From contig CAWHBU010000005.1 of assembly GCA_963827685.1 (NCBI GenBank), forward strand, positions 64,001-128,000: a stretch of DNA of 64,000 nt, given 5' to 3'. Both the position numbers and the translations under genes were made by a program. Positions 1-64,000 of the stretch are shown one piece after another; position 1 is the first letter of the stretch; each line of letters starts with the position of its first letter. The notes under the pieces are model-generated. The model had not been told where the DNA came from. It saw nothing but the letters and a program-made list of their open reading frames with translations, and did not search any database. The DNA comes from an uncultured delta proteobacterium (GTDB taxonomy: Bacteria; Desulfobacterota; BSN033; UBA1163).

Positions 1-1177
1 TCCTCCGTATGGTAACGGTCAACGTCAACCTCATTGAATCGATAATAGAGACGCATCTCCTGAGTTTGCCGATAGGTCTGCAGTAGTGGCCGCCAATCCC
101 AGAGGCGGATATTCTGAATGGTCTCCTGGTGGTCAGAGACCTGCCCGGGGGTGAGCTCCGATAACCCGGGGTACGTTTTCACTTCTATTTTATCGAGTTG
201 AAAGGCCTTGCGCGTAAAATCGATATTATACTTGAGATAAGGGGTCTCCAATTTCAGCTCGCTGGGCTCCACCTCGAATTTTTGCACGAGACCGGGGAGC
301 AGGATGATAACCACAAAATAGAGGAAAAAATAGCTTCCAATGCCAATGAGGATCGCCCTGAACCGCCGTTTCAAAAAGTTTAAAAGAACCCAAATACCTA
401 AGGCAATCGACGCAAAAAGCATGATCCAGAGACTGATCCTCGTGACGTTATAAGCCGTATATCCCACTCCGTAGACTACGCCAAGGGTGGAGTAGAGGAG
501 CTCAAAACGATCCAGGTAATAACCCCACACCCAGTTTCCAATGAAGAGAAGAAATAGGATAGCCACATGCCCCAGGGGTGTCCAATTTCTCCTTTGAGGA
601 GAATTTACCCCGAACCGAAGCATGCCAAAGGACATGTATCCGATAGAGATGAGCAAAAATGTTGTGAAGGTCAGACCTGTCAAGCCGTTCTGGATCATCT
701 CATAAAAAGGAAGTCTGAACATATAGAATCCGACATCCGCACCAAAGATGGGATCGGAGAATCCGAAGGTCCCCCCCAGCGGAAGCGCAGATAAGTATCC
801 CATTCAGAATAGTAGATAAGACCAAAAATGAGTGCTGGAACACATGAGATGATGGCGGTAATGAATTTTCCGGTTTTTGCTGTGATCTCCCCGGCATTCT
901 CAATTACCAGCACATCTTGTCTCCCAACGCTCTTCAGCCCGGCCCTCACGAGCAGACGGAGATTGCCCCAGAAATAGAGGAATACTAAGATAAAAGCCAG
1001 ACCGAACCATCCCAGCTTAATGAACAGCAACTGCCAGAAGATGGTTTCATACCCTAATTCCCCCATCCAGAGCCATTCCACCAGCCTGCCTGTAATGAGC
1101 GATAGAAAAATCAGAACGAAAATCACCACGGCGAGAACGTACCAAAAAATCCTTCTTCCTATCGCGAGCCTTTTCAT
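1..1177 (-). pseudogene. UPF0182 family membrane protein, frameshifted, runs off the left edge
   Basis: N-terminus (EWLWMGELGYETIFW) is in ORF 695..1177. After the G7 run (C7 on + at 771-777) the UPF0182-like sequence continues in another frame (TFGFSDPIFGADVGFYMFRLPFYE...RLWDWRPL...DVDRY) to position 1. Confidence 0.8.
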
Positions 1178-1266
1178 TACTATCTACCTCCTCTCCATCT
1201 TTATCTGGGGTTCCTCTCACCCATCCTTATAGAACCCTCCAGCCAGCGAGCCGGGGCGATGGATGG

Positions 1267-1356
1267 ATGCTCTATGCGCTACCTGTCCTCCGTAGCAGAA
1301 CGAACTGCGTAGGAGGATGCTCTTTGCGATCTTTTGTTTGCAGGGCCAACTTTTTT
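1267..1356. repeat. 90-bp exact direct repeat, copy 1 (copy 2 at 6057..6146)
   Basis: Identical from atgctctatgcgct to ggccaactttttt; contains a REP-like hairpin tcctccgtagc...gcgtaggagga. Confidence 0.9.
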
Positions 1357-1622
1357 AGGGATGACAGTCTTCTTAAGGCTAATCTCTTTCTTAGGAGTTG
1401 ACTGAATTTTTCAGTCAGAGACTTTGGACCCCTTGACTACAAAATTGACTCAGTTGTTACGTAATGACTCTCGACTTTACCACTTGCCTGATCACTCAAT
1501 CGCTTATTGACTCAACGCCCGCATTACCGCCCCACTTTTTTATGGATGACACCGGTTTGCAATAGGTCTATTTCTTAAACAACTTAACTACGTCCCTGGG
1601 TGCGTCCTTAGATCATTTCAGC

Positions 1623-2879
1623 TTACTTGTTTTGTTCCTTCAACCTCTTCTCGTAATTAAGGCGTACTTCTTTGAGTTCAGCGGGTGTCCTGCAAATTTC
1701 TTCAGCTTGAATGGACTGCATATTCTTTAAAATAGCGAACCCATACTTTTCGCTGTAGGCTGTCTCCCCCCAGACCACATCCTCAACTACCTGATGGTCC
1801 TCTTTTCTTACGATCTTCCAACCTTCTGGGGTTTCCCACGCAAGCGGCTCCTTTTCCACTGCAGCAATCACTCTTTCCGTGTCCGTTGTGCCGGCACGCT
1901 CTATGGCGGCCTTCAGGAAATAGACACCTGCATAGGTTTCTTCAGCCATATAGTCAGGATATTCTTTAAACCTCTCCTGGTAAATCTTGACGAACCTACG
2001 GTTCATAGGAGAGTCCGGGGTAAGGAAAAAGTAACGGGCTGAAACGAACAAACCCTCGGGCATGCTCTTTCCCAGAGGAATGAGCGTCTCAAGGGCTGCC
2101 CCATCCGGAAAAACAAACTTGATTTTGTCAAATAGGCCCAGAGGTAACGCTTGCTTAATGAAAGTGACTGCGTCCATACCCCACAAAGGTGACCAGATGG
2201 CTTCTGGTTTGGCTTCTATAATCTTTTGGATGAAAGGAGTATAGTCAGGCTCGGTTAACTTGGGCCATAACTCACCGACAATCTCGATATCTGGCCGCAG
2301 CTCCTTCAATTTATCCTTGAATGAATTCCAGGATTCGTAACCATAACTGTAGCCTGGTCCAATGCACATCCAACGCTTGAATGGTTTACTCGCCATGAAA
2401 TAGGCACCGGCCCGAGAGTGCATCATGGCATTGCTCAAAGTGCTGAACATGTACCGGTTGAACTTGGCATCTGTCAGCGAATTTGTCGCCGACTGTGTTA
2501 GGACCAGAATCTTCTTTTGCTGTTCGACAAGATCCGCCATGGCCAGAGCCACACCGCTGGAAGTGGGTCCAATAATGAAATCCACTTTGTCCTGAGTGAT
2601 AAATTTCTTAGTGATCTGCACGCCCTTATCCACTTTTAACTCGTCATCTTCAAAAATGGCTTCAACCTTTCTCCCTAAAATGCCGCCCTGCCCATTAATT
2701 TCGTCAAGAGCTAACTGGATTGCCTGTGTTCCGTGCTTACCGTATCCTCCCATCTTCCCGGACATGATGAAAACCACACCGAGCTTGATCGGCTTTTTTT
2801 CAGCCGCCCAGCCTGTTCCGAATACCAAAACAAAACTAATAAAAAGAACGCCTATTCCTATGATCCATCTCCCTCTCAT
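1623..2879 (-). CDS. Orphan LIV-type ABC substrate-binding protein
   Basis: Signal peptide, IKLGVVFIMSG and INGQGGILGRKVE motifs; RBS aggagg before the ATG at 2879. Confidence 0.9.
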   Translation of the reverse strand: MRGRWIIGIGVLFISFVLVFGTGWAAEKKPIKLGVVFIMSGKMGGYGKHGTQAIQLALDEINGQGGILGRKVEAIFEDDELKVDKGVQITKKFITQDKVDFIIGPTSSGVALAMADLVEQQKKILVLTQSATNSLTDAKFNRYMFSTLSNAMMHSRAGAYFMASKPFKRWMCIGPGYSYGYESWNSFKDKLKELRPDIEIVGELWPKLTEPDYTPFIQKIIEAKPEAIWSPLWGMDAVTFIKQALPLGLFDKIKFVFPDGAALETLIPLGKSMPEGLFVSARYFFLTPDSPMNRRFVKIYQERFKEYPDYMAEETYAGVYFLKAAIERAGTTDTERVIAAVEKEPLAWETPEGWKIVRKEDHQVVEDVVWGETAYSEKYGFAILKNMQSIQAEEICRTPAELKEVRLNYEKRLKEQNK

Positions 2880-2959
2880 AGTTTCCTCCTTTTTTATTTG
2901 GGAATGCCACTTTTTTATGGATGACACCGCATGCTCTGCATCTCGAAAGGGTATCGATG

Positions 2960-3217
2960 TTATCTCCGGTATACTTCACGACAATGTCGCACTCGCATGA
3001 TCCTCACGGCCCTTGTCTTCTCATCAATCTCGTAAAGGACACGGTAGTCTCCAACTCTAATTCGCCAATCATTCTTTGAACCGGCAAGCTTGCGGCATCC
3101 CGAAGGTCTTGGATTTTCTGCTAAGGCTCTAATCTGGGGAATGATCCGGTGGAAGGTGGTTATGGGTAGACGCTTGAGGTCATTTTCAGCAGCTCTCTCA
3201 AGATACACCTCATACAC
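2960..3217 (-). CDS. RelE/ParE family toxin
   Basis: LAENPRPSGCRKL...WRIRVGDYRVLYEID motif. Confidence 0.92.
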   Translation of the reverse strand: MYEVYLERAAENDLKRLPITTFHRIIPQIRALAENPRPSGCRKLAGSKNDWRIRVGDYRVLYEIDEKTRAVRIMRVRHCREVYRR

Positions 3218-3419
3218 TTGGATGATACTCCTTCAAAAAGTCCTCGAGCCTTCTAAACTTAAGAGGTCTCTTCCTCATTTCTTTGAGCAAATTCAAATCC
3301 TCAAGGTCCTCCAGACGCTCTAACATTTGTCGATACTCATCGATATCAAGAATGACCGCAAAGGGTTTACCCTCTTTCAGGACAATCTCAGGAGTTTTCC
3401 TCTTCATCTTACCTTTCAT
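3210..3419 (-). CDS. Phd/YefM-like antitoxin
   Basis: GKPFAVILDIDEY...LEDLED; overlaps the toxin start. Confidence 0.85.
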   Translation of the reverse strand: MKGKMKRKTPEIVLKEGKPFAVILDIDEYRQMLERLEDLEDLNLLKEMRKRPLKFRRLEDFLKEYHPSV

Positions 3420-3764
3420 GTCTTAACCTCCCATTTGTTAAGCGCCATATTATAATACATCTATTTTTGTTAAATTGTAAAGCCTATTCCACACTTCAAG
3501 AACGAAACAAACATTTGCTCCTTTACTTTGAGCTTTCAGGTTTCAGCTTTACGCCATGCGCGCTGCTGTTATTAGCCTTGAATTCCGCATTCCGCAATCC
3601 GCATATGAAGTATCCTTCTCCCAATCACCGTGTCCCCGTTTCCCCTCATCTGCTCTTGCGTCTCCCCATCTCCTCGTTTCTCTGTCTTCCTATCTTCCTA
3701 TTTTTCTTTTGGGCAGGCCAAACTTTTTTATGGATGCTACCTGTGAATCGTGCAGACCTGAACC

Positions 3765-4763
3765 CTAGGAGTGGGTTTCAATTTCCATGAGGTCCTTTCC
3801 AACGATAATTTTTCCGCCGAAGTTTTGCCTGGGACCCTCCGCCCACATCTCTTCGGTGACAGAAGGATCATCGGATGGGACAAAATGCGTGAGAACAAGG
3901 GTTTTTACTCCGGCTTCCTTCGCCACCTTGCCCACATCGATATGTGTTGTATGGGAGGCGACGATATGTTCGAGAAGTCTATCCGCATTGGGAACGCGGG
4001 CAAGAAGTCGGGCAAGGGAGGGCTTATGAAGGACCTCGTGGACGAGGATATCGGCACCTTTAGCAAGCTTGATCAGATTGTCAGAGGGGGTCGTGTCGCC
4101 GGAGAAGACGATCGATGTTTTGGCGGTGTCAAACCGGTATGCAAAGGAGGGTACAACCGGAGGGTGGTTTACGAGGGCTGCCGTGACTTTCACATTTTCA
4201 TCCTGCATGACCGGTCCATTTTCCGAGAACTCATGAACGTGTACCATGGGGGCCAGAGGAGGTCTCCCTTCGTCAGGGATCCTGATATTGATGTCATAGG
4301 CATTGAGCTCAAAGAAGGCGTTCGTCATCTTCTCAAGCGGAGGGGGTCCATAGGCATCGATCCTTCCTTTAAACCCGGACGCCCATGCATTGTAAACAAG
4401 ATTTCCGTATTCGAGGTTATGGTCAGAATGGTGATGGGTGATGAAAATGTGTTTTAGGGCCGCAAGGGAGATACCCGCAAAGACGAGCTGTCTGCTGACA
4501 CCCCCTCCACAATCAACGACGTAGGGAATGTTATTCACAATGACGACCCATGCTGACTGGTTTCGCACTTTATTGGGGCGGGGTCCACCTCCCGTCCCTA
4601 ATAGGATCAATCTTACATCTGATTTCTTCGTGGGACTGAGATCCTTGGTCTGGGCAAACAGATCCTTTGCCAGCAGGGTGCCGGCAAAAGCAGCCATCGA
4701 GCCGGTTAGGAATTGCCTCCTGGACAAACCTTTGGTTTTGTCGCCTTTTTGTCGATCCGACAT
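3765..4763 (-). CDS. Tat-exported MBL-fold hydrolase (RNase Z/arylsulfatase-like)
   Basis: SRRQFL twin-arginine signal; LLGTGG, THHHSDH, FSGDT and LVLTH motifs. Confidence 0.88.
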   Translation of the reverse strand: MSDRQKGDKTKGLSRRQFLTGSMAAFAGTLLAKDLFAQTKDLSPTKKSDVRLILLGTGGGPRPNKVRNQSAWVVIVNNIPYVVDCGGGVSRQLVFAGISLAALKHIFITHHHSDHNLEYGNLVYNAWASGFKGRIDAYGPPPLEKMTNAFFELNAYDINIRIPDEGRPPLAPMVHVHEFSENGPVMQDENVKVTAALVNHPPVVPSFAYRFDTAKTSIVFSGDTTPSDNLIKLAKGADILVHEVLHKPSLARLLARVPNADRLLEHIVASHTTHIDVGKVAKEAGVKTLVLTHFVPSDDPSVTEEMWAEGPRQNFGGKIIVGKDLMEIETHS

Positions 4764-4956
4764 CTGCGAGCCCCTCCTTTCCTGATTATTATTTCCACAC
4801 AACAATCGATCTTGACGCCATGCGCCTTGCCCTTGGCAATATGCTCCAGGGCAGGCCCAACTCTTTTATGGATAACACCCGGATTCGATTTTATGAGTAA
4901 TTCAACTTAGTCAACAACGGCCCCTTTGTCCTTCTACAATGCGCTGCTCATCTGGT

Positions 4957-5313
4957 TTAACGCATCCTCTTAAAAACGGAGTAAGCCTCCATAAAGGTCG
5001 GAAATCCGGCGGTCTGTATTAACAGAAGAAGTGCATGCTTAATCTCATCATCGGTCAGCCCAGATTCCTTTCCTTTCAGGATATGAGTCTCCAGAGATAA
5101 AGGATGACCGCTTGCCCCGGAAACGGCAATCTTGATCAGCCAGCGGATTTTCTCGGGCAGAGGGCCAGATTGCTCATGAATCGTTTTCCCCAGTGCTTCA
5201 TGGCCTTTGTAGACGGCCGGAAACTCTTTCTTGAATTCTTTAAATGGCTCGTGAATTTCTTTCATCTCGGCTCTCCTTTCCTCCCTGAAACGATCAGCGA
5301 TTTTAACCTTCAA
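4957..5313 (-). CDS. Carboxymuconolactone decarboxylase/AhpD-like protein
   Basis: GPLPEKIRWLIKIAVS...H...GLTDDEIKHALLL...GFP pattern; true start may be the MKEIHE codon. Confidence 0.8.
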   Translation of the reverse strand: MKVKIADRFREERRAEMKEIHEPFKEFKKEFPAVYKGHEALGKTIHEQSGPLPEKIRWLIKIAVSGASGHPLSLETHILKGKESGLTDDEIKHALLLLIQTAGFPTFMEAYSVFKRMR

Positions 5314-5483
5314 ATTGGCGTTCTAAGTTTGGAATCAACCCCTTTTTTCTAGAAATGATTTGTTCGATCAAGCAGTTCACTTGGTCCGACCCGAGATCCC
5401 CGTAAACGCGCTTGCCTTTTTTGGAAATGATTAATTTGATCAACCCGTTAACTTGGTCCGAGCATAGGCCCAACCCTCGTTGA

Positions 5484-5972
5484 TTATTCTGTTACGCCTT
5501 TACCTTCTGTCCGTGTTGCTGTCCATTCCCCTGACAAACCTGACGGCCACGCTGGATTTGAGAAGGTAATGGTATATGTTCCAATCCCCCCTCCGTCCCT
5601 CAATTCACCCTTGACATTCAGGGTAAACGGAGAATCCTGATACCCCGAGGGGGCGGAAGAATTCGTCGCTGTGCCCGTAGCGGTGAACGAGAGAGAAGAG
5701 CCCGAGATGATCACCCTTCCTCCAGTGAAAGGACATGTCGTGGAGTCTAGATACGTCCACTCTCCGGTAACGGTCACCGTCCCATCTGATTTCTTAGTCA
5801 AAGTCCAAACCCCTTTGCCACCACCACGATCAACAATCGATTTCCAGCGCTCTGTGGTCATGGCCGGGCGGTCATCATTACTGCTGGCCCCGCTCGGCCC
5901 ATACCCAATAACAAATAGGCTGGAGATGAGCGTTACGGCAATAACGGTACATACCAATGGATATCGTCTCAT
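5484..5972 (-). CDS. Secreted beta-rich hypothetical protein
   Basis: N-terminal hydrophobic signal, Thr/Gly-rich body, plausible RBS. Confidence 0.65.
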   Translation of the reverse strand: MRRYPLVCTVIAVTLISSLFVIGYGPSGASSNDDRPAMTTERWKSIVDRGGGKGVWTLTKKSDGTVTVTGEWTYLDSTTCPFTGGRVIISGSSLSFTATGTATNSSAPSGYQDSPFTLNVKGELRDGGGIGTYTITFSNPAWPSGLSGEWTATRTEGKGVTE

Positions 5973-6056
5973 GATCTATGCCCCCTTCGATACTCTTTAA
6001 TTCAAGACCCGGCCCCCTCTGCCACTTTTTAAGTTTTTACCTCTGATCTTTACACC

Positions 6057-6146
6057 ATGCTCTATGCGCTACCTGTCCTCCGTAGCAGAACGAACTGCGT
6101 AGGAGGATGCTCTTTGCGATCTTTTGTTTGCAGGGCCAACTTTTTT
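6057..6146. repeat. 90-bp exact direct repeat, copy 2
   Basis: Identical to 1267..1356. Confidence 0.9.
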
Positions 6147-6324
6147 GTGGATGACCCCTCTCTTGTTTTATGAAATGTGTGATTGCAAGACCTGGCCCCC
6201 CGTCCCGGCTATCATTCATCGCAACTTAAATTATCAGATATTTTTGAATTGGGCTTTTGAGCAACAGCCCGTCAAGACCTGACACCGGTGATGACTACGT
6301 CCCTGTGTCTCTTGTGTCTCTACG

Positions 6325-6893
6325 TCAAATGAACCACGGTGTTTTTTCAAGAACGGGGTTCAGGGTAAACGGCTCCGACTGTCTGAGAAACGCAGCTGTC
6401 AGATAAGCGATGTCCCCAGCGTATTTCAAGGTAATCGGTTCCCCGCAGAATGAATCAGTGGATGCCCAATTCAATTTCGTCAGATTCAAGACTTGTACTG
6501 CCAGGACTCGAAGATCGGGCTCTGCTCTCGGCAGCCCTTCTGGCCGATGAACCCATGCCGATACTTCTAAAGGCTTCGGGGTTCCCAAGGATCGACGGAA
6601 GGGGTTATAGCCGGTCGTTGACAAATATATCCTATTACCTGCAGCTTCTACATAACTTCCACGCCGCAGGCTGCCATCGGTTTCCGGTCGATTGTCATAC
6701 AACCGGACATTGTGATGCGAGTTGATCCATACGAAAGTAAAAGTTCCTTGAGGCCTCACTTTCCGAGCCGCCTCAAGGATTGAGTTCCGATCTACCTTCG
6801 CCAGCTTTGCAGAATAGTGAAAGATGATCCGAGGCGTCGGTGGTAGTCTGTTTCGAAGTTTTGTGAGTGTTTCCTCGACTAGCCGAGGGGGTG
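6325..6893 (-). pseudogene. C-terminal PIWI fragment of a prokaryotic Argonaute, probably catalytically inactive
   Basis: RGSY, GTPKPL, LTKLNWAS...EPITLKYA motifs and C-terminal PWFI; the 5' part is replaced by the duplicated MNT segment from 6894. Confidence 0.8.
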
Positions 6894-6970
6894 AGCAAGT
6901 CAGAAATCTCTTGGCGACTCGTTTGGTGCTCAATGAGCCAGCGGCTTTTTAGCCAGTCTTGCAAGCTCAC
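6894..6970 (-). pseudogene. Truncated MNT partner gene (probably HEPN-like), about 25 codons
   Basis: MSLQDWLKSRWLIEHQTSRQEISDLL, then an abrupt junction to the PIWI sequence. Confidence 0.65.
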
Positions 6971-7556
6971 GTTTGTCTCCGATGAGGAACAACATGGGTC
7001 CTCTTAAGACAGTGTTGAGGAAATGGTGCCCTGCCGCCACTTTTGATCGGAACTCCGCAGGAGGATAAACGGTTGGATTGATCTCCCGGCCAAGTGTCTT
7101 TTGAGCCTCGCTAAGCGATGACACAATCTCAGCAAATGTTACCTTGCCCACGACCAGGACATCCACATCGCTATCCCGGTGTTCTTCACTGCGCGCCATG
7201 GATCCATAGATGAAAGCCACATTGATGCGGCCACCCAAAGGCGCCAAGGCAGCTTGCAGCGTTGCCCCCACTCCAACCGTCTTGACGACCAGGTTTTTCA
7301 GCTCTGCAAATACAGGGCAACGGGGATTCGCCTGGTAATAGACCTGCCGCCCACGAACGATGCGCTGGATAATCCCAGCGTCTGAAAGCTGCTTCAACTC
7401 CCTCTGCACTGCACCCAGCCCGACTCCGGCGGCGCGAACGATTTGCCGCAGATAAAAAGCATCGTCGATATGGCTGTAGAGTAAAGAAAGGACTGCCCGG
7501 CGGGTCTTACCAAACAGGGTCCTGGATAGGTTATCGCTGTCAGGCAACGTACTCAT
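6930..7556 (-). CDS. wHTH + minimal nucleotidyltransferase (MNT antitoxin-like), copy 1
   Basis: wHTH N-terminus; YGSMARSEEHRDSDVDVLVVG; LGREINP. Confidence 0.9.
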   Translation of the reverse strand: MSTLPDSDNLSRTLFGKTRRAVLSLLYSHIDDAFYLRQIVRAAGVGLGAVQRELKQLSDAGIIQRIVRGRQVYYQANPRCPVFAELKNLVVKTVGVGATLQAALAPLGGRINVAFIYGSMARSEEHRDSDVDVLVVGKVTFAEIVSSLSEAQKTLGREINPTVYPPAEFRSKVAAGHHFLNTVLRGPMLFLIGDKRELARLAKKPLAH

Positions 7557-7595
7557 TGTGGGTACGATTGTACCTCTTTTAGGTACGATTTTCAA
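7549..7595 (-). promoter_or_regulatory. sigma70 promoter overlapped by two GTAC-N9-GTAC palindromic operators
   Basis: TTGAAA(7595-7590)-17 bp-TACAAT(7572-7567), 10 nt before the ATG. Confidence 0.7.
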
Positions 7596-7825
7596 GACAC
7601 TCCTTTTCGTTCACCCCTGCAAGACATTCACTGTCAGGTCTTGAAATTTGAATTAACCTCATCCCCCCCTCACCTTTCAATTGCTACCAACTTCTCGCAT
7701 AGCGCAGAGCGCATGGGGCATAGCGTAAATGAACTGCTGTGAATCGTGAACCGCGAGGCGTGACTCGTGATTCGTGAAATGCGTGAGAGTTAAAACAAAA
7801 AAGCCCTTTACCTTTTGAGAGCCGG

Positions 7826-8644
7826 TTAAAGCCCTGTTAGTTCCGCTGAATCAGTATACGGAATAATTGCTCCATTGGGCTGTTTCTTCCAAATTTTTTC
7901 TTTATGGGCCGCATCATATGCCATACGTTCTTCAGGAAATTTCATGGCAATCCGAGTGATAATTCTTTTTTCCTCCCGGCTAAGGGGTTTAGCGTCTGAC
8001 TCATCAGCTTCTATGATGTCCTGAATGAGATCCTTGTAGTTATTAAGTTGAGGCCCGTAGGGGAGGGCGGCATAGGTGGACCCTGTCAAGCTTTCCCCTG
8101 TTTCCCGGTGAGCCACCATATCTGCATACCAAAGATATTTTGCTGCAAAGAGCATCTTGTCATTCTTCTTCAGGATATGTTTACCCAGAACGGACTCAAA
8201 TTCTTTCAACACCAATTTTATCCTAGGGATTGAAAATGTCCGATTTCCGGTACAGCTATCTCCGACACTCTGACCTCCAAGAGCAATCCTGAGCGCATGG
8301 TCCATGGATTTGCTCTGGATGGTTCCTCCCTCCCACCTCTTGATGCTGGCAATTCCGACATTCATACGCTTTGCAAGAGCCTCCTGAGTCAATCCTAATC
8401 TCTTCCTCTTCCCAACGATTTCATCCCCTGTTATCAGGTTAACTGCTTTGCGGTAAGCATCAGCCATCGTCTTCTGAATGCGTGCTGCCTGGGTGACCGT
8501 TGCTGCCTCCACACCGCATACTGTACATCGATATTGTTCTGTCAGGACGATTATTTTAACACCACGGAAAGTCATTCGTTTTTTTGTTTTCCTCAGCACC
8601 GTTTTTCCATGCCCGCTCGGGCAATCCATTCTTACCTCTTTCAT
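7826..8644 (-). CDS. MqsA-like Zn-ribbon/HTH antitoxin fused to a Panacea (DUF4065/SocA)-like domain
   Basis: CPSGH...CTVC; LGLTQEALA...IKRWEGG HTH; KYLWYAD...LTGSTYAALPYGP. Confidence 0.8.
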   Translation of the reverse strand: MKEVRMDCPSGHGKTVLRKTKKRMTFRGVKIIVLTEQYRCTVCGVEAATVTQAARIQKTMADAYRKAVNLITGDEIVGKRKRLGLTQEALAKRMNVGIASIKRWEGGTIQSKSMDHALRIALGGQSVGDSCTGNRTFSIPRIKLVLKEFESVLGKHILKKNDKMLFAAKYLWYADMVAHRETGESLTGSTYAALPYGPQLNNYKDLIQDIIEADESDAKPLSREEKRIITRIAMKFPEERMAYDAAHKEKIWKKQPNGAIIPYTDSAELTGL

Positions 8645-8645
8645 T

Positions 8646-9020
8646 TTATTCCCTCTCATCTTCTTTTCGGTCTTCGTGAAGTGACACAAGCCACATCCTC
8701 TTCACTTTAATTGTAAACTTGAGATAGACCCTGCAACCCAATGTTTTACTTAACCACCGAAACGCCAAGAGCTCGTAACCTTCTATGTCATGCTCATAAG
8801 ATCGTTGCGGTGGATATTGCCCCGCATAATGGTTGGGGGTAATTTCTTCTAATAAATCGATCAGGATAAACGAAATATTTTGAAGATTGACGCCTAATTC
8901 AATTGCATCAGCGGCAATGATAACCGGATTCAAGATAGAAAATTGATTCTCTGATACCGCTTCCTTTGCCTGTTTTATCTTACGGTTGATTTCTTTGTGA
9001 GAAGGTCGGTCCATAAACAT
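8646..9020 (-). CDS. Putative MqsR-like toxin
   Basis: VYLKF...WLVSLH C-terminus; lies directly upstream of the MqsA-like gene. Confidence 0.65.
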   Translation of the reverse strand: MFMDRPSHKEINRKIKQAKEAVSENQFSILNPVIIAADAIELGVNLQNISFILIDLLEEITPNHYAGQYPPQRSYEHDIEGYELLAFRWLSKTLGCRVYLKFTIKVKRMWLVSLHEDRKEDERE

Positions 9021-9048
9021 TATGGTATCAATTGATACCTTTTGTCAA
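9019..9048 (-). promoter_or_regulatory. sigma70 promoter with a palindromic operator
   Basis: TTGACA-18 bp-CATAAT; perfect palindrome GGTATCAATTGATACC at 9024-9039. Confidence 0.75.
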
Positions 9049-9352
9049 TAGAAAAATTGAGCATCCTAATCTACTGGGCATCTGGGGAACATTGTTAATT
9101 TCTTAAACTTATTTTGCTTTTCAGAAATCTCATCCACCCCCAGCTTTCTTATCGTGAAGCGTGAGGCGTAAGTCGTAAGGTGTAAAAACAAAAAAGCCCA
9201 TCCCTAATCATAGAACCTAAAACAAAAACGTGAATTGTGACTCGTGATTCGTGATTCGTCACTGCAAATAAGAATAAAACGCAAGGCGTCAGTTGTAAGG
9301 GAAAACCAGAAAAACATCCGATTAGGTCTTAAATGTGAATCCTTACTCTTTA

Positions 9353-9925
9353 TCAAATTTTCCTCTTCATTTTTGTGATATAAGGAACTTTAGCTTCCTC
9401 AACTAGGAATCCAATCGGGCGCTTCTTGGATTCCGGTGGTTTCATCAGTTCCCTAATGGCGTCAAAAACCACCCTGAACTGAGCATCGTATTTCTTTTCC
9501 AATGCGTCAAGTTTACGAGCCAAATCGGCATGGGATGCAAGTATCCTTCGAAGACGAACGAAAGCCCGCATGATCTCGATGTTAACCTGAACGGCTCTCT
9601 CACTATTTAATACACTCGAAAGCATTGCTACACCTTGCTCTGTAAACGCATAGGGTAGGTAACGCCGCCCTCCTCGCCCCTCCTTTGAGGTCGCAAATTG
9701 CGACCTCAAAAGGTGAGTCTCTGACTCTGTCAATTGAAACATGAAATCTTCCGGAAACCTGGAAAGATTACGCCTTACCTGTTCATTCAGTCTTTTAGTT
9801 GTTACCCCATAGAGTTCCGCAATATCGGAATCCAGCATAACTTTATGACCACGAATTAGAAGTATCAACCGTTCAATGTGCTCAATAGGAATCAAGGATC
9901 TGTCTTTTGACATTTTATCATTCAT
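9353..9925 (-). CDS. ORF6N-domain DNA-binding protein, copy 1
   Basis: [18 protein letters not shown]...[10 protein letters not shown]...[18 protein letters not shown]...KRPIGF. Confidence 0.92.
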
Positions 9926-10017
9926 TAACTCTCCTGACCTTTCAATTGTTCAGATGTTCTCCCATAACCGTGAGTCGGGATTCGTGACTCGTGAAATTCG
10001 TGAGAGTTAAAACAAGA

Positions 10018-10085
10018 AAGCCCATTCGTTTTGAGAACAGGCTTAAGTTCGATCACACAATTTTTCAATTTTTGAATCCCCCACC
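10018..10085 (-). repeat. Spacer repeat A (about 68 bp, ends in a terminator-like hairpin), copy 1
   Basis: Near-identical copies at 13270..13337 and 17346..17413; minus strand AAGCCTGTTC-loop-GAATGGGCTT followed by a T-rich run. Confidence 0.85.
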
Positions 10086-10221
10086 GGCCCCACTATATCA
10101 GAAACGCAATCGGATGACAATCAAAAATGCTGATTGCGGAACTCGGATTGCGGAATATCAATTCAGTAAACTCTCATTCTTTTCCAACTAATTCTGTTAC
10201 TGATCCGATTCCCGGAAAGGC

Positions 10222-10800
10222 TCAGCGTCGCCTCTCCCTTTTAGATCCTTTTGATGTTCCGTACGGGACATGCGGTTCCTCAACAAGGAATCCAATTGGG
10301 CGCTTCTTCGGCTCTGGGGTCGCCATCAGTTGCCTGATAGCAACAACCAGGGATCGTATCGATTCATCATGATTTTGGAGCTTTCTCTCCAGCTCAGCCA
10401 GCTTGTGAGCTAACTCCTTATGCGTTGCCAGCATCTCGCGAAGTTTGACAAATGCTCGTACTACAAATACACTAACTTGTATAGCACGTTTTGTATTTAG
10501 AACACTGGCAACCATGATCGCCCCGTGTTCGGTAAATGCATTAGGTAAGACCGGCGAGAATTTGAGTTTCGCGAGGTGGTCGCAAATTGCGACCACCTCA
10601 GCCTTTTCCTTTTTCGTAAGCTGGAACATAAAATCTTCGGGGAATCGGCCGCGATTGCGTTTAACTTGCTCATTCAGCCGCTTCGTGGTTGTTCCATAAA
10701 GACCTGCCAGATCGGCGTCCAGCATGACCCTTTGTCCCCGGATTAACAAGATCCGCTCCTCAATCTGCCCAATTGGGAGGATGGCTTTCTGACCTGTCAC
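10222..10800 (-). CDS. ORF6N-domain DNA-binding protein, copy 2
   Basis: IRGQRVMLDADLAGLYG...FPEDFMFQL...AFTEHGAIM. Confidence 0.92.
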   Translation of the reverse strand: MTGQKAILPIGQIEERILLIRGQRVMLDADLAGLYGTTTKRLNEQVKRNRGRFPEDFMFQLTKKEKAEVVAICDHLAKLKFSPVLPNAFTEHGAIMVASVLNTKRAIQVSVFVVRAFVKLREMLATHKELAHKLAELERKLQNHDESIRSLVVAIRQLMATPEPKKRPIGFLVEEPHVPYGTSKGSKRERRR

Positions 10801-10820
10801 TCTCTTAACTCCATTTCTAG

Positions 10821-10904
10821 TTACGCGATAAGGTCACAATTTGTGACCTTAAACAAGAGAATAAGCTTCAGCCAGCCGTTATCCTCCCATTGTTTCAAGC
10901 TCAT
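10821..10904 (-). pseudogene. Truncated MNT partner gene
   Basis: MSLKQWEDNGWLK resembles the starts at 6970 and 14515, then diverges and stops after 27 codons. Confidence 0.55.
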
Positions 10905-11466
10905 CCTGGGATCCTATGATAAATATTTTGGGCGATTCCATGACGCTGGAAACAAAGTGCTCTTTTGTCCGGATACGCTTTCGAAACTCATCCTCATGCA
11001 AAACGTGCGGATTCACCTCACGCCCTATTTTTTCTTCAATGCCGGACAATAATCGAGAAAGGTCTCGCAATCCGAGTTGGCCAATGACCATTAAATCCGC
11101 ATCGCTGCCGGCTTTTTCCTCCCCGCGGGCGATGGACCCGAATACAAAGGCCGCACGAATCCTCTTATCTTTGAGCGCAGACTTCAGTACGTCAGACAGG
11201 CCCGAGGTCTTCAGCACCAGATTACGAATGTCAGGGTAGAGAGGGTTTTCGGTTTTGGCACGATAATAGACGCGATTGCTGTCCTTGCGGCTGTGAACGA
11301 GATCCAGACGGACCAGTTTACGCAGTTCCTGCCTAAGGGTGCTATCATTCAGACCGGAACGGCGTTCGATCTCCCGCACATGCAGCTCCTCACCCGTTCC
11401 GCTAAAAAGGAGCCGGAATATCTCCGCACGCGCTCGCGATGAAAGAAGTTCAGCCAATCGATTCAT
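10879..11466 (-). CDS. wHTH + MNT nucleotidyltransferase
   Basis: FGSIARGEEKAGSDADLMVIG; upstream palindrome CCACGCAATTGCGTGG. Confidence 0.9.
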   Translation of the reverse strand: MNRLAELLSSRARAEIFRLLFSGTGEELHVREIERRSGLNDSTLRQELRKLVRLDLVHSRKDSNRVYYRAKTENPLYPDIRNLVLKTSGLSDVLKSALKDKRIRAAFVFGSIARGEEKAGSDADLMVIGQLGLRDLSRLLSGIEEKIGREVNPHVLHEDEFRKRIRTKEHFVSSVMESPKIFIIGSQDELETMGG

Positions 11467-11520
11467 ATTGCGTGTTTATACCACGCAATTGCGTGGTTTG
11501 TCCACTCATTTTTTCTGTGA

Positions 11521-13061
11521 TGTGTTAGCAAAGTAGAAATGTCCCCATTAACTGCTTAAGTTAAAATGTCCCCATGGAACAGGAGAAGATACTCATGGGG
11601 CAGAGGGAGTTAAAGAGGTGGCATCTGATGGAGATCGTAAAGGTAGGGAAGATCACCTTGAGGGAGGCTGGAGAGAGGATAGGTGTGTCCTACCGTCAGG
11701 CGAAGCGGATTGGGCAAGCGATCCGGGAGAGAGGGATCAAAGCCTTGGTGCATGGTAACAGGGGACGACCTTCGAACCACCGGCTCAAGGAGTCCTTACG
11801 AGAAAGGGTATTAAAGCTGTCGGAAGAGGTTTACTGGGACTTTAACGATACCCATTTTACGGAGAAACTTCGGGAGTGCGAAGGGATCGATTTGAATCGA
11901 GAGACGGTGAGGAAGTTACGGCGGGAGGCGGGGATGGCACCCAAGCGCAGGCGTCGGGGACCTAAGCATCGAAAGCGACGGGAGCGAATGGCTCAAGAAG
12001 GATGGATGGTCCTCTGGGATGGGAGTCCCCACCCCTGGTTTGGCCGAGACCTTCCACCTTGCTGTCTGATGGCTGCCATCGATGATGCGACCGGGAAACT
12101 GCTGGCCGCCCGTTTCTTTCCCTTTGAAGGTTCCGCAGGCTATTTCTGGCTTCTTAAAGAGATGATTAAAAAATATGGAATCCCAATGATGATCTATCAG
12201 GATCGCCACGGGTCGTTGCATCGGAATGACCCTCACTGGAGCTTGGAAGAGCAACTCGCTGGCCGACAGGAACCGACTCAAGTCGGATTAGCTCTCGAAG
12301 CCTTGGGGATTGAGCCGATCTCGGCTCTTTCTCCTCAGGCCAAAGGAAGGATAGAAAAACTCTTTGCCACCCTGCAGGATCGTCTGGGAGCAGAACTCCG
12401 TTTAAAAGAAATTGTAACGATGGAAGAGGCCAATCGCTTTTTACAATCAACCTTTTTAAAAGACTTTAACCGTCGCTTTGCCGTCAGACCCAGAGAATCC
12501 CAAAAAGCCTGGAGAGAAGTCCCAAACCATCTGGACCTGGATCGAATCATCAGCTTTCGCTATACGGCTACGGTCGGCAACGATAATACGGCTCGGCTGG
12601 GAGGATTGGTTCTCGATATTCCCCCTGGCCCTCAAAGAAGATCCTATGCGAAGCTCAAGGTGGAAGCTCGGCAGCTTCTCAACGGATCTTGGAGAATCTA
12701 CGCTCAAGATCAGTTGATTGCGAAACATCCTCCTACTTCCCTCCGGGAACCGGTGAGAGCTCTTCCCCGAAAGAAACACCATGCAAAAGGAGTTAAAGAT
12801 TACCACTGGGTCTATCTCGCTTCAGCACCCTCCAGGGAAGGTGACCCTTACCCCCTGCTCATCGAACATCGTTGATTGTAGCGCAACCTGGCGATTCACA
12901 TTTCGCTTGTTGCCCATTAATAGGGATCTCTTATGAGAGCTCACTTAAAAAAAAGAAACTCAAATTGAAGTTCATCCACTCACTCAAGGGTCAAGATCAA
13001 AACCCTTGGAGGGGACATTTTCACGTTGCAGTTAAGGGGACATATTGACTTCGCTTAAACA
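11521..13061 (+). mobile_element. IS1202-family (formerly ISNCY) insertion sequence
   Basis: TGT...ACA ends with imperfect IRs carrying repeated ATGTCCCC; 16-bp direct repeat ctcattttttctgtga at 11505-11520 and 13062-13077. Confidence 0.88.
11574..12875 (+). CDS. DDE transposase (integrase-core type)
   Basis: HTH, WDGSPH, AAIDDATG, YQDRH and PQAKGRIEKLF motifs. Confidence 0.93.
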   Translation: MEQEKILMGQRELKRWHLMEIVKVGKITLREAGERIGVSYRQAKRIGQAIRERGIKALVHGNRGRPSNHRLKESLRERVLKLSEEVYWDFNDTHFTEKLRECEGIDLNRETVRKLRREAGMAPKRRRRGPKHRKRRERMAQEGWMVLWDGSPHPWFGRDLPPCCLMAAIDDATGKLLAARFFPFEGSAGYFWLLKEMIKKYGIPMMIYQDRHGSLHRNDPHWSLEEQLAGRQEPTQVGLALEALGIEPISALSPQAKGRIEKLFATLQDRLGAELRLKEIVTMEEANRFLQSTFLKDFNRRFAVRPRESQKAWREVPNHLDLDRIISFRYTATVGNDNTARLGGLVLDIPPGPQRRSYAKLKVEARQLLNGSWRIYAQDQLIAKHPPTSLREPVRALPRKKHHAKGVKDYHWVYLASAPSREGDPYPLLIEHR

Positions 13062-13269
13062 CTCATTTTTTCTGTGATTTCGGTGCACCTCCACCCCTCT
13101 TTTCTGGGAGCTTTCGGGCTATATTATCCCGCCCTCACCTTTCAATTGTTCAGATGCATTCCAAATGCGGATTGCGGATTGCTGAATGCGGATTGTAAAC
13201 ACATTTGAAACCCATTCTATTTTCCCTAACCCACCGCGGAGCAACAGGCGTAAGGGACAAAAAACAAAA

Positions 13270-13337
13270 AAACCCATTCTTTTTGAGAACAGGCTTGAGT
13301 TCGATCACGCAATTTTTCAATATTTGAATCCCCCACC
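13270..13337 (-). repeat. Spacer repeat A, copy 2
   Basis: Matches 10018..10085. Confidence 0.85.
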
Positions 13338-13553
13338 CTGTCAATTGCAGATTGTAGATTGCGAATTGCGGATTGAAGATATGGAACTCATTTACCTAAA
13401 TAATATTACTTAAAGAATTTGCCTCACTATATCAAAAAAGAAACCCAATGGCAATTGTAGAGCATTCTTTCTGCCGATTTATCCCTATTTTTCATTTATC
13501 ATTCAAGTCAAATTTCAATTCTAACTGAGGGTTTTGGGATTTTTTTGATCAGT

Positions 13554-14120
13554 TTATCCACTTTTTAAGATTCCTTTCAGAATGACAACTCTCCCTTTCA
13601 GAATTAAATTTAAAAAGCCCCCTTCCTTCTCCCTTTCCTTTTCGAATTCCTCGCGGGTATAAATGGTAAAATTGATCTCCCTCCCCAATTTGAATTCGAG
13701 GTTCCGGATACCCCGAGTAAATTTATTCCGAGGGAACTTCCCCACTGCAATCAGATCAATATCCGATGTCTTTTTCCCCCTCTCTCTCGCATAAGATCCA
13801 TAAACGAAGGCAAGCGATATTCCTTTAAACCTTCCCACGATCGCCTTGAGGCTGCCTTCCACACCCTCGGTTTTGAAAATGATCTTTTTCAGTTCTCGAA
13901 ACAGCGGATACTTTTTATTAAGAGAATAGAGTTTGACCCTACCCCTCGTCACCGAAGTATAAAGCCCTTCTTCCTCCAGAACCCTCAATTCTCTTGAAAG
14001 GTTGCCCGGGTCTTCTTCAATCAGACCAGAAAGCTCTCTGACATAGTAATCTTCACCAGGGTGGGTAAAAGAATAGGTTAACAATTTTTTTCTTAATTTC
14101 GTATTGAGCAACACCGACAT
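13554..14120 (-). CDS. wHTH + MNT nucleotidyltransferase
   Basis: YGSYARE...SDIDLIAVG, LGREIN; upstream inverted repeat tttgttgta...tacaacaaa. Confidence 0.9.
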   Translation of the reverse strand: MSVLLNTKLRKKLLTYSFTHPGEDYYVRELSGLIEEDPGNLSRELRVLEEEGLYTSVTRGRVKLYSLNKKYPLFRELKKIIFKTEGVEGSLKAIVGRFKGISLAFVYGSYARERGKKTSDIDLIAVGKFPRNKFTRGIRNLEFKLGREINFTIYTREEFEKEREKEGGFLNLILKGRVVILKGILKSG

Positions 14121-14394
14121 GTTTTAGGCCTTCTTTTGTTGTTATTTTTACATCATTTGTTGTAAATGATACAACAAAGACTATCCTGATTCAAGGACTT
14201 TCGGCAGGGATCTATTGTGAAGCTCTCCGGCCACAGGCCGGGGCTTCCCGGGCACGTAGTGGCGAGCGGGAAGCGAGCAAAGGAAATATCGTTTTAATTG
14301 TGCCCTTTGACCCCGCCTATCCCGCTTTGGCGGGACGGGGCACTTGGCGGCCAATTTTGAGGACGCTGTCCGCAATTTCTCGGCACGTTGTACG

Positions 14395-14515
14395 GATGAG
14401 GCGTTCGGCATTGGGCCAGGTCACGATCCGCCATGCTTAGCAAGTCAGAAATCTCTTGGCGACTCGTTTGGTGCTCAATGAGCCAGCGGCTTTTTAGCCA
14501 GTCTTGCAAGCTCAC
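14395..14515 (-). pseudogene. Truncated MNT partner gene, about 40 codons then unrelated sequence
   Basis: MSLQDWLKSRW...MADRDLAQCRTPH. Confidence 0.6.
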
Positions 14516-15101
14516 GTTTGTCTCCGATGAGGAACAACATGGGTCCTCTTAAGACAGTGTTGAGGAAATGGTGCCCTGCCGCCACTTTTGATCGGAACTC
14601 CGCAGGAGGATAAACGGTTGGATTGATCTCCCGGCCAAGTGTCTTTTGAGCCTCGCTAAGCGATGACACAATCTCAGCAAATGTTACCTTGCCCACGACC
14701 AGGACATCCACATCGCTATCCCGGTGTTCTTCACTGCGCGCCATGGATCCATAGATGAAAGCCACATTGATGCGGCCACCCAAAGGCGCCAAGGCAGCTT
14801 GCAGCGTTGCCCCCACTCCAACCGTCTTGACGACCAGGTTTTTCAGCTCTGCAAATACAGGGCAACGGGGATTCGCCTGGTAATAGACCTGCCGCCCACG
14901 AACGATGCGCTGGATAATCCCAGCGTCTGAAAGCTGCTTCAACTCCCTCTGCACTGCACCCAGCCCGACTCCGGCGGCGCGAACGATTTGCCGCAGATAA
15001 AAAGCATCGTCGATATGGCTGTAGAGTAAAGAAAGGACTGCCCGGCGGGTCTTACTAAACAGGGTCCTGGATAGGTTATCGCTGTCAGGCAACGTACTCA
15101 T
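14475..15101 (-). CDS. wHTH + MNT nucleotidyltransferase, copy 2 (duplicate of 6930..7556)
   Basis: Protein identical except one G to S change; the segment 14439..~15200 duplicates 6894..~7680. Confidence 0.9.
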   Translation of the reverse strand: MSTLPDSDNLSRTLFSKTRRAVLSLLYSHIDDAFYLRQIVRAAGVGLGAVQRELKQLSDAGIIQRIVRGRQVYYQANPRCPVFAELKNLVVKTVGVGATLQAALAPLGGRINVAFIYGSMARSEEHRDSDVDVLVVGKVTFAEIVSSLSEAQKTLGREINPTVYPPAEFRSKVAAGHHFLNTVLRGPMLFLIGDKRELARLAKKPLAH

Positions 15102-15546
15102 TGTGGGTACGATTTTCAAGACACTCCTTTTCGTTCACCCCTGCAAGACATTCCGTTTCAGGTCTAGAACTCTGAATTAACCTCATCCATCCTCACCTTT
15201 CACATACCAACATAACGCATAGAGCATAGCGCAAAGCGCATAGCGTAAATTCTTTATCGTGAAGCGCGAGGCGTAAGTCGTAAGACGCAAGCATTCCAAT
15301 CGTGTCTGTGTCTCTTGTCGCGTGTTCGCTTTAAATAGATAACTCTGTCGAACCAAAAATATTATTACCCTCTTTTTTACCCCCTTCAAATCCCCCTTCG
15401 TCTTCCCTTTGTTAAAGTGGGGTATCAAACCTAATTCACCCCCACCTTTATCCTCCCCCGTCAGGGGGGAGGAAGTGAATTGAGGTGCCCCGTTGATGGA
15501 GAAGGGGCAGAAGGTAATAGCATCATTAATCTATTTCGTGATCCTA

Positions 15547-16605
15547 TTAATCGCTCCATGATCCTATTCGCTCCCATTCGGCGTCTCGCCCTTTTCCGAG
15601 ACACCGAATTTTCTTTTGCCTCTTCAAATCCATTAGAGCCCTCTTCAAGGTTGGATAGCTAATGCCAGGACAGGCCCTTTGAAGTTCCCCGAAACGAAAG
15701 CGAGTGGGCATATGTTTGATCGTCTGCTGTACCATTTCTCTTTTTGCCCCTCTGGCCGTGCTGATTGTTCCAACCCGTTCTTCAAATTCCTTATAAGCAG
15801 CTATGATTGTTCCTAAGAAGTATTCCCACCAAGGTCTGAGGTCGTGTTTGGCTTCGTACCATTCATGAGAGCTTTTCAAAAGTACTTCATAATGAGTCTC
15901 TTTGCTTTCCTCGATGATCCTCTCCAGACTTATGTAGCGACCGACCTCGTAGCCGGCCTGATAGAGCAGAAGAAGGGTCAATAGGCGACCAATTCTCCCG
16001 TTTCCATCCCAGAAGGGATGTATGCATTCAAAATCAAAAATAAATGAAGCGATCAGAAGGAGAGGCTCTGCCTGCCCATCATCCACTGCTTGATGGTAGA
16101 AAGTACAAACTTTCTTCATGAATTCGGGTGTCGCCAGAGCAGAAACAGGACGAAACCGAACGACCTGCCTTCCATCGGAGAGAACCTCCAAGATCGCATT
16201 ATCCTTCTCTTTCCAACGGCCGCCCTTCTCAGAGGTGTGAGCATACATCTTGCGATGAAACTCGAGAATGAGTTCAGGGGCCAACTTCATGCGTTTTGAA
16301 TTAGCATGGATCTCAGCCAAGACGTCTCTATAGCCTGCTATCTCTCCCTCTGAGCGGTTTTTCGGTGTCGTTTTCTTTGCAACAATAGCTTCAAGTCGGT
16401 CGGCTGCTGCAGTTACTCCTTCAATTCGGTTCGACAACTCTACACTCTGGACCATTGCCACTCGCCTTAATGTCTCAAGTAATTCAGGTGACTGTTCATG
16501 ATAAAGGCTCTGGCATCCCCGATACTCACCCAGAGCGCGTACCGTCATCAAAAGCTTTTGAGAAATAGGTTGTTCAAGCAGGTATCCATATTCAAAAGAA
16601 TGCAT
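15547..16605 (-). CDS. Fic family protein with C-terminal HTH
   Basis: HPFWDGNGRIGR Fic motif. Confidence 0.92.
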   Translation of the reverse strand: MHSFEYGYLLEQPISQKLLMTVRALGEYRGCQSLYHEQSPELLETLRRVAMVQSVELSNRIEGVTAAADRLEAIVAKKTTPKNRSEGEIAGYRDVLAEIHANSKRMKLAPELILEFHRKMYAHTSEKGGRWKEKDNAILEVLSDGRQVVRFRPVSALATPEFMKKVCTFYHQAVDDGQAEPLLLIASFIFDFECIHPFWDGNGRIGRLLTLLLLYQAGYEVGRYISLERIIEESKETHYEVLLKSSHEWYEAKHDLRPWWEYFLGTIIAAYKEFEERVGTISTARGAKREMVQQTIKHMPTRFRFGELQRACPGISYPTLKRALMDLKRQKKIRCLGKGRDAEWERIGSWSD

Positions 16606-16713
16606 TTACCCTCCTCAATGTCTACCGGTTTAATGCTGAGATTTCCAATAGCGAAAAGTCATCATTTCCTGAAGTCCTAATAAAGAGTGAGCCGTGATGA
16701 AATCCTAAACTGA

Positions 16714-16989
16714 TTAGCTGGCTTTTTTAACTACTTTGAGTTCCTTTCGTACTACTTCTCTCACAATATCCTGAATTGGACGCCTATCCTGTTTGATGTA
16801 GTTGCGCAAGGCCTGGTTTATGGCAGTCTGGTATCCTCGGCCCTCACGCTCAGCTTCCTCCCTAAACCACTCCAGTATATCCGAATCGATGAAGATCGTG
16901 ATCCTGGTTTTGCCCTTTTGCGGGATAACCGGTCCTCGCTTGCCTTTGCTGAAGTCATATTCCCCCAGCATCTCATTCTTTTTGCTCAT
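16714..16989 (-). CDS. brnA: BrnA family antitoxin
   Basis: EYDFSKGKRG, ITIFIDSDILEWF...GYQTAINQALR. Confidence 0.85.
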   Translation of the reverse strand: MSKKNEMLGEYDFSKGKRGPVIPQKGKTRITIFIDSDILEWFREEAEREGRGYQTAINQALRNYIKQDRRPIQDIVREVVRKELKVVKKAS

Positions 16990-17245
16990 AAATCCTCCGC
17001 TCCTTTGGAGTTGCCTTCCGGGCTGAAATCAATCTGATTTCTTCCTCACCTGAATAAGCGTAAACAACTACCAGCACCCTTCCCAAAATGTCTGCCCCGA
17101 TGGTTACAAAACGTTGTTCACCGTGCCGGGTATCTTCTATGGTTACCGCCATGGGATCGTCAAGCACAGTGGCGGCATGGGAAAACTCGATGCCATGATT
17201 CCGAATGTTCCTTGCGGCCTTTCTAGTATCCCAAACAACTTTCAT
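16973..17245 (-). CDS. brnT: BrnT family toxin
   Basis: WDTRKA..N...HGIEF...GEQRF..IG...IRLISARKAT. Confidence 0.9.
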   Translation of the reverse strand: MKVVWDTRKAARNIRNHGIEFSHAATVLDDPMAVTIEDTRHGEQRFVTIGADILGRVLVVVYAYSGEEEIRLISARKATPKERRIYEQKE

Positions 17246-17248
17246 ACA

Positions 17249-17277
17249 ATTATATGTATTTTATATGTATTTGTCAA
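17249..17277 (-). promoter_or_regulatory. Consensus sigma70 promoter of brnTA
   Basis: TTGACA-17 bp-TATAAT with tandem AATACATATA repeats, immediately before the ATG. Confidence 0.8.
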
Positions 17278-17345
17278 TCAAAATCTTTTTTTAAACCTTG
17301 AAGATCCAACTTGGTACCTCAAGATACTTTCTTGATATAAAACAA

Positions 17346-17413
17346 AAGCCCATTCCTTTTGAGAACAGGCTTAAGTTCGATCACACCATTTTTCAATACT
17401 TGAATCCCCCACC
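17346..17413 (-). repeat. Spacer repeat A, copy 3
   Basis: Matches 10018..10085. Confidence 0.85.
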
Positions 17414-17809
17414 TAACCAAACAATTTAAATATAAGAGCAGAAGGCAGTCAGCAGAAGGCAGAACTAATAACCCTTCCCCACCACCCTATTTCAAAGCGA
17501 AGAGTAAAAAACTGAAGTTAAGGTTGCTCTACTTTATCGGAAAAACAACGTGCTGGCAGCTTTCACTATTTATCAGACCCAAATGGGCGGGAAGTCAACG
17601 ATTAATTTCGGATTGCGGAATGTAAAAATCTGATTAAAAATAAGAACATGGGGAGAAGTGGAGAGGGGAGAGGGCGAGACAAGGAGACACGGGGATTCTT
17701 CAATTTCGGATTGCGGATTGTGCCTGCCTGCCGGTAGGCAGGGAATTCGGAGTTTTAGAAAGCTGAAAGGCCTCAAACAATTTCTCGACAAGTCGTTACA
17801 GGGAGAGTC

Positions 17810-17893
17810 TTAGCCTTTCCGGGCGAAGTCGATGAACCCCTGCTCCACATCAGCGCGGATCAACTGAACCCGAACCCGATCACCAACATCGAG
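17810..17893 (-). pseudogene. C-terminal remnant resembling an RNB (RNase II-like) S1 tail
   Basis: Translates LDVGDRVRVQLIRADVEQGFIDFARKG*; no upstream gene body. Confidence 0.5.
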
Positions 17894-18010
17894 GACGACG
17901 TCTAAGGACGATCTGCATCACAGCCACTCGATGTTTGCCGATTACTTGCGACACAGTCCTAATGCTGCGTGGTCAATAAATTGTTTCTAATTTTTATTTT
18001 TTCTGCAGTT

Positions 18011-18044
18011 AAAAAAAGTCCTTGCCCTAATTCAGGGCAAGGAC
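18011..18044 (-). terminator. Rho-independent terminator
   Basis: GTCCTTGCCCT-loop-AGGGCAAGGAC followed by T7 on the minus strand. Confidence 0.85.
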
Positions 18045-18082
18045 AGAATGGTTTTCTCGGCTATTGTTTAAAATGAAAAAAA

Positions 18083-19027
18083 TTACTTCTGCTTTTCGGA
18101 ATGAGTAGCTTTAGACCCTGTACCACCTGTTTTCACAGCGCCATGCCCTCCGCCTCCTGAGGTTTTAGCTGTTCCTACTTTTGTTCCTGTCCCTGCTTTT
18201 GTTCCTGTTACTGTCTTTGTTCCTGTCCCTACTTTTGTTCCTGTTACTGTTTTTGTTCCTGTTCCTACTTTTGTTCCTGTTACTGTCTTTGTTCCTGTTC
18301 CTACTTTTGTTCCTGTTACTGTTTTTGTTCCTGTTCCTACTTTTGTTCCTGTTACTGTTTTTGTTCCTGTTCCTACTTTTGTTCCTGTTACTGTCTTTGT
18401 TCCTGTCCCTACAGTCTTTTCACTAGACCCCACTTTACTTCTTGTATCCACCTTAAGCCCCTCTTTACTTCTTGTATCCTTCCCACCCTTGTCAGTGGAC
18501 TCTTTGCCGTGATGAAGATCTCCACCATGGTGGATATCGGTATGATGAGCTTCTGTGGACTTATGAAACTCTCTTCCACCCCAATGATGCTCGGCATGTT
18601 CTCTATACCAAGGCTGTCTGTTCCAGTAGTGATTATTACCCCAATACCTCCAATGGCCATGGAAGTCACCGTAGTGTATCCGATGATATCCTGGCGGCAC
18701 TCCGAGAATATAATCAGGTGGTATAACCGCGACGGCCGGGGGGATAAGAGGTGTCTCAACATAAGCCCAGGATCCGTTGTAGATGGAAGACCTGAACCAG
18801 TGATCTTCATGGAAGCGATACCAGAGGCCTCCGAAAAAATAGAGACCTGCAGTGTTCGGCACCAAATAGACATCGCTTGCTTCACTAGGAACTACCACGA
18901 CATCGGGCGGTGCTGGAAATTCCAGAGGCGGGGGAACGCCAATGCTGATGTTCACCTCGGCCCTACCAACAATCGCCATGCCAACGACAAAAAACAGACA
19001 AACCATAACTAATACGATCTGCTTCAT
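18083..19027 (-). CDS. Secreted Pro/Trp/His-rich protein with a Thr-Lys-Gly repeat tail
   Basis: Signal peptide, VNISIGVPPP, WYR/GSW motifs, His-rich segment, (TKTVTG TKVGTG)n. Confidence 0.75.
   Translation of the reverse strand: MKQIVLVMVCLFFVVGMAIVGRAEVNISIGVPPPLEFPAPPDVVVVPSEASDVYLVPNTAGLYFFGGLWYRFHEDHWFRSSIYNGSWAYVETPLIPPAVAVIPPDYILGVPPGYHRIHYGDFHGHWRYWGNNHYWNRQPWYREHAEHHWGGREFHKSTEAHHTDIHHGGDLHHGKESTDKGGKDTRSKEGLKVDTRSKVGSSEKTVGTGTKTVTGTKVGTGTKTVTGTKVGTGTKTVTGTKVGTGTKTVTGTKVGTGTKTVTGTKVGTGTKTVTGTKAGTGTKVGTAKTSGGGGHGAVKTGGTGSKATHSEKQK
18170..18412. repeat. Coding tandem repeat (36-bp unit made of two 18-bp halves)
   Basis: tgttcctgttactgt(c/t)tt alternating with tgttcctgt(t/c)cctacttt. 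Confidence 0.95.
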
Positions 19028-19225
19028 AAAATGATCCCTCCTTTGATCTCGTCCCTAAATAGAAGCCTTTCTTGTTAATAAGTAGCTTTACTTGCAGTTG
19101 GTTTATAAAAAAGCATAACCTCACCAAGGTAACCTGCTACAAAAAACTCTCAAACGGCCACTGCCGACACTCAATGACTTCCTTAGCTCCAGCTTTTATG
19201 GTTTCGATCTGGGAATGGATTGGGT

Positions 19226-19240
19226 GCATTTTAGATGCCA
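19226..19240 (-). promoter_or_regulatory. Putative sigma54 promoter
   Basis: TGGCATCTAAAATGC (-24/-12 spacing); upstream inverted repeat ttttgtcac-ataa-gtgacaaaa at 19321-19342. Confidence 0.55.
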
Positions 19241-19749
19241 GAATAAGGAGCAATTGCAACTAATTGCTTTTTCAGGGGTTTCTCAAACATTCATTACTCT
19301 TGTTGGAACAAGAGGTGGTATTTTGTCACATAAGTGACAAATTTTCGACCATTACTGGTTACTAATTTGTATTTGAAGTCTTGTATCCTTTGATGAAACT
19401 TAAAGGTGAAAAATTACAGGAGGAAAGAGTAATTTAATGGGGATACATCCCTTTTTTTCAACTTGAATATGGCAAAATGCTTTCAAGACAAAAACACGTA
19501 AGTTCTTTTACCGTCCCCCAGCGGTCACATACCTTTGGTAATGGGCATCTTTCGCACAAGACAGTAATCTGATCTTTTGCCATAGCGGGAGGCATTGCCT
19601 AACTTTTATATTTACAAGCTTACTTCAGCTCAGATTAATTAAAGTCTGCGAAGTCCGTATTGGGAAGTCAACGACTATTTTCAATAATGCATAGCGCATG
19701 GCGCATAGAGCATAGCGTAATTAAAAAACAAAAGACTATTTTTGGTGGG

Positions 19750-20691
19750 TTAGATAGACAATCTCAATTTACTGCGGAGGATGCCGATGAGCCCGCCTCT
19801 AAAGCCGAGGACAGCGGCCATGAATAGAACCCCCATAATGAAAGTCCAGCTTTCAGTAAAGTTGCTAATAATGTCTCTTAACAGAATAATTCCAACGGCG
19901 CCCAATACAGGACCGAAAAGAGTGCCCATCCCTCCGGTAATCGTCATGACCACAACATCTCCCGAGGTGGTCCAATGGAGAGAACTTAAGGGGACGAAAT
20001 TGAGCAAAAGGGCATAAAAGCCACCCGCCAGACCGGAGAAAAAGGCTGATAAGATAAAGGCCATCAGCTTGAATTTGTCGACATCATAACCGATGCTCAT
20101 GGCTCGGTTGCGATTTTCCCGCTGGGCCTGCAATGTTCTTCCGAAAGGTGAATTAACTATTCTCACGAGTATGACGGCACAAATGATGACCGAAAATAAA
20201 AGAAAATAATAAAAAATGATCTGTGATTGCAAATTGATAGGACCCAGCCAAGGCCTCGGGACGCGCTGCAGCCCGTCATCCCCTCCTGTCAACCCTGTCC
20301 ATTTAAAGGCGATAAAATAGAACATTTGGGCAAAAGCTAAGGTCACCATGGTGAAGTAAATACCCCGGCGTCGAATACTCAAGAACCCTATAATGAATCC
20401 AGCGAGACTGCTTGCGATCACCCCGCCCAAGAGAGCCAATGGAACAGAGGGGTACAAATTTTTCAATATGAGTCCTGTACTATACGCCCCCAAGCCGAAA
20501 AATGCGGCATGGCCGAATGAAAGCATGCCCGCATAGCCCAGCATCAGGTCGAAGGCCATGGCAAAGAGAGCAAAGATAAGGATCTCACTGGCGAGGGCAA
20601 TGTATGGAGCGATATGCGGGAAGACGATGGCCAACAGGAGCGTGACTGATATAAGAATAATCTTCTGTTTTGACCATGCACCTTTATTCAT
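19750..20691 (-). CDS. livM: Branched-chain amino acid ABC permease (LivM-like)
   Basis: GMLSFGHAAFFGLGAY; YFTMVTLAFAQ; TGGDDG. Confidence 0.9.
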   Translation of the reverse strand: MNKGAWSKQKIILISVTLLLAIVFPHIAPYIALASEILIFALFAMAFDLMLGYAGMLSFGHAAFFGLGAYSTGLILKNLYPSVPLALLGGVIASSLAGFIIGFLSIRRRGIYFTMVTLAFAQMFYFIAFKWTGLTGGDDGLQRVPRPWLGPINLQSQIIFYYFLLFSVIICAVILVRIVNSPFGRTLQAQRENRNRAMSIGYDVDKFKLMAFILSAFFSGLAGGFYALLLNFVPLSSLHWTTSGDVVVMTITGGMGTLFGPVLGAVGIILLRDIISNFTESWTFIMGVLFMAAVLGFRGGLIGILRSKLRLSI

Positions 20692-21562
20692 GAAAGGCCT
20701 CACGACCGAAGAGGCCACGGGGTCTGATCAGCAAGAAAGCGGCCATGAAAATATAGATAAGCGTATGGGCCATGGGGGGCCAGACCATCACTCCGAATGC
20801 GATAATCTCCCCAACAATGAGACCTCCGACAATGGAGCCTGCGATACTGCCCATACCTCCCACCACCACCACAACAAAACAATCAACCAAGAAGTCTACA
20901 CCCATCAGGTGACTGACATTCTGAAGAGGAGCGGCCAGGACGCCAGCTAACCCGGCCAGCCCGATACCCATTCCAAAGACCAATGTAAAAATCTTGGAGA
21001 TATTGATTCCCAGCGAATCGACCATGATGCTGTTGTCCGTCCCGGCTCTGATGATGGCTCCAAGCTTGGTCTTCGAGAGAAATAGCCACACCCCTGACGA
21101 GCACAGCGACGTAATGATGATCAGGAAAATGCGATACTTGGGGTAGTACATGAAGCCCAGGTTGATGGCCCCATCCAGTGATGAGGGAGTGCTGAAGGGA
21201 ACCCCTGCACTGCCATAAATCATCCGGATAAAATCCTGGAGGACCAACATCAGACCGAAGGTGAACAACATAATATAGAGAGGGGGCAGATTGTAAAGGC
21301 GTCGCAGGAGGAAGGCTTCGCAGGCGGCACCGAAGAGTGCCATGGCGATAGGACCGATGAGAAGAGCCAACCAAAAGTTAGGGAAAACGTAAGCCATGAT
21401 CGTATAGGCCACGAAGGCGCCGAACATATAAAACGCCCCGTGAGCGAAGTTGATGATACCGAGCATACCAAAGATGATCGTCAAGCCAAGGGAGAGAAGG
21501 ACATAGATGGACCCCATGATGAGTCCATTAAAAAGTTGCATGCCTATAAACTGTATATTCAT
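20684..21562 (-). CDS. livH: Branched-chain amino acid ABC permease (LivH-like)
   Basis: GLTIIFGMLGIINFAHG; RPRGLFG. Confidence 0.9.
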   Translation of the reverse strand: MNIQFIGMQLFNGLIMGSIYVLLSLGLTIIFGMLGIINFAHGAFYMFGAFVAYTIMAYVFPNFWLALLIGPIAMALFGAACEAFLLRRLYNLPPLYIMLFTFGLMLVLQDFIRMIYGSAGVPFSTPSSLDGAINLGFMYYPKYRIFLIIITSLCSSGVWLFLSKTKLGAIIRAGTDNSIMVDSLGINISKIFTLVFGMGIGLAGLAGVLAAPLQNVSHLMGVDFLVDCFVVVVVGGMGSIAGSIVGGLIVGEIIAFGVMVWPPMAHTLIYIFMAAFLLIRPRGLFGREAFHE

Positions 21563-21649
21563 TTAGCCTCGTCCCTTTAGAAGCCTGGGAGTATCCATGG
21601 AAGTGTACCCCAAGTTTTCTCGGGATACACTTCCATGTCTGGTTTCAAG

Positions 21650-22870
21650 TTAGAAGTCACCCATCTTGCAGCCTGTTTCCTTCACATCCTGGTAGGCCTG
21701 TTCCGCTGGGACCACACCGACAATTTGAAAGTAATCCCAAGGTTCTTTGATCTCGCTTGGCCTCTTGGCCCGCAAGATGTATGCCTTGCCGACCCTCTTA
21801 TGGTCCTCCGGCCGGATATATCCAGGGTTTGCAAAGAAATCATTGAATTTATACCCCTCTAAAGCCTTGATGACAGCTTGAGGATCCTTACTTCCGGCTC
21901 TCCTGACAGCCAGCAAATACTGGGTCACACAGCTGTAATTGCCGGCATTGAACCAGTTCGGTGGTCGTCCAAACTTTTTCATCCATTTAGCAACAAATTC
22001 CTTAACACCAGGTTGGTCAACCTTCCAGTCCCAGGAGGCCGTCACGTAATTATCGGCAAAAACCTCCGGACCTGCAGCCTTGATATCTTCAGGAAATAAC
22101 AAGGCGTGAACAATCTTGGCTTGTTTCTTCAACCCAAATTCGACGGCCTGTTTGGCAGAGTTGACCGTGTCTTTACCAGCGTTCAAAAGGGCCACCACCT
22201 CTGGTTTTGCATTCATGGCCTTTATGATAAAGGGACTGAAGTCAGAAGCCCCCAGAGGTACCATCTCGTTTCCGAGCAATGTTCCGCCCCGTTTCTGCAA
22301 AGCGGCGCTGAAGTGTTTAAGCAAGTCATGGCCCCAGGCATAGTCAGCCGTGATCGTGTACCATTTCTTGCCCAGGTTGTCAGCCGCCCATATGCCGGCC
22401 GATGTGGCCAGGACATAGTCGTTGTAGGCCCAGTGAAAGGTGTAACGGTTGCACAGGTCACCGGTATACCTTGTGGTACCCGAGGTAATAGCGATAAAGA
22501 TTTTCTTGTAACGCAAGGCCTGGTTGGTTACGGCCAATCCGGAGGCACTGTTAGGACAATCAAAGATCACATCCACCTTCTCTTTTTCGTACAACTCTAT
22601 CGCCTTCTGATTGGCCAGATCAGCCTTACACTGATGGTCTCGATAAACATACTCAATGTTCATCCCGAGAACTTTACCGCCGAAATCCTCAATAGCCATT
22701 TTGGCAGCGTTGATGTTCCCCCAACCTGCTAACTCGGCATACGGACCCGACATATCCGTAAGCGTGGCGATTTTGAGCGTTTCAGCCGAAAAGGCCGGAG
22801 ACACGATAAACCCTGAGATGAGAACAACAACCATGAACCGAATGAATTTCTTACTCTTATCCATTGTCAT
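21650..22870 (-). CDS. LIV-type substrate-binding protein
   Basis: Signal peptide, TDMSGPYA, ADYAWG motifs. Confidence 0.9.
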   Translation of the reverse strand: MTMDKSKKFIRFMVVVLISGFIVSPAFSAETLKIATLTDMSGPYAELAGWGNINAAKMAIEDFGGKVLGMNIEYVYRDHQCKADLANQKAIELYEKEKVDVIFDCPNSASGLAVTNQALRYKKIFIAITSGTTRYTGDLCNRYTFHWAYNDYVLATSAGIWAADNLGKKWYTITADYAWGHDLLKHFSAALQKRGGTLLGNEMVPLGASDFSPFIIKAMNAKPEVVALLNAGKDTVNSAKQAVEFGLKKQAKIVHALLFPEDIKAAGPEVFADNYVTASWDWKVDQPGVKEFVAKWMKKFGRPPNWFNAGNYSCVTQYLLAVRRAGSKDPQAVIKALEGYKFNDFFANPGYIRPEDHKRVGKAYILRAKRPSEIKEPWDYFQIVGVVPAEQAYQDVKETGCKMGDF

Positions 22871-22998
22871 TACCTCCTTTATTCTGAAGATCGGATTGAA
22901 ATGGATTCGGGAATTGATATTACCACCTCCTTTTTTTTAGATTTTCCTTGATCCCATCAAATAATCCCTGAATCCGTAAATCTCCAATTCCTAAATTC

Positions 22999-23694
22999 TT
23001 AAACCCCTAAATATCTTTTCTGCACTTCTGCATCGGCCTTGAACTCCTCGTTGCTTCCTTCATAAACGATTTCCCCATTGTAGAGGATGCAGTGCTTGTC
23101 AGAGACTCCCGTGGCAAACCGGGTGTTCTGCTCTACCAGAAGAATGGTGATACCTGTCTTCCTGATTTCTTTAAGGATGGTGCCGATCTCCCGAACCAGC
23201 AAAGGGGCCAACCCCTCTGTGGGTTCATCGAGAAGCATCAGCTTGAGGTCCATAGTAAGAATTCGCGCGATGGCCAGCATCTGTTGTTCACCACCGGAGA
23301 GTTGCGATCCTTTTTGATCCGCTCGCTCTCTCAGAACAGGAAAGTACTGATAGATTTTCTCAAGGTCCCAAAGACCTCCTCGACTTCCCTTAGAAGGTAA
23401 CGAAAGATTTTCAAGAACAGTCAGGCTGGCAAAGATCATTCTTTCCTCAGGGACGTAGCCCACGCCCAATGAGGCAATCGAATGCGGTTTTCGGCCGCAA
23501 ATATTGATGCCATCGAAGGTGATCGTTCCCTGCTTTGGAGGAACAATTCCCATAATGCTCCGGAGGGTCGTGGTCTTACCTGCTCCGTTGCGACCCAGGA
23601 GGGTAACCAATTCTCCCTTCTTTATTTCAGAAGAGATCCCTTTGAGGATGTGACTTTCCCCATAATAGGTATGGACGTCCTGAAGAGCAAGCAC
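22999..23694 (-). CDS. livF: ABC ATPase (LivF-like)
   Basis: GRNGAGKTT, LSGGEQQMLA, LLDEPTEGLAP. Confidence 0.9.
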   Translation of the reverse strand: MLALQDVHTYYGESHILKGISSEIKKGELVTLLGRNGAGKTTTLRSIMGIVPPKQGTITFDGINICGRKPHSIASLGVGYVPEERMIFASLTVLENLSLPSKGSRGGLWDLEKIYQYFPVLRERADQKGSQLSGGEQQMLAIARILTMDLKLMLLDEPTEGLAPLLVREIGTILKEIRKTGITILLVEQNTRFATGVSDKHCILYNGEIVYEGSNEEFKADAEVQKRYLGV

Positions 23695-24468
23695 TCAAAT
23701 ACCTCCCAAATAGGCCTCCTGCACTTTTTGATTATTCGTGATCTCAGAGGCAGGCCCTTCGGCCAAGACACCTCCCTGATACAGGACTGTAATGATGTCT
23801 GAAATCGAAAGGACAATATCAATATTATGTTCGATGACGAGGACCGGAATATTTTTCGAAATCTCGGAAACGAGACCAATGATCCGATTCGCATCTTCCT
23901 GGCTCAGACCGGAGGTGGGTTCATCCAAGAGAATGATCTTCGGGTCTGTGGCCAGAGAAATGCCAATATCAAGGCATCTCTGTAATCCATACGAAAGATT
24001 CTTTGCCGTCACATCCGCCGCATCGTACAAACCCACATCTCTTAGGACCCTTTCTGTCTTCTCGTCTACACCCTTTAAGCTTTTGAAAGAGATAAGGAAA
24101 TGATAAGAGGCCTTAAGCCGAGACTGAACGGCTAAGCGAACGTTTTCGTAAACCGTCAGCTCAGGGAAGATGCTGGTGATTTGAAAAGAGCGGGCCATTC
24201 CCAACTGAGAAGTCTTGTAAGGCTCAAGGTCTGTGATATCTTCTCCAAGGTAAAATATCTTTCCAGAATCTGGTTTCAGAAATCCGGTCAGCAAGTTGAA
24301 CAGAGTCGTTTTCCCTGCGCCGTTAGGCCCGATAATAGAATGGACCCCGGACTCCACCTTGAGATTCACCCGATCCACTGCCCTTAAGGCACCAAAATTC
24401 TTGCTCAAACCTTCGGTCTGGAGAACTCCATGATTAGAGTTGCTTTTCTCTCTCACGGTTGGTTCCAT
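23695..24468 (-). CDS. livG: ABC ATPase (LivG-like)
   Basis: GPNGAGKTT, ARSFQ, VQEAYLG; start codon uncertain. Confidence 0.9.
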   Translation of the reverse strand: MEPTVREKSNSNHGVLQTEGLSKNFGALRAVDRVNLKVESGVHSIIGPNGAGKTTLFNLLTGFLKPDSGKIFYLGEDITDLEPYKTSQLGMARSFQITSIFPELTVYENVRLAVQSRLKASYHFLISFKSLKGVDEKTERVLRDVGLYDAADVTAKNLSYGLQRCLDIGISLATDPKIILLDEPTSGLSQEDANRIIGLVSEISKNIPVLVIEHNIDIVLSISDIITVLYQGGVLAEGPASEITNNQKVQEAYLGGI

Positions 24469-24798
24469 CTCTCGCTCTGGAGTAAGGAAAGAAATGAAGG
24501 ACAAAGAAGATCACACATTTTTTCGATATTTAATAGATAATTCAGTCGGGGCAACGGAGAAGACTATAGTGGCCTTTTCTTCGGTTGTCAAGCCTTAAAT
24601 CTCCTATTTTTGTCCCTCCTTGGGCTGAACTCGCACCGAATCTCTCTGCTCCAGCCCGGTGGAACGCAGACGCAGGAGAGCGCGAATGGGGAAGGCAAGG
24701 AATAAAATTTACTCCCTACCCTGCCTGATTCTGATCACGGAGAAAGAGAGAAGCTCTTTGGCTTGACCATAAATAGTGAAAGTGATAACATTTTGTGA

Positions 24799-26316
24799 AT
24801 GAATTTTGCAGAAATCCTGAAAAAGTATCGTAAACAGATTGCGGATGAGTGGATTTATCGGCTCCACTCAGAGGTGAGTGAACGCTATCGTGGTCGACCA
24901 GTAGACGAACTCTTTCACACCGTCTCAAGAGCAAATGAAGCAAATTATGCAGTACTCATCCATAATGATTTTTCGAAGATAAATGACCATATCCGGTGGA
25001 TCACCAACTTACGCCTTGAAGGAGGCTTTTCCCTCTCGGAAGTTCAGAGTGCGTATGAACTCTATAGGACCGTTCTCCTCCCTATCCTCCCGAACGAGTT
25101 AGACGAGAATAGCCTTCACGACGCCTTGAAGCGTATGAATTATTGCCTCTTTTATACCATTACAAAATTCAGTAATTATTTCCAGTCATTACATGAGAAA
25201 CATATCAGAGAATATGCTCAAAATCTTGAAGGAGAGGTAGTAAAAAGGACAAAAGAACTTGCCGAATCAGAATCCAAATACCGGGTCCTCGTTGAGGAGA
25301 TAAACGACGGGTATTTTGTCAACCAGAATGGGCGTATCGTTTTTGCAAATCAGGCGTATTGCGACCTCCACGGTTACTCTTCCCAGGAAATGTTAGAAAA
25401 ACCTTATACAGACCTTACCGCCCCTAAATCACTCCCTATGGTACGGAGACTTTATGAGAAGAGAATGGCCGGTGAGGATACAAAGGACCTTTACATTTAC
25501 TTTCGCCGTCACAAGAATGGCAGCACCTTGCCCACAGAGAATAAGGTGAAACGGATATTCTACCAGGGTGAATATGCTGTGGCAGGCATCTGCAGGGACA
25601 TCACGGAGAGGATCGAAACGGAGAAGCGGATCCGAGAGTCCGAGCGTCTTGCCCATATCGGAAAACTGACTACCTCTCTTGCCCATGAGATACGGAATCC
25701 TCTCTCATCAGTAAAGATGAATAGTCAGATCATCTTAAAAAATATGGAGTTTGACGGCAACGATAAGAGGCGCATGGAGATCATCGTCCACGAGATATCG
25801 CGGCTGGAGAAAATTCTCGATGAGATGCTTGACTTTGCAAGGCCGGTAAAGTTGAATCTTGAGCCTGCCTCGATCAATAGCGTGATGGACGCCTGTCTCG
25901 AGATCATGGATGCCAGGATTAGAGAAAAGGATATCGCCGTGAAAAAGCGATATGTCAGAGGCTTACCTCAGATTCTTCTTGATCATGAGAAGATAGAGCA
26001 GGCAATATTCAATGTCTTGCTGAATGCGGTGGAAGTGCTACCAGAAGGAGGACACATAGAGATCGTCACGAAGCAGTTGAGGAGGGACAATAGGACTCTT
26101 CAGGTCGAAATCAGCGACAACGGACCCGGAATCAGCACGGAGGATCTCCCCTATGTTTTCGACCCCTTTTTCAGCAACAAAAAAAAGGGCACGGGCCTCG
26201 GCCTTTCCAATGTGAAGAAAATAATAGAGGCCCACGGAGGCGCAGGGAGCGTGGCGGTCCGAAAACCACACGGGACGCGGGTCAGTCTTACCATTCCTTT
26301 CAGGGAGATGACATGA
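24799..26316 (+). CDS. Cytoplasmic PAS sensor histidine kinase
   Basis: Helical N-terminal domain, PAS, LAHEIRNPL H-box, DNGPG and GTGLGL. Confidence 0.92.
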   Translation: MNFAEILKKYRKQIADEWIYRLHSEVSERYRGRPVDELFHTVSRANEANYAVLIHNDFSKINDHIRWITNLRLEGGFSLSEVQSAYELYRTVLLPILPNELDENSLHDALKRMNYCLFYTITKFSNYFQSLHEKHIREYAQNLEGEVVKRTKELAESESKYRVLVEEINDGYFVNQNGRIVFANQAYCDLHGYSSQEMLEKPYTDLTAPKSLPMVRRLYEKRMAGEDTKDLYIYFRRHKNGSTLPTENKVKRIFYQGEYAVAGICRDITERIETEKRIRESERLAHIGKLTTSLAHEIRNPLSSVKMNSQIILKNMEFDGNDKRRMEIIVHEISRLEKILDEMLDFARPVKLNLEPASINSVMDACLEIMDARIREKDIAVKKRYVRGLPQILLDHEKIEQAIFNVLLNAVEVLPEGGHIEIVTKQLRRDNRTLQVEISDNGPGISTEDLPYVFDPFFSNKKKGTGLGLSNVKKIIEAHGGAGSVAVRKPHGTRVSLTIPFREMT

Positions 26317-27686
26317 AACCTAAAAGGATTCTCATCATTGATGATGAACGCCCCCTTCTTGAAACCCTTGAAATGTTCCTCGCTGAGAAGGGTTATGCGG
26401 TAGGGTGTGCGATGTCCGCGAAAGAGGGCTTGAAGCAAAGCACCGCCTTTGATCCCCATGTGATCATCCTTGACATCCGCCTTCCCGACATGAATGGCCT
26501 TGACGTTCTCCAAGAACTGATTCGCAATGGCAGAAAGAATATTATCATCATTACCGCATTCCATGATATGGATATCACCATTAAGGCAGTGAAATTCGGT
26601 GCTTTCGACTATATTCCCAAACCGATAGACGTGGAAGAACTCGACAGGGTGATAGACAGAGCTCTAAAATCTTCAAGCTCGGCCCGAACTGCCGAGACCA
26701 TATGTGTGGATCCTTCTTTATTGTATGTAGAGGGCAAAATCATCGGAAAAGACAGGGGAATGAAAGAGATCTTCAAGGCCATAGGCGTGCTGTCAGAGAA
26801 CCGGGTGACGGTTCTCATCGAGGGAGAGACGGGTACCGGCAAGGAACTGATAGCAAGGGCAATCCACTACAATAGTCCTTACAAGGAGCATCCTTTCCGC
26901 GCTATAAACTGCTCAACCATCGTGGGAACACTCTTGGAAAGCGAACTTTTTGGTCATGAGAAAGGCGCTTTCACCGGTGCATCCAGTTTAAAGAGGGGAA
27001 AGTTTGAACTCGCCGGTCAAGGGACCATTTTCCTTGACGAGATAGGGGAGATCCCTTTTGAACTCCAGTCGAAACTGTTGAGATTTTTGGAGGAAAAAGA
27101 ATTTGAGCGTCTCGGGGGAGAAGAGAAGATTAGATCGAATGCAAGGGTAATCACTGCAACGAATAAGGATCTCTGGAAGATGGTTCGGAATGGTGTCTTC
27201 AGAGAAGATCTCTATTACAGACTCAACGTGGCCACCATCAAGGTCCCACCACTCAGGGAGCGGAAGTCTGATATACCGCTCTTGGTTGAACACATCCTCA
27301 GAAAAATCAACTGTCAGCTTAGCAAAGGTATAAGAAAAGTTGAAGAGGAGGCCCTCAAGAGGATGACGGAGTACGATTGGCCGGGTAATGTCAGGGAGAT
27401 AGAGAACATCCTTACCCACGCAGCCATCCATACCCAAGGGGAAATCATTCTTGAGGAACTTATCATTCCGTTGCTCGGAAATGAATTACCCAACCATCAG
27501 AGTTCAAAAGACGTGCATAATAGGGAACAGAACCTCAAGGACATAGAGAAGGAGTACATTATAGGGGTACTCAACCATACCCACTGGCATCTGGGGAAGG
27601 CATGTGAGGTTCTCGGGATTTCACGGCCCACACTCCGCCATAAACTCAAAGCATACGAAATTTCAAGCGACCCTCATACAAACTAA
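26313..27686 (+). CDS. sigma54-dependent response regulator (NtrC/AtoC-like)
   Basis: Receiver domain, GETGTGKE, GAFTGA, Fis-type HTH. Confidence 0.95.
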   Translation: MKPKRILIIDDERPLLETLEMFLAEKGYAVGCAMSAKEGLKQSTAFDPHVIILDIRLPDMNGLDVLQELIRNGRKNIIIITAFHDMDITIKAVKFGAFDYIPKPIDVEELDRVIDRALKSSSSARTAETICVDPSLLYVEGKIIGKDRGMKEIFKAIGVLSENRVTVLIEGETGTGKELIARAIHYNSPYKEHPFRAINCSTIVGTLLESELFGHEKGAFTGASSLKRGKFELAGQGTIFLDEIGEIPFELQSKLLRFLEEKEFERLGGEEKIRSNARVITATNKDLWKMVRNGVFREDLYYRLNVATIKVPPLRERKSDIPLLVEHILRKINCQLSKGIRKVEEEALKRMTEYDWPGNVREIENILTHAAIHTQGEIILEELIIPLLGNELPNHQSSKDVHNREQNLKDIEKEYIIGVLNHTHWHLGKACEVLGISRPTLRHKLKAYEISSDPHTN

Positions 27687-27858
27687 TGTTGCAGGTAAGC
27701 TTTCCTCTCTATATTCCAGTCCTAAGGCTAACTGGTTACAAACTGCTATTGAAAATAATTTTCAAAAAGTGAAAGATCGATTCAAATCAACTGGGAGACC
27801 GTATCCCCCAAGTCCCGTAATACCTTGTAATTTCATCAATTATTGCTGACAGGATGGC

Positions 27859-27873
27859 TGGCACAACTCTTGC
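27859..27873 (+). promoter_or_regulatory. sigma54 promoter
   Basis: TGGCACAACTCTTGC matches the -24/-12 consensus upstream of the LIV operon. Confidence 0.75.
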
Positions 27874-28070
27874 GAGGGCTCACACTTGCAACAGGCTCGT
27901 GGCGAACATGAGGCAGGACTGAAAAATGTATTGACAAAAAATCTCTTTTGGACTACAGGTCATAAATGAGAGGGAGCGAGTCACGAACATTTTAAGAGAC
28001 AATCTGTTTCAAGTTCCAATTGGAACGTATGGAAGAGAGACACAAAAATCTTAAATCAAAGGAGGTTATT

Positions 28071-29339
28071 ATGAAGCGAGCAGTCTATTTTCCCATCGTT
28101 CTATTCTTAATCTTCTTTTCTTTCCCTTGCCTATCGAATTCGGCTGAAAAACCTATTGTGATTGGGGCACCTTTATCCACTGCATTTCTTTACGGATGGG
28201 ATGCAGAAAGGGCAATCAAGTTGGCTGTGGAAGAAATTAACGCAAAAGGAGGGGTGACCGTCGGTAAAGAGAAAAGACCCTTTAAGGTGGAGGTGATCGA
28301 TACCCGGGATCTCGAACCTGGAGTGCCGGTCAGTGATGCCCTGTTGGTGGTGGAGAAACTCATCTTGGAAAAAAATGCTGATTTCTTTGTCGGTGGGCCA
28401 GTTCGGTCTGAAGCAGCGTTGGCAGCGATGGACTTACTCTCCAAATATAAGAAGGTATCTATTCTGACCACTGGTGCGCTAACCCCTAAGTATCATCAAC
28501 GGGTTGCAGAGGAATACGATAAATTTAAGTATTGTTTCAGAATCTCCGGCGAAGTGGGCTGGATGGTTACAGGAGAATTTCTCCCCTGCCTTGTGGATAT
28601 CAAAGCAAAATACGGCCTCAATAAACTTTTCATCATGATCCAGGATGTCGCTCATGCCCGAGGGGGAGGTGATCTTGTAGGCAAACTGGCTTCGGAGAAA
28701 GGTTGGGAGATTGTGGGTAAGGAGATCTTTCCAACTGGAACAACAGACTATTCTGTGGGGCTGATGAAGGCTAAAAAAGAGAATGCCCAGGTGATTCTTA
28801 TATGGATGGATATGCCGGAAAGTTCCATCCTCCTTAAGCAGTGGTATGATATGAAAGTACCCGCACTCCCTTTTGGCACAATCATTTCTGCTGCTGAGGA
28901 GCCTGGATTTTGGAAGGCCACAGAAGGAAAAGGAGAATATGCTCTGGCCAGTGTGGTCAATGCAGGTAATGCACCATCTAAAGCCACTCCATGGACGATG
29001 AAGTTCGTTGAAGCCTATACGAAAAGATGGAAGGTAGAACCTGAAGGTTACGGGACTTCATCAAGTTACATGGCAGTCTATGTTTTAAAAGGTGCCATTG
29101 AGCGGGCTGGTTCCCTTAATTCAGATGCAGTGGTTGCAGCTCTTGAAAAAACTGACTTAATGGGAGTCTATGGGAGAATAAGATTCAATCCGAAAAACCA
29201 CCAGGTGATCCCGAGCGTTGATCCGAATGAGGGAGCCGTTGGAACGATCTTCCAGTGGCAGGCTGGGAAGAGGGTCGTAGTGTTCCCGCCCAAAATTGCC
29301 GTGGGCGAGATCAAACTTCCTCCCTGGATGAAGAAGTAA
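28071..29339 (+). CDS. LIV-type substrate-binding protein
   Basis: Signal peptide, EINAKGGV motif, RBS ggagg. Confidence 0.9.
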   Translation: MKRAVYFPIVLFLIFFSFPCLSNSAEKPIVIGAPLSTAFLYGWDAERAIKLAVEEINAKGGVTVGKEKRPFKVEVIDTRDLEPGVPVSDALLVVEKLILEKNADFFVGGPVRSEAALAAMDLLSKYKKVSILTTGALTPKYHQRVAEEYDKFKYCFRISGEVGWMVTGEFLPCLVDIKAKYGLNKLFIMIQDVAHARGGGDLVGKLASEKGWEIVGKEIFPTGTTDYSVGLMKAKKENAQVILIWMDMPESSILLKQWYDMKVPALPFGTIISAAEEPGFWKATEGKGEYALASVVNAGNAPSKATPWTMKFVEAYTKRWKVEPEGYGTSSSYMAVYVLKGAIERAGSLNSDAVVAALEKTDLMGVYGRIRFNPKNHQVIPSVDPNEGAVGTIFQWQAGKRVVVFPPKIAVGEIKLPPWMKK

Positions 29340-29608
29340 AGAAAAAGGATCATTGCAAAATACAAAGTTAGCAATGCAAAGCGATCAATGAGAAGAAGTA
29401 AATTGACAGTTGCTAATTTTAAAATGTTAATTTTGCAATGACGATCTGAAATGGCCCAGGCTGTGCCAGGTTAAGATAAGGGGATGAGGGGGAAACCCCT
29501 CTCCCTTTTTTGCAACAACATTGCAAATTTAAAATTGTAAAATTCGCAATCATCAATCTAAATTGTTAACTTTGCACTGATCACTTTGCAATCTGCATTG
29601 AGTCTGTT

Positions 29609-30475
29609 ATGGATATCCTCATCTACGGAATTATCAATAGCTTTTCACTTGCATTAATGGCCATCGGCTTCACCTTGGTTTACGGGACCAGTCGGCTTCC
29701 CAACTTCGCCCACGGGGCATTGTATGTGGTCACAGGGTTTCTTGTTTGGAGTCTTATACACCTCCTCAAATTAAACTATGTCATTTCCATTATCTTAGCG
29801 CTGGTGATCATGGGGTTGGTTGGAGCAGCCATCTATCGGTTCGTTCTCATTCGTGTGAGAGGGATGGCTACATCTGAGATAATCGCAACCTATGCCCTGG
29901 GACTAGCTGTTCTCGAAGGCTTGCGTTGGGGTGGCTTTAAAGGGATGACCTATACACTTCCTGTTTTCATTGAAGGCAGTGTCAATATTGGAGGGATCCC
30001 TGTTGACCTTCAACGAATCATCGTCGTGGGAATAGGGATAGTAGTCGTTACCTTCATGTGGCTCTTCACCCATTTTAACAAGACCGGCTTGGCATTGAGA
30101 GGAATGGCCCAGGATGAACACGCTGCCATGATGCTGGGAATAGATTCCGACCGAATGGGTGTCATTGCCATGGCCATGGGATCTATTTTGGCTGGCCTCT
30201 CCGCCATTGCTTTACTTCCTTTAGGAAACATCGTTGTGGAGGCGGGTTACAATGTTTTGATCCTTTCGATCGCTGTATGCATTGTGGGAGGATTAGGCAG
30301 CTGGGTAGGTGCCATCCTTGCGGCTTTTATGATTGGGTTCCTTCAAATCATTACTGTTGCCTACATCCAATCCCATTTCCAGATGGTCGTCGCACTCCTG
30401 GCTATTATCGTCACACTTATATTGAGACCTTCTGGACTTTTTGGCAGACAAAAGGAACTGGAGGAAAGAGTATAA
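29609..30475 (+). CDS. livH: LivH-like permease
   Basis: PNFAHGA; RPSGLFG. Confidence 0.9.
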   Translation: MDILIYGIINSFSLALMAIGFTLVYGTSRLPNFAHGALYVVTGFLVWSLIHLLKLNYVISIILALVIMGLVGAAIYRFVLIRVRGMATSEIIATYALGLAVLEGLRWGGFKGMTYTLPVFIEGSVNIGGIPVDLQRIIVVGIGIVVVTFMWLFTHFNKTGLALRGMAQDEHAAMMLGIDSDRMGVIAMAMGSILAGLSAIALLPLGNIVVEAGYNVLILSIAVCIVGGLGSWVGAILAAFMIGFLQIITVAYIQSHFQMVVALLAIIVTLILRPSGLFGRQKELEERV

Positions 30476-30571
30476 AAACGAACTCAATGCAAAATGCAAA
30501 TTTCAAAATTTAAATCCCCCCTCTCCCCCCTTTACTAAAGGGGGGGGTGGGGGGATTATCGGAGATAAAGT

Positions 30572-31585
30572 TTGCAAAATCAAGAAAGACGCAAAGAGAG
30601 AATAGATCGGGGTATCAAAGTCCGGACAGAAGGGATCTACGCCGTCTCTTCATGGCAAGAGGTTACTTACCTCGTTCTTCCGAGACTGATTTTAATTGTA
30701 GGTCTTCTTCTCCTTCCTCTTCTCATGCCATCCCTTTATTGGAATAGAGTCATCTCCATTGTCGGTATATACGTCCTGCTCGCTCTCGGGTTTGATTTCT
30801 TAGCCCATTTTGTAGGATTGGTTTCCCTGGGAGGCGCTTTCTTTATTGGGGTAGGCGGATACACTGCGGCCATCCTCAATAAATCCTTGGGTCTCTCACC
30901 TGTTCTTACCATTCCCATGGCCACCATTGGTGGAGCTATTATTTGCACCCTTCTACTTCTTCCTGCCCTTCCCCTTAGAGGAGTCTATTTTGCTATTGTG
31001 ACCCTTATGTACCCTCTGGCCCTCATGAGAATCATTGAAGCATTGAATATCTTCGGTGGAACAGATGGTATTCTCGGGGTGGCCAGTCTCCCCAGCAGAT
31101 GGATTGAAGAGTATCTTATCATCTTAATCGTGATCTTCGCGCTATTTGGGTTAAGGAGATTGGTGAATGAGGATATTGGGCTGGTGTTCCGCGGAGTAAA
31201 AGATAATGATCAAGCGGTCAGAGCCTCCGGATTAAGCATTACCCTTTACAAAGCCATTGCCGTTTTCATTGCCTCCGGACTCGGTTCACTCGGGGGGGCC
31301 TATCTCTCCCATATTTACATGTGGTCGGGAATATCCCAATTCGCTCTGGATTTCTCTGTCATTCCCATTGCCGCCACAGTGATCGGTGGAGGGGGCACGT
31401 TGGTGGGTCCTTTGCTGGGTTGCTTTATCCTTGTCCCCGTTTCAGAACTACTGCGTGCCTTCGGGACGCTCAGAATCGTCTTCTATGCCGTCATATTAAT
31501 GGCTTTCATCATGTATCGAAGTGAAGGGATCATGGTTTACGCCCAGCGGAAATACCATCAGTTTGAGAGGTGGGTGAAGGTATGA
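30572..31585 (+). CDS. livM: LivM-like permease
   Basis: LRGVYFAIVTL; FGGTDG. Confidence 0.88.
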   Translation: MQNQERRKERIDRGIKVRTEGIYAVSSWQEVTYLVLPRLILIVGLLLLPLLMPSLYWNRVISIVGIYVLLALGFDFLAHFVGLVSLGGAFFIGVGGYTAAILNKSLGLSPVLTIPMATIGGAIICTLLLLPALPLRGVYFAIVTLMYPLALMRIIEALNIFGGTDGILGVASLPSRWIEEYLIILIVIFALFGLRRLVNEDIGLVFRGVKDNDQAVRASGLSITLYKAIAVFIASGLGSLGGAYLSHIYMWSGISQFALDFSVIPIAATVIGGGGTLVGPLLGCFILVPVSELLRAFGTLRIVFYAVILMAFIMYRSEGIMVYAQRKYHQFERWVKV

Positions 31586-32361
31586 GTGGAGAGGACATAC
31601 TCCAAGTAAAAGATGTCTGCAAAACCTTCGGTGGTGTTCAGGCATTGCTGAATGTCAGTTTTAGTGTTCAGCAGGGCGAGGTCTTTGGCATCATCGGTCC
31701 TAATGGATCAGGGAAAACGACGCTCATCAATTGCATTACCGGCTTTATCAAGATGGATTCTGGGAAAGTCCTTTATAAAGGTAAAAATATCAGTAACAGG
31801 ACGCCCAATAAGATTGCCAATCTTGGACTCACAAGAACCTTCCAGATCATGAGGCCTTACTACAGCCTTCCCGCATATAAGAACCTTATTATTCCCCTCT
31901 TCTCCCCAAGAGCGAGACGTAAAGGTGGGTGGCGGGGAGGAGGTAAACTTGGAGACAGAGGAACGGTAAGCATCGATATCTTGGAAGAGATTGGCTTCGA
32001 GAGAGATTCCTTTGTTCCTTATAAACTGGCATCAAGCCTTCCGACAGGGTATCTGAAACGTCTTGAACTTGCAAGATGTCTCGCCCTAAGGCCTGATGTC
32101 ATTCTGTGTGACGAAGTCTTCTCCGGACTCAGCATGAGCGAAATCGCCAGCATGGTTCCTTTGATAGAAAAATTGCAGATGGATAGGATTACCTTGGTGA
32201 TGATTGAGCACCGCTTGAGGGAACTCTTTCGGGTGGCCAGTCGTGTGATGGTGCTAAACTTTGGACAAAAACTGACCGAAGGCATCCCGGAAGAAGTGAT
32301 GCAGGATGAGAGGGTCAAAGAGGCTTATCTGGGTTCGGAAAAGGCTTCAGACTATATCTGA
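31582..32361 (+). CDS. livG: LivG-like ATPase
   Basis: GPNGSGKTT; VKEAYLG. Confidence 0.9.
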   Translation: MSGEDILQVKDVCKTFGGVQALLNVSFSVQQGEVFGIIGPNGSGKTTLINCITGFIKMDSGKVLYKGKNISNRTPNKIANLGLTRTFQIMRPYYSLPAYKNLIIPLFSPRARRKGGWRGGGKLGDRGTVSIDILEEIGFERDSFVPYKLASSLPTGYLKRLELARCLALRPDVILCDEVFSGLSMSEIASMVPLIEKLQMDRITLVMIEHRLRELFRVASRVMVLNFGQKLTEGIPEEVMQDERVKEAYLGSEKASDYI

Positions 32362-32464
32362 AGCCTTTATAGTGGATGAGTTCGGAGTTCAGGGTTCGGA
32401 GATCTTAAATAATACACTCCGAACTCCGAACTAATTACTCCGAACTAACCATTTGGAATTCTCA

Positions 32465-34111
32465 ATGAACACTTTAGAAACCGAATTAACTTTTACCCGC
32501 TTTGATCGGATGGTTGAAAAGTATCCTGATCGGCCGGCCATCATCTATCTGGGCGAGAAGTTTACCTATGCCAGATTGCGAAATCTCATCGATCGATTTG
32601 CCACGGCTCTGAATCGCTTGGGAGTGCGAAAAGGTGATAAGGTCATGCTCTATATCACAAACTCTGCCCAATGGGTTATCGCCTTCTTTGGGATTCAAAA
32701 GATTGGGGCTGTGGTTGTGCCGGTGGCTCCCATCTACACGTCTTTCGAAATTGAATATATGATCAATGACGCTGGTGTGGAGACGATCATCTGCCTTGAT
32801 ACCAATTTTGGATATGTACAGGAGATTTTTTCTAAGACCTGCTTAAAAAGGGTTATTATTACAAACCTCGTCGATCTCCTTCCGCTTTGGAAACGTACGG
32901 TTGGCTTCCTTTTTGATAAGATTCCGAACGGCATCGTTAAAAAGGGTGAGAATATCTATTTATTCAAAGATCTAATCAAACAAACGCCTGAGAGATTTGA
33001 TGTAGAAATCGATCCTTGGAATGACTTTTCCTATATTCTCTATACGGGTGGAACGACAGGGTTTCCGAAGGGAGTGCCCGGCAATCATATGGGCATGATC
33101 TCCTATGTCAGGGACGTCATGGAGGATGTGGCGGGAGGATATATCGAGGAGGGAAAAGATACCTATATTGCAATTAATCCTCTTTTCCACATCATGGCTC
33201 TGGGACTCTTTGTTGCCATTGGCCTGAATTATGGCAATAAGACGGTGATCATGCCCGTCCCTCAGGTCGATGCCATCTTACAGGCGGTACAAAAATATAA
33301 AGTGAGGTGGTTTTTGGGTGTCCCCGCTCTGTACCGTATGATGCTTGAAAACGATCGCCTGGATCAATACGACCTGAGCTCTCTAAAATACTGTTACTGC
33401 GGAGGGGATGTTCTCCCCATTGAGGTTTTTAAACGATGGAAAGAGCTTTTTGGACTAAATATCTACCAAGTCTATGGGTCAACGGAAGCAGGTCATGTTA
33501 CCTATTCTCGATTAAATACAGACCCGGAGCTGATGTCGATCGGATTGCCACTTAAGACGAGACAGTGTAAAGTGGTTGACCCGGATAGGTTGGAACCAGT
33601 GCCTGTCGGTGAGATCGGAGAACTTGTGGTGACTTCGGACTATACCGTCAAAAGCTATTTGAACAAGCCAGAGGAGACCAGCCGCTCTTATGTGGAGATA
33701 GATGGGAAGATTTACTACCGCATGGGAGATTACGTAAAGCAAGATGAAAACGGGGAGATCTACTACGTTGAGAGATCTGCCGATATCATAAAGTGTAAAG
33801 CTTATCGGGTTTCTGCCTCTGAGATTGAGGCCGTTCTGCAAGATCACCCCACTGTCATCGGTGCCTGTGTGGTGGGTGTTCCTGATCCAAAAGTCGGTGA
33901 GCGCATCAAAGCCATCGTTGTCCTCAAGGAGGATGCACGAGGGGTGGATGCCTCTGAATTGACCCGATGGTGCCGAGAAAGGCTTGCCCCGTATAAAATC
34001 CCACAATATATTGAATTCAGGGACATGCTGCCCAAATCAAAAGTAGGAAAACTCCTGAGACGCGAAATCAGGGAGGAAGAACGTAGGAGAATATCTAAAG
34101 AAAAAAAATAA
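32465..34111 (+). CDS. AMP-forming acyl-CoA ligase within the transporter operon
   Basis: YTGGTTGFPKG, YGSTE, PKSKVGK. Confidence 0.92.
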   Translation: MNTLETELTFTRFDRMVEKYPDRPAIIYLGEKFTYARLRNLIDRFATALNRLGVRKGDKVMLYITNSAQWVIAFFGIQKIGAVVVPVAPIYTSFEIEYMINDAGVETIICLDTNFGYVQEIFSKTCLKRVIITNLVDLLPLWKRTVGFLFDKIPNGIVKKGENIYLFKDLIKQTPERFDVEIDPWNDFSYILYTGGTTGFPKGVPGNHMGMISYVRDVMEDVAGGYIEEGKDTYIAINPLFHIMALGLFVAIGLNYGNKTVIMPVPQVDAILQAVQKYKVRWFLGVPALYRMMLENDRLDQYDLSSLKYCYCGGDVLPIEVFKRWKELFGLNIYQVYGSTEAGHVTYSRLNTDPELMSIGLPLKTRQCKVVDPDRLEPVPVGEIGELVVTSDYTVKSYLNKPEETSRSYVEIDGKIYYRMGDYVKQDENGEIYYVERSADIIKCKAYRVSASEIEAVLQDHPTVIGACVVGVPDPKVGERIKAIVVLKEDARGVDASELTRWCRERLAPYKIPQYIEFRDMLPKSKVGKLLRREIREEERRRISKEKK

Positions 34112-34195
34112 GGCTCCTCGCAATGACTCACTGGGGCCAATGCAAACGATAGTGTGCTCCCGGTAGTATTTATTGCTAAATGAAGAGGCGGTGAA

Positions 34196-34942
34196 ATGCT
34201 CGAGATCAAAAACCTCATGGTATTTTATGAGAACGCCATCGCCATCAATAACATCAGTATCAAATGCCAGGGTGGAAAAGTCACAGGCATTTTCGGTGCC
34301 AACAGTGCAGGCAAGTCCACGCTGATGTATACCATCTCCGGAATCATATTGGATGTGAAGAAGAAGGAAGAGATGAAAGGGGGAGAGAGGATCATCGTCC
34401 TGGGTCATATCGCATTTGAAGAAATGGATATCACATCCATGAAGCCCAGCGATAGAGCCAGGAGAGGAATCATCCTCTGCCCTGAAAGACGACGGATCTT
34501 CGCGGAAAGCAGCACTTTGGAGAATCTTAAGATCGGGGGTTATTTGGCCACAAAGGCTCAGGCTAAGAAGACCCTGGAATATGTTTTTACCATTTTTCCA
34601 CCCTTGAAAAATCTGAAGAAGAGAGAGGGAGGTTTTCTCAGCGGAGGGGAACAGCAGATGCTGGCCATTGGAAGGGCCTTGATGGCCCAGCCGAAACTGC
34701 TTCTCCTCGACGAGCCGTTACTCGGACTGAGTCCGATGATGGAGGGCATGCTTGCACGATCCGTCCACGATATCAATCTACAGACAGGGATTACCATTCT
34801 CATCTCGGAACAGTATGCCCGTCCCATTTTGCCGATCATTCACCACGGATATATTCTTGAAAATGGAGGCGCCGTTCTGGAAGGTTCCTCCCAGGAATTA
34901 GTGGATAACCCCGATGTAAAATCCGCCTATTTTGGGCTGTGA
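34196..34942 (+). CDS. livF: LivF-like ATPase
   Basis: GANSAGKST; LSGGEQQMLAIGRAL. Confidence 0.9.
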   Translation: MLEIKNLMVFYENAIAINNISIKCQGGKVTGIFGANSAGKSTLMYTISGIILDVKKKEEMKGGERIIVLGHIAFEEMDITSMKPSDRARRGIILCPERRRIFAESSTLENLKIGGYLATKAQAKKTLEYVFTIFPPLKNLKKREGGFLSGGEQQMLAIGRALMAQPKLLLLDEPLLGLSPMMEGMLARSVHDINLQTGITILISEQYARPILPIIHHGYILENGGAVLEGSSQELVDNPDVKSAYFGL

Positions 34943-34980
34943 GGCTAATTCGATGACGGCGGTTTTTCCGTTGGTCTAAT

Positions 34981-35062
34981 AATCCCCCTTTGGCAAAGGG
35001 GGATTTAGGGGGATTTCCCCGAGGTTCAAATCCCCCCTGACCCCCCTTTTCTAAAGGGGGGG
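34981..35062. repeat. C/G-run palindromic REP-like element; related copies at about 15388, 30512, 47690 and 52030
   Basis: ccccctttggcaaaggggg and ccccttttctaaagggg hairpins. Confidence 0.7.
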
Positions 35063-35135
35063 AAACGTTAACAGTTAAAGGCGAAGCCATCATTCGAGTG
35101 GAAATTGACTCTTGCTCCACTGAGGAAATATTCCT

Positions 35136-35669
35136 ATGAAGATCTTAGCACTCATTGGAAGCCCAAGAAAAGGAAGTAACACTGACCTATTGGTGGATCA
35201 AATATTGAAAGGGAGTAAAGAAGGGAAGCATACAAGTGAAAAGCTTTACTTGTACGATTTCGAAATTCTCCCTTGCATCGATTGCCGTGCCTGCAAAAGG
35301 GGAAATTTTGTATGTCCCCTGAAAGACGGAATGCGAAAGATTTACCCGAAAATGGAGAAAGCAGATTTGATCCTTTTCGGAACACCGAACTATTGGTATG
35401 GCCCTACCGGAAAGATGAAACTTCTGATAGATCGGATGAGGCCTTTCGTCGCAAACAAAAAAATGAAAGGCAAGAAATGGGCGATTGTCTCGCCATCCGC
35501 CGAAGGACCAAATTCCTGCAGACTCCTGGTCGAAATGCTCCGCCTGTCATGTGATTATTTGGGGATGAAATTTGCGGGAAAGATTTTGGCCAAAGCATAC
35601 GAAAGGGGAGAGATTAAAAAAGATCAAAAGGCATTGAGGAAGGCCTTTGAATTCGGAATGTCATTGTAG
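35136..35669 (+). CDS. Flavodoxin-fold iron-sulfur flavoprotein
   Basis: GSPRKGSNT; CIDCRAC-x5-C; GTPNYW. Confidence 0.9.
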   Translation: MKILALIGSPRKGSNTDLLVDQILKGSKEGKHTSEKLYLYDFEILPCIDCRACKRGNFVCPLKDGMRKIYPKMEKADLILFGTPNYWYGPTGKMKLLIDRMRPFVANKKMKGKKWAIVSPSAEGPNSCRLLVEMLRLSCDYLGMKFAGKILAKAYERGEIKKDQKALRKAFEFGMSL

Positions 35670-35961
35670 TCCTACAGCCCAGGTCATACCCACCAATACT
35701 TCCTTTCTGTACTCTTCGAGTGGGAAATCCTTACCCTCATTCAATATTGCAATTGATAATCCTTAAAAAGATAATTTTCACACCCCAATTTTTAGTCTTG
35801 GCGAAGGGACTATTAAGCACATAAATTAATCTTAGCGAGATAACATCTTTCAGAAGGCGGCATTATGGAAGGACTTCACGAGCACGATCATCCGAGGCAC
35901 AAGCCGAAAAAGCATGAGTATGCCCACGAGAAGAACGTGTAATGCGGGGTAAGACCCGAGC

Positions 35962-37215
35962 CTAAAGAAAGGTGTGACTGTACGCCTTTTCGACCGCCCT
36001 TCCGATCCGGTAACCGAGGAAGCCGCCCAGAGCCGAGCCCACAACGCCCTGGCTCGTCTGAATCGTCACAAACCAGGTGGCGTAAAACTTGTGCCATATG
36101 AAGGGTGCTGAGACGAGATAGAAGTAAAGGTAGACAACAAGCCCCCGCAAGGCCCCAGCGGCAGTTGCCCCCCAAGGGGTTCGAACGTAATCGCGGGTTA
36201 TCAGAAAAAAAGTCTCCAAGGACAACGATTCGATTATTATGTACGGCCACCAGAGGGGATTTACGCCCCTCGATATCATCTGGCCAAGGAGACTATTCCC
36301 GATGATGATCAAAGAGGCTGTTCCGGATTTCGGTATCAACCGAATACCGGTGAAAAGAACGCAGGTGAACGGGACCGAGAAAAAGAAAGCCTGGATGAAG
36401 GGAATTCTACTCAGGCCCATCTTAAAGGGCAGTGCCGCAAGATAGAGGAGGCTGATGAAGAAGGCGATCACGACAAGGTCGATGGTCGTGAACTTCTGGA
36501 ACAAGCTCTTGGAACGGGATACAGAGGTGGTTCGGGTTACAGAGAATCCACGCACCTCGGCGGCAAGGGCTAGGAGGCGGGCCTGCCGCAGGGAGTTTAT
36601 GACAAGGGGCTGGAGCAACAGCCGAAGGACCTTGAAGGCGTTGATTATTCCCCTTGTCCTAATCCCCCTCAAACGTAGCCCCAGGAGTATCCTCCTCATC
36701 TCTTCCAGAAGCTGAGGCATGAACCGCAGGCTGACGAGGAGGATCAGACCGAGTTCGCGGGGGATCCTTATCCTTTTGAGAGACAAAAGGATTTCAGAAG
36801 GGTGGGTCGATGCAACGATAGCGGTCGCTACAAGGGTCCCCGAGATAAGGCGCAATGACTGGACGAGACCGTAAGTGAGCCCCTCCTTGTAGAGCTGGAC
36901 GCCCCCCGTAATCCTGCCTATGCAGGGAAACTGCTTCGGCACAATCGTGATGAGGACCGTTCGGGGTTCGAAATAGTAGAAAAAGGCCTGAGAAATCATT
37001 GTTGAGATGACGATGGAGAGTATGACGAGAAAAAGAGCCCTGAACCGATGAACACGGACCCCGGCGAAGAGAAGCACCATCAGGGTTGAGACGACCAGGA
37101 CGAGGAGGTGGGCTGGTCGGTTGAGGATGACGATCAAGGCCGAGACGACAAGGCTGTAGCCGATCTTGGCGAGGGGATGGACCCGGCTGAGTAATGACCT
37201 ACCCACGCTTTTCAT
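35962..37215 (-). CDS. ECF transporter T component fused to an extra membrane domain (possible S component)
   Basis: VHPLAK, LRFMP, LRG and VRGF coupling motifs, followed by about 170 hydrophobic residues. Confidence 0.75.
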   Translation of the reverse strand: MKSVGRSLLSRVHPLAKIGYSLVVSALIVILNRPAHLLVLVVSTLMVLLFAGVRVHRFRALFLVILSIVISTMISQAFFYYFEPRTVLITIVPKQFPCIGRITGGVQLYKEGLTYGLVQSLRLISGTLVATAIVASTHPSEILLSLKRIRIPRELGLILLVSLRFMPQLLEEMRRILLGLRLRGIRTRGIINAFKVLRLLLQPLVINSLRQARLLALAAEVRGFSVTRTTSVSRSKSLFQKFTTIDLVVIAFFISLLYLAALPFKMGLSRIPFIQAFFFSVPFTCVLFTGIRLIPKSGTASLIIIGNSLLGQMISRGVNPLWWPYIIIESLSLETFFLITRDYVRTPWGATAAGALRGLVVYLYFYLVSAPFIWHKFYATWFVTIQTSQGVVGSALGGFLGYRIGRAVEKAYSHTFL

Positions 37216-38617
37216 CAGCGGCTATCCTACCCTTCACTAAGGTGACAATTCTCTTCCCATAGCGCCTGACGGCTCTCATGTTGTTGGAGGAGAAGATGAT
37301 AGTTGTTCCGTGCTTGCTCAGGATTTCCGTAAGGTCCATGAGCTTTGCCCAGTTTCCCTCGTCGAGGCCGGTTGTTGGTTCATCTAACAGGAGGATCTCG
37401 GCCTCGGGCCTTAAAATTGAGAGAAAAGCCACTTTTTTCCGCTCGCCCCGGGAGAGGCAGTGGGGATGGACTGAGCGGTGATGGACAAGCCCCATGTAGC
37501 GTAACAGCGGCTCTATGAGCGTGTTTGGTGACCTCCGTTCCCCTCCGAGGAGCAACTCCGCTTCGACCGTATCGGCGAACATCTGCTCGTCGGGGTTTTG
37601 GAACAGGTAGCCGACCTTGCCTGCAAGGGAATCAAGATAAGGACTCTCGTGCCCCAGGAGGGATACTGAACCCCGTTGCGGCTTCACAAGCCCAAGGATT
37701 ACTCGAAACAGCGTGGTCTTGCCCGATCCATTGTCGCCCACGACCGCTACCATCTCCCCTCTCGTGACGGCGAGAGAAATATCGTGAAGGGCAAAACTCC
37801 GGTCTTTTACCTCGTACGTGACATCATCGAGCTTTAAGACTTGTTGACGTGGTCTGTCATGTCTCTCCAGAATCCCTCCCTCTCGTTCAGTAAGGGTGCG
37901 GGTGGGGGTGGTTTCCATCCAGTCCGCCGGCTCGGGCATCTCCCCATCCTGATCCTCTTGGTGTCCATGCCTTTCCAGGAGCAGGACCTTGTCAGGAGAA
38001 AAGGGAAGATCTTCACCATCATGGTCAGCAATAAGGATAGTATGGCCCTCCTGTTTCAGCTTCCCGATCACGTCGAAGAACTTTCTCCAACCTTTCTCGT
38101 CGAGGTCGGTTGTCGGCTCATCGAAGAGGAATACCTTCGGCCGCATCGCATAGGCGCCAGCGATGGCAAGCCTCTGCTTCTGCCCACCCGAGAGCCTGGA
38201 TGTCTCCCTGTCTTGCAGTTCCGTCAAGTCGAGTTCTCGAAGGGCCCCATCTACCCGCTCTTTTACATGCTGGGAGGGGAGGCCTAGATTTTCGCAGCCG
38301 AAGGCTACATCTTCCCCAACACGGAGCATGAAGATCTGGTTGTCGGGGTTCTGGAAGACCGTGCCGACAGTTCTGGACATCTCACCGACGGTAACATCCA
38401 TGGGTTTCACCCCATCCACTTCAACATCACCCGACAGCGTCCCTTCGATTACATGGGGGATGAGCCCATTGATGCAGAAAAGGAGCGTGGATTTCCCGGT
38501 GCCTGATTCTCCCTTTATAAGGGCTAACTCGCCCTTCCCCACATCGAGGTTCACATTGATGAGGACAGGCTCCGGCGAGCCCGGATACGAATAGGCGAGG
38601 TTGCGGATCTTTAGCAT
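37199..38617 (-). CDS. ECF transporter tandem ATPase
   Basis: Two Walker A motifs (GESGTGKS, GDNGSGKT) and FQNPD twice. Confidence 0.9.
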   Translation of the reverse strand: MLKIRNLAYSYPGSPEPVLINVNLDVGKGELALIKGESGTGKSTLLFCINGLIPHVIEGTLSGDVEVDGVKPMDVTVGEMSRTVGTVFQNPDNQIFMLRVGEDVAFGCENLGLPSQHVKERVDGALRELDLTELQDRETSRLSGGQKQRLAIAGAYAMRPKVFLFDEPTTDLDEKGWRKFFDVIGKLKQEGHTILIADHDGEDLPFSPDKVLLLERHGHQEDQDGEMPEPADWMETTPTRTLTEREGGILERHDRPRQQVLKLDDVTYEVKDRSFALHDISLAVTRGEMVAVVGDNGSGKTTLFRVILGLVKPQRGSVSLLGHESPYLDSLAGKVGYLFQNPDEQMFADTVEAELLLGGERRSPNTLIEPLLRYMGLVHHRSVHPHCLSRGERKKVAFLSILRPEAEILLLDEPTTGLDEGNWAKLMDLTEILSKHGTTIIFSSNNMRAVRRYGKRIVTLVKGRIAADEKRG

Positions 38618-39324
38618 CGTCGTAGGTTATTGGTAAAGAGGTCAATAACCCCGTTGTAGTCCTCACCCGAGGAACGGGAGAAGGTGACATTCCGGAGGTA
38701 CTTGCCCGCAAGGGACGCCACCTGTTCGACTTCTTGATAAGATGGTTCCCTGATGTCGAGTCCGTCCACCTTCATGTAGCCGATGATCCGGTAGGGGATG
38801 TCCTGGTCGACAGAAGCCACGAACCTTGCAATCCCTTCGATCTCTTCGCTGTCGATCATGCTGGGGATGTAGACGGATGAGGCCGAGAGGCCGACACCAG
38901 CCGCGTGAATCTCTCTGAAGTGCTGCAAACACCGCTGGTTCGACTTGCCGGTATACTTCCTGTGGAGCCTGTCATCGAGGGCCTTGATCGACATGGCCAC
39001 GTGGGTGACACCATCAAGGTTAGGGAGTATATAGCCGTTGGTAATCAATCTCACCTCACAGCCGAAGGCGTCTCTCAAGGCTGCGGGCAGGCGGTTGAAG
39101 GCTGGGCTCGGCCTCGCCTCTCCACTGAGGATCGACACACTCCGAGGACGCACAGGCCCGAGGAGCGTGAGGACCTCGTCGAGATCAAGCCGCTTGACCC
39201 TTTTGAGGCTAATTTTTCCGTAAATCTGCTTCCAGTAGCAGCAGAGGCAGCGGAAATTGCAGCCGATGAAATAGAGGGAACAGGAACCGCTCTTCGCATT
39301 GTGGGTGATGCGGTGAATATTCAT
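38611..39324 (-). CDS. Radical SAM protein (activating-enzyme-like)
   Basis: GCNFRCLCC (CxxxCxxC), SGE, ITNGY, SIKA. Confidence 0.85.
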   Translation of the reverse strand: MNIHRITHNAKSGSCSLYFIGCNFRCLCCYWKQIYGKISLKRVKRLDLDEVLTLLGPVRPRSVSILSGEARPSPAFNRLPAALRDAFGCEVRLITNGYILPNLDGVTHVAMSIKALDDRLHRKYTGKSNQRCLQHFREIHAAGVGLSASSVYIPSMIDSEEIEGIARFVASVDQDIPYRIIGYMKVDGLDIREPSYQEVEQVASLAGKYLRNVTFSRSSGEDYNGVIDLFTNNLRRC

Positions 39325-39458
39325 GTTAGAACCTCCATCGGGCGGATATCATAGCAATGCGCGGCGGTGCAAAATAATTGAGATACTCCTCACACTTGCT
39401 GTTCCTGGCCTGGTGGCGTTACGGTTGCAACCACTTTGACTGTTTCGATGTTTGCTCC

Positions 39459-39507
39459 AAAAAAAACCACGAAGGGGAAGGTCTCCGGACCTTTCTGCCT
39501 TCGTGGC
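39459..39507 (-). promoter_or_regulatory. Dual-hairpin attenuator motif, copy 1
   Basis: GCC-ACGAA-GGC, AAGGUC-CGGA-GACCUU, CCUUCGUGG-U8. Confidence 0.75.
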
Positions 39508-39514
39508 TGATGTC

Positions 39515-39583
39515 AATATAACTTTTCTTTTTCGGATTTGTCAAAATTTTTTTCTTGACAAAGAAAAGTAAATTGTTTATAGA
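39515..39583. promoter_or_regulatory. Divergent back-to-back sigma70 promoters
   Basis: Minus strand TTGACA(39544-39539)-18-TATATT; plus strand TTGACA(39555)-17-TATAGA. Confidence 0.7.
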
Positions 39584-39599
39584 AACATCTGAATTGAAT

Positions 39600-39710
39600 G
39601 CCACGAAGGTTTGGGTCTGAAGACCTGCTCTCGTGGCTTTTTTATTTTGTCGAAATCAAAACCACGAAGGTTTGTGCCTCGCTGAAGCGACACATCTCGT
39701 GGTTTTTTTT
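39600..39710 (+). promoter_or_regulatory. Dual-hairpin attenuator motif, tandem copies 2 and 3
   Basis: 39600..39643 and 39658..39710; CCACGAAGG...C-UGAA-G hairpin...CUCGUGG then a U-run. Confidence 0.78.
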
Positions 39711-39862
39711 ATGGGAAAAAAGGAAATGGTGTGCAGTTGGAGAGGGACAACTTACGATATTATTTTCCTTCTCTACGTCGGCGACAATGAAAAAACGACC
39801 AACGAGAAATGGTTTTTACATCTTCCAACGAGAAAAAAGATGGAAGGTTTAAGGAGACGCTT

Positions 39863-40579
39863 ATGGAACAGGCCGTATGTAAAAGAGTGGCAACCGTCAA
39901 ATTCTGGGATGCCTATGCGAAATGGTATAAGCTTTGGATGGAACACACTCACTATCATGAGAGAATTATCGAGGTGCTCATGGCTATGTCCAGACCGGGT
40001 TGGAAGGTCCTGGATATCGGAGCTGGAAACGGTATTCTCTCAATACCTCTCTGCGCCCGGAGGTGTGAAGTGACGACCCTCGAGCCTTCCATTGGAATGA
40101 GAAACCTGCTGTATGAGGAGGCATTCAAGAATAGGGTTGATGGGTTTAACGTCGATGAACGAATTTGGGAAGAGGTCCCCTGTTATGAGTTTTTAGATTA
40201 CGACCTCATCATGGCGTGCAATGCCCTTCACTTGACGCAGATCGGATTTGAAGAAGCCCTTGCAAAAATATTTCGGACAGGGCCGCGAAACGTCTTTCTG
40301 ATTTCAGAACTTGGACCGCCGGAAATCCAGGTGAAATGCCATTATGGCAATTACACGATGGCCCTTATGAAATCCTACGAAACGGATAGCTCTTACGCCT
40401 ACCATCATCTGAATGAAGTAGTGGAACACTGGATCTTTAAAAAGGGGCGATCCCTTCAACCTGACGAAATCCGTGATCTAAAAGAAAGGGTCGTTCTTCA
40501 GAACGGCCATCTCTGGATAAGGGATACGGCGCGAGTGATGATGTGCTGGTGGAAAAAAACATCTATGAATTTTAGCTAA
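39863..40579 (+). CDS. Class I SAM-dependent methyltransferase
   Basis: VLDIGAGNG, LEPS; RBS aaggag before the ATG at 39863. Confidence 0.88.
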   Translation: MEQAVCKRVATVKFWDAYAKWYKLWMEHTHYHERIIEVLMAMSRPGWKVLDIGAGNGILSIPLCARRCEVTTLEPSIGMRNLLYEEAFKNRVDGFNVDERIWEEVPCYEFLDYDLIMACNALHLTQIGFEEALAKIFRTGPRNVFLISELGPPEIQVKCHYGNYTMALMKSYETDSSYAYHHLNEVVEHWIFKKGRSLQPDEIRDLKERVVLQNGHLWIRDTARVMMCWWKKTSMNFS

Positions 40580-40659
40580 GGAAGCAACTATTTTTTTTAG
40601 TCCGGATCAAAATCGTAGGAATTTGTTGAAAGGGGAATCGTTTTCGTTTTGAATAGCAG

Positions 40660-40765
40660 AGCCACGAAGGTGTGAGGTCAGAAGACCTTTTCTCGGTAGC
40701 TTTTTATTGGAACTAAACCACGGAGGTTTGATGTCCCACAGAAGCAAAACCCTTCGTGGTTTTTT
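40660..40765 (+). promoter_or_regulatory. Dual-hairpin attenuator motif, tandem copies 4 and 5
   Basis: 40660..40705 and 40715..40765, upstream of the TonB receptor. Confidence 0.72.
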
Positions 40766-40821
40766 AGTTTATTTCACCATAAGAAAGCGGGTGATAAAAG
40801 ACTTTGGGGAGGAGGTCTTCT

Positions 40822-43020
40822 ATGAAGGGAGTAACAAGCCAGCTAGTTGTAATCATTTTCAGTTTGATTCTCTGTATCTCTACGGGACTGGCGGAAGAGA
40901 TGCAAAAAGAAATAACGCTCGAAGAGATTGTGGTTACGGCGACCAGGACGGAAAAAGAGGCGGGGATGGCACCCGCTTCCACCAGCGTAGTGACAAAGAA
41001 AGAAATCGAAATGCGCAATACCCAGGCCGTTGACGAGGCGCTAGACGATCTCCCAGGAGTTTTTGATAGGCGGAACAAGGGCCTCATGGATACCCAACCC
41101 GGTGTGACGCTGAGGGGTATTCCGGGACAGCAAAGGACACTCATTTTATTGGACGGCATGGCCCTTAACAGTGCATACGACGGGACTGTTACCTTTACAG
41201 GTTTGGCACCAGAGGGCGTAGAGCGCATCGAGGTTGTCAGGGGTCCTTTTTCGAGCCTCTACGGAAGTTATGCGATGGGTGGGGTTGTGAATATTCTGAC
41301 CAAGATGCCGCAGAAAAGGGAGGTTACCCTGAAGGAAGGCTATGGATCAGACAATTATTGGAGTACCTATGGTTCTTACGGGGATAAACTCAAGGATTTA
41401 AGCTTCTTTGTGAGCGCGGGTTACAGATCGACAGCTGGCTACATAACGAATTTCGACGTCCAAAGCCTCAAGCCACCGGCAGGCATTGGCGGATGGTCGA
41501 CGACGAGCAACAACATGGGCAATCTCCGCTACCTGATCGGTGACTCGGGTAAGAATGGATGGTTTGACTACAACGTGACAGCGAAAATTGAATACGATCT
41601 TACGGAGACATCTAAGCTGAGATTTTCCTATTTGAGAATCGAAAGTGGTTATAAGTATGGTAATCCGGACACCTATCTGCTGAATGCTTCCCACAACCCG
41701 GTATTTAGTTATGGCACCGTAAACGAGTCGAGCTTCCTTTCGGGGAATGGGGGTAAGATACAGAACATCTTCAACCTTGGCTATGAAACCAAGTTCTCAG
41801 ATATCAAGGTAAAACTCCTTCTGAGCTGCAATCAGCTGGAGGATAACTGGTACATCACGCCCGGCTCAACTTCGGCGACTACGCAATTCGGAGGACCCGG
41901 CACCCTAGACTCGACTCCATCCATCAACTACAATGCCGACTTGCAGTTCACGGTGCCCCTTGTGCTGCCCATCGTAGGTAAACACGTCCTCACTTGGGGT
42001 GGCTCGTATCGATACGATTCGGCGAATACACAGGAGCATCAACTTTACAACTGGAAAGATGAAAACTCCCAGACCCGGCTCAGTTATCATGCGGGAGGAA
42101 AGGACATGGACTTTGCACTGTTTGCACAGGACGAGATACCGATCCTCAATAACCTTACAGCTTATATCGGTTTCAGAGAAGACTGGTGGAGGGTATTCGA
42201 CGGTTATGCAAATATTGTTGGATCTCCAGGTTACCCGCAGGATTACAGTTCGAGAACTGCCTCCTCTTTCAGTCCAAAAGGGGCACTGGTCTATAACCTT
42301 TTCGAGGGGACTGTCCTGCGGACTTCCGTGGGAAAAGCCTTCGTGGCCCCGACCCTTTATAATCTCTTCAGGACATGGAGCTATTATGGGGTCACCTACC
42401 ATGGAAATCCCAATCTAAAACCTGAAACAAGTTGGTCGTGGGATATCGGTGGAGAGCAGAGGCTGTGGAAGGGAGCCTTGGTCAAGGCCACCTATTTTGA
42501 AAACTATGTAGACGATCTCGTCTATAGGAAAACCGTTGACGCACAGAATCAGGTGTATATTAACGTAGGCAAGGCAGAAATCAAGGGGGTCGAACTTGCG
42601 GCTGAACAAAAGTTTGATTTCGGTTTACGGTTATTTGCCAACTATACTGATAATATTGCTGCAAAGGTCGTAAAAAACAGCATCAACCCAGGGTCCGAAG
42701 GCAAGCAGTTAACCCTTACGCCGAAGGAGATGTTTAACATCGGAGGGGAGTGGGCCATGGGCCCCTTCAGCGCTAGACTTGTCGGAAGATATGCGAGTAA
42801 GCGATACAATGACGATCTCAACCGAGATACGGTCAATCACGTCTACGGCTCGTATGATCCTTACTTCATCGCAGACGTGAAGCTGTCGTACAAGCTAACT
42901 ATGTTCGGGGTTTCAGGGATCGCTTCGTTTGCAGTCGACAATATATTTAATAGGAATTATTTTTCCTACTACAAGGCGCCTGGCAGACAATGGTTTGGTG
43001 ATCTGACTATAAAATATTAG
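40822..43020 (+). CDS. TonB-dependent outer-membrane receptor
   Basis: EIVVTATR, IEVVRGPFSSLYG..AMGGVVNI, NPNLKPE, PGR and a terminal aromatic residue. Confidence 0.95.
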   Translation: MKGVTSQLVVIIFSLILCISTGLAEEMQKEITLEEIVVTATRTEKEAGMAPASTSVVTKKEIEMRNTQAVDEALDDLPGVFDRRNKGLMDTQPGVTLRGIPGQQRTLILLDGMALNSAYDGTVTFTGLAPEGVERIEVVRGPFSSLYGSYAMGGVVNILTKMPQKREVTLKEGYGSDNYWSTYGSYGDKLKDLSFFVSAGYRSTAGYITNFDVQSLKPPAGIGGWSTTSNNMGNLRYLIGDSGKNGWFDYNVTAKIEYDLTETSKLRFSYLRIESGYKYGNPDTYLLNASHNPVFSYGTVNESSFLSGNGGKIQNIFNLGYETKFSDIKVKLLLSCNQLEDNWYITPGSTSATTQFGGPGTLDSTPSINYNADLQFTVPLVLPIVGKHVLTWGGSYRYDSANTQEHQLYNWKDENSQTRLSYHAGGKDMDFALFAQDEIPILNNLTAYIGFREDWWRVFDGYANIVGSPGYPQDYSSRTASSFSPKGALVYNLFEGTVLRTSVGKAFVAPTLYNLFRTWSYYGVTYHGNPNLKPETSWSWDIGGEQRLWKGALVKATYFENYVDDLVYRKTVDAQNQVYINVGKAEIKGVELAAEQKFDFGLRLFANYTDNIAAKVVKNSINPGSEGKQLTLTPKEMFNIGGEWAMGPFSARLVGRYASKRYNDDLNRDTVNHVYGSYDPYFIADVKLSYKLTMFGVSGIASFAVDNIFNRNYFSYYKAPGRQWFGDLTIKY

Positions 43021-43078
43021 CTAAAGACCTGGTTGCATGATTGCTCCCTGACCTTCCCCTGAAAAAGTGGACACATGA

Positions 43079-43936
43079 TTAAGTTTCATTAAGGAGCTTT
43101 TCATACTGCTCTGGGCTCCTGTACCCTAATGCCGAATGACTCCTCTGACGATTATAAAACACTTCCACGTACTCAAAAATACTAAGCCTCGCCTCCAGCC
43201 TTGAACGGTACCGCTCACCATGGACCAACTCCGTCTTGAGCGTGCCAAAGAAAGACTCCACATAGGCATTATCATAACAATTGCCACTTCTGCTCATACT
43301 AGGAGTCATGCCGTATTCTCTTAAAAGCTCCTGATAGGCATAGCTTGCATACTGCCTGCCTCGATCAGAATGGTGGATCAACCCTTCAGAGGGGCTTTGC
43401 CTGCCCACCGCGTCCCTGAGCGCAGCAGAAGCTAGCTCCTGAGAGAGCTTATCGCTCATGGACAGCCCAATGATCTTTCTGCTTTTCACATTCATCACTG
43501 CTGCCACATAGAGCCATCCCTCAGAAGTGGGCACAAACGTAATATCAGATGCCCATACCCCCTCTGTCTGCCTCTGGTCAATCAGTAAGTTTGCAGCCAA
43601 GGCATAATGATGCCGTGAATCGGTAGTCCGCCTGAATCTCTTTTTCTTCACTTCTGCCCATATGGAGTGCTCTTTCATGATCCTGGCTACCCGGTTCTTC
43701 CCACATCTAAGACCCTGCTTATTGAGCTCCGCTGCGATCCGCGGACTCCCATAGAGCCTTCTGCTTTGAGTGTGGATCTCCCGTATGTGCCCCAGCAACT
43801 CCTCATCGTCTTTCTGACGTGTGCTCGGTTGACGCGTCTTCCACGCATAATAACCACTTCTGGATACCTTCAACACTTCACTCATACTCCTTATCTTGTA
43901 GGTCTCTCTGTGCTCTTCTATCAACCGATACTTCAT
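43079..43936 (-). CDS. IS3 transposase OrfB
   Basis: WASDITF, HHSDRGRQY, DNAYVESFF. Confidence 0.93.
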   Translation of the reverse strand: MKYRLIEEHRETYKIRSMSEVLKVSRSGYYAWKTRQPSTRQKDDEELLGHIREIHTQSRRLYGSPRIAAELNKQGLRCGKNRVARIMKEHSIWAEVKKKRFRRTTDSRHHYALAANLLIDQRQTEGVWASDITFVPTSEGWLYVAAVMNVKSRKIIGLSMSDKLSQELASAALRDAVGRQSPSEGLIHHSDRGRQYASYAYQELLREYGMTPSMSRSGNCYDNAYVESFFGTLKTELVHGERYRSRLEARLSIFEYVEVFYNRQRSHSALGYRSPEQYEKLLNET

Positions 43937-44235
43937 CTGTTTCGTTTGGAGAATACGGCCAAGGCTTTTTTTAAAATGTCCCTCTCTTCCTTCACCTTTT
44001 CTAATTCCTTCCGGAGCCCCTTTATTTCCGCTTCCTCTGGCGTTACACGGCCCTTCCCTACGAAGGCTTTATCCCCTTTAGCTAAGAACCTCCTCCTCCA
44101 TAGATGAAGAAGATTGGGATGGATATCAAGCTCTCGGGCCACCTTGCCTACCGGCATCCCTTTCTCTGTGACCAACTGCACTGCATCTCGTTTGAACTCA
44201 CGGCTGAAATGACGATTCTTTTCCCCCATACGCAC
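43933..44235 (-). CDS. IS3 transposase OrfA
   Basis: FSREFKRDAV HTH; ERDILKKA with an A7 slippery run. Confidence 0.93.
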   Translation of the reverse strand: MRMGEKNRHFSREFKRDAVQLVTEKGMPVGKVARELDIHPNLLHLWRRRFLAKGDKAFVGKGRVTPEEAEIKGLRKELEKVKEERDILKKALAVFSKRNR

Positions 44236-44471
44236 CTCCTGTCCAATGATACAAATTCTCAGGTGTGTCCATCAACTCGGGGGAAGGTCACCCAGTAATC
44301 TTCATTTGCTAAAGCACCCGTTGACTGAATAGTAGGTAGGTGAAGTCTCCGTCCCCCCCTCTTCTCTAAACTGCTTCAGAAAGAGTGATTTCTATTCTCC
44401 AAGAATGTGAGATCCAAAAAGCACTCCACGGCTTTACAAATCAGGAAAATTGAAATACATAAATAAAATAG

Positions 44472-45626
44472 ATGACGACGCAGAAAATACTGACCCGTGA
44501 TTTTGTCCTTAATTTCCTGGCTCAATTTGCTTTTTCATTCGTTTCCTTCATTCTTATTCCGACTATTCCGGTCTATCTTTCAAGATTCGAAGCGAAGGCA
44601 GGGGAAATTGGTTTCCTGGTCGGGGTTTTGAGTGTCTCCTCTTTGATTCCCCGGCCCTTCATAGGAAGAGCGCTTTCAAGAATCCCCGAGAGAAAATTTA
44701 TGGTGGCGGGAGCGATCCTCTATATCGTCTCTTCGATCGCCTATCTTTTAGCCCCTCCCTTTTGGCCATTTTTGATTGTGAGAATTTTACAGGGGGTTGG
44801 ATTGGCCTTTTTTTCGACGGCCTCGGTCGCATTGATCGCCAATATTACCTCTGAGAATCGCCGCGGCCAAATTATCAGTTACTATTTTTTGTCCTTCAAT
44901 TTCGCTTTTGCTCTGGCCCCCTATTTCGGGATGGTCCTCATCAACCAATTCAGCTTCACCGTCCTCTTTTTGGTCTGCACTGCGTTATCTCTTTCTACTT
45001 TATTCATCACTCTCAAATTGAGGAAGACGCAGGGTGTTCCGATAGAAAATGAATCGATACAAAATCAGCCCTTCTACAGTCGTGAAGTACTTCCATCAGC
45101 CATCGTGGCATTCTTGCTCAATGTTATCTGGGGAGCCTTGGGTGCCTTTTTCCCGCTGTATGCCCTGCGCCATGGTGTTTCGAACCCCGGGATCTTCTTT
45201 GCTTTTGTGGCCATCACTCTCATCCTGGGCCGTTCTTTGGGCGGAAGAATATTGGATATCTACAGGAGAGAGAAAGTGATCACCCCTTGTCTCATCGTTG
45301 TGATCATTTCCATTGTGATTCTTACCTTTTCCACCACCCTTCCAATGTTTATTCTCGTGGCCATCATCTTTGGAACGGGATGGGCATTCCTCTATCCTTC
45401 CCTCGTCGTTTACGCCGTTGAAAATTCAGGATCTGCACGGGGTCCTGCGATGTCCACCTTCACAGCCCTCGCCGACCTGGGAGCAGGGATCGGTCCGATG
45501 ATCATGGGCCTGATCCTTGAATGGACCAATTATCCGATGATGTTTTTCTTTTTAGCTCTTATCGGAGCCATCAATTTTCTTTATTTCTATTATACGATCG
45601 GGAATAAAAGGAAGAAGGTCGGTTGA
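44472..45626 (+). CDS. MFS transporter
   Basis: About 12 hydrophobic segments; RILQG and ENRRG motifs. Confidence 0.9.
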   Translation: MTTQKILTRDFVLNFLAQFAFSFVSFILIPTIPVYLSRFEAKAGEIGFLVGVLSVSSLIPRPFIGRALSRIPERKFMVAGAILYIVSSIAYLLAPPFWPFLIVRILQGVGLAFFSTASVALIANITSENRRGQIISYYFLSFNFAFALAPYFGMVLINQFSFTVLFLVCTALSLSTLFITLKLRKTQGVPIENESIQNQPFYSREVLPSAIVAFLLNVIWGALGAFFPLYALRHGVSNPGIFFAFVAITLILGRSLGGRILDIYRREKVITPCLIVVIISIVILTFSTTLPMFILVAIIFGTGWAFLYPSLVVYAVENSGSARGPAMSTFTALADLGAGIGPMIMGLILEWTNYPMMFFFLALIGAINFLYFYYTIGNKRKKVG

Positions 45627-45947
45627 ATGATGAATGAGAGAATGCAAGAAGGAATGGCTTGAATATTTTTAGCCCTTCTTAAACAAATGTTGTTTATGCT
45701 TACTTTCTTATTCTGAAGTAATCGGATTTGACATCCGGTTTTGAATCGGCTCCTAGTAGTTTCCTTCCCCTTCCCTAACCTAAATAGGTCAAATTTTAAC
45801 TTCAAATCAATAAACTTACCAGGTGCACTTAACCCCTTTAATTAATTGAATTGTTTGAATTGTTTGATACTTGTCAGTCCATGACGTTTCGTCCTATAAT
45901 GAAACCGGATTTGTTTTCCCGCAGTGCCAGCAAAAGGAGACGATGCG

Positions 45948-47672
45948 ATGGCCCAGCACACCGGCGGATGTATATCCGACGTTTCCGAGTTTCGCGCGTG
46001 GTTCAAGCATTATGATCCGGAAGTCCCTCTGCGACTGACCTATCCACACATTCCGCTCTACCGCCTGTTGGACGAGACCGCCGCCAGGTATTCCGCCAGC
46101 CCTTGCACAAACTTTTTCGGCAAACGGCTCACCTACCAGCAGATCAAAGAACTCTCTGACCGCTTTGCCGCGAGCATTCGCAGCCTGGGCATCCGAAAAA
46201 GTGATCGGGTGGTCCTGCTCCTTCCTAATTCACCACAGTTTCTCGTCACCTATTACGGTCTTTTGAAAGCCGGGGCCGTGATCGTCCCTCTAAACCCTCT
46301 CTCTGCTGAGCGTGAACTCGAATTCTACTTGACTGATTCGGGAGCTGAGGCCGCCATCACGATTCCGCTCTTTCTGAAAAAAGTGGCTTCGCTCAGAGGC
46401 AAGACTCCTCTGAAGCACATCGTCTACAGCCGCCTCGCTGACTTTCTCCCGTTCCCGCTGAACCTCGCCCAAGGGTTCCAGGAGCATAGGCTTATGCGCA
46501 AGCTGGATGGGGCGGCCTTGGTGGATTTCAAAGAATTGTTGAAGCCATCGCTCCCGCCTGATTGGCATCCAGAGCCACTTCAGCCAGACGAGATGGCCGT
46601 GCTGATTTACAGCGGCGGCACCACCGGCGTTGCCAAGAGCATCATGCTTTCTCACTTTAACATTGTAGCCAATGCTCACCAGATCATAGCCTGGGGCCAC
46701 CTCACCGACGAGCAAGGGATACTGGCTGTCCTGCCTCTCTTTCACGGCTTTGGCATGAGCGTTACGATGAACGCGGCAGTGCTCACCGGCGGAGAGATCA
46801 CCCTGGTACCCCGATTTAACGCAAAGCAAATCGCCAGGACCATCCAAAAGTATAAACCCTCCTTCTTTATCGGCGTTCCGACAATGTTTGTGCAGTTAAG
46901 CAACTTGCCGGGCATTCACCGCTACGATTTCAGCAGCCTGCGAGGAATCTTTGTCGGCGCAGCGCCGCTGACCCGCGCCATCAAGGAAGGGTTTGAGGCT
47001 AGCCTAAAAGCCGCGGGCAAGACAGGCGGACGGATGATCGAAGGCTACGGTCTCACTGAAGCGGTGACGGCCATCATGGCGAATCCCTACCAGGGAATGC
47101 ACAAGGTCGGCAGCATCGGCATCCCGTTTCCCGATGTGGATGTCAAAATCGTCAGCCTCGACAACGGCCACGATCTTGCGCCGGGCGAGTTGGGTGAGAT
47201 TGTTCTCAGAAGTCCCACCGTGATGCTTGGCTATTACAAAAATGCGGAAGAAACCCAAAAGACAGTTGTGGATGGCTGGCTCCACACGGGAGATATTGGC
47301 TACGTGGACGAGGACGGTTACTTTTACATCACCGACCGCAAGAAGGACCTCATCATCGTTAGCGGGTTCAACGTCTTTCCGCGCGAGATTGACGAACTGA
47401 CCTATCAACACCCCAAGGTCAAGGAGGGCATCTCCGTGGGCATCCCTGATCCGCGTAAAGGAGAGCGCATCAAGGTCTACATCGTCCTCAAGGATGGCGA
47501 GAGGGCGACACCGGAAGAATTCATCGCCTATTTCAAAGAGCGGCTCACGCCGTACAAGGTTCCGTCCGAGATCGAGTTCCGTACGGAATTGCCCAAGAGC
47601 ATGATCGGAAAAATCCTCCGGCGCGCGCTGCGAGAGGAAGAGGATCGCAAGGCGAAAGAAACTCAGCCGTAA
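45948..47672 (+). CDS. Long-chain fatty acid-CoA ligase
   Basis: YSGGTTG, GYGLTE, WLHTGD, PKSMIGK. Confidence 0.92.
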   Translation: MAQHTGGCISDVSEFRAWFKHYDPEVPLRLTYPHIPLYRLLDETAARYSASPCTNFFGKRLTYQQIKELSDRFAASIRSLGIRKSDRVVLLLPNSPQFLVTYYGLLKAGAVIVPLNPLSAERELEFYLTDSGAEAAITIPLFLKKVASLRGKTPLKHIVYSRLADFLPFPLNLAQGFQEHRLMRKLDGAALVDFKELLKPSLPPDWHPEPLQPDEMAVLIYSGGTTGVAKSIMLSHFNIVANAHQIIAWGHLTDEQGILAVLPLFHGFGMSVTMNAAVLTGGEITLVPRFNAKQIARTIQKYKPSFFIGVPTMFVQLSNLPGIHRYDFSSLRGIFVGAAPLTRAIKEGFEASLKAAGKTGGRMIEGYGLTEAVTAIMANPYQGMHKVGSIGIPFPDVDVKIVSLDNGHDLAPGELGEIVLRSPTVMLGYYKNAEETQKTVVDGWLHTGDIGYVDEDGYFYITDRKKDLIIVSGFNVFPREIDELTYQHPKVKEGISVGIPDPRKGERIKVYIVLKDGERATPEEFIAYFKERLTPYKVPSEIEFRTELPKSMIGKILRRALREEEDRKAKETQP

Positions 47673-47747
47673 AAGGTTAAGGTTGGGGATAATCCCCCTC
47701 CATCCCCCTTTATGAAAGGGAGGCGCCGCCGTCCAGAGCCTCATTAC

Positions 47748-48821
47748 TCACGCAAGCGAGGCATTGGGACTCTGGCGCCGGACGGTGGGGAGGGATTTAT
47801 GGGTTAAATTACCGATTCTCATTCCAATAAGGCGGACTTTTTTCTTCAGTTCAAACTTTTTCAGGCATTCAAAGGCAGCCCTTCTGATCTCCTCCGGGGA
47901 GTCCGTAGATTCGGCAAGGGTCTTTGCTCTCGTGTAGGTTGTGAAATCGCTGAATCTCACCTTCACGGTGATGGTTCGACCCCGATAGCCTTCCTCCTTC
48001 ATACTGACGACAACCTCTTTTGTGAGTTCGGCAAGAGTCTTTGCGATCACCTGCCAGTTGTCCACATCTCTTTGAAAGGTAGTCTCCCTGCTGATCGACT
48101 TGGGTTCCCAATGGGTAACGAGGGGGCTCTCATCAATTCCTTTTGATGCTCCGTAGAGGTAATTTCCATAGGACTGGCCGAACTCCTCAATCAGTCTATC
48201 CAGGGATAATGACGCAAGATCTCCAATCGTTTGAACGCCCTTCTCCTTAAGATAGGCTTCTGTCTTTGGCCCAACCCCCCAGAGCTTTCTTACCGATAGC
48301 GGCCAGATACGGGTCTGGATGTCATCTTCCACAATGATGGTGAGGCCATCTGGTTTCTGCATATCCGAAGCAATCTTTGCGAGAAGCTTGTTCGGTGCAA
48401 TACCAATAGAACAGGTAAGGTCTGTCTCATCCTTGATTCTCTTTTTAATCTCCTTTGCAATCTCCTCTGAAGGTCTGTCAATGGATGAGATATCAAGAAA
48501 GGCCTCATCAATTCCTACATCTTCAATGTCCGGGTTAAATTCTCTGAGGATAGCCTTGACCTCTTCAGAAACTCTTGAATATTCTTCGTAGTCAACGGGG
48601 AGGAAAATAGCCTCAGGGCAAAGTTTATAGGCTGTCCTCAAAGGCATTGCAGAATGAATTCCGAACTTCCTCGCCTCATAAGAGGCCGTTGATACGACAC
48701 CTCTCTTTGTGGGGTCTCCTCCTCCCCCAACGACCACTGGCTTACCAACCAGTTCAGGATGCCTCTTCTGTTCCACAGAGGAGAAGAAGGCATCCATATC
48801 GATGTGAAGAATCCGCCTCAT
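47748..48821 (-). CDS. dinB: DNA polymerase IV
   Basis: ILHIDMDAFF, SYEARKFG, IDEAFLD, KPDG. Confidence 0.95.
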   Translation of the reverse strand: MRRILHIDMDAFFSSVEQKRHPELVGKPVVVGGGGDPTKRGVVSTASYEARKFGIHSAMPLRTAYKLCPEAIFLPVDYEEYSRVSEEVKAILREFNPDIEDVGIDEAFLDISSIDRPSEEIAKEIKKRIKDETDLTCSIGIAPNKLLAKIASDMQKPDGLTIIVEDDIQTRIWPLSVRKLWGVGPKTEAYLKEKGVQTIGDLASLSLDRLIEEFGQSYGNYLYGASKGIDESPLVTHWEPKSISRETTFQRDVDNWQVIAKTLAELTKEVVVSMKEEGYRGRTITVKVRFSDFTTYTRAKTLAESTDSPEEIRRAAFECLKKFELKKKVRLIGMRIGNLTHKSLPTVRRQSPNASLA

Positions 48822-49176
48822 GCCATTCATTCTAACATGCCGTAACAATCATTCATACTCATCGACAACTGAATTTCATAGGTCCCTGAGATCAGATACT
48901 GTATTTCTATCGATAAAATACAGTTTTCACCCCATTTACTTTTTTTACCAATGTTATAGTTTGAATTTAAGGTTCTTCCAGCTTTCGTGTGGGTGGCATC
49001 CCCCTCTTGTAACCCACAAAATACCCGGAAGAGCCGAATTTAATTACCTGGAAAATAGCACCTTGAGAACCTTCCCCCCTGATGGGTGAGGGGAATCGTT
49101 CTATTCTCATCATTCGAGGGTGACGTATCCGTCATGATAAATTGTTTTGATGAGAATCATATTAAAGGAGGGTTTT

Positions 49177-49629
49177 ATGATTTCTCTTGAAATTAATGGA
49201 AAAAAGGTTGAGGTGGATGTCAGTTCCAATGTGCCATTGTTATGGGTGATCAGAGAACACTTAAAACTGCATGGCACCAAGTTTGGTTGTGGGATCGGTA
49301 TGTGTGGGGCATGCACAGTCCATGTGGATGGCAAAGCCCAGAGGTCGTGTATCACACAAGTGGGGAGTGTCCAGGGGAAGAAGATAACGACCATCGAAGG
49401 ACTTCCAGAAGATCATCCAGTAAAAAAGGCCTGGATCGAAGAACAGGTCCCCCAGTGTGGGTACTGCCAAACAGGTCAGATCATGCAGGCTGCTGCTTTG
49501 CTTTTGGAAAACCCGAATCCTACCGACGAGAAAATAATAGAAGCCATGGACGGTAATCTCTGCCGTTGCGGCACTTATCCCTATATCAAACAGGCCATCA
49601 AAAAGGCTGCCCAGGAGGTGAAAAAATGA
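49177..49629 (+). CDS. iorA: Isoquinoline oxidoreductase-like 2Fe-2S subunit
   Basis: [16 protein letters not shown]; QCGYCQ; CRC. Confidence 0.88.
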
Positions 49630-51803
49630 TGAACAAACACATCACCCGTCGTCAGTTTTTACATAAATCTCTGGCTGGTGCCGGTCTGGCAGTGGCGGCC
49701 TCGATGACACCGTCTGGAATCAAGATTTCGAAAGCAGAAGACCTGAAAAAAAAGACAGAGAGTATGTTCAGCCCGAATGTCTGGATAGACATCACACCCG
49801 ATAATATCATAACCGTTGTGGTCAATAAGTCTGAGATGGGTCAGGGAGTCGCGACCTCACTTCCGATGATTGCAGCCGATGAGCTTGAGGCAGACTGGAA
49901 ACAAATACGATTTAAAGAGGCCCCGGGGGGAGATAAATATAAGGATCCGGCCTGGGGAATGCAACTGACGGGAGGAAGCACAAGCGTCATGCACATGATG
50001 GAGCCTCTGCGTAAAGCAGGCGCAACAGCCCGTGAGATGCTTCTGGCCGCGGCGGCCCAGAAGTGGGAAGTTCCTCAAAGTGAGTGTGAGGCCCGTCGAG
50101 GAATGGTACGACATATACAAAGTGGCCAGACCATGACCTATGGCCAGCTCTGCGAGAAGGCATCTAAACTTCCTATCCCGCAGAACCCTCCTCTGAAGAA
50201 AGAAGACCAGTTCAGGTTCATCGGCACCCCAATGGCGCGCTTGGATGTTCCAGATAAAGTCGATGGATCGGCGATCTTTGGAACAGATGTATTTGTTCCG
50301 GAGATGCTCTATGCGGCCGTTGCCCGCCCACCCACCTACGGAGCGAAGGTGATTTCTTACGATCAAGAAGCTGTCGAGAAAATGCCGGGGGTACACAAAG
50401 TGGTGCGTATCGATCGCGGTATAGCTGTCAGTGCAAGTACTATTGATGCAGCCTGGAAGGGGAAGAAAGCCCTCAACGTGAAGTGGGATAAAGGCTCTCA
50501 TCCTGATCTGAACAATGAAACATTGGAAAAGAGTTTTCTCCAGCACCTTAATAAACAGGGCGTCATCGCTCGAAACGAAGGAAATGTGAAGAATGCTCTG
50601 GGTCGTGTTGCCAAAAAGATTGGGGCAACCTATATGTTACCTTATCTGTCCCATGTCACCATGGAACCCATGAACTGCACGGCCCATGTCTCGGGAGATC
50701 GATGCGATGTCTGGGTGCCTACACAGAATCAGTCAGGAGTTCTTCAGGTGGCTGCGAAGATCACCGGATTAAAACCGGAACAGATCCATGTTCATACAAC
50801 CTATCTGGGTGGGGGGTTTGGCAGAAGGTCTGAAACAGATGTGGTCGAGGAGGCTCTTCAGATATCCAAGTCCATTGGAAGACCTGTGAAGTTGATATGG
50901 ACAAGAGAAGAGGATATCCAATATGACTTCTACCGGCCGGGGAACTGCTGCAGGATTGAAGGTGGAATAGATCGGAACGGGAAATTGATGGCATGGTCTC
51001 ACAAGGTCGTTGTCCCGTCGATTTTTGCCCGCGTCTTTCCTCAGATGATGAAATCCGGAATTGACCCTGCAGCGGTTGAAGGAATTGCCAATATGGAATA
51101 TGAGATCCCGAATCTCTATGTGGAGTATGTAAGAATCGATAACCCTATCCCCGTAGGCTTCTGGCGCTCTGTGGGAAGTTCACATAATGCTTTTACGGTA
51201 GAGAGTTTCGTAGACGAGTTGGCCTATGCTGCTAAGAAAGATCCGTTAGAATTTCGATTAAATCTTCTGAAAAATCATCCGAGGCCCCGCCGCGTGCTGG
51301 AAGCGGTGGCTGAAAAGTCCGCCTGGGGAAAACCTTTGAAGAAAGGGCAAGGTCTCGGCATCGCCTATCACTTCTCCTTCGGAAGCCACGTCGCAGAGGT
51401 TGCCGAAGTTTCTGTAAATAAAAAGGGTGGGACGATAAAGGTACACAGGGTTGTCTGTGCTGTGGACTGCGGACCTGAGGTGAACCCCGCCATTATCACT
51501 GCACAGATGACGGGTGGAATCATCATGGGATTGAGTGCGGCATTAAAAGAGAAGGTTGATTTTGACCAGGGAGGCGTGAAAACGGCCAATTTCTACAACT
51601 ATAATGAACTCCGTATGAATGAAGTCCCTGAAATTGAGGTCCATCTTGTAAAGAGCAAAGAAGAGATGGGAGGGATTGGAGAACCGGGTCTTCCTCCGAT
51701 TGCTCCTGCTGTGGCCAATGCGGTTTTCAAGGCTGCGGGTATCCGGTTGCGGAACCTGCCAATGACTCCTGAAACAGTCCTTAAGGCAATGAAGAAGGTG
51801 TAA
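49626..51803 (+). CDS. iorB: Tat-exported molybdopterin subunit (IorB-like)
   Basis: TRRQFL; SEMGQG; TGGSTS; GGGFGRR; FWRSVG; GIGEPG. Confidence 0.88.
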
Positions 51804-52280
51804 CACTCATTTTGAATTACGGATTGTGGAATTTAGGGATTGATTTAAGGCACTTCTTTACAAAATCTAACTCCTTTACGACTCGATGGAAGGTTGACTG
51901 GGTCTTAGGAGAAGACCATTTGGTCACTTAGACCTCTCTATCCACACTTTTATCTGCTCCTATTAGGACCACGGCAGAGCCTTCTAATCTCATCCGTAGA
52001 ATAGACATTGAACAAGACAAACCAGAAATCCCCCCTCCACTGGCGGGAGGGGATTAAGGGGAGGGGGATAAAAACGGTGATAATGCACCCTCTCCCCCTG
52101 CCTACCGGCAGGCAGCCCTCTCCCCTGCCTTCGCCGAAGCGGCTTCGCGCAGGCAGACATCAAGGGAGAGGGAGAATTGGATCGGGTCAATGTCTATTTT
52201 TGGGCTCATGCCTACTCTTTGAAAGAATACCATCCTATGGTAGACTGTGGAATCATCCCGCACGGGAACGGTCTGAGGAA

Positions 52281-52649
52281 ATGCTCTACAAGATTCTTGC
52301 GGATAGTGTGGTGTTGATCCACTTTCTCTGGATCGTCTTTCTCTTTTTCGGTGCCTTTTTGGGAGTCAAGAATAAGATTGTAAAGATCTTCCATCTCTCC
52401 GGCCTTGTCTTTGCTTTCGTCATTCAGGTATTTGATTGGTACTGTCCTCTCACCCATCTCGAGGTCTGGTTGAGATCGAAACACGATTTCACGCTGACTT
52501 ATGCTGGTTCGTTCATCATTCATTATGTAGAAAGAATAGTGTATATTGAACTTTCTCGTACCCTTATTCTTTTCCTCACGCTCTTGCTATGCGGCTTCAA
52601 TGCATGGTTTTATCTTAGGAAGAGAAAGAGACTTCAGCTCAGCAACTAA
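52281..52649 (+). CDS. DUF2784-like membrane protein
   Basis: LAD.VV..H...CPLTHLE..LR...FI.HY. Confidence 0.75.
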   Translation: MLYKILADSVVLIHFLWIVFLFFGAFLGVKNKIVKIFHLSGLVFAFVIQVFDWYCPLTHLEVWLRSKHDFTLTYAGSFIIHYVERIVYIELSRTLILFLTLLLCGFNAWFYLRKRKRLQLSN

Positions 52650-52661
52650 CACGGAGGTTTT

Positions 52662-53177
52662 ATGCCGACGGCAGATGAAATAATGACTTTATTTAATTTA
52701 AAACCCCATCCAGAAGAAGGAGGTTACTTTGTGGAGACTTATCGGTCTTCGGAAACCCTCTCAGAGAAGGTTTTGCCAAGTCGATATAAAGGTATTAGGT
52801 CTTTTGGAACAGCAATCTATTATTTACTAACGCCTGAAACCTTTTCTGCTGTGCACCGACTTCAGTCAGATGAGGTTTTTCATTTCTATTTGGGTGACCC
52901 AGTCGAAATGCTTCAACTCTGGCCTGACGGATCGGGTAAGGTTATTACGGTTGGCTCTGATATTCTTAATGGAATGCAACCACAGGTCATCGTCCCAAGA
53001 GGGGTTTGGCAGGGAGCAAGGCTTCTTAAAAATGGAAGATTCGCTCTATTAGGCACGACCGTCTCGCCTGGATTTGAATTGGCAGATTATGAATCCGGCC
53101 GCAGAGAGGAATTGGCTAATTCCCATCCCCAATTCCGAGATTTGATTATTGCATTAACTAAGGATAGCAGCAGGTGA
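52662..53177 (+). CDS. Cupin superfamily protein (DUF985/cupin_5)
   Basis: PHPEEGGYF, IYYLL, HRL..DE..H, VSPGF. Confidence 0.88.
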   Translation: MPTADEIMTLFNLKPHPEEGGYFVETYRSSETLSEKVLPSRYKGIRSFGTAIYYLLTPETFSAVHRLQSDEVFHFYLGDPVEMLQLWPDGSGKVITVGSDILNGMQPQVIVPRGVWQGARLLKNGRFALLGTTVSPGFELADYESGRREELANSHPQFRDLIIALTKDSSR

Positions 53178-53196
53178 TGAATAGATGAGTAAAGAA

Positions 53197-53708
53197 CCCC
53201 GCAGCAGAGCTGCGGGGCATTAAAATTCAAAACTTAATTGCTCCTGTTGCTGATACTTTATATAGCGACGTATGACTTCAGAGGTAACTTTGTCTCCAAC
53301 AGACCGAACAAAATACCCATCACTCCAAAACTCTCCACCCCAAAGCTCTTTCTTCACCTCTGGAAACTGCTTGAACACCATTTTCGCCGAGATACTCTTT
53401 ATGATCTGCACAATCTCTGCCGGACAATACCGAGGAGGGGCAGACAAAAATAAATGAACATGATCATCCTTTACCTCCATCGTATCTATCTCAAACTCGT
53501 ACCTCTCCGATATTTGCTCAAAACTCATCTTAAGCCTTTTTGCCAACTCACCTCCCAATATCATCTTCCGATATTTGGGAACCCATACCATATGATATTT
53601 CAAATCGTAGACCGCATGGCTTGTTCTTTTTATCGAGCTCATGCAGTACTTATACCATGTCTTATCGCTTCGCGAACCTGTTTTCATCCGCCCAGCAGAG
53701 CTGGGCGG
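53197..53708 (-). mobile_element. IS200-like element (tnpA only)
   Basis: Subterminal hairpins ccccgcagc-aga-gctgcgggg and ccgcccagc-aga-gctgggcgg flank tnpA. Confidence 0.85.
53220..53642 (-). CDS. tnpA: IS200/IS605 Y1 (HUH) transposase
   Basis: YHMVWVPKYR, DHVHLF, FWSDGYF, YIKYQ. Confidence 0.93.
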   Translation of the reverse strand: MSSIKRTSHAVYDLKYHMVWVPKYRKMILGGELAKRLKMSFEQISERYEFEIDTMEVKDDHVHLFLSAPPRYCPAEIVQIIKSISAKMVFKQFPEVKKELWGGEFWSDGYFVRSVGDKVTSEVIRRYIKYQQQEQLSFEF

Positions 53709-53866
53709 TATTCAACAGGTATTTTTTATAAAGGAGTGATGGGACGTATGAATTATTTAAAAGATTGGTGGAAATTCCAGGAGGGAGTGGATTTGAAGAA
53801 AAAGTCATCGAATTTATGGGCCCAACTCAGGCGACATGAGTGATTTGATTCGTAAGGTCTGAATCC

Positions 53867-54460
53867 TTATTTCAAGCCATCTTCTTTTTTAGCTTCTTCC
53901 TTCTTCAAGCCACCAATCCGAGGATGAGGTCTGCCGGAGGAAGTGACAACGATGGCAACCAGGATTTCATCGGATCTGGGCGCATCCGGAACTCTCACAG
54001 ACATTGCATCAAAGTGAGAGCGAACAAAGGCTGCATCCTTGTAATGGAGAGGAACGTCAATCTCTGTTCCTGGACCTCCCATTTTCTTGGCTGAAGGAAT
54101 AATGGCTTTTCCTCCGCCCACTGCTTCTCTCAAAGGTGTTCCCAATTTGGGATGCAAGATGGCTGCGGCGTGCTCCAGTTCGCCATCCACTCCCACGATG
54201 GCTGCCTTTCCATAACTCTCAGCATTTTTAGGAGGTATTTTCAGTGCCTCAACTGCCTTCTTTCCCAAGATCCCTCCCAACTCTTCCCCGATATCGATGA
54301 GTTCATCCAATTTCTCTACATACTTTCCCGCAAAGGGATTCTTAATCACTGCCACAGCAGCGGCCTTTCGAGTGGGAGGATCAACCTTCTTTCCTCCCTC
54401 TACTACTGTTTCTTCCACAATGGTGACATATTTTCTAACTTCCATGTCTTCACCTCCCAT
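53867..54460 (-). CDS. DUF1185 / amino-acid synthesis family protein
   Basis: NPFAGKYV, SYGKAAIVG..GELEH, RSHFD, DAPR.DE, GRPHPRIG. Confidence 0.82.
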   Translation of the reverse strand: MGGEDMEVRKYVTIVEETVVEGGKKVDPPTRKAAAVAVIKNPFAGKYVEKLDELIDIGEELGGILGKKAVEALKIPPKNAESYGKAAIVGVDGELEHAAAILHPKLGTPLREAVGGGKAIIPSAKKMGGPGTEIDVPLHYKDAAFVRSHFDAMSVRVPDAPRSDEILVAIVVTSSGRPHPRIGGLKKEEAKKEDGLK

Positions 54461-54505
54461 GAATTAAAATCGCATAGAGCAAAGCGCATAGCGCATAGCG
54501 TAAAG

Positions 54506-54570
54506 AATGTAGCGTCGGCATTTATTGCCGATGGCATCTTCTATCGCCCCCAGTAAATGGGGGCGCTACA
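54506..54570. repeat. GTAG-type REP doublet; inverted related copy at 58808..58870
   Basis: tgtagcgtcggcattta...cgcccc...ggggcgctaca. Confidence 0.7.
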
Positions 54571-54596
54571 ATTATTAAACCCCTAATCCCAGAACG

Positions 54597-55472
54597 CTAC
54601 AACTTCGTCAACCAAGAATCTAAAGAACCCGTCCGGGCCACTCTTCCTTGTAATGCGATCAAAGCTCCGTAGATCAATCCCTTCTGACAGATCGAGTAGG
54701 CTTTTGACAGCCCATTGTTTAATGCTTCTTCAATCTTTTCCTGAGATAATTTTCCCACTTTGATGGTGACCCATTCTCCAGCGATATCCGTATCAGGGTA
54801 GATCTTTTCTGCCAGAGACCTCATGATATTCGGATCTTCAACATTGGTAAAGTTTCCAATGACGGTCGCTGCCGCATCGGAGAAGGCCGCCGTCTGAGAG
54901 AGGACCGTTGCAGCCGAAGCGATCCCTTTTGTAAAACTCCTTCCTCCGAGTCCACTGGTTGCCACTCCACCAATCCCCATGGTGGAATCGATTGAAATGA
55001 GATAGGTAGGTTGTTTTGCATCAATCTCTGTTTTTACTCCTACTCTTGCCACTTCCCCTTCTCTCAACCGGATGGCGATATCTCCTCCATTATCTACGAT
55101 AATTTTTGTTCCCCCTCGGCTGAAAATAAAATCGGCAACCACATCAGAGGCTGCTCCTGCAACAGCAGCAAGAGGAGTTAAATCTGGCTCACCCATCTTC
55201 TTTGTTGCTTCGATCATTCTTTGAACCACATCGGGAAAGGTCCCTTCGATTTCCAATTCCTTTGATCTCTTTTTCATTATAGGAAGAAATTTTGCTAAGT
55301 CCTCAAGAACCCGCATCGCCAGATGAGCCCCCTCTTTCGCCAATGGTACAAGAGGTTTTCTATTCTCAAAGGCACTAATGAACATCCGCATGGGACCATA
55401 GTCCACGAGAACGGTTCCATCAGGTAAAGCCTGCACAGGATCATGTCTGGTTATCTTCTCGGTCAATTGCAT
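54597..55472 (-). CDS. UPF0280/ApbE-like protein
   Basis: TPLAAVAGA, DNGGDI, ATSGLGGRSF.KGIA, DAAAT. Confidence 0.85.
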   Translation of the reverse strand: MQLTEKITRHDPVQALPDGTVLVDYGPMRMFISAFENRKPLVPLAKEGAHLAMRVLEDLAKFLPIMKKRSKELEIEGTFPDVVQRMIEATKKMGEPDLTPLAAVAGAASDVVADFIFSRGGTKIIVDNGGDIAIRLREGEVARVGVKTEIDAKQPTYLISIDSTMGIGGVATSGLGGRSFTKGIASAATVLSQTAAFSDAAATVIGNFTNVEDPNIMRSLAEKIYPDTDIAGEWVTIKVGKLSQEKIEEALNNGLSKAYSICQKGLIYGALIALQGRVARTGSLDSWLTKL

Positions 55473-55623
55473 CCTTGTACCCACTAAATTCCAACAACCA
55501 AATCCCAAGTTCCAAATAATTACCAAATTTCAATTTCCAAAATCAATAAATCGAGTATAAGCTTTGGATTTTGGTCATTGACGATTGGAATTTATTTGGG
55601 TATTGGTGCTGGGATTTTGGAAT

Positions 55624-57150
55624 TTATCTGATCTTCTTTATCTCCTTCAATACATCTTTCAGTTTTCGGATTTTCTCTTTATGGCCACCCATTTCCAAAT
55701 ATTCTTTCAAACGCATCGTATATTCAAGAGGAACAACCGTCGCTGGAGTGGGAACATAAGTAAATGCTCTGACCATCACCTTCTCGACATCCACTAAGAA
55801 AGTGATCCCACCTCCTGGAAGGATATAGGTTGGCGCTCCACCCACGGTCAGCTTTGCCCGATTTTGATGAATGGCTTGGTTGAGTTTAACAGGTACCTTC
55901 GTGACCCCTGCCCTTGCACTTCCACCAGACCCACCTGCAAAGACGGCGGAAACTCTTGATGGTTGACAGTTGGAAGCAATTATATCCACCGCCATTTTTG
56001 CCTTCGGGGTCAATTCAATCTGAGTAAACTTACCATCCTTCCCCAGACGAAACATCGCTGCTCTCTCAGCTGTCGTCTCGGTGATCAAGACGGTCATCCC
56101 AGGTTTGGCAACCTTTGGATCGAAACCTTCGATGATCTTAAGGGGGTCTTCAATGGGTGTGCCTCCCCAACCCCGACCATGCTCTCCAAAATATCTGCCG
56201 GGGGTAGATTGCCTTGCCTTTAAGCGTATACCGCTATATTTTGCACCCAGCTCCCTTCCTGCAGCATGCTCTGTGAATTGACCGATCAGGTGAGCATCGA
56301 GAACGATCACTTCATCCGCAGCATCTAAAAAACATCTACCGAAGAGACCCATTGAGGCACTGCCACAACCTACCCTCATCCTCGTCCCTGTTTCCCCATC
56401 AATGACAGGGGCTTTGCCCACCTGAAGAACCAGTTCGGCTCCATCTTCTACTTTAAGATGGACTTCTCTCCGGTTGGCGATGTCAACAATGAGCTTCGCC
56501 ACAGCGATGCCATCTTTCCCGGTTAAGAGGTTGACTCCCCCCAAGGAAAGAATTTTAGAACCATATTCTTCTGTACAGAGATGTCCTACTTTCTTTTTTC
56601 CTATCAGGACAGGCGCACCCTCATTGCCCATATGTAAATCTGTATCTACCTTCACCTTGATCCCACTGTAACTCAAAGGCGCTTCTGTGACGACCGTGAC
56701 AACATCGATCCCTTTCAATCGAGATTGAACAATATACGGGGCAGGTTTGGTATCGGGGTAAGTGGTGCCAGCTCCGATGCCTGTAATCAATGGTCTCCGA
56801 ATGGCTTCCTCATGATCTTCGCCAACGATCTCTTTCACATCTTCATAACGCTGTAGCGGGATGTTACGGACGAGTTCTCCATCCTGATTGATGAACCGTT
56901 GGCAGGCCCCTGTATTGCCAACCTGGATAGTGCAGGAGATCGGGCACGATGGACATTGAACGCCCCCCTCTCTCGGCTCTGGCTCAGGCCCGATTGCCTC
57001 TTTCGGGCAAACTTTAGTGCACGCCTCACAATCCACACAGATATTAGAGATTGAGGCTTTCTTCTTATCTTTCATTAAAGAGATAGCTCCTAAAGGACAC
57101 ACCTCCACGCACAATCCGCAACCAATACAAGTTTCCCAATCAACAATCAT
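55624..57150 (-). CDS. hnr: 6-hydroxynicotinate reductase-like Fe-S protein
   Basis: Two ferredoxin CxxCxxCxxxCP motifs; RPLITGIGAGTTYPD.KPAP; MRVGCGSA; LPGGGI. Confidence 0.82.
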   Translation of the reverse strand: MIVDWETCIGCGLCVEVCPLGAISLMKDKKKASISNICVDCEACTKVCPKEAIGPEPEPREGGVQCPSCPISCTIQVGNTGACQRFINQDGELVRNIPLQRYEDVKEIVGEDHEEAIRRPLITGIGAGTTYPDTKPAPYIVQSRLKGIDVVTVVTEAPLSYSGIKVKVDTDLHMGNEGAPVLIGKKKVGHLCTEEYGSKILSLGGVNLLTGKDGIAVAKLIVDIANRREVHLKVEDGAELVLQVGKAPVIDGETGTRMRVGCGSASMGLFGRCFLDAADEVIVLDAHLIGQFTEHAAGRELGAKYSGIRLKARQSTPGRYFGEHGRGWGGTPIEDPLKIIEGFDPKVAKPGMTVLITETTAERAAMFRLGKDGKFTQIELTPKAKMAVDIIASNCQPSRVSAVFAGGSGGSARAGVTKVPVKLNQAIHQNRAKLTVGGAPTYILPGGGITFLVDVEKVMVRAFTYVPTPATVVPLEYTMRLKEYLEMGGHKEKIRKLKDVLKEIKKIR

Positions 57151-57194
57151 GGTTCAGGTCCTTCTTTGCTTGTCATTCCTGCAAAAGCAGGAAT

Positions 57195-57488
57195 CTATAT
57201 CAACTCAAAATAGAGGTCTCTCCATCCAGGATTGTTCTTTTCAATAAGCTCCATTTTCCAAGTTCTCTTCCATTTCTTCAGGTGCTTTTCTCTTGCAATG
57301 GCGCTGTTAATATCCTCCGTTGTTTCATAATAAACTAAATGATGAACTTTATATTTTTGAGTAAAACCACTAACCAAATTATTTTTATGTTCATAAACCC
57401 TTTTAATCAGATTTGAAGTGACGCCCACATACAATGTCCCATTTCTTTTACTTGCTAACAGATAGACGTAATATTGACGGCTACCCAT
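57195..57488 (-). CDS. GIY-YIG nuclease family protein
   Basis: YVYLLAS...LYVGVTSNL.KR..EH...AI.REK.LK.WKR.WK. Confidence 0.92.
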   Translation of the reverse strand: MGSRQYYVYLLASKRNGTLYVGVTSNLIKRVYEHKNNLVSGFTQKYKVHHLVYYETTEDINSAIAREKHLKKWKRTWKMELIEKNNPGWRDLYFELI

Positions 57489-57553
57489 TGTATTACTATA
57501 TACTTCTGGATTCCCGCTTCTGCGGGAATGACACAGTGACTACTTCCTATTTC

Positions 57554-58717
57554 CTATTTCGCGGTTACTATCTTTCCATTCGGTGGCGGAGTATTTCTAC
57601 TCACTCCAATCTTCATTACACCATCAATCATCACTCCTGCAATTCCTGGGATGTCACCTGCTTCAATAGCAGAGAGGGCATCTTTGCCAACCGATCCCAT
57701 GGGTGCATCCATAATGACCAGATCAGCTTCCTTTCCAACCTCAACCACTCCTCTGTTCAATTTGTAAACTTTTGCCGTATTCCCGGTAGCCATGGCAATG
57801 GCTTCTTCTGCTTTCACACCGCAGAGGGATGCCAAGAAGTTGATTACCCTGAGAATCCCAAGAGGGATTACACCCGTTCCAGACGGAGCATCATTCCCAA
57901 TGATGATTCTGGGGTATGCCTTTACCTCTTTCACAATTTTCATCACATCCACAATCATCTTCGAATTTCCACAATGGACGATCTCCAAAGTAAGAGAGGT
58001 TTTTCGAATCAATTTTTCCGCTTCAGTAATGGAAATGGCCGTGGGACCTCCGTTAATATGGGAGACAATATCTGGATCCGCAGCAATCACATCATCAGCA
58101 GGAACAGTGGTGCTTCCAGGGATTGAAGTCCCTCCAGTATGCATCATCACAACCATCCCGTATTTCTTCGCCCATTTGACCATAGGGGCTGCATCTTTTG
58201 GGCTCTTCACTCCTCCCAAACCAATTTCCCCTACCACCTTAACGCCTTCTTTAGCCAATTCTTCAAAATCCTTCTCCTGCAAGCCAGGCTCAAGAATGAG
58301 ACCTCCCCCCAATACCTTCACCCCTGCAGGTCTGGCACTAGCAAAAGATTTAGCAGCAAGAATGGCCAGAGCCTTCGTTCCTGCAACATCCTTCGGCCTC
58401 CCGGCAAGATGAACCTCTCCTGCTGAGATAAGGGTTGTGACTCCTCCATGGAGTGAGGATTCGATAAAGTCCAACATCTTCTGCCGGGGTGTAAAATCTC
58501 CGAGAACAGGATGGCAATGAGAATCGATAAGCCCGGGGGTGATGATCATCCCCCCGATATCCATCACCTGATCCACTCCTTTGGTGTCAAGGTTCTTCTC
58601 CCTGCCGATGGCTTGAATCAGTCCTCCCTCTATCATGAGGGTGTCGGCATTCAAAATAGGATTAGAAATATTCCCCGAAACCAAGGCGCCGATATTCTTG
58701 ATCATCAGTTTAGCCAT
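57554..58717 (-). CDS. ena: Enamidase-like amidohydrolase
   Basis: DSHCH, PRQ..LDFI, GRPKD.AGTKALA, HTGGTSIPGS, SHINGGPTA, NDAPSGTG, SRNTPP; resembles the Eubacterium barkeri enamidase as recalled. Confidence 0.85.
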   Translation of the reverse strand: MAKLMIKNIGALVSGNISNPILNADTLMIEGGLIQAIGREKNLDTKGVDQVMDIGGMIITPGLIDSHCHPVLGDFTPRQKMLDFIESSLHGGVTTLISAGEVHLAGRPKDVAGTKALAILAAKSFASARPAGVKVLGGGLILEPGLQEKDFEELAKEGVKVVGEIGLGGVKSPKDAAPMVKWAKKYGMVVMMHTGGTSIPGSTTVPADDVIAADPDIVSHINGGPTAISITEAEKLIRKTSLTLEIVHCGNSKMIVDVMKIVKEVKAYPRIIIGNDAPSGTGVIPLGILRVINFLASLCGVKAEEAIAMATGNTAKVYKLNRGVVEVGKEADLVIMDAPMGSVGKDALSAIEAGDIPGIAGVMIDGVMKIGVSRNTPPPNGKIVTAK

Positions 58718-58871
58718 GTGGATCCTCCCCTTAATTTAAAATCGCAAAGAGCATAGCGCATGGAGCATAGCGAAAAAATACAATGGTCAATAATCAATCA
58801 TCATACATGTAGCGCCCTCATTTAATGAGGGCGAACTAAGCCGTCGGGAGTAAATGCCGACGCTACATTCC

Positions 58872-61115
58872 TTATGACTTATCCTTACTTTTTTGTATTG
58901 CCTCCAACACCCGTTCCAAGTTTGCTGGCAGATGATAAATTCTCTGCCCAATGGCATCTGCAATCGCATTCAAAATCGCAGGAGCAGACGGGATGAGGGC
59001 TGGTTCTCCAACTCCTTTCGCTCCAAAGGGCCCTGTCGGCTCCTCCTCTTCAACAATAATGGGAATCACTTCTGGAACGTCCTTCGATGTCGGGATGAGG
59101 TAATTGACAAAAGAGGTTGTCTCACCTGAAACGAATTCCTCCATCAATGCAAACCCCGTCCCCATGGCTACACCACCCATGATTTGGCCGATCACATTCT
59201 TAAGATGGATGGCCTTCCCGACATCGTGGCTGGCGATCACCCGTTGGACCTTCACCTTACCCGTTTCTGTATCCACCTCTACTTCAGCTAAATGAGTCGC
59301 AAAGGCATAAGTGCCATAAGGAGCCCCTTGCCCAGTTTCAGGATCGAGCCGGGTTGTCTCTGGATCAAAGTTCCCTTCTCCCCTCAATATCCTTCCACAT
59401 TTTTTAGCCACTTCTTTTATAGAAATGGAGACTGAAGGATTTGACTTCTGTCTGATCTCTCCCTCTTCGAAGTAAAGGTCTTTTCCATCGACTCCTGAAA
59501 TTCGACTCGTTTCTTTAATTACATCCTCTTTTAAATTTTTAACGGCATTGAGAATGGCGTTTCCAGAAATATAAGTCTGGCGACTCGCTGAAGTGGCCCC
59601 TGCATCAGTGGTCACGGCTGTATCTGCACGAATCAGACGAATCTCTTTTAAAGGAACTCCTATCGCTTCAGAGGCGATCTGGAGAAGGACGGTATCAGAA
59701 CCCTGCCCAATATCCGCTACCCCTGTAAATAGTCGAATCTCTCCATTTAGATCAATCTCCATCTGGGCGGTCGAAGGGTTGGCAATCCCTGTATTACCAA
59801 TCCCATACCACATCGAACCAATTCCAATTCCTTTCTTGATGAACGGCTTTTTCGAATCGTTTTTGGAGATGGCAGAACAATCCATCCATTCTTTCACTTT
59901 TCTAAGCGTCTCCTCTATTCCAACACTGTCCATTAAGGTTTGACCGGTCGCTGTCTCAGAACCTACGCGAAGAGAATTTTTAAGGCGAATTTCAATGGGG
60001 TTCATCTTCAGGGCTTGGGCAAGAAGATCCATCTGAGATTCGTGAGCAAAAGCCATTTGAGGAACTCCAAACCCCCGCATTGCACCAGACCATGAGTTGT
60101 TGGTATAGGCCATCCGGCTCCTCACCTTCACATTTGGAACTTGATAGGGCCCTGTGGCATGAACAGCAGATCGTATGGCTACTGTAGATCCATAAGAGGC
60201 ATAGGCGCCAGTATCTCCCAGGATGTCTACTTCCACGGCTGTGAGCGTTCCGTCTTTCCTCACACCACTTTTATATCGAATCTTTAAGGGATGGCGCTTG
60301 GAGGTAACTTGAAAAACTTCCTCCCGCGAGTAAACCATTTTCACTGGCTTTTTCAGATGAAAAACAGCCAGAGCTAACAAGCACTGGACAGTGATATCCA
60401 ATCTTCCCCCAAATCCTCCTCCGGTTGCACATTGGATGATCCTTACCTGTTCCAATGGCAAGGAGAGAACAGAGGCTACCTCTTTCTGATCGTAATGGAC
60501 ATTTTGAGTCGGGCAGACGACTGTGATTCTTCCTTCTTCATCCAGGTAGGAAATCCCGGCATCGGGTTCTAAATAGGCGTGGTCAACCCATGTGGTCGTG
60601 TAGGTTTCTTCAATGGTTACTTCTGCCTCTTTAAATCCTCTCTGGCTATCCCCTTTAATCACATGAAATTCCAGAAGCAAGTTTCCTTTTTCGTGAATCA
60701 AAGGCGCATGCGGTTGAAGGGCTTCTTCTGGATGGGTAATGGAAGGAAGATCTTCATAGACCACCGCCAGCTTTTTTGAAGCCTCTTCCGCAACCTCTTC
60801 TGTTTTAGCAGCCACCAACGCAACTGGATCGCCGACGTACCTCACGCGATCCGAAGCCAGAATGGGTTGATCTTTATTAATTGTCCCAATCAAATTCTTT
60901 CCAGGAATATCTTTCGATGTGAAGACCTTCTCCACGCCTGGAACCCTGAGAGCTTCATCTATTTCGATTCTCAGAATTTTGGCATGAGGTTTTGGACTGC
61001 GAATGACTTTGAGGTAAAGGGGATCGCTAATAGGTAAATCTGCTCCATACTTCGCTTCCCCCAGAGTTTTGTCCAGAACACCCACCTTTGGAATCTCAAT
61101 TCCAACCTGTCTCAT
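58872..61115 (-). CDS. Xanthine dehydrogenase-family molybdopterin subunit (nicotinate dehydrogenase candidate)
   Basis: HAYLEP, GGGFGG, AMRGFG, DIGQGS, SASRQT, GAKGVGE. Confidence 0.9.
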   Translation of the reverse strand: MRQVGIEIPKVGVLDKTLGEAKYGADLPISDPLYLKVIRSPKPHAKILRIEIDEALRVPGVEKVFTSKDIPGKNLIGTINKDQPILASDRVRYVGDPVALVAAKTEEVAEEASKKLAVVYEDLPSITHPEEALQPHAPLIHEKGNLLLEFHVIKGDSQRGFKEAEVTIEETYTTTWVDHAYLEPDAGISYLDEEGRITVVCPTQNVHYDQKEVASVLSLPLEQVRIIQCATGGGFGGRLDITVQCLLALAVFHLKKPVKMVYSREEVFQVTSKRHPLKIRYKSGVRKDGTLTAVEVDILGDTGAYASYGSTVAIRSAVHATGPYQVPNVKVRSRMAYTNNSWSGAMRGFGVPQMAFAHESQMDLLAQALKMNPIEIRLKNSLRVGSETATGQTLMDSVGIEETLRKVKEWMDCSAISKNDSKKPFIKKGIGIGSMWYGIGNTGIANPSTAQMEIDLNGEIRLFTGVADIGQGSDTVLLQIASEAIGVPLKEIRLIRADTAVTTDAGATSASRQTYISGNAILNAVKNLKEDVIKETSRISGVDGKDLYFEEGEIRQKSNPSVSISIKEVAKKCGRILRGEGNFDPETTRLDPETGQGAPYGTYAFATHLAEVEVDTETGKVKVQRVIASHDVGKAIHLKNVIGQIMGGVAMGTGFALMEEFVSGETTSFVNYLIPTSKDVPEVIPIIVEEEEPTGPFGAKGVGEPALIPSAPAILNAIADAIGQRIYHLPANLERVLEAIQKSKDKS

Positions 61116-61120
61116 TTTTA

Positions 61121-61975
61121 TTATTCCAGCGCCTTTTTTACGGCCCTCATTAACAAAGCCTCTACCACTGGTTTTTTATAAGGGGTCGATGTCCGAATCC
61201 CGCTTCGCTGGATCATTGCCTCAGAAACCTTGAGGGAAGCTTTTTGCAAAGACCTTTGATCAGGCAACTTTCCTTTTAAAAAGGTCTCTGCCTCTGACAT
61301 CCTTTGAGGGATCGGCGTTACAGATCCCACAGCGATGCGAACATCTTCTATTCTGTTTTTTCCAATCTGAAGAATTATGGCCACATTCATCCTGGCTATC
61401 GCCATAGCATCCCTTCTGGCCAGCCGGACAAAACTGCTTTTGGTTTCAGGAGGAAGTTTTTGAAATGTAATTTGAACCAGAAGTTCATGGGGCTTTAAGT
61501 TGGTTTCATAGGGACCTTTAAAAAGTTGAGAAAGTGGCACTTCCTTTTCTCCCCCCCGGGACACTACCCTTCCCAGGGCATTCAAGACCATCAGAGGAGG
61601 AATGGTATCTGCTGCCGGAGAGGCATTGACGATATTCCCTCCGATTGTCCCGAGATTTCTGATCTGTGGAGAACCAATCTCAGAAGCCGCATCGGATAAA
61701 ACTTTTGCATATTTCTTTACCAAATTAGAGGAAGAAATTTCAGAATGGGTGGCTGCAGCACCAATCGAAATCGTCCCATTCTTTTCTCCAATCCTCCGAA
61801 GTTCTTCAATTCTCGTGATATCGATGATGGACTGGGGAGTGTGATCTCCATTCCGGAGGCCGATTACAAGATCTGTCCCGCCTGCAACAATCTTTGCCTT
61901 TCCCTCGGCCTTCCACAAAAGCTCGCAGGCTTCTTCAATCGTCTTTGGAATTTTATAGTCAAAAGAAGGTATCAT
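61121..61975 (-). CDS. Molybdenum hydroxylase FAD subunit
   Basis: AGGTDL; IRNLGTIGGNIVNASPAAD. Confidence 0.92.
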   Translation of the reverse strand: MIPSFDYKIPKTIEEACELLWKAEGKAKIVAGGTDLVIGLRNGDHTPQSIIDITRIEELRRIGEKNGTISIGAAATHSEISSSNLVKKYAKVLSDAASEIGSPQIRNLGTIGGNIVNASPAADTIPPLMVLNALGRVVSRGGEKEVPLSQLFKGPYETNLKPHELLVQITFQKLPPETKSSFVRLARRDAMAIARMNVAIILQIGKNRIEDVRIAVGSVTPIPQRMSEAETFLKGKLPDQRSLQKASLKVSEAMIQRSGIRTSTPYKKPVVEALLMRAVKKALE

Positions 61976-62054
61976 AGCTTTTCGTTTGAGGTTTAAGGTT
62001 TGGGGACCACTCCGCCTTCAATTATTTTGTTCAGGGCTTCGTTCGAGGCAAAAC

Positions 62055-62582
62055 CTAACTTCCCTTTAGCCTCAAGTCCCTCCGAAGGGGGGACGATCCT
62101 CTAACCTCTATCGTACTCTCTATCGCTTCGATGATTTGATGATAACCCGTGCATCGGCAGAGATGGCCTGAGATCGCCTCCTTGATCTCCTCTCTGGTAG
62201 GATTTGAATTTTTCTCCAATAAAGCTTTAGAGGACATCAATATACCGGGGGTGCAAAAACCACATTGGATCGCTCCATGGTCAATAAAAGATTTTTGCAA
62301 TGGATGAAGGGACTCTCGACTTCCAAGACCCTCTACGGTTTCGACCTTTCTTCCTTCCACTTTTGGAGCCATAACCAGACAGGCGTTGACAGGCATTCCA
62401 TCCAATAATACGGTACAGGCTCCACATTCGCCAATCCCGCAACCCTCTTTCGTGCCTGTGAAACCAAGTTTCTCCCGAAGGAGCCGCAGTAAAGTCCAGT
62501 GAGGAGGAATCTCCACCTCAACTATCTTTCCGTTTACTGTGAACTTAATTGTTATCTCCATCGTTTCTATCAAACTCAGCAT
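62055..62582 (-). CDS. Molybdenum hydroxylase 2Fe-2S subunit
   Basis: GTKEGCGIGECGACTV; QCGFCTPG; CRCTGY. Confidence 0.93.
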   Translation of the reverse strand: MLSLIETMEITIKFTVNGKIVEVEIPPHWTLLRLLREKLGFTGTKEGCGIGECGACTVLLDGMPVNACLVMAPKVEGRKVETVEGLGSRESLHPLQKSFIDHGAIQCGFCTPGILMSSKALLEKNSNPTREEIKEAISGHLCRCTGYHQIIEAIESTIEVRGSSPLRRDLRLKGS

Positions 62583-62674
62583 CGAAAATGTTCGAGGTTT
62601 GAGGCATTAGGTTAGAGGCAAAAAATCGCAAGCTTTTCGCCTCCAGCCTTTCACCTCTAACCTCCAACAGAATT

Positions 62675-64000
62675 TTATTTTTTTGCGTATTTCATGGCAA
62701 AGCCATCATCCAGACTCTTGGCCACCCCATGAAAGGAAGAATGCCAACGGCTGATAATCACCTTCTTGTCGGTATAGAAATCAATCGCTTCATTGGCTCG
62801 CCCTCGAATGTCTCCAAACATGGAGATCTTTTTCCCTCCCACAGGAAAGTAGGCAATGGGAGCAGGTGTGCCAATATTGATTCCTACCTGACCTACATGA
62901 ACGAGGCGAGCAAATTCCCGTGCCCAACCACCGTTCTCCGTATAGAGATTGGCCGTGTGACCATAAGGGCTTTGATTAATGACTTCAACTCCTTCTGCCA
63001 GGTCCTTTACTTTCTTAAGGCAGCGAACCGGACCGAAGACCTCTTCCTGAAAGATCCTCATCTCGGGTTCGGCTTCAAAAACTGTTGGGCCAAGGAAGTA
63101 ACCCTTTGGATACTTCTCAACCTTAGGGTTTCTTCCATCGAGAACCAGTTTTGCCCCATCCTGGATTCCACGATCCACTTCCTTAAGAATCTTATCCAGG
63201 GCATCCCTTGAGACAACGGGCCCCAGGGTCACGCTTTTATCCATGCCATAACCCAAAACCAGTTTCTTGGAGAGCTCAATGAATTTTTGTTTCACTTTGT
63301 CATAAATTTTTTCCACAGCCAACACATTCGATACGGCGAAGCACCGCTCCCCTACATGGCCAAAACAGGAATCGACCACATTCTGCATCACTTCATCGAT
63401 CACTGCGTCCTCGGCAATCAGGACATGGTTCTTTGCGCCTCCCTGACACTGAGCCCTCTTATCATGGTTGATCGCCGTCTTATAGACATGCTCTCCCACT
63501 TTTGAGGAACCCACAAATGTCACCCCCACAGTGCCAGGATGGGTAATCAGAGCATCTCCCACTCCACTCCCAGAACCATGCAAAAGATTGATCACTCCCT
63601 TGGGAAAACCACATTCCTCAGCAATCTCAATGATCCGTGTAATCGTCATCGGGCAGAGGCGACTTGACTTGATGATGGCTGTGTCTCCTGCAGCAGTAGC
63701 CCATACAAAATAAAGAGCAATCATCGCTGGGAAATTAAACGGAGGGAGGATGACAAAGGGTCCGAGAGGCTCCCGGATGTACATCGTGTCCACACCCGTC
63801 CCGACATCCTCTGCGTGGCTGCCTTTCATGAGCTCCGGCCCTGCACAGGCGTGTTCCACATACTCCATGGCTCTTGTTATTTCACCCATGGCATCGGGTA
63901 AGGTTTTGCCGTTTTCGTTCACAATCAATTCAGCCACCTCAGCTTGATGCTTCTGAAGTTTTTCATGAAAATCGAACAAAAATTTTGCGCGTCTCGGAGG
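62675..64000 (-). CDS. CoA-acylating (methyl)malonate-semialdehyde dehydrogenase-type aldehyde dehydrogenase, 5' end outside the window
   Basis: PFNFPAMI, FVGS, GGAKNH, GERC, EEVFGPV, GQVGINI..PAP. Confidence 0.85.
   Translation of the reverse strand, partial: PPRRAKFLFDFHEKLQKHQAEVAELIVNENGKTLPDAMGEITRAMEYVEHACAGPELMKGSHAEDVGTGVDTMYIREPLGPFVILPPFNFPAMIALYFVWATAAGDTAIIKSSRLCPMTITRIIEIAEECGFPKGVINLLHGSGSGVGDALITHPGTVGVTFVGSSKVGEHVYKTAINHDKRAQCQGGAKNHVLIAEDAVIDEVMQNVVDSCFGHVGERCFAVSNVLAVEKIYDKVKQKFIELSKKLVLGYGMDKSVTLGPVVSRDALDKILKEVDRGIQDGAKLVLDGRNPKVEKYPKGYFLGPTVFEAEPEMRIFQEEVFGPVRCLKKVKDLAEGVEVINQSPYGHTANLYTENGGWAREFARLVHVGQVGINIGTPAPIAYFPVGGKKISMFGDIRGRANEAIDFYTDKKVIISRWHSSFHGVAKSLDDGFAMKYAKK

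Follow-up and report, generated by a model that had tools for sequence, protein, structure and literature searches.

Why does every leader of one divergent uptake locus carry the same short element, in tandem before two of its genes, and what might such an element do there? The locus lies in a stretch of 64,000 nucleotides from an uncultured delta proteobacterium, referred to as the window, in which an earlier note had claimed five copies of a dual-hairpin terminator/antiterminator switch. All five were present where it had placed them, as judged from the sequence and from matches to covariance model R1. They are listed here with fold energy, z score and R1 match:

39459-39510, minus strand: copy 1, terminator-type hairpin, GCCACGAAGG...CCUUCGUGG followed by U8, in the leader of the radical SAM-ECF operon (-24.5 kcal/mol; z -3.65; 42.9 bits)
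39597-39644, plus strand: copy 2, first member of a tandem pair 5' of the methyltransferase gene (-21.5 kcal/mol; z -4.65; 50.3 bits)
39658-39710, plus strand: copy 3, second member of the tandem pair 5' of the methyltransferase gene (-20.1 kcal/mol; z -3.13; 54.0 bits)
40658-40707, plus strand: copy 4, weak hairpin with a degenerate 3' arm (CUCGGUAGC) (-15.6 kcal/mol; z -1.29; 46.4 bits)
40714-40767, plus strand: copy 5, immediately 5' of the TonB-dependent receptor gene, inner hairpin decayed (-18.3 kcal/mol; z -3.51; 61.3 bits)

The earlier note had described copy 4 as degenerate in its 3' arm and copy 5 as devoid of a clear inner hairpin, and both descriptions were borne out: 21 of 200 shuffled sequences folded as well as copy 4, and the inner hairpin of copy 5 is weak. 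The 9-mer CCACGRAGG occurs ten times in the window (1.0 expected; maximum of four among 100 shuffles), seven times within the five copies and three times in coding sequence elsewhere. The copies are associated with the following promoters and genes:

35962-39324, minus strand: operon predicted to be gated by copy 1 (Pfam and NCBIfam)
35962-37215, minus strand: CbiQ-like T component of the copy 1 operon, 417 aa
37199-38617, minus strand: double ECF ATPase of the copy 1 operon
38611-39324, minus strand: radical SAM protein of the copy 1 operon
39515-39544, minus strand: sigma-70-type promoter, TTGACA-18-TATATT, 11/12 matches in the promoter scan
39555-39583, plus strand: promoter-like sequence, TTGACA-17-TATAGA, found by eye and omitted by the scanner (last base not T)
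39809-40579, plus strand: SAM-dependent methyltransferase, 256 aa, between the two tandem pairs (Pfam Methyltransf_25/23/12)
40804-43020, plus strand: TonB-dependent receptor, 738 aa, predicted gated gene (Pfam Plug and TonB_dep_Rec_b-barrel)

The receptor scored under all NCBIfam equivalog cut-offs. Orthologues of the methyltransferase are located 3' of the element in relatives, and the radical SAM-ECF operon was found behind the same element in one relative as well (G013, L068). Promoters had been proposed before copies 1 and 2; the minus-strand one was recovered by the scan and the plus-strand one by eye. Start sites were placed from promoter consensus alone. The minus-strand -10 box ends 7 nt before copy 1, so that this transcript would start at or adjoining the first G of the element, while the plus-strand transcript would start approximately 9 nt 5' of copy 2 from a non-canonical promoter; relatives have TTGACA-17-TATAAA at an equal distance. 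With the hairpin starting at about +1 or +9, an antiterminator RNA formed upstream of it would be impossible.

A single hairpin with an invariant 5' arm

The minimum free energy fold of each of the five copies is one long hairpin in which the inner hairpin is nested, followed by a U-run; structurally, this combination of a stable GC-containing hairpin and a U-run is that of an intrinsic terminator. The outer stem comprises 10 bp, with GCCACGAAGG pairing with CYUUCGUGGC. Fold energies of the elements ranged from -13.5 to -33.8 kcal/mol, and the spacing between the arms varied from 12 to 42 nt, even inside one genome. A T-run of at least four T was present at the 3' end of all 126 elements tallied from the order of the host. 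When 145 distinct sequences were aligned (alignment A3), 88.5% of cells were paired, compared with 44-58% for slid partners; double-change cells numbered 267 versus 26-96, and 13 of the 17 pairs had changed on both sides. The inner stem covaries too. G-U wobbles are common, and a C-to-U change in the 5' arm is offset by G-to-A in the 3' arm (GCCAUG...CAUGGC). The element is thus a genuine conserved RNA structure, beyond chance, as had been claimed.

The switch between two hairpins was not supported. The proposed P1 hairpin (CC-ACGAA-GG) consists of only two to three pairs, which are invariant and therefore show no covariation. It is energetically negligible, since folds constrained to form it are 7-13 kcal/mol less stable than the terminator. 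The stem of the second proposed hairpin covaries, but outside the order of the host neither this hairpin nor its NGAA loop is universal, and they are therefore not the common recognition element. Blocking the 5' arm in silico left the inner hairpin alone in four of six copies, and a second hairpin persisted in copies 1 and 6.

The earlier note had recognised no known RNA family, in agreement with Rfam 15, which gave no match at gathering threshold over the whole window, the cobalamin, NiCo, Moco, mini-ykkC and thiS/HMP-PP models included. Matches up to E 10 at the locus were far below threshold (best rliH, 25.7 bits vs 100), and none was found around copies six and seven, which lie elsewhere in the genome. 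Targets of ANTAR proteins consist of a tandem of hairpins, each with a conserved hexaloop, of which the second overlaps with the terminator; by fold and alignment, the element differs in having a single nested hairpin with an NGAA tetraloop that is dispensable outside the order. Guanidine-II (mini-ykkC) RNAs have a pair of hairpins that are several base pairs long and end in an ACGR tetraloop, whereas the ACGA/ACGG of CC-ACGAA-GG is closed by the P1 pairs only. Two further readings were rejected. A B12-box identity of the inner hairpin GGUCUGAAGACCUGC is at odds with a stem that covaries freely and lacks a cobalamin model match; a leader peptide or Shine-Dalgarno mimic, suggested by GAAGG/GGAGG, lacks a conserved start codon or ORF and is at odds as well with transcripts that, to judge from the promoters, start at the element.

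Conservation is unevenly distributed between the two arms. C5, C6, A7, G9, A11, G12 and G13 of the 5' arm were invariant in 120-121 of 121 rows, while their 3' partners varied (e.g. C 70-75, U 32-36, A 8-10, G 4-7). Copies located before DUF3842 retain GCCACGAAGG even though pairing is possible only for GCCAC/GUGGC; their internal loop is asymmetric, the 5' strand being purine-rich and conserved (GAAGG-UGAAG) and the 3' strand conserved neither in sequence nor in length. An invariant 5' arm opposite drifting partners points to sequence-specific recognition of this arm.

Recognition could be intrinsic to the RNA, with an aptamer in the terminator sensing Ni2+/Co2+, a small nickel complex or another metabolite without any protein; the bound ligand would shift the RNA towards the terminator fold or away from it. 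We regard such a direct riboswitch as unlikely. The element is small, 5'-terminal and often tandem, like some riboswitches, its regulon is coherent around one metal, and the conserved 5' strand of the DUF3842-type loop would suit a binding site. Furthermore, G12 and G13 both form G-U pairs in about 30% of copies, and tandem G-U pairs are a known kind of divalent-metal site. Yet although the stems covary, the universally conserved bases belong to a regular Watson-Crick helix instead of a loop or junction, the DUF3842-type loop is free to change on its 3' strand, and the inner hairpin with its NGAA loop is lost or replaced outside the order, leaving no common pocket-forming core visible. Terminators of -20 to -33 kcal/mol would gain little from stabilisation by a ligand, and no fold competes with them, given the cost of forcing P1. 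A terminator-embedded aptamer does have a precedent in the HMP-PP (thiS motif) riboswitch, presented in parts of PMC6478431 as a very small leader element with its functional bases in the terminator hairpin and no separate expression platform. The present element differs in its lack of an Rfam match, its nickel/TonB uptake context instead of thiamin, and conserved bases that form a plain helix arm and not a loop or bulge pocket.

A linear 10-nt recognition site could also be read by base pairing. The terminated transcripts of approximately 50 nt would have the shape of Hfq-type sRNAs (hairpin plus U-tail) and might act as such, or an unlinked sRNA carrying CCUUCGUGGC might antiterminate via the 5' arm. 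We consider action by an RNA in trans highly improbable: orphan 3'-arm-like sequences in a whole-genome scan by sequence alone appeared to be background with no obvious candidate (108 occurrences of the 9-mer vs 92 of a reversed control), and the putative seed would be buried in the 10-bp stem.

Distribution, position and downstream genes

The host genome contains seven copies in 5.2 Mb, confined to two uptake loci; such a distribution is not that of a dispersed, REP-like or mobile repeat. Copies six and seven lie on either side of a DUF3842-CooT gene pair, which is itself upstream of cbiM. Within the host's order, the covariance model detected the element in all 21 genera and in 52 of 55 genomes, with one to nine copies per genome outside the host; in a phylum sample (Thermodesulfobacteriota), it did so in 48 of 151 genomes. 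A pattern scan also found it in Nitrospirota and Bacillota records, some of the matches in other phyla probably being chance terminators, e.g. before thymidine kinase or Fe-ADH. Pattern matches in cultivable bacteria include one before exbB in Desulfoluna butyratoxydans MSL71 and one before a gene for a NikA-type substrate-binding protein in Anaerosolibacter carboniphilus DSM 103526. In almost all places, the element stands before CbiM/NikM, TonB receptor, TonB-ExbBD, methyltransferase or DUF3842-CooT genes. The model also gave a score to a 42-nt look-alike (GCCACAAAAG...CUUUUGUGGC) located 5' of a cold-shock gene; this look-alike was judged to be a different hairpin, and its rows (4 of 130) were dropped, leaving the 126 elements used for tallies, and were left out of the arm-conservation rows too.

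A co-directional gene was present within 500 nt of 101 of the 126 elements; five faced a gene on the opposite strand and 20 had none. The next gene of the 101 encoded CbiM/PDGLE (43), a TonB receptor (21), DUF3842/CooT (16), a methyltransferase (14), TonB/ExbBD (4), a radical SAM protein (2) or another product (1). Twenty-one tandem pairs occurred among the 126. The placement in 5' leaders, often in tandem, was supported, and the link to metal uptake genes extends from the locus to the 52 genomes of the order and beyond. The distance from the end of an exact TTGACA to the element was 29-32 nt for 27 elements and 37-39 nt for another 14, and 41 elements start 7-16 nt 3' of a -10 box. By this measure, the first base of a promoter-proximal copy would fall between about +1 and +10. 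Many other copies are distant from any promoter, either between cooT and cbiM or as second member of a tandem pair.

A start 7-16 nt past the -10 box is also the classical position of a repressor site. The palindromic arms, GCCACGAAGG-N-CCTTCGTGGC, could be an inverted repeat to which a metalloregulator binds at the DNA level, between +1 and +50, so as to occlude the promoter or form a roadblock. The comparison with NikR is apt insofar as its sites, in the sections of PMC545781 that deal with delta-proteobacteria, are inverted repeats with a long spacer (GTGTTAC-N13/14-GTAACAC) bound as DNA. A DNA operator nevertheless seems very unlikely to us. The distance between the arms is far from fixed, as noted above, and no NikR_C domain was found in the host genome (94.5% complete). 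Moreover, the arms are unequally conserved, differences of the G-U type matter in RNA only, the inner stem covaries, every one of the 126 elements has a T-run on the transcribed strand at its 3' side, and the copies remote from promoters would be out of place.

Alternatively, the hairpins may be constitutive attenuators or insulators that terminate a fixed fraction of transcripts and so hold expression of the uptake genes down, with regulation exerted elsewhere, e.g. at the promoters, and a sequence shared by descent or duplication. By fold they are strong canonical terminators, conditional behaviour has not been observed, and some copies have decayed (4 and 5 in the window). In some relatives, a conserved palindrome, AATCGATT, lies in the promoter spacer upstream of tandem copies and could be a DNA operator. 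Against this, four strong serial terminators would permanently silence the TonB receptor unless relieved, the conservation of the 5' arm exceeds what pairing needs, and descent alone hardly explains why at least three phyla keep the 10-nt arm in front of genes that are not homologous to one another (ECF, Opp-type, TonB). We judge constitutive termination to be decidedly unlikely.

The nature of the downstream genes suggests the metal. The transporters are Nik-type, with a CbiM-like S component and PDGLE-domain or DUF4198-like partners, and in Bacillota a NikA-type substrate-binding protein and an Opp/Nik-type permease lie 3' of the element. In the phylum sample, NikR was present in 8 of 48 genomes with the element and in 63 of 103 without it; these counts are clade-structured, so that Fisher values overstate the association. 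From these data we infer that the element belongs to a nickel(/cobalt) uptake regulon, with nickel as the signal.

To our knowledge, control of nickel uptake is known at the DNA level only (NikR, Nur). The NikR regulon resembles the present one in its targets, namely nikMNQO-type ECF transporters and, in some bacteria, TonB-dependent nickel uptake, and in the expected logic of uptake being off at sufficient nickel (parts of PMC545781 and PMC11247825); it differs in that NikR acts on DNA while the element behaves as RNA, and the two are largely complementary in the phylum sample. The sole riboswitch linked to Ni/Co, NiCo (czcD), governs efflux, is over-represented in anaerobes and is disputed in its metal specificity, according to sections of PMC11672702. 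It shares with the element an RNA-level link to these metals, but folds as a four-way junction and turns on efflux genes, whereas the element is a single hairpin before uptake genes.

A predicted attenuator of nickel uptake and its candidate factor

With about even confidence, we favour a reading in which a nickel(/cobalt) uptake regulon is controlled by the element as a factor-dependent attenuator. The element occurs mostly in lineages without NikR and probably switches metal import on or off. The attenuator would be an intrinsic terminator that either begins no more than ~10 nt into the transcript or separates genes within an operon. Its regulon would comprise NikM/CbiM ECF transporters, TonB-dependent receptors, TonB-ExbBD, Znu/Tro-type ABC transporters, two methyltransferases and DUF3842-CooT. 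By default the RNA by itself would terminate transcription, and tandem copies would tighten this OFF state. A trans-acting factor, most likely a protein, would read the invariant 5' arm GCCA(C/U)G(A/G)AGG sequence-specifically as it emerges from RNA polymerase, ahead of synthesis of the 3' arm, and the bound factor would block the hairpin and allow read-through under metal scarcity.

Attenuation of this kind has counterparts among proteins: HutP at the hut terminator and LicT/SacY at RAT set read-through. TRAP, too, reads a short sequence of the nascent trp leader in competition with a terminator, as outlined in portions of PMC3064811. The proposed system would depart from HutP, LicT and TRAP in its target, one invariant 5'-terminal 10-mer in place of triplet repeats or a RAT hairpin, and in its signal, which would be a metal.

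The window encodes no RNA-binding regulator, as the earlier note had stated. A CooT-family Ni-binding protein is encoded outside the window in the same genome, beside copies six and seven (Pfam E 2.4e-25; PDB 6fan E 1.8e-15). CooT binds nickel with a Kd of 9 nM via Cys2, as stated in parts of PMC6006190. The sole candidate for the trans factor is this Ni-binding CooT-family protein, possibly together with DUF3842, which is its constant neighbour, a proposal that we make tentatively and with considerable doubt. CooT, alone or with the Rossmann-like and probably nucleotide-binding DUF3842, would then be a nickel-sensing antiterminator that reads the 5'-terminal GCCACGAAGG, an assignment that we hold just as doubtfully. 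As a sensor with a partner, it would be a formal analogue of NasS-NasT, a two-protein module whose sensor frees an RNA-binding antiterminator (described in part of PMC3795266).

In the phylum sample, DUF3842 was present in 46 of 48 genomes with the element and in 12 of 103 without it. It was also present in 9 of 10 element-positive genomes outside the phylum, and in 6 of 7 element-positive versus 47 of 143 element-negative genomes of a Clostridia sample; this co-occurrence is clade-structured as well, with Fisher values that overstate it, and is confounded, as DUF3842-CooT are nickel genes and regulon members themselves. The pair may equally be regulon cargo. Twelve DUF3842-positive genomes of the phylum sample had no element match, and nine genomes of other phyla had a DUF3842(-CooT) locus without an adjoining element. 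CooT homologues are acidic (median pI 4.96); 'predicted RNA-binding protein', the name given by JGI, is an annotation only. The DUF3842 model has a generic Rossmann/flavodoxin-like fold, and comparison with PDB structures revealed no recognisable RNA-binding fold: Foldseek matches were generically Rossmann-like (TMq <=0.58), the best PDB matches being weak (UbiX, TMq 0.52; FtsZ N-domain). A sequence profile search of PDB gave nothing under E 0.1, and a protein-atlas search gave no usable match. A complex prediction for DUF3842 and CooT scored 0.00 in a run without controls and speaks neither for nor against the pair.

The element appears to be undescribed. A literature search retrieved no description of it, although supplementary motif lists of ncRNA surveys might hold it, and the accessible main text of two Breaker-lab surveys contains no mention of nickel, cobalt, cbiM or TonB. 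A terminator at the first transcribed bases, combined with an invariant 5' arm, leaves only a trans-acting reader or an embedded aptamer, and either would be novel. With uptake genes predicted to be gated in at least three phyla, mostly without NikR and without an Rfam family or paper, RNA-based control of nickel uptake would be a second solution beside the DNA-level regulators. The model offers testable roles for DUF3842 and for CooT paralogues not associated with CODH, and sequence-only prediction of nickel regulons in uncultured anaerobes would become possible. If CooT is the factor, an RNA-level nickel regulon would have replaced NikR across much of Thermodesulfobacteriota, Nitrospirota and Clostridia, and the long-puzzling 'accessory' protein CooT, together with DUF3842, would gain a regulatory role.

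Leader hairpins in the window's genome and their fold

The five copies of a ~50-nt terminator-type leader element that an earlier note had placed in the window were present at the positions claimed. The 9-mer CCACGRAGG occurs in the window 10 times against 1.0 expected (maximum of 4 in 100 shuffles), with seven occurrences inside the five copies and three in coding sequence. Each copy folded alone formed a single long hairpin, with an inner one nested inside and a U-run directly after it, the outer stem pairing (R)CCACGAAGG with CCUUCGUGG(Y) or CUCUCGUGG(Y). Only two further copies were found in the 5.2-Mb genome.

Copies of the element in the window's genome (predicted folding energy; z-score) and the genes behind them
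Copy 1, 39459..39510 (-): -24.5 kcal/mol; -3.65; leads radical SAM gene, double ECF ATPase and 417-aa CbiQ-like T component
Copies 2 and 3, 39597..39644 (+) and 39658..39710 (+): -21.5 kcal/mol; -4.65 and -20.1 kcal/mol; -3.13; lead SAM methyltransferase
Copies 4 and 5, 40658..40707 (+) and 40714..40767 (+): -15.6 kcal/mol; -1.29 and -18.3 kcal/mol; -3.51; lead TonB-dependent receptor
Extra copy, contig C2: after a consensus promoter; 12 nt separate it from a DUF3842 gene (142 aa) downstream
Other extra copy, contig C2: between the gene for a 62-aa CooT-family nickel-binding protein (next after DUF3842) and cbiM

As the note had described, the 3' arm of copy 4 is damaged and the inner hairpin of copy 5 has decayed. 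Its proposed CC-ACGAA-GG mini-hairpin in the 5' arm found no support in the energetics: it improved on the arm-blocked fold by only -1.6 to -4.6 kcal/mol, and forcing it cost 7-13 kcal/mol relative to the terminator. Blocking the 5' arm in silico left the inner hairpin alone in four of six copies, a second hairpin being kept in copies c1 and c6. The suggested comparison with Rfam 15 yielded zero matches at the gathering threshold and only noise up to E = 10; no published description was found in a literature search covering main texts and abstracts. A riboswitch with its aptamer embedded in this hairpin is, in our estimation, an unlikely explanation.

Among the neighbouring genes, the CbiQ match of the T component (35962-37215, -) is confined to residues 6-226, and its C-terminal ~190 residues, without an assigned family, could be a fused S component. 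The TonB-dependent receptor fits no NCBIfam equivalog; immediately downstream of its gene lies a two-ORF IS3-type transposase (43079-44235, -; HTH_Tnp_1, then rve integrase core). The cooT-cbiM spacer carries an additional GC-rich stem-loop (L001:1416-1461, GCGUUAGGGG...CCCUUUGCGC region) between cooT and the strong copy, which has no Rfam match and is not conserved in relatives.

Conservation, promoters and gene context within the order

The two-arm pattern matched 47 of 55 order genomes (reversed control, 0-2 per genome). A covariance model, R1, was built from 32 copies picked with this pattern, and is therefore biased towards it; R1 matched 52/55 genomes and 21/21 genera, with 1-9 copies per genome. 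Re-alignment of 80 non-redundant loci gave 150 matches, or 130 places once opposite-strand overlaps were dropped. In this alignment, which is fitted to the model and hence favours the structure in pairing counts, 88.5% of cells were paired versus 44-58% with slid 3' partners, double-change cells numbered 267 versus 26-96, and compensatory change was seen in 13 of 17 pairs. The search of related genomes that the note had proposed recovered the element across the order, with compensatory pair changes. The inner stem varies freely (GGUC/GACC, UCGC/GCGA, CCCGC/GCGGG, UUCCAC/GUGGAA and others), and the pair that closes the NGAA loop alternates between C-G and U-A. That the element acts as a DNA operator appears improbable to us.

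Positions C5, C6, A7, G9, A11, G12 and G13 of the 5' arm were invariant in 120-121 of 121 distinct rows, while their 3' partners drift (for G12/G13: C 70-75, U 32-36, A 8-10, G 4-7). Copies before DUF3842 retain GCCACGAAGG, usually followed by UGAAG, though pairing is possible for GCCAC/GUGGC only; in their internal loop the opposite strand is conserved neither in sequence nor in length. A constitutive attenuator, terminating irrespective of any factor, we regard as somewhat less probable than the riboswitch.

Copy 1 is preceded, at a distance of 7 nt, by the end of a near-consensus promoter, TTGACA-18-TATATT (promoter scan), and copy 2, at 16 nt, by TTGACA-17-TATAGA (read by eye; absent from the scanner's list). 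The distance from the end of an exact TTGACA to the element's first base is 29-32 nt in 27 cases and 37-39 nt in 14. Judged from sequence, the start site would lie near the first G of GCCAC or ~8 nt upstream of that G, so that promoter-proximal copies would have no upstream RNA for an antiterminator. Tandem second copies and cooT-cbiM copies lack a promoter. Upstream of tandem copies at ten loci (L021, L033, L036, L038, L044, L045, L046, L062, L066, L067), the -35/-10 spacer holds a perfect, conserved palindrome, AATCGATT (TCTTGACAA.AGATTT.AAATCGATTA.AAA); this palindrome, missing from the window's own promoter, may be a DNA operator acting atop the RNA element.

A T-run was present in 126/126 order-level elements, counted after removal of four csp-type look-alikes, and 21 tandem pairs occurred among them. 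We consider an sRNA-based scheme very improbable.

Next gene within 500 nt of 126 order-level elements (class names from Pfam scans of cluster representatives)
Co-directional: 101
 CbiM/PDGLE: 43
 TonB receptor: 21
 DUF3842/CooT: 16
 Methyltransferase: 14
 TonB/ExbBD: 4
 Radical SAM: 2
 Other: 1
Opposite strand: 5
None or locus end: 20

The recurrent operon order is promoter, weak copy, DUF3842, CooT, strong copy, CbiM-(PDGLE/NikK-like)-CbiQ, and the window's divergent locus was found again in other genera. The look-alike, a 42-nt hairpin (GCCACAAAAG...CUUUUGUGGC plus U-run; G000:C1:403050-403091 = L104:2551-2592, also L101, L103 and L105), scores with R1; in 14 or more order genomes it is found ~60 nt ahead of the gene for a cold-shock protein. 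It has GCCAC/GUGGC in common with the element, but its arm differs and its setting is not nickel-related, and it was rejected as a member.

Distribution beyond the order

R1 matched 48/151 sampled genomes of the phylum (Thermodesulfobacteriota, judged by protein names; 34/111 genera), and in the best 17 non-order loci the element again stood ahead of CbiM, PDGLE or TonB receptors. An exact-pattern scan of 185,579 species genomes gave at least 119 stretches. Carriers among the 80 loci read were Desulfobacterales, Syntrophia-type MAGs, Desulfobaccales, Nitrospirota/Thermodesulfovibrionales and, in Bacillota, Peptococcaceae, Clostridia, Ruminococcus and Anaerosolibacter. At these loci the hairpin was followed by genes for CbiM/NikM, TonB receptors, TonB-ExbBD, DUF3842-CooT (L172), a NikA-type SBP (L159), an Opp/Nik-type permease (L192), ECF S components, DUF4198, OprB-type porins or an FmdE/zinc-finger protein. 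Matches before thymidine kinase or Fe-ADH, and those in Bacteroidota records, are probably chance terminators; by estimate, a terminator whose stem matches by chance is not rare among so many genomes. R1 matched 7 of 151 sampled Clostridia genomes, two clearly ahead of CbiM/NikM. Outside the order the outer stem and U-run alone are constant; the inner hairpin and loop vary or vanish, so the second hairpin with a conserved loop that the note had described is not a general feature.

The FmdE/zinc-finger protein at L127:6744-7358 (204 aa; FmdE domain plus DksA/TraR-type C4 zinc finger) is encoded directly downstream of the element, and homologues (L137, L149, L158, L180) recur after it in several orders and in Peptococcaceae. 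In an Oscillospiraceae MAG, the gene behind the element (L197:6564-7406) encodes a PP-loop ATPase of 280 aa. Its ThiI/QueC-type matches are weak, and it might belong to the nickel-pincer cofactor pathway as a LarE-like enzyme.

Candidate signal and reader

Nickel is our best guess for the signal, because CooT binds nickel, Nik-like ECF and NikA/Opp systems follow the element, and a NikR C-domain was not found in the genome, NikR being rarer with the element; cobalt or another ligand common to these transporters is also possible. CooT is reported to bind Ni via Cys2 at 9 nM, with one Ni for each dimer (PMC6006190); the CooT-family protein of the window's genome keeps the N-terminal Met-Cys and matches PDB 6fan. 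The ECF systems behind the element are Nik-like, and NikA/Opp-type systems follow it in Bacillota. A domain search found no NikR C-domain in the window's genome, and NikR was present in 8/48 element-positive versus 63/103 element-negative genomes of the phylum sample. In classical delta-proteobacteria, NikR boxes are described as controlling these uptake genes (PMC545781).

DUF3842 accompanied the element in 46/48 element-positive versus 12/103 element-negative genomes of the phylum sample, in 6/7 versus 47/143 of the Clostridia sample and in 9/10 genomes of other phyla with a pattern match, CooT being less specific (45/48 versus 45/103, phylum sample); these counts are clade-structured and also confounded, since the DUF3842-CooT pair itself belongs to the nickel regulon. 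JGI annotates this CooT cluster as 'predicted RNA-binding protein'. The DUF3842 model (pLDDT 96.8) is a Rossmann/flavodoxin-like domain that contains a glycine-rich loop and has only weak PDB neighbours (UbiX, FtsZ N-domain, ArsC). Such a predicted fold would be no less fitting for a nucleotide-dependent chaperone partner than for a regulator. The homologues of CooT are acidic, and in other phyla the pair occurs without a flanking element. For these reasons CooT/DUF3842 is treated as a candidate reader only. In a Bacillota MAG (L244), a stretch resembling a cobalamin riboswitch by eye (GCCACUG, B12-box-like AGUCAGGAGAAC) adjoins the pair, ~300-600 nt downstream of CooT.

The observed structure, conservation, position and gene association are best accommodated by a leader terminator of a nickel(/cobalt) uptake regulon, a reading to which we give about an even chance. 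Ahead of the uptake genes the leader would be off by default, and a trans-acting factor reading the invariant 5' arm would relieve termination. As a kind, leader attenuation through an intrinsic terminator is already known; new are the family of elements, its 5'-end placement, the invariant arm and the nickel-uptake regulon that it would serve.
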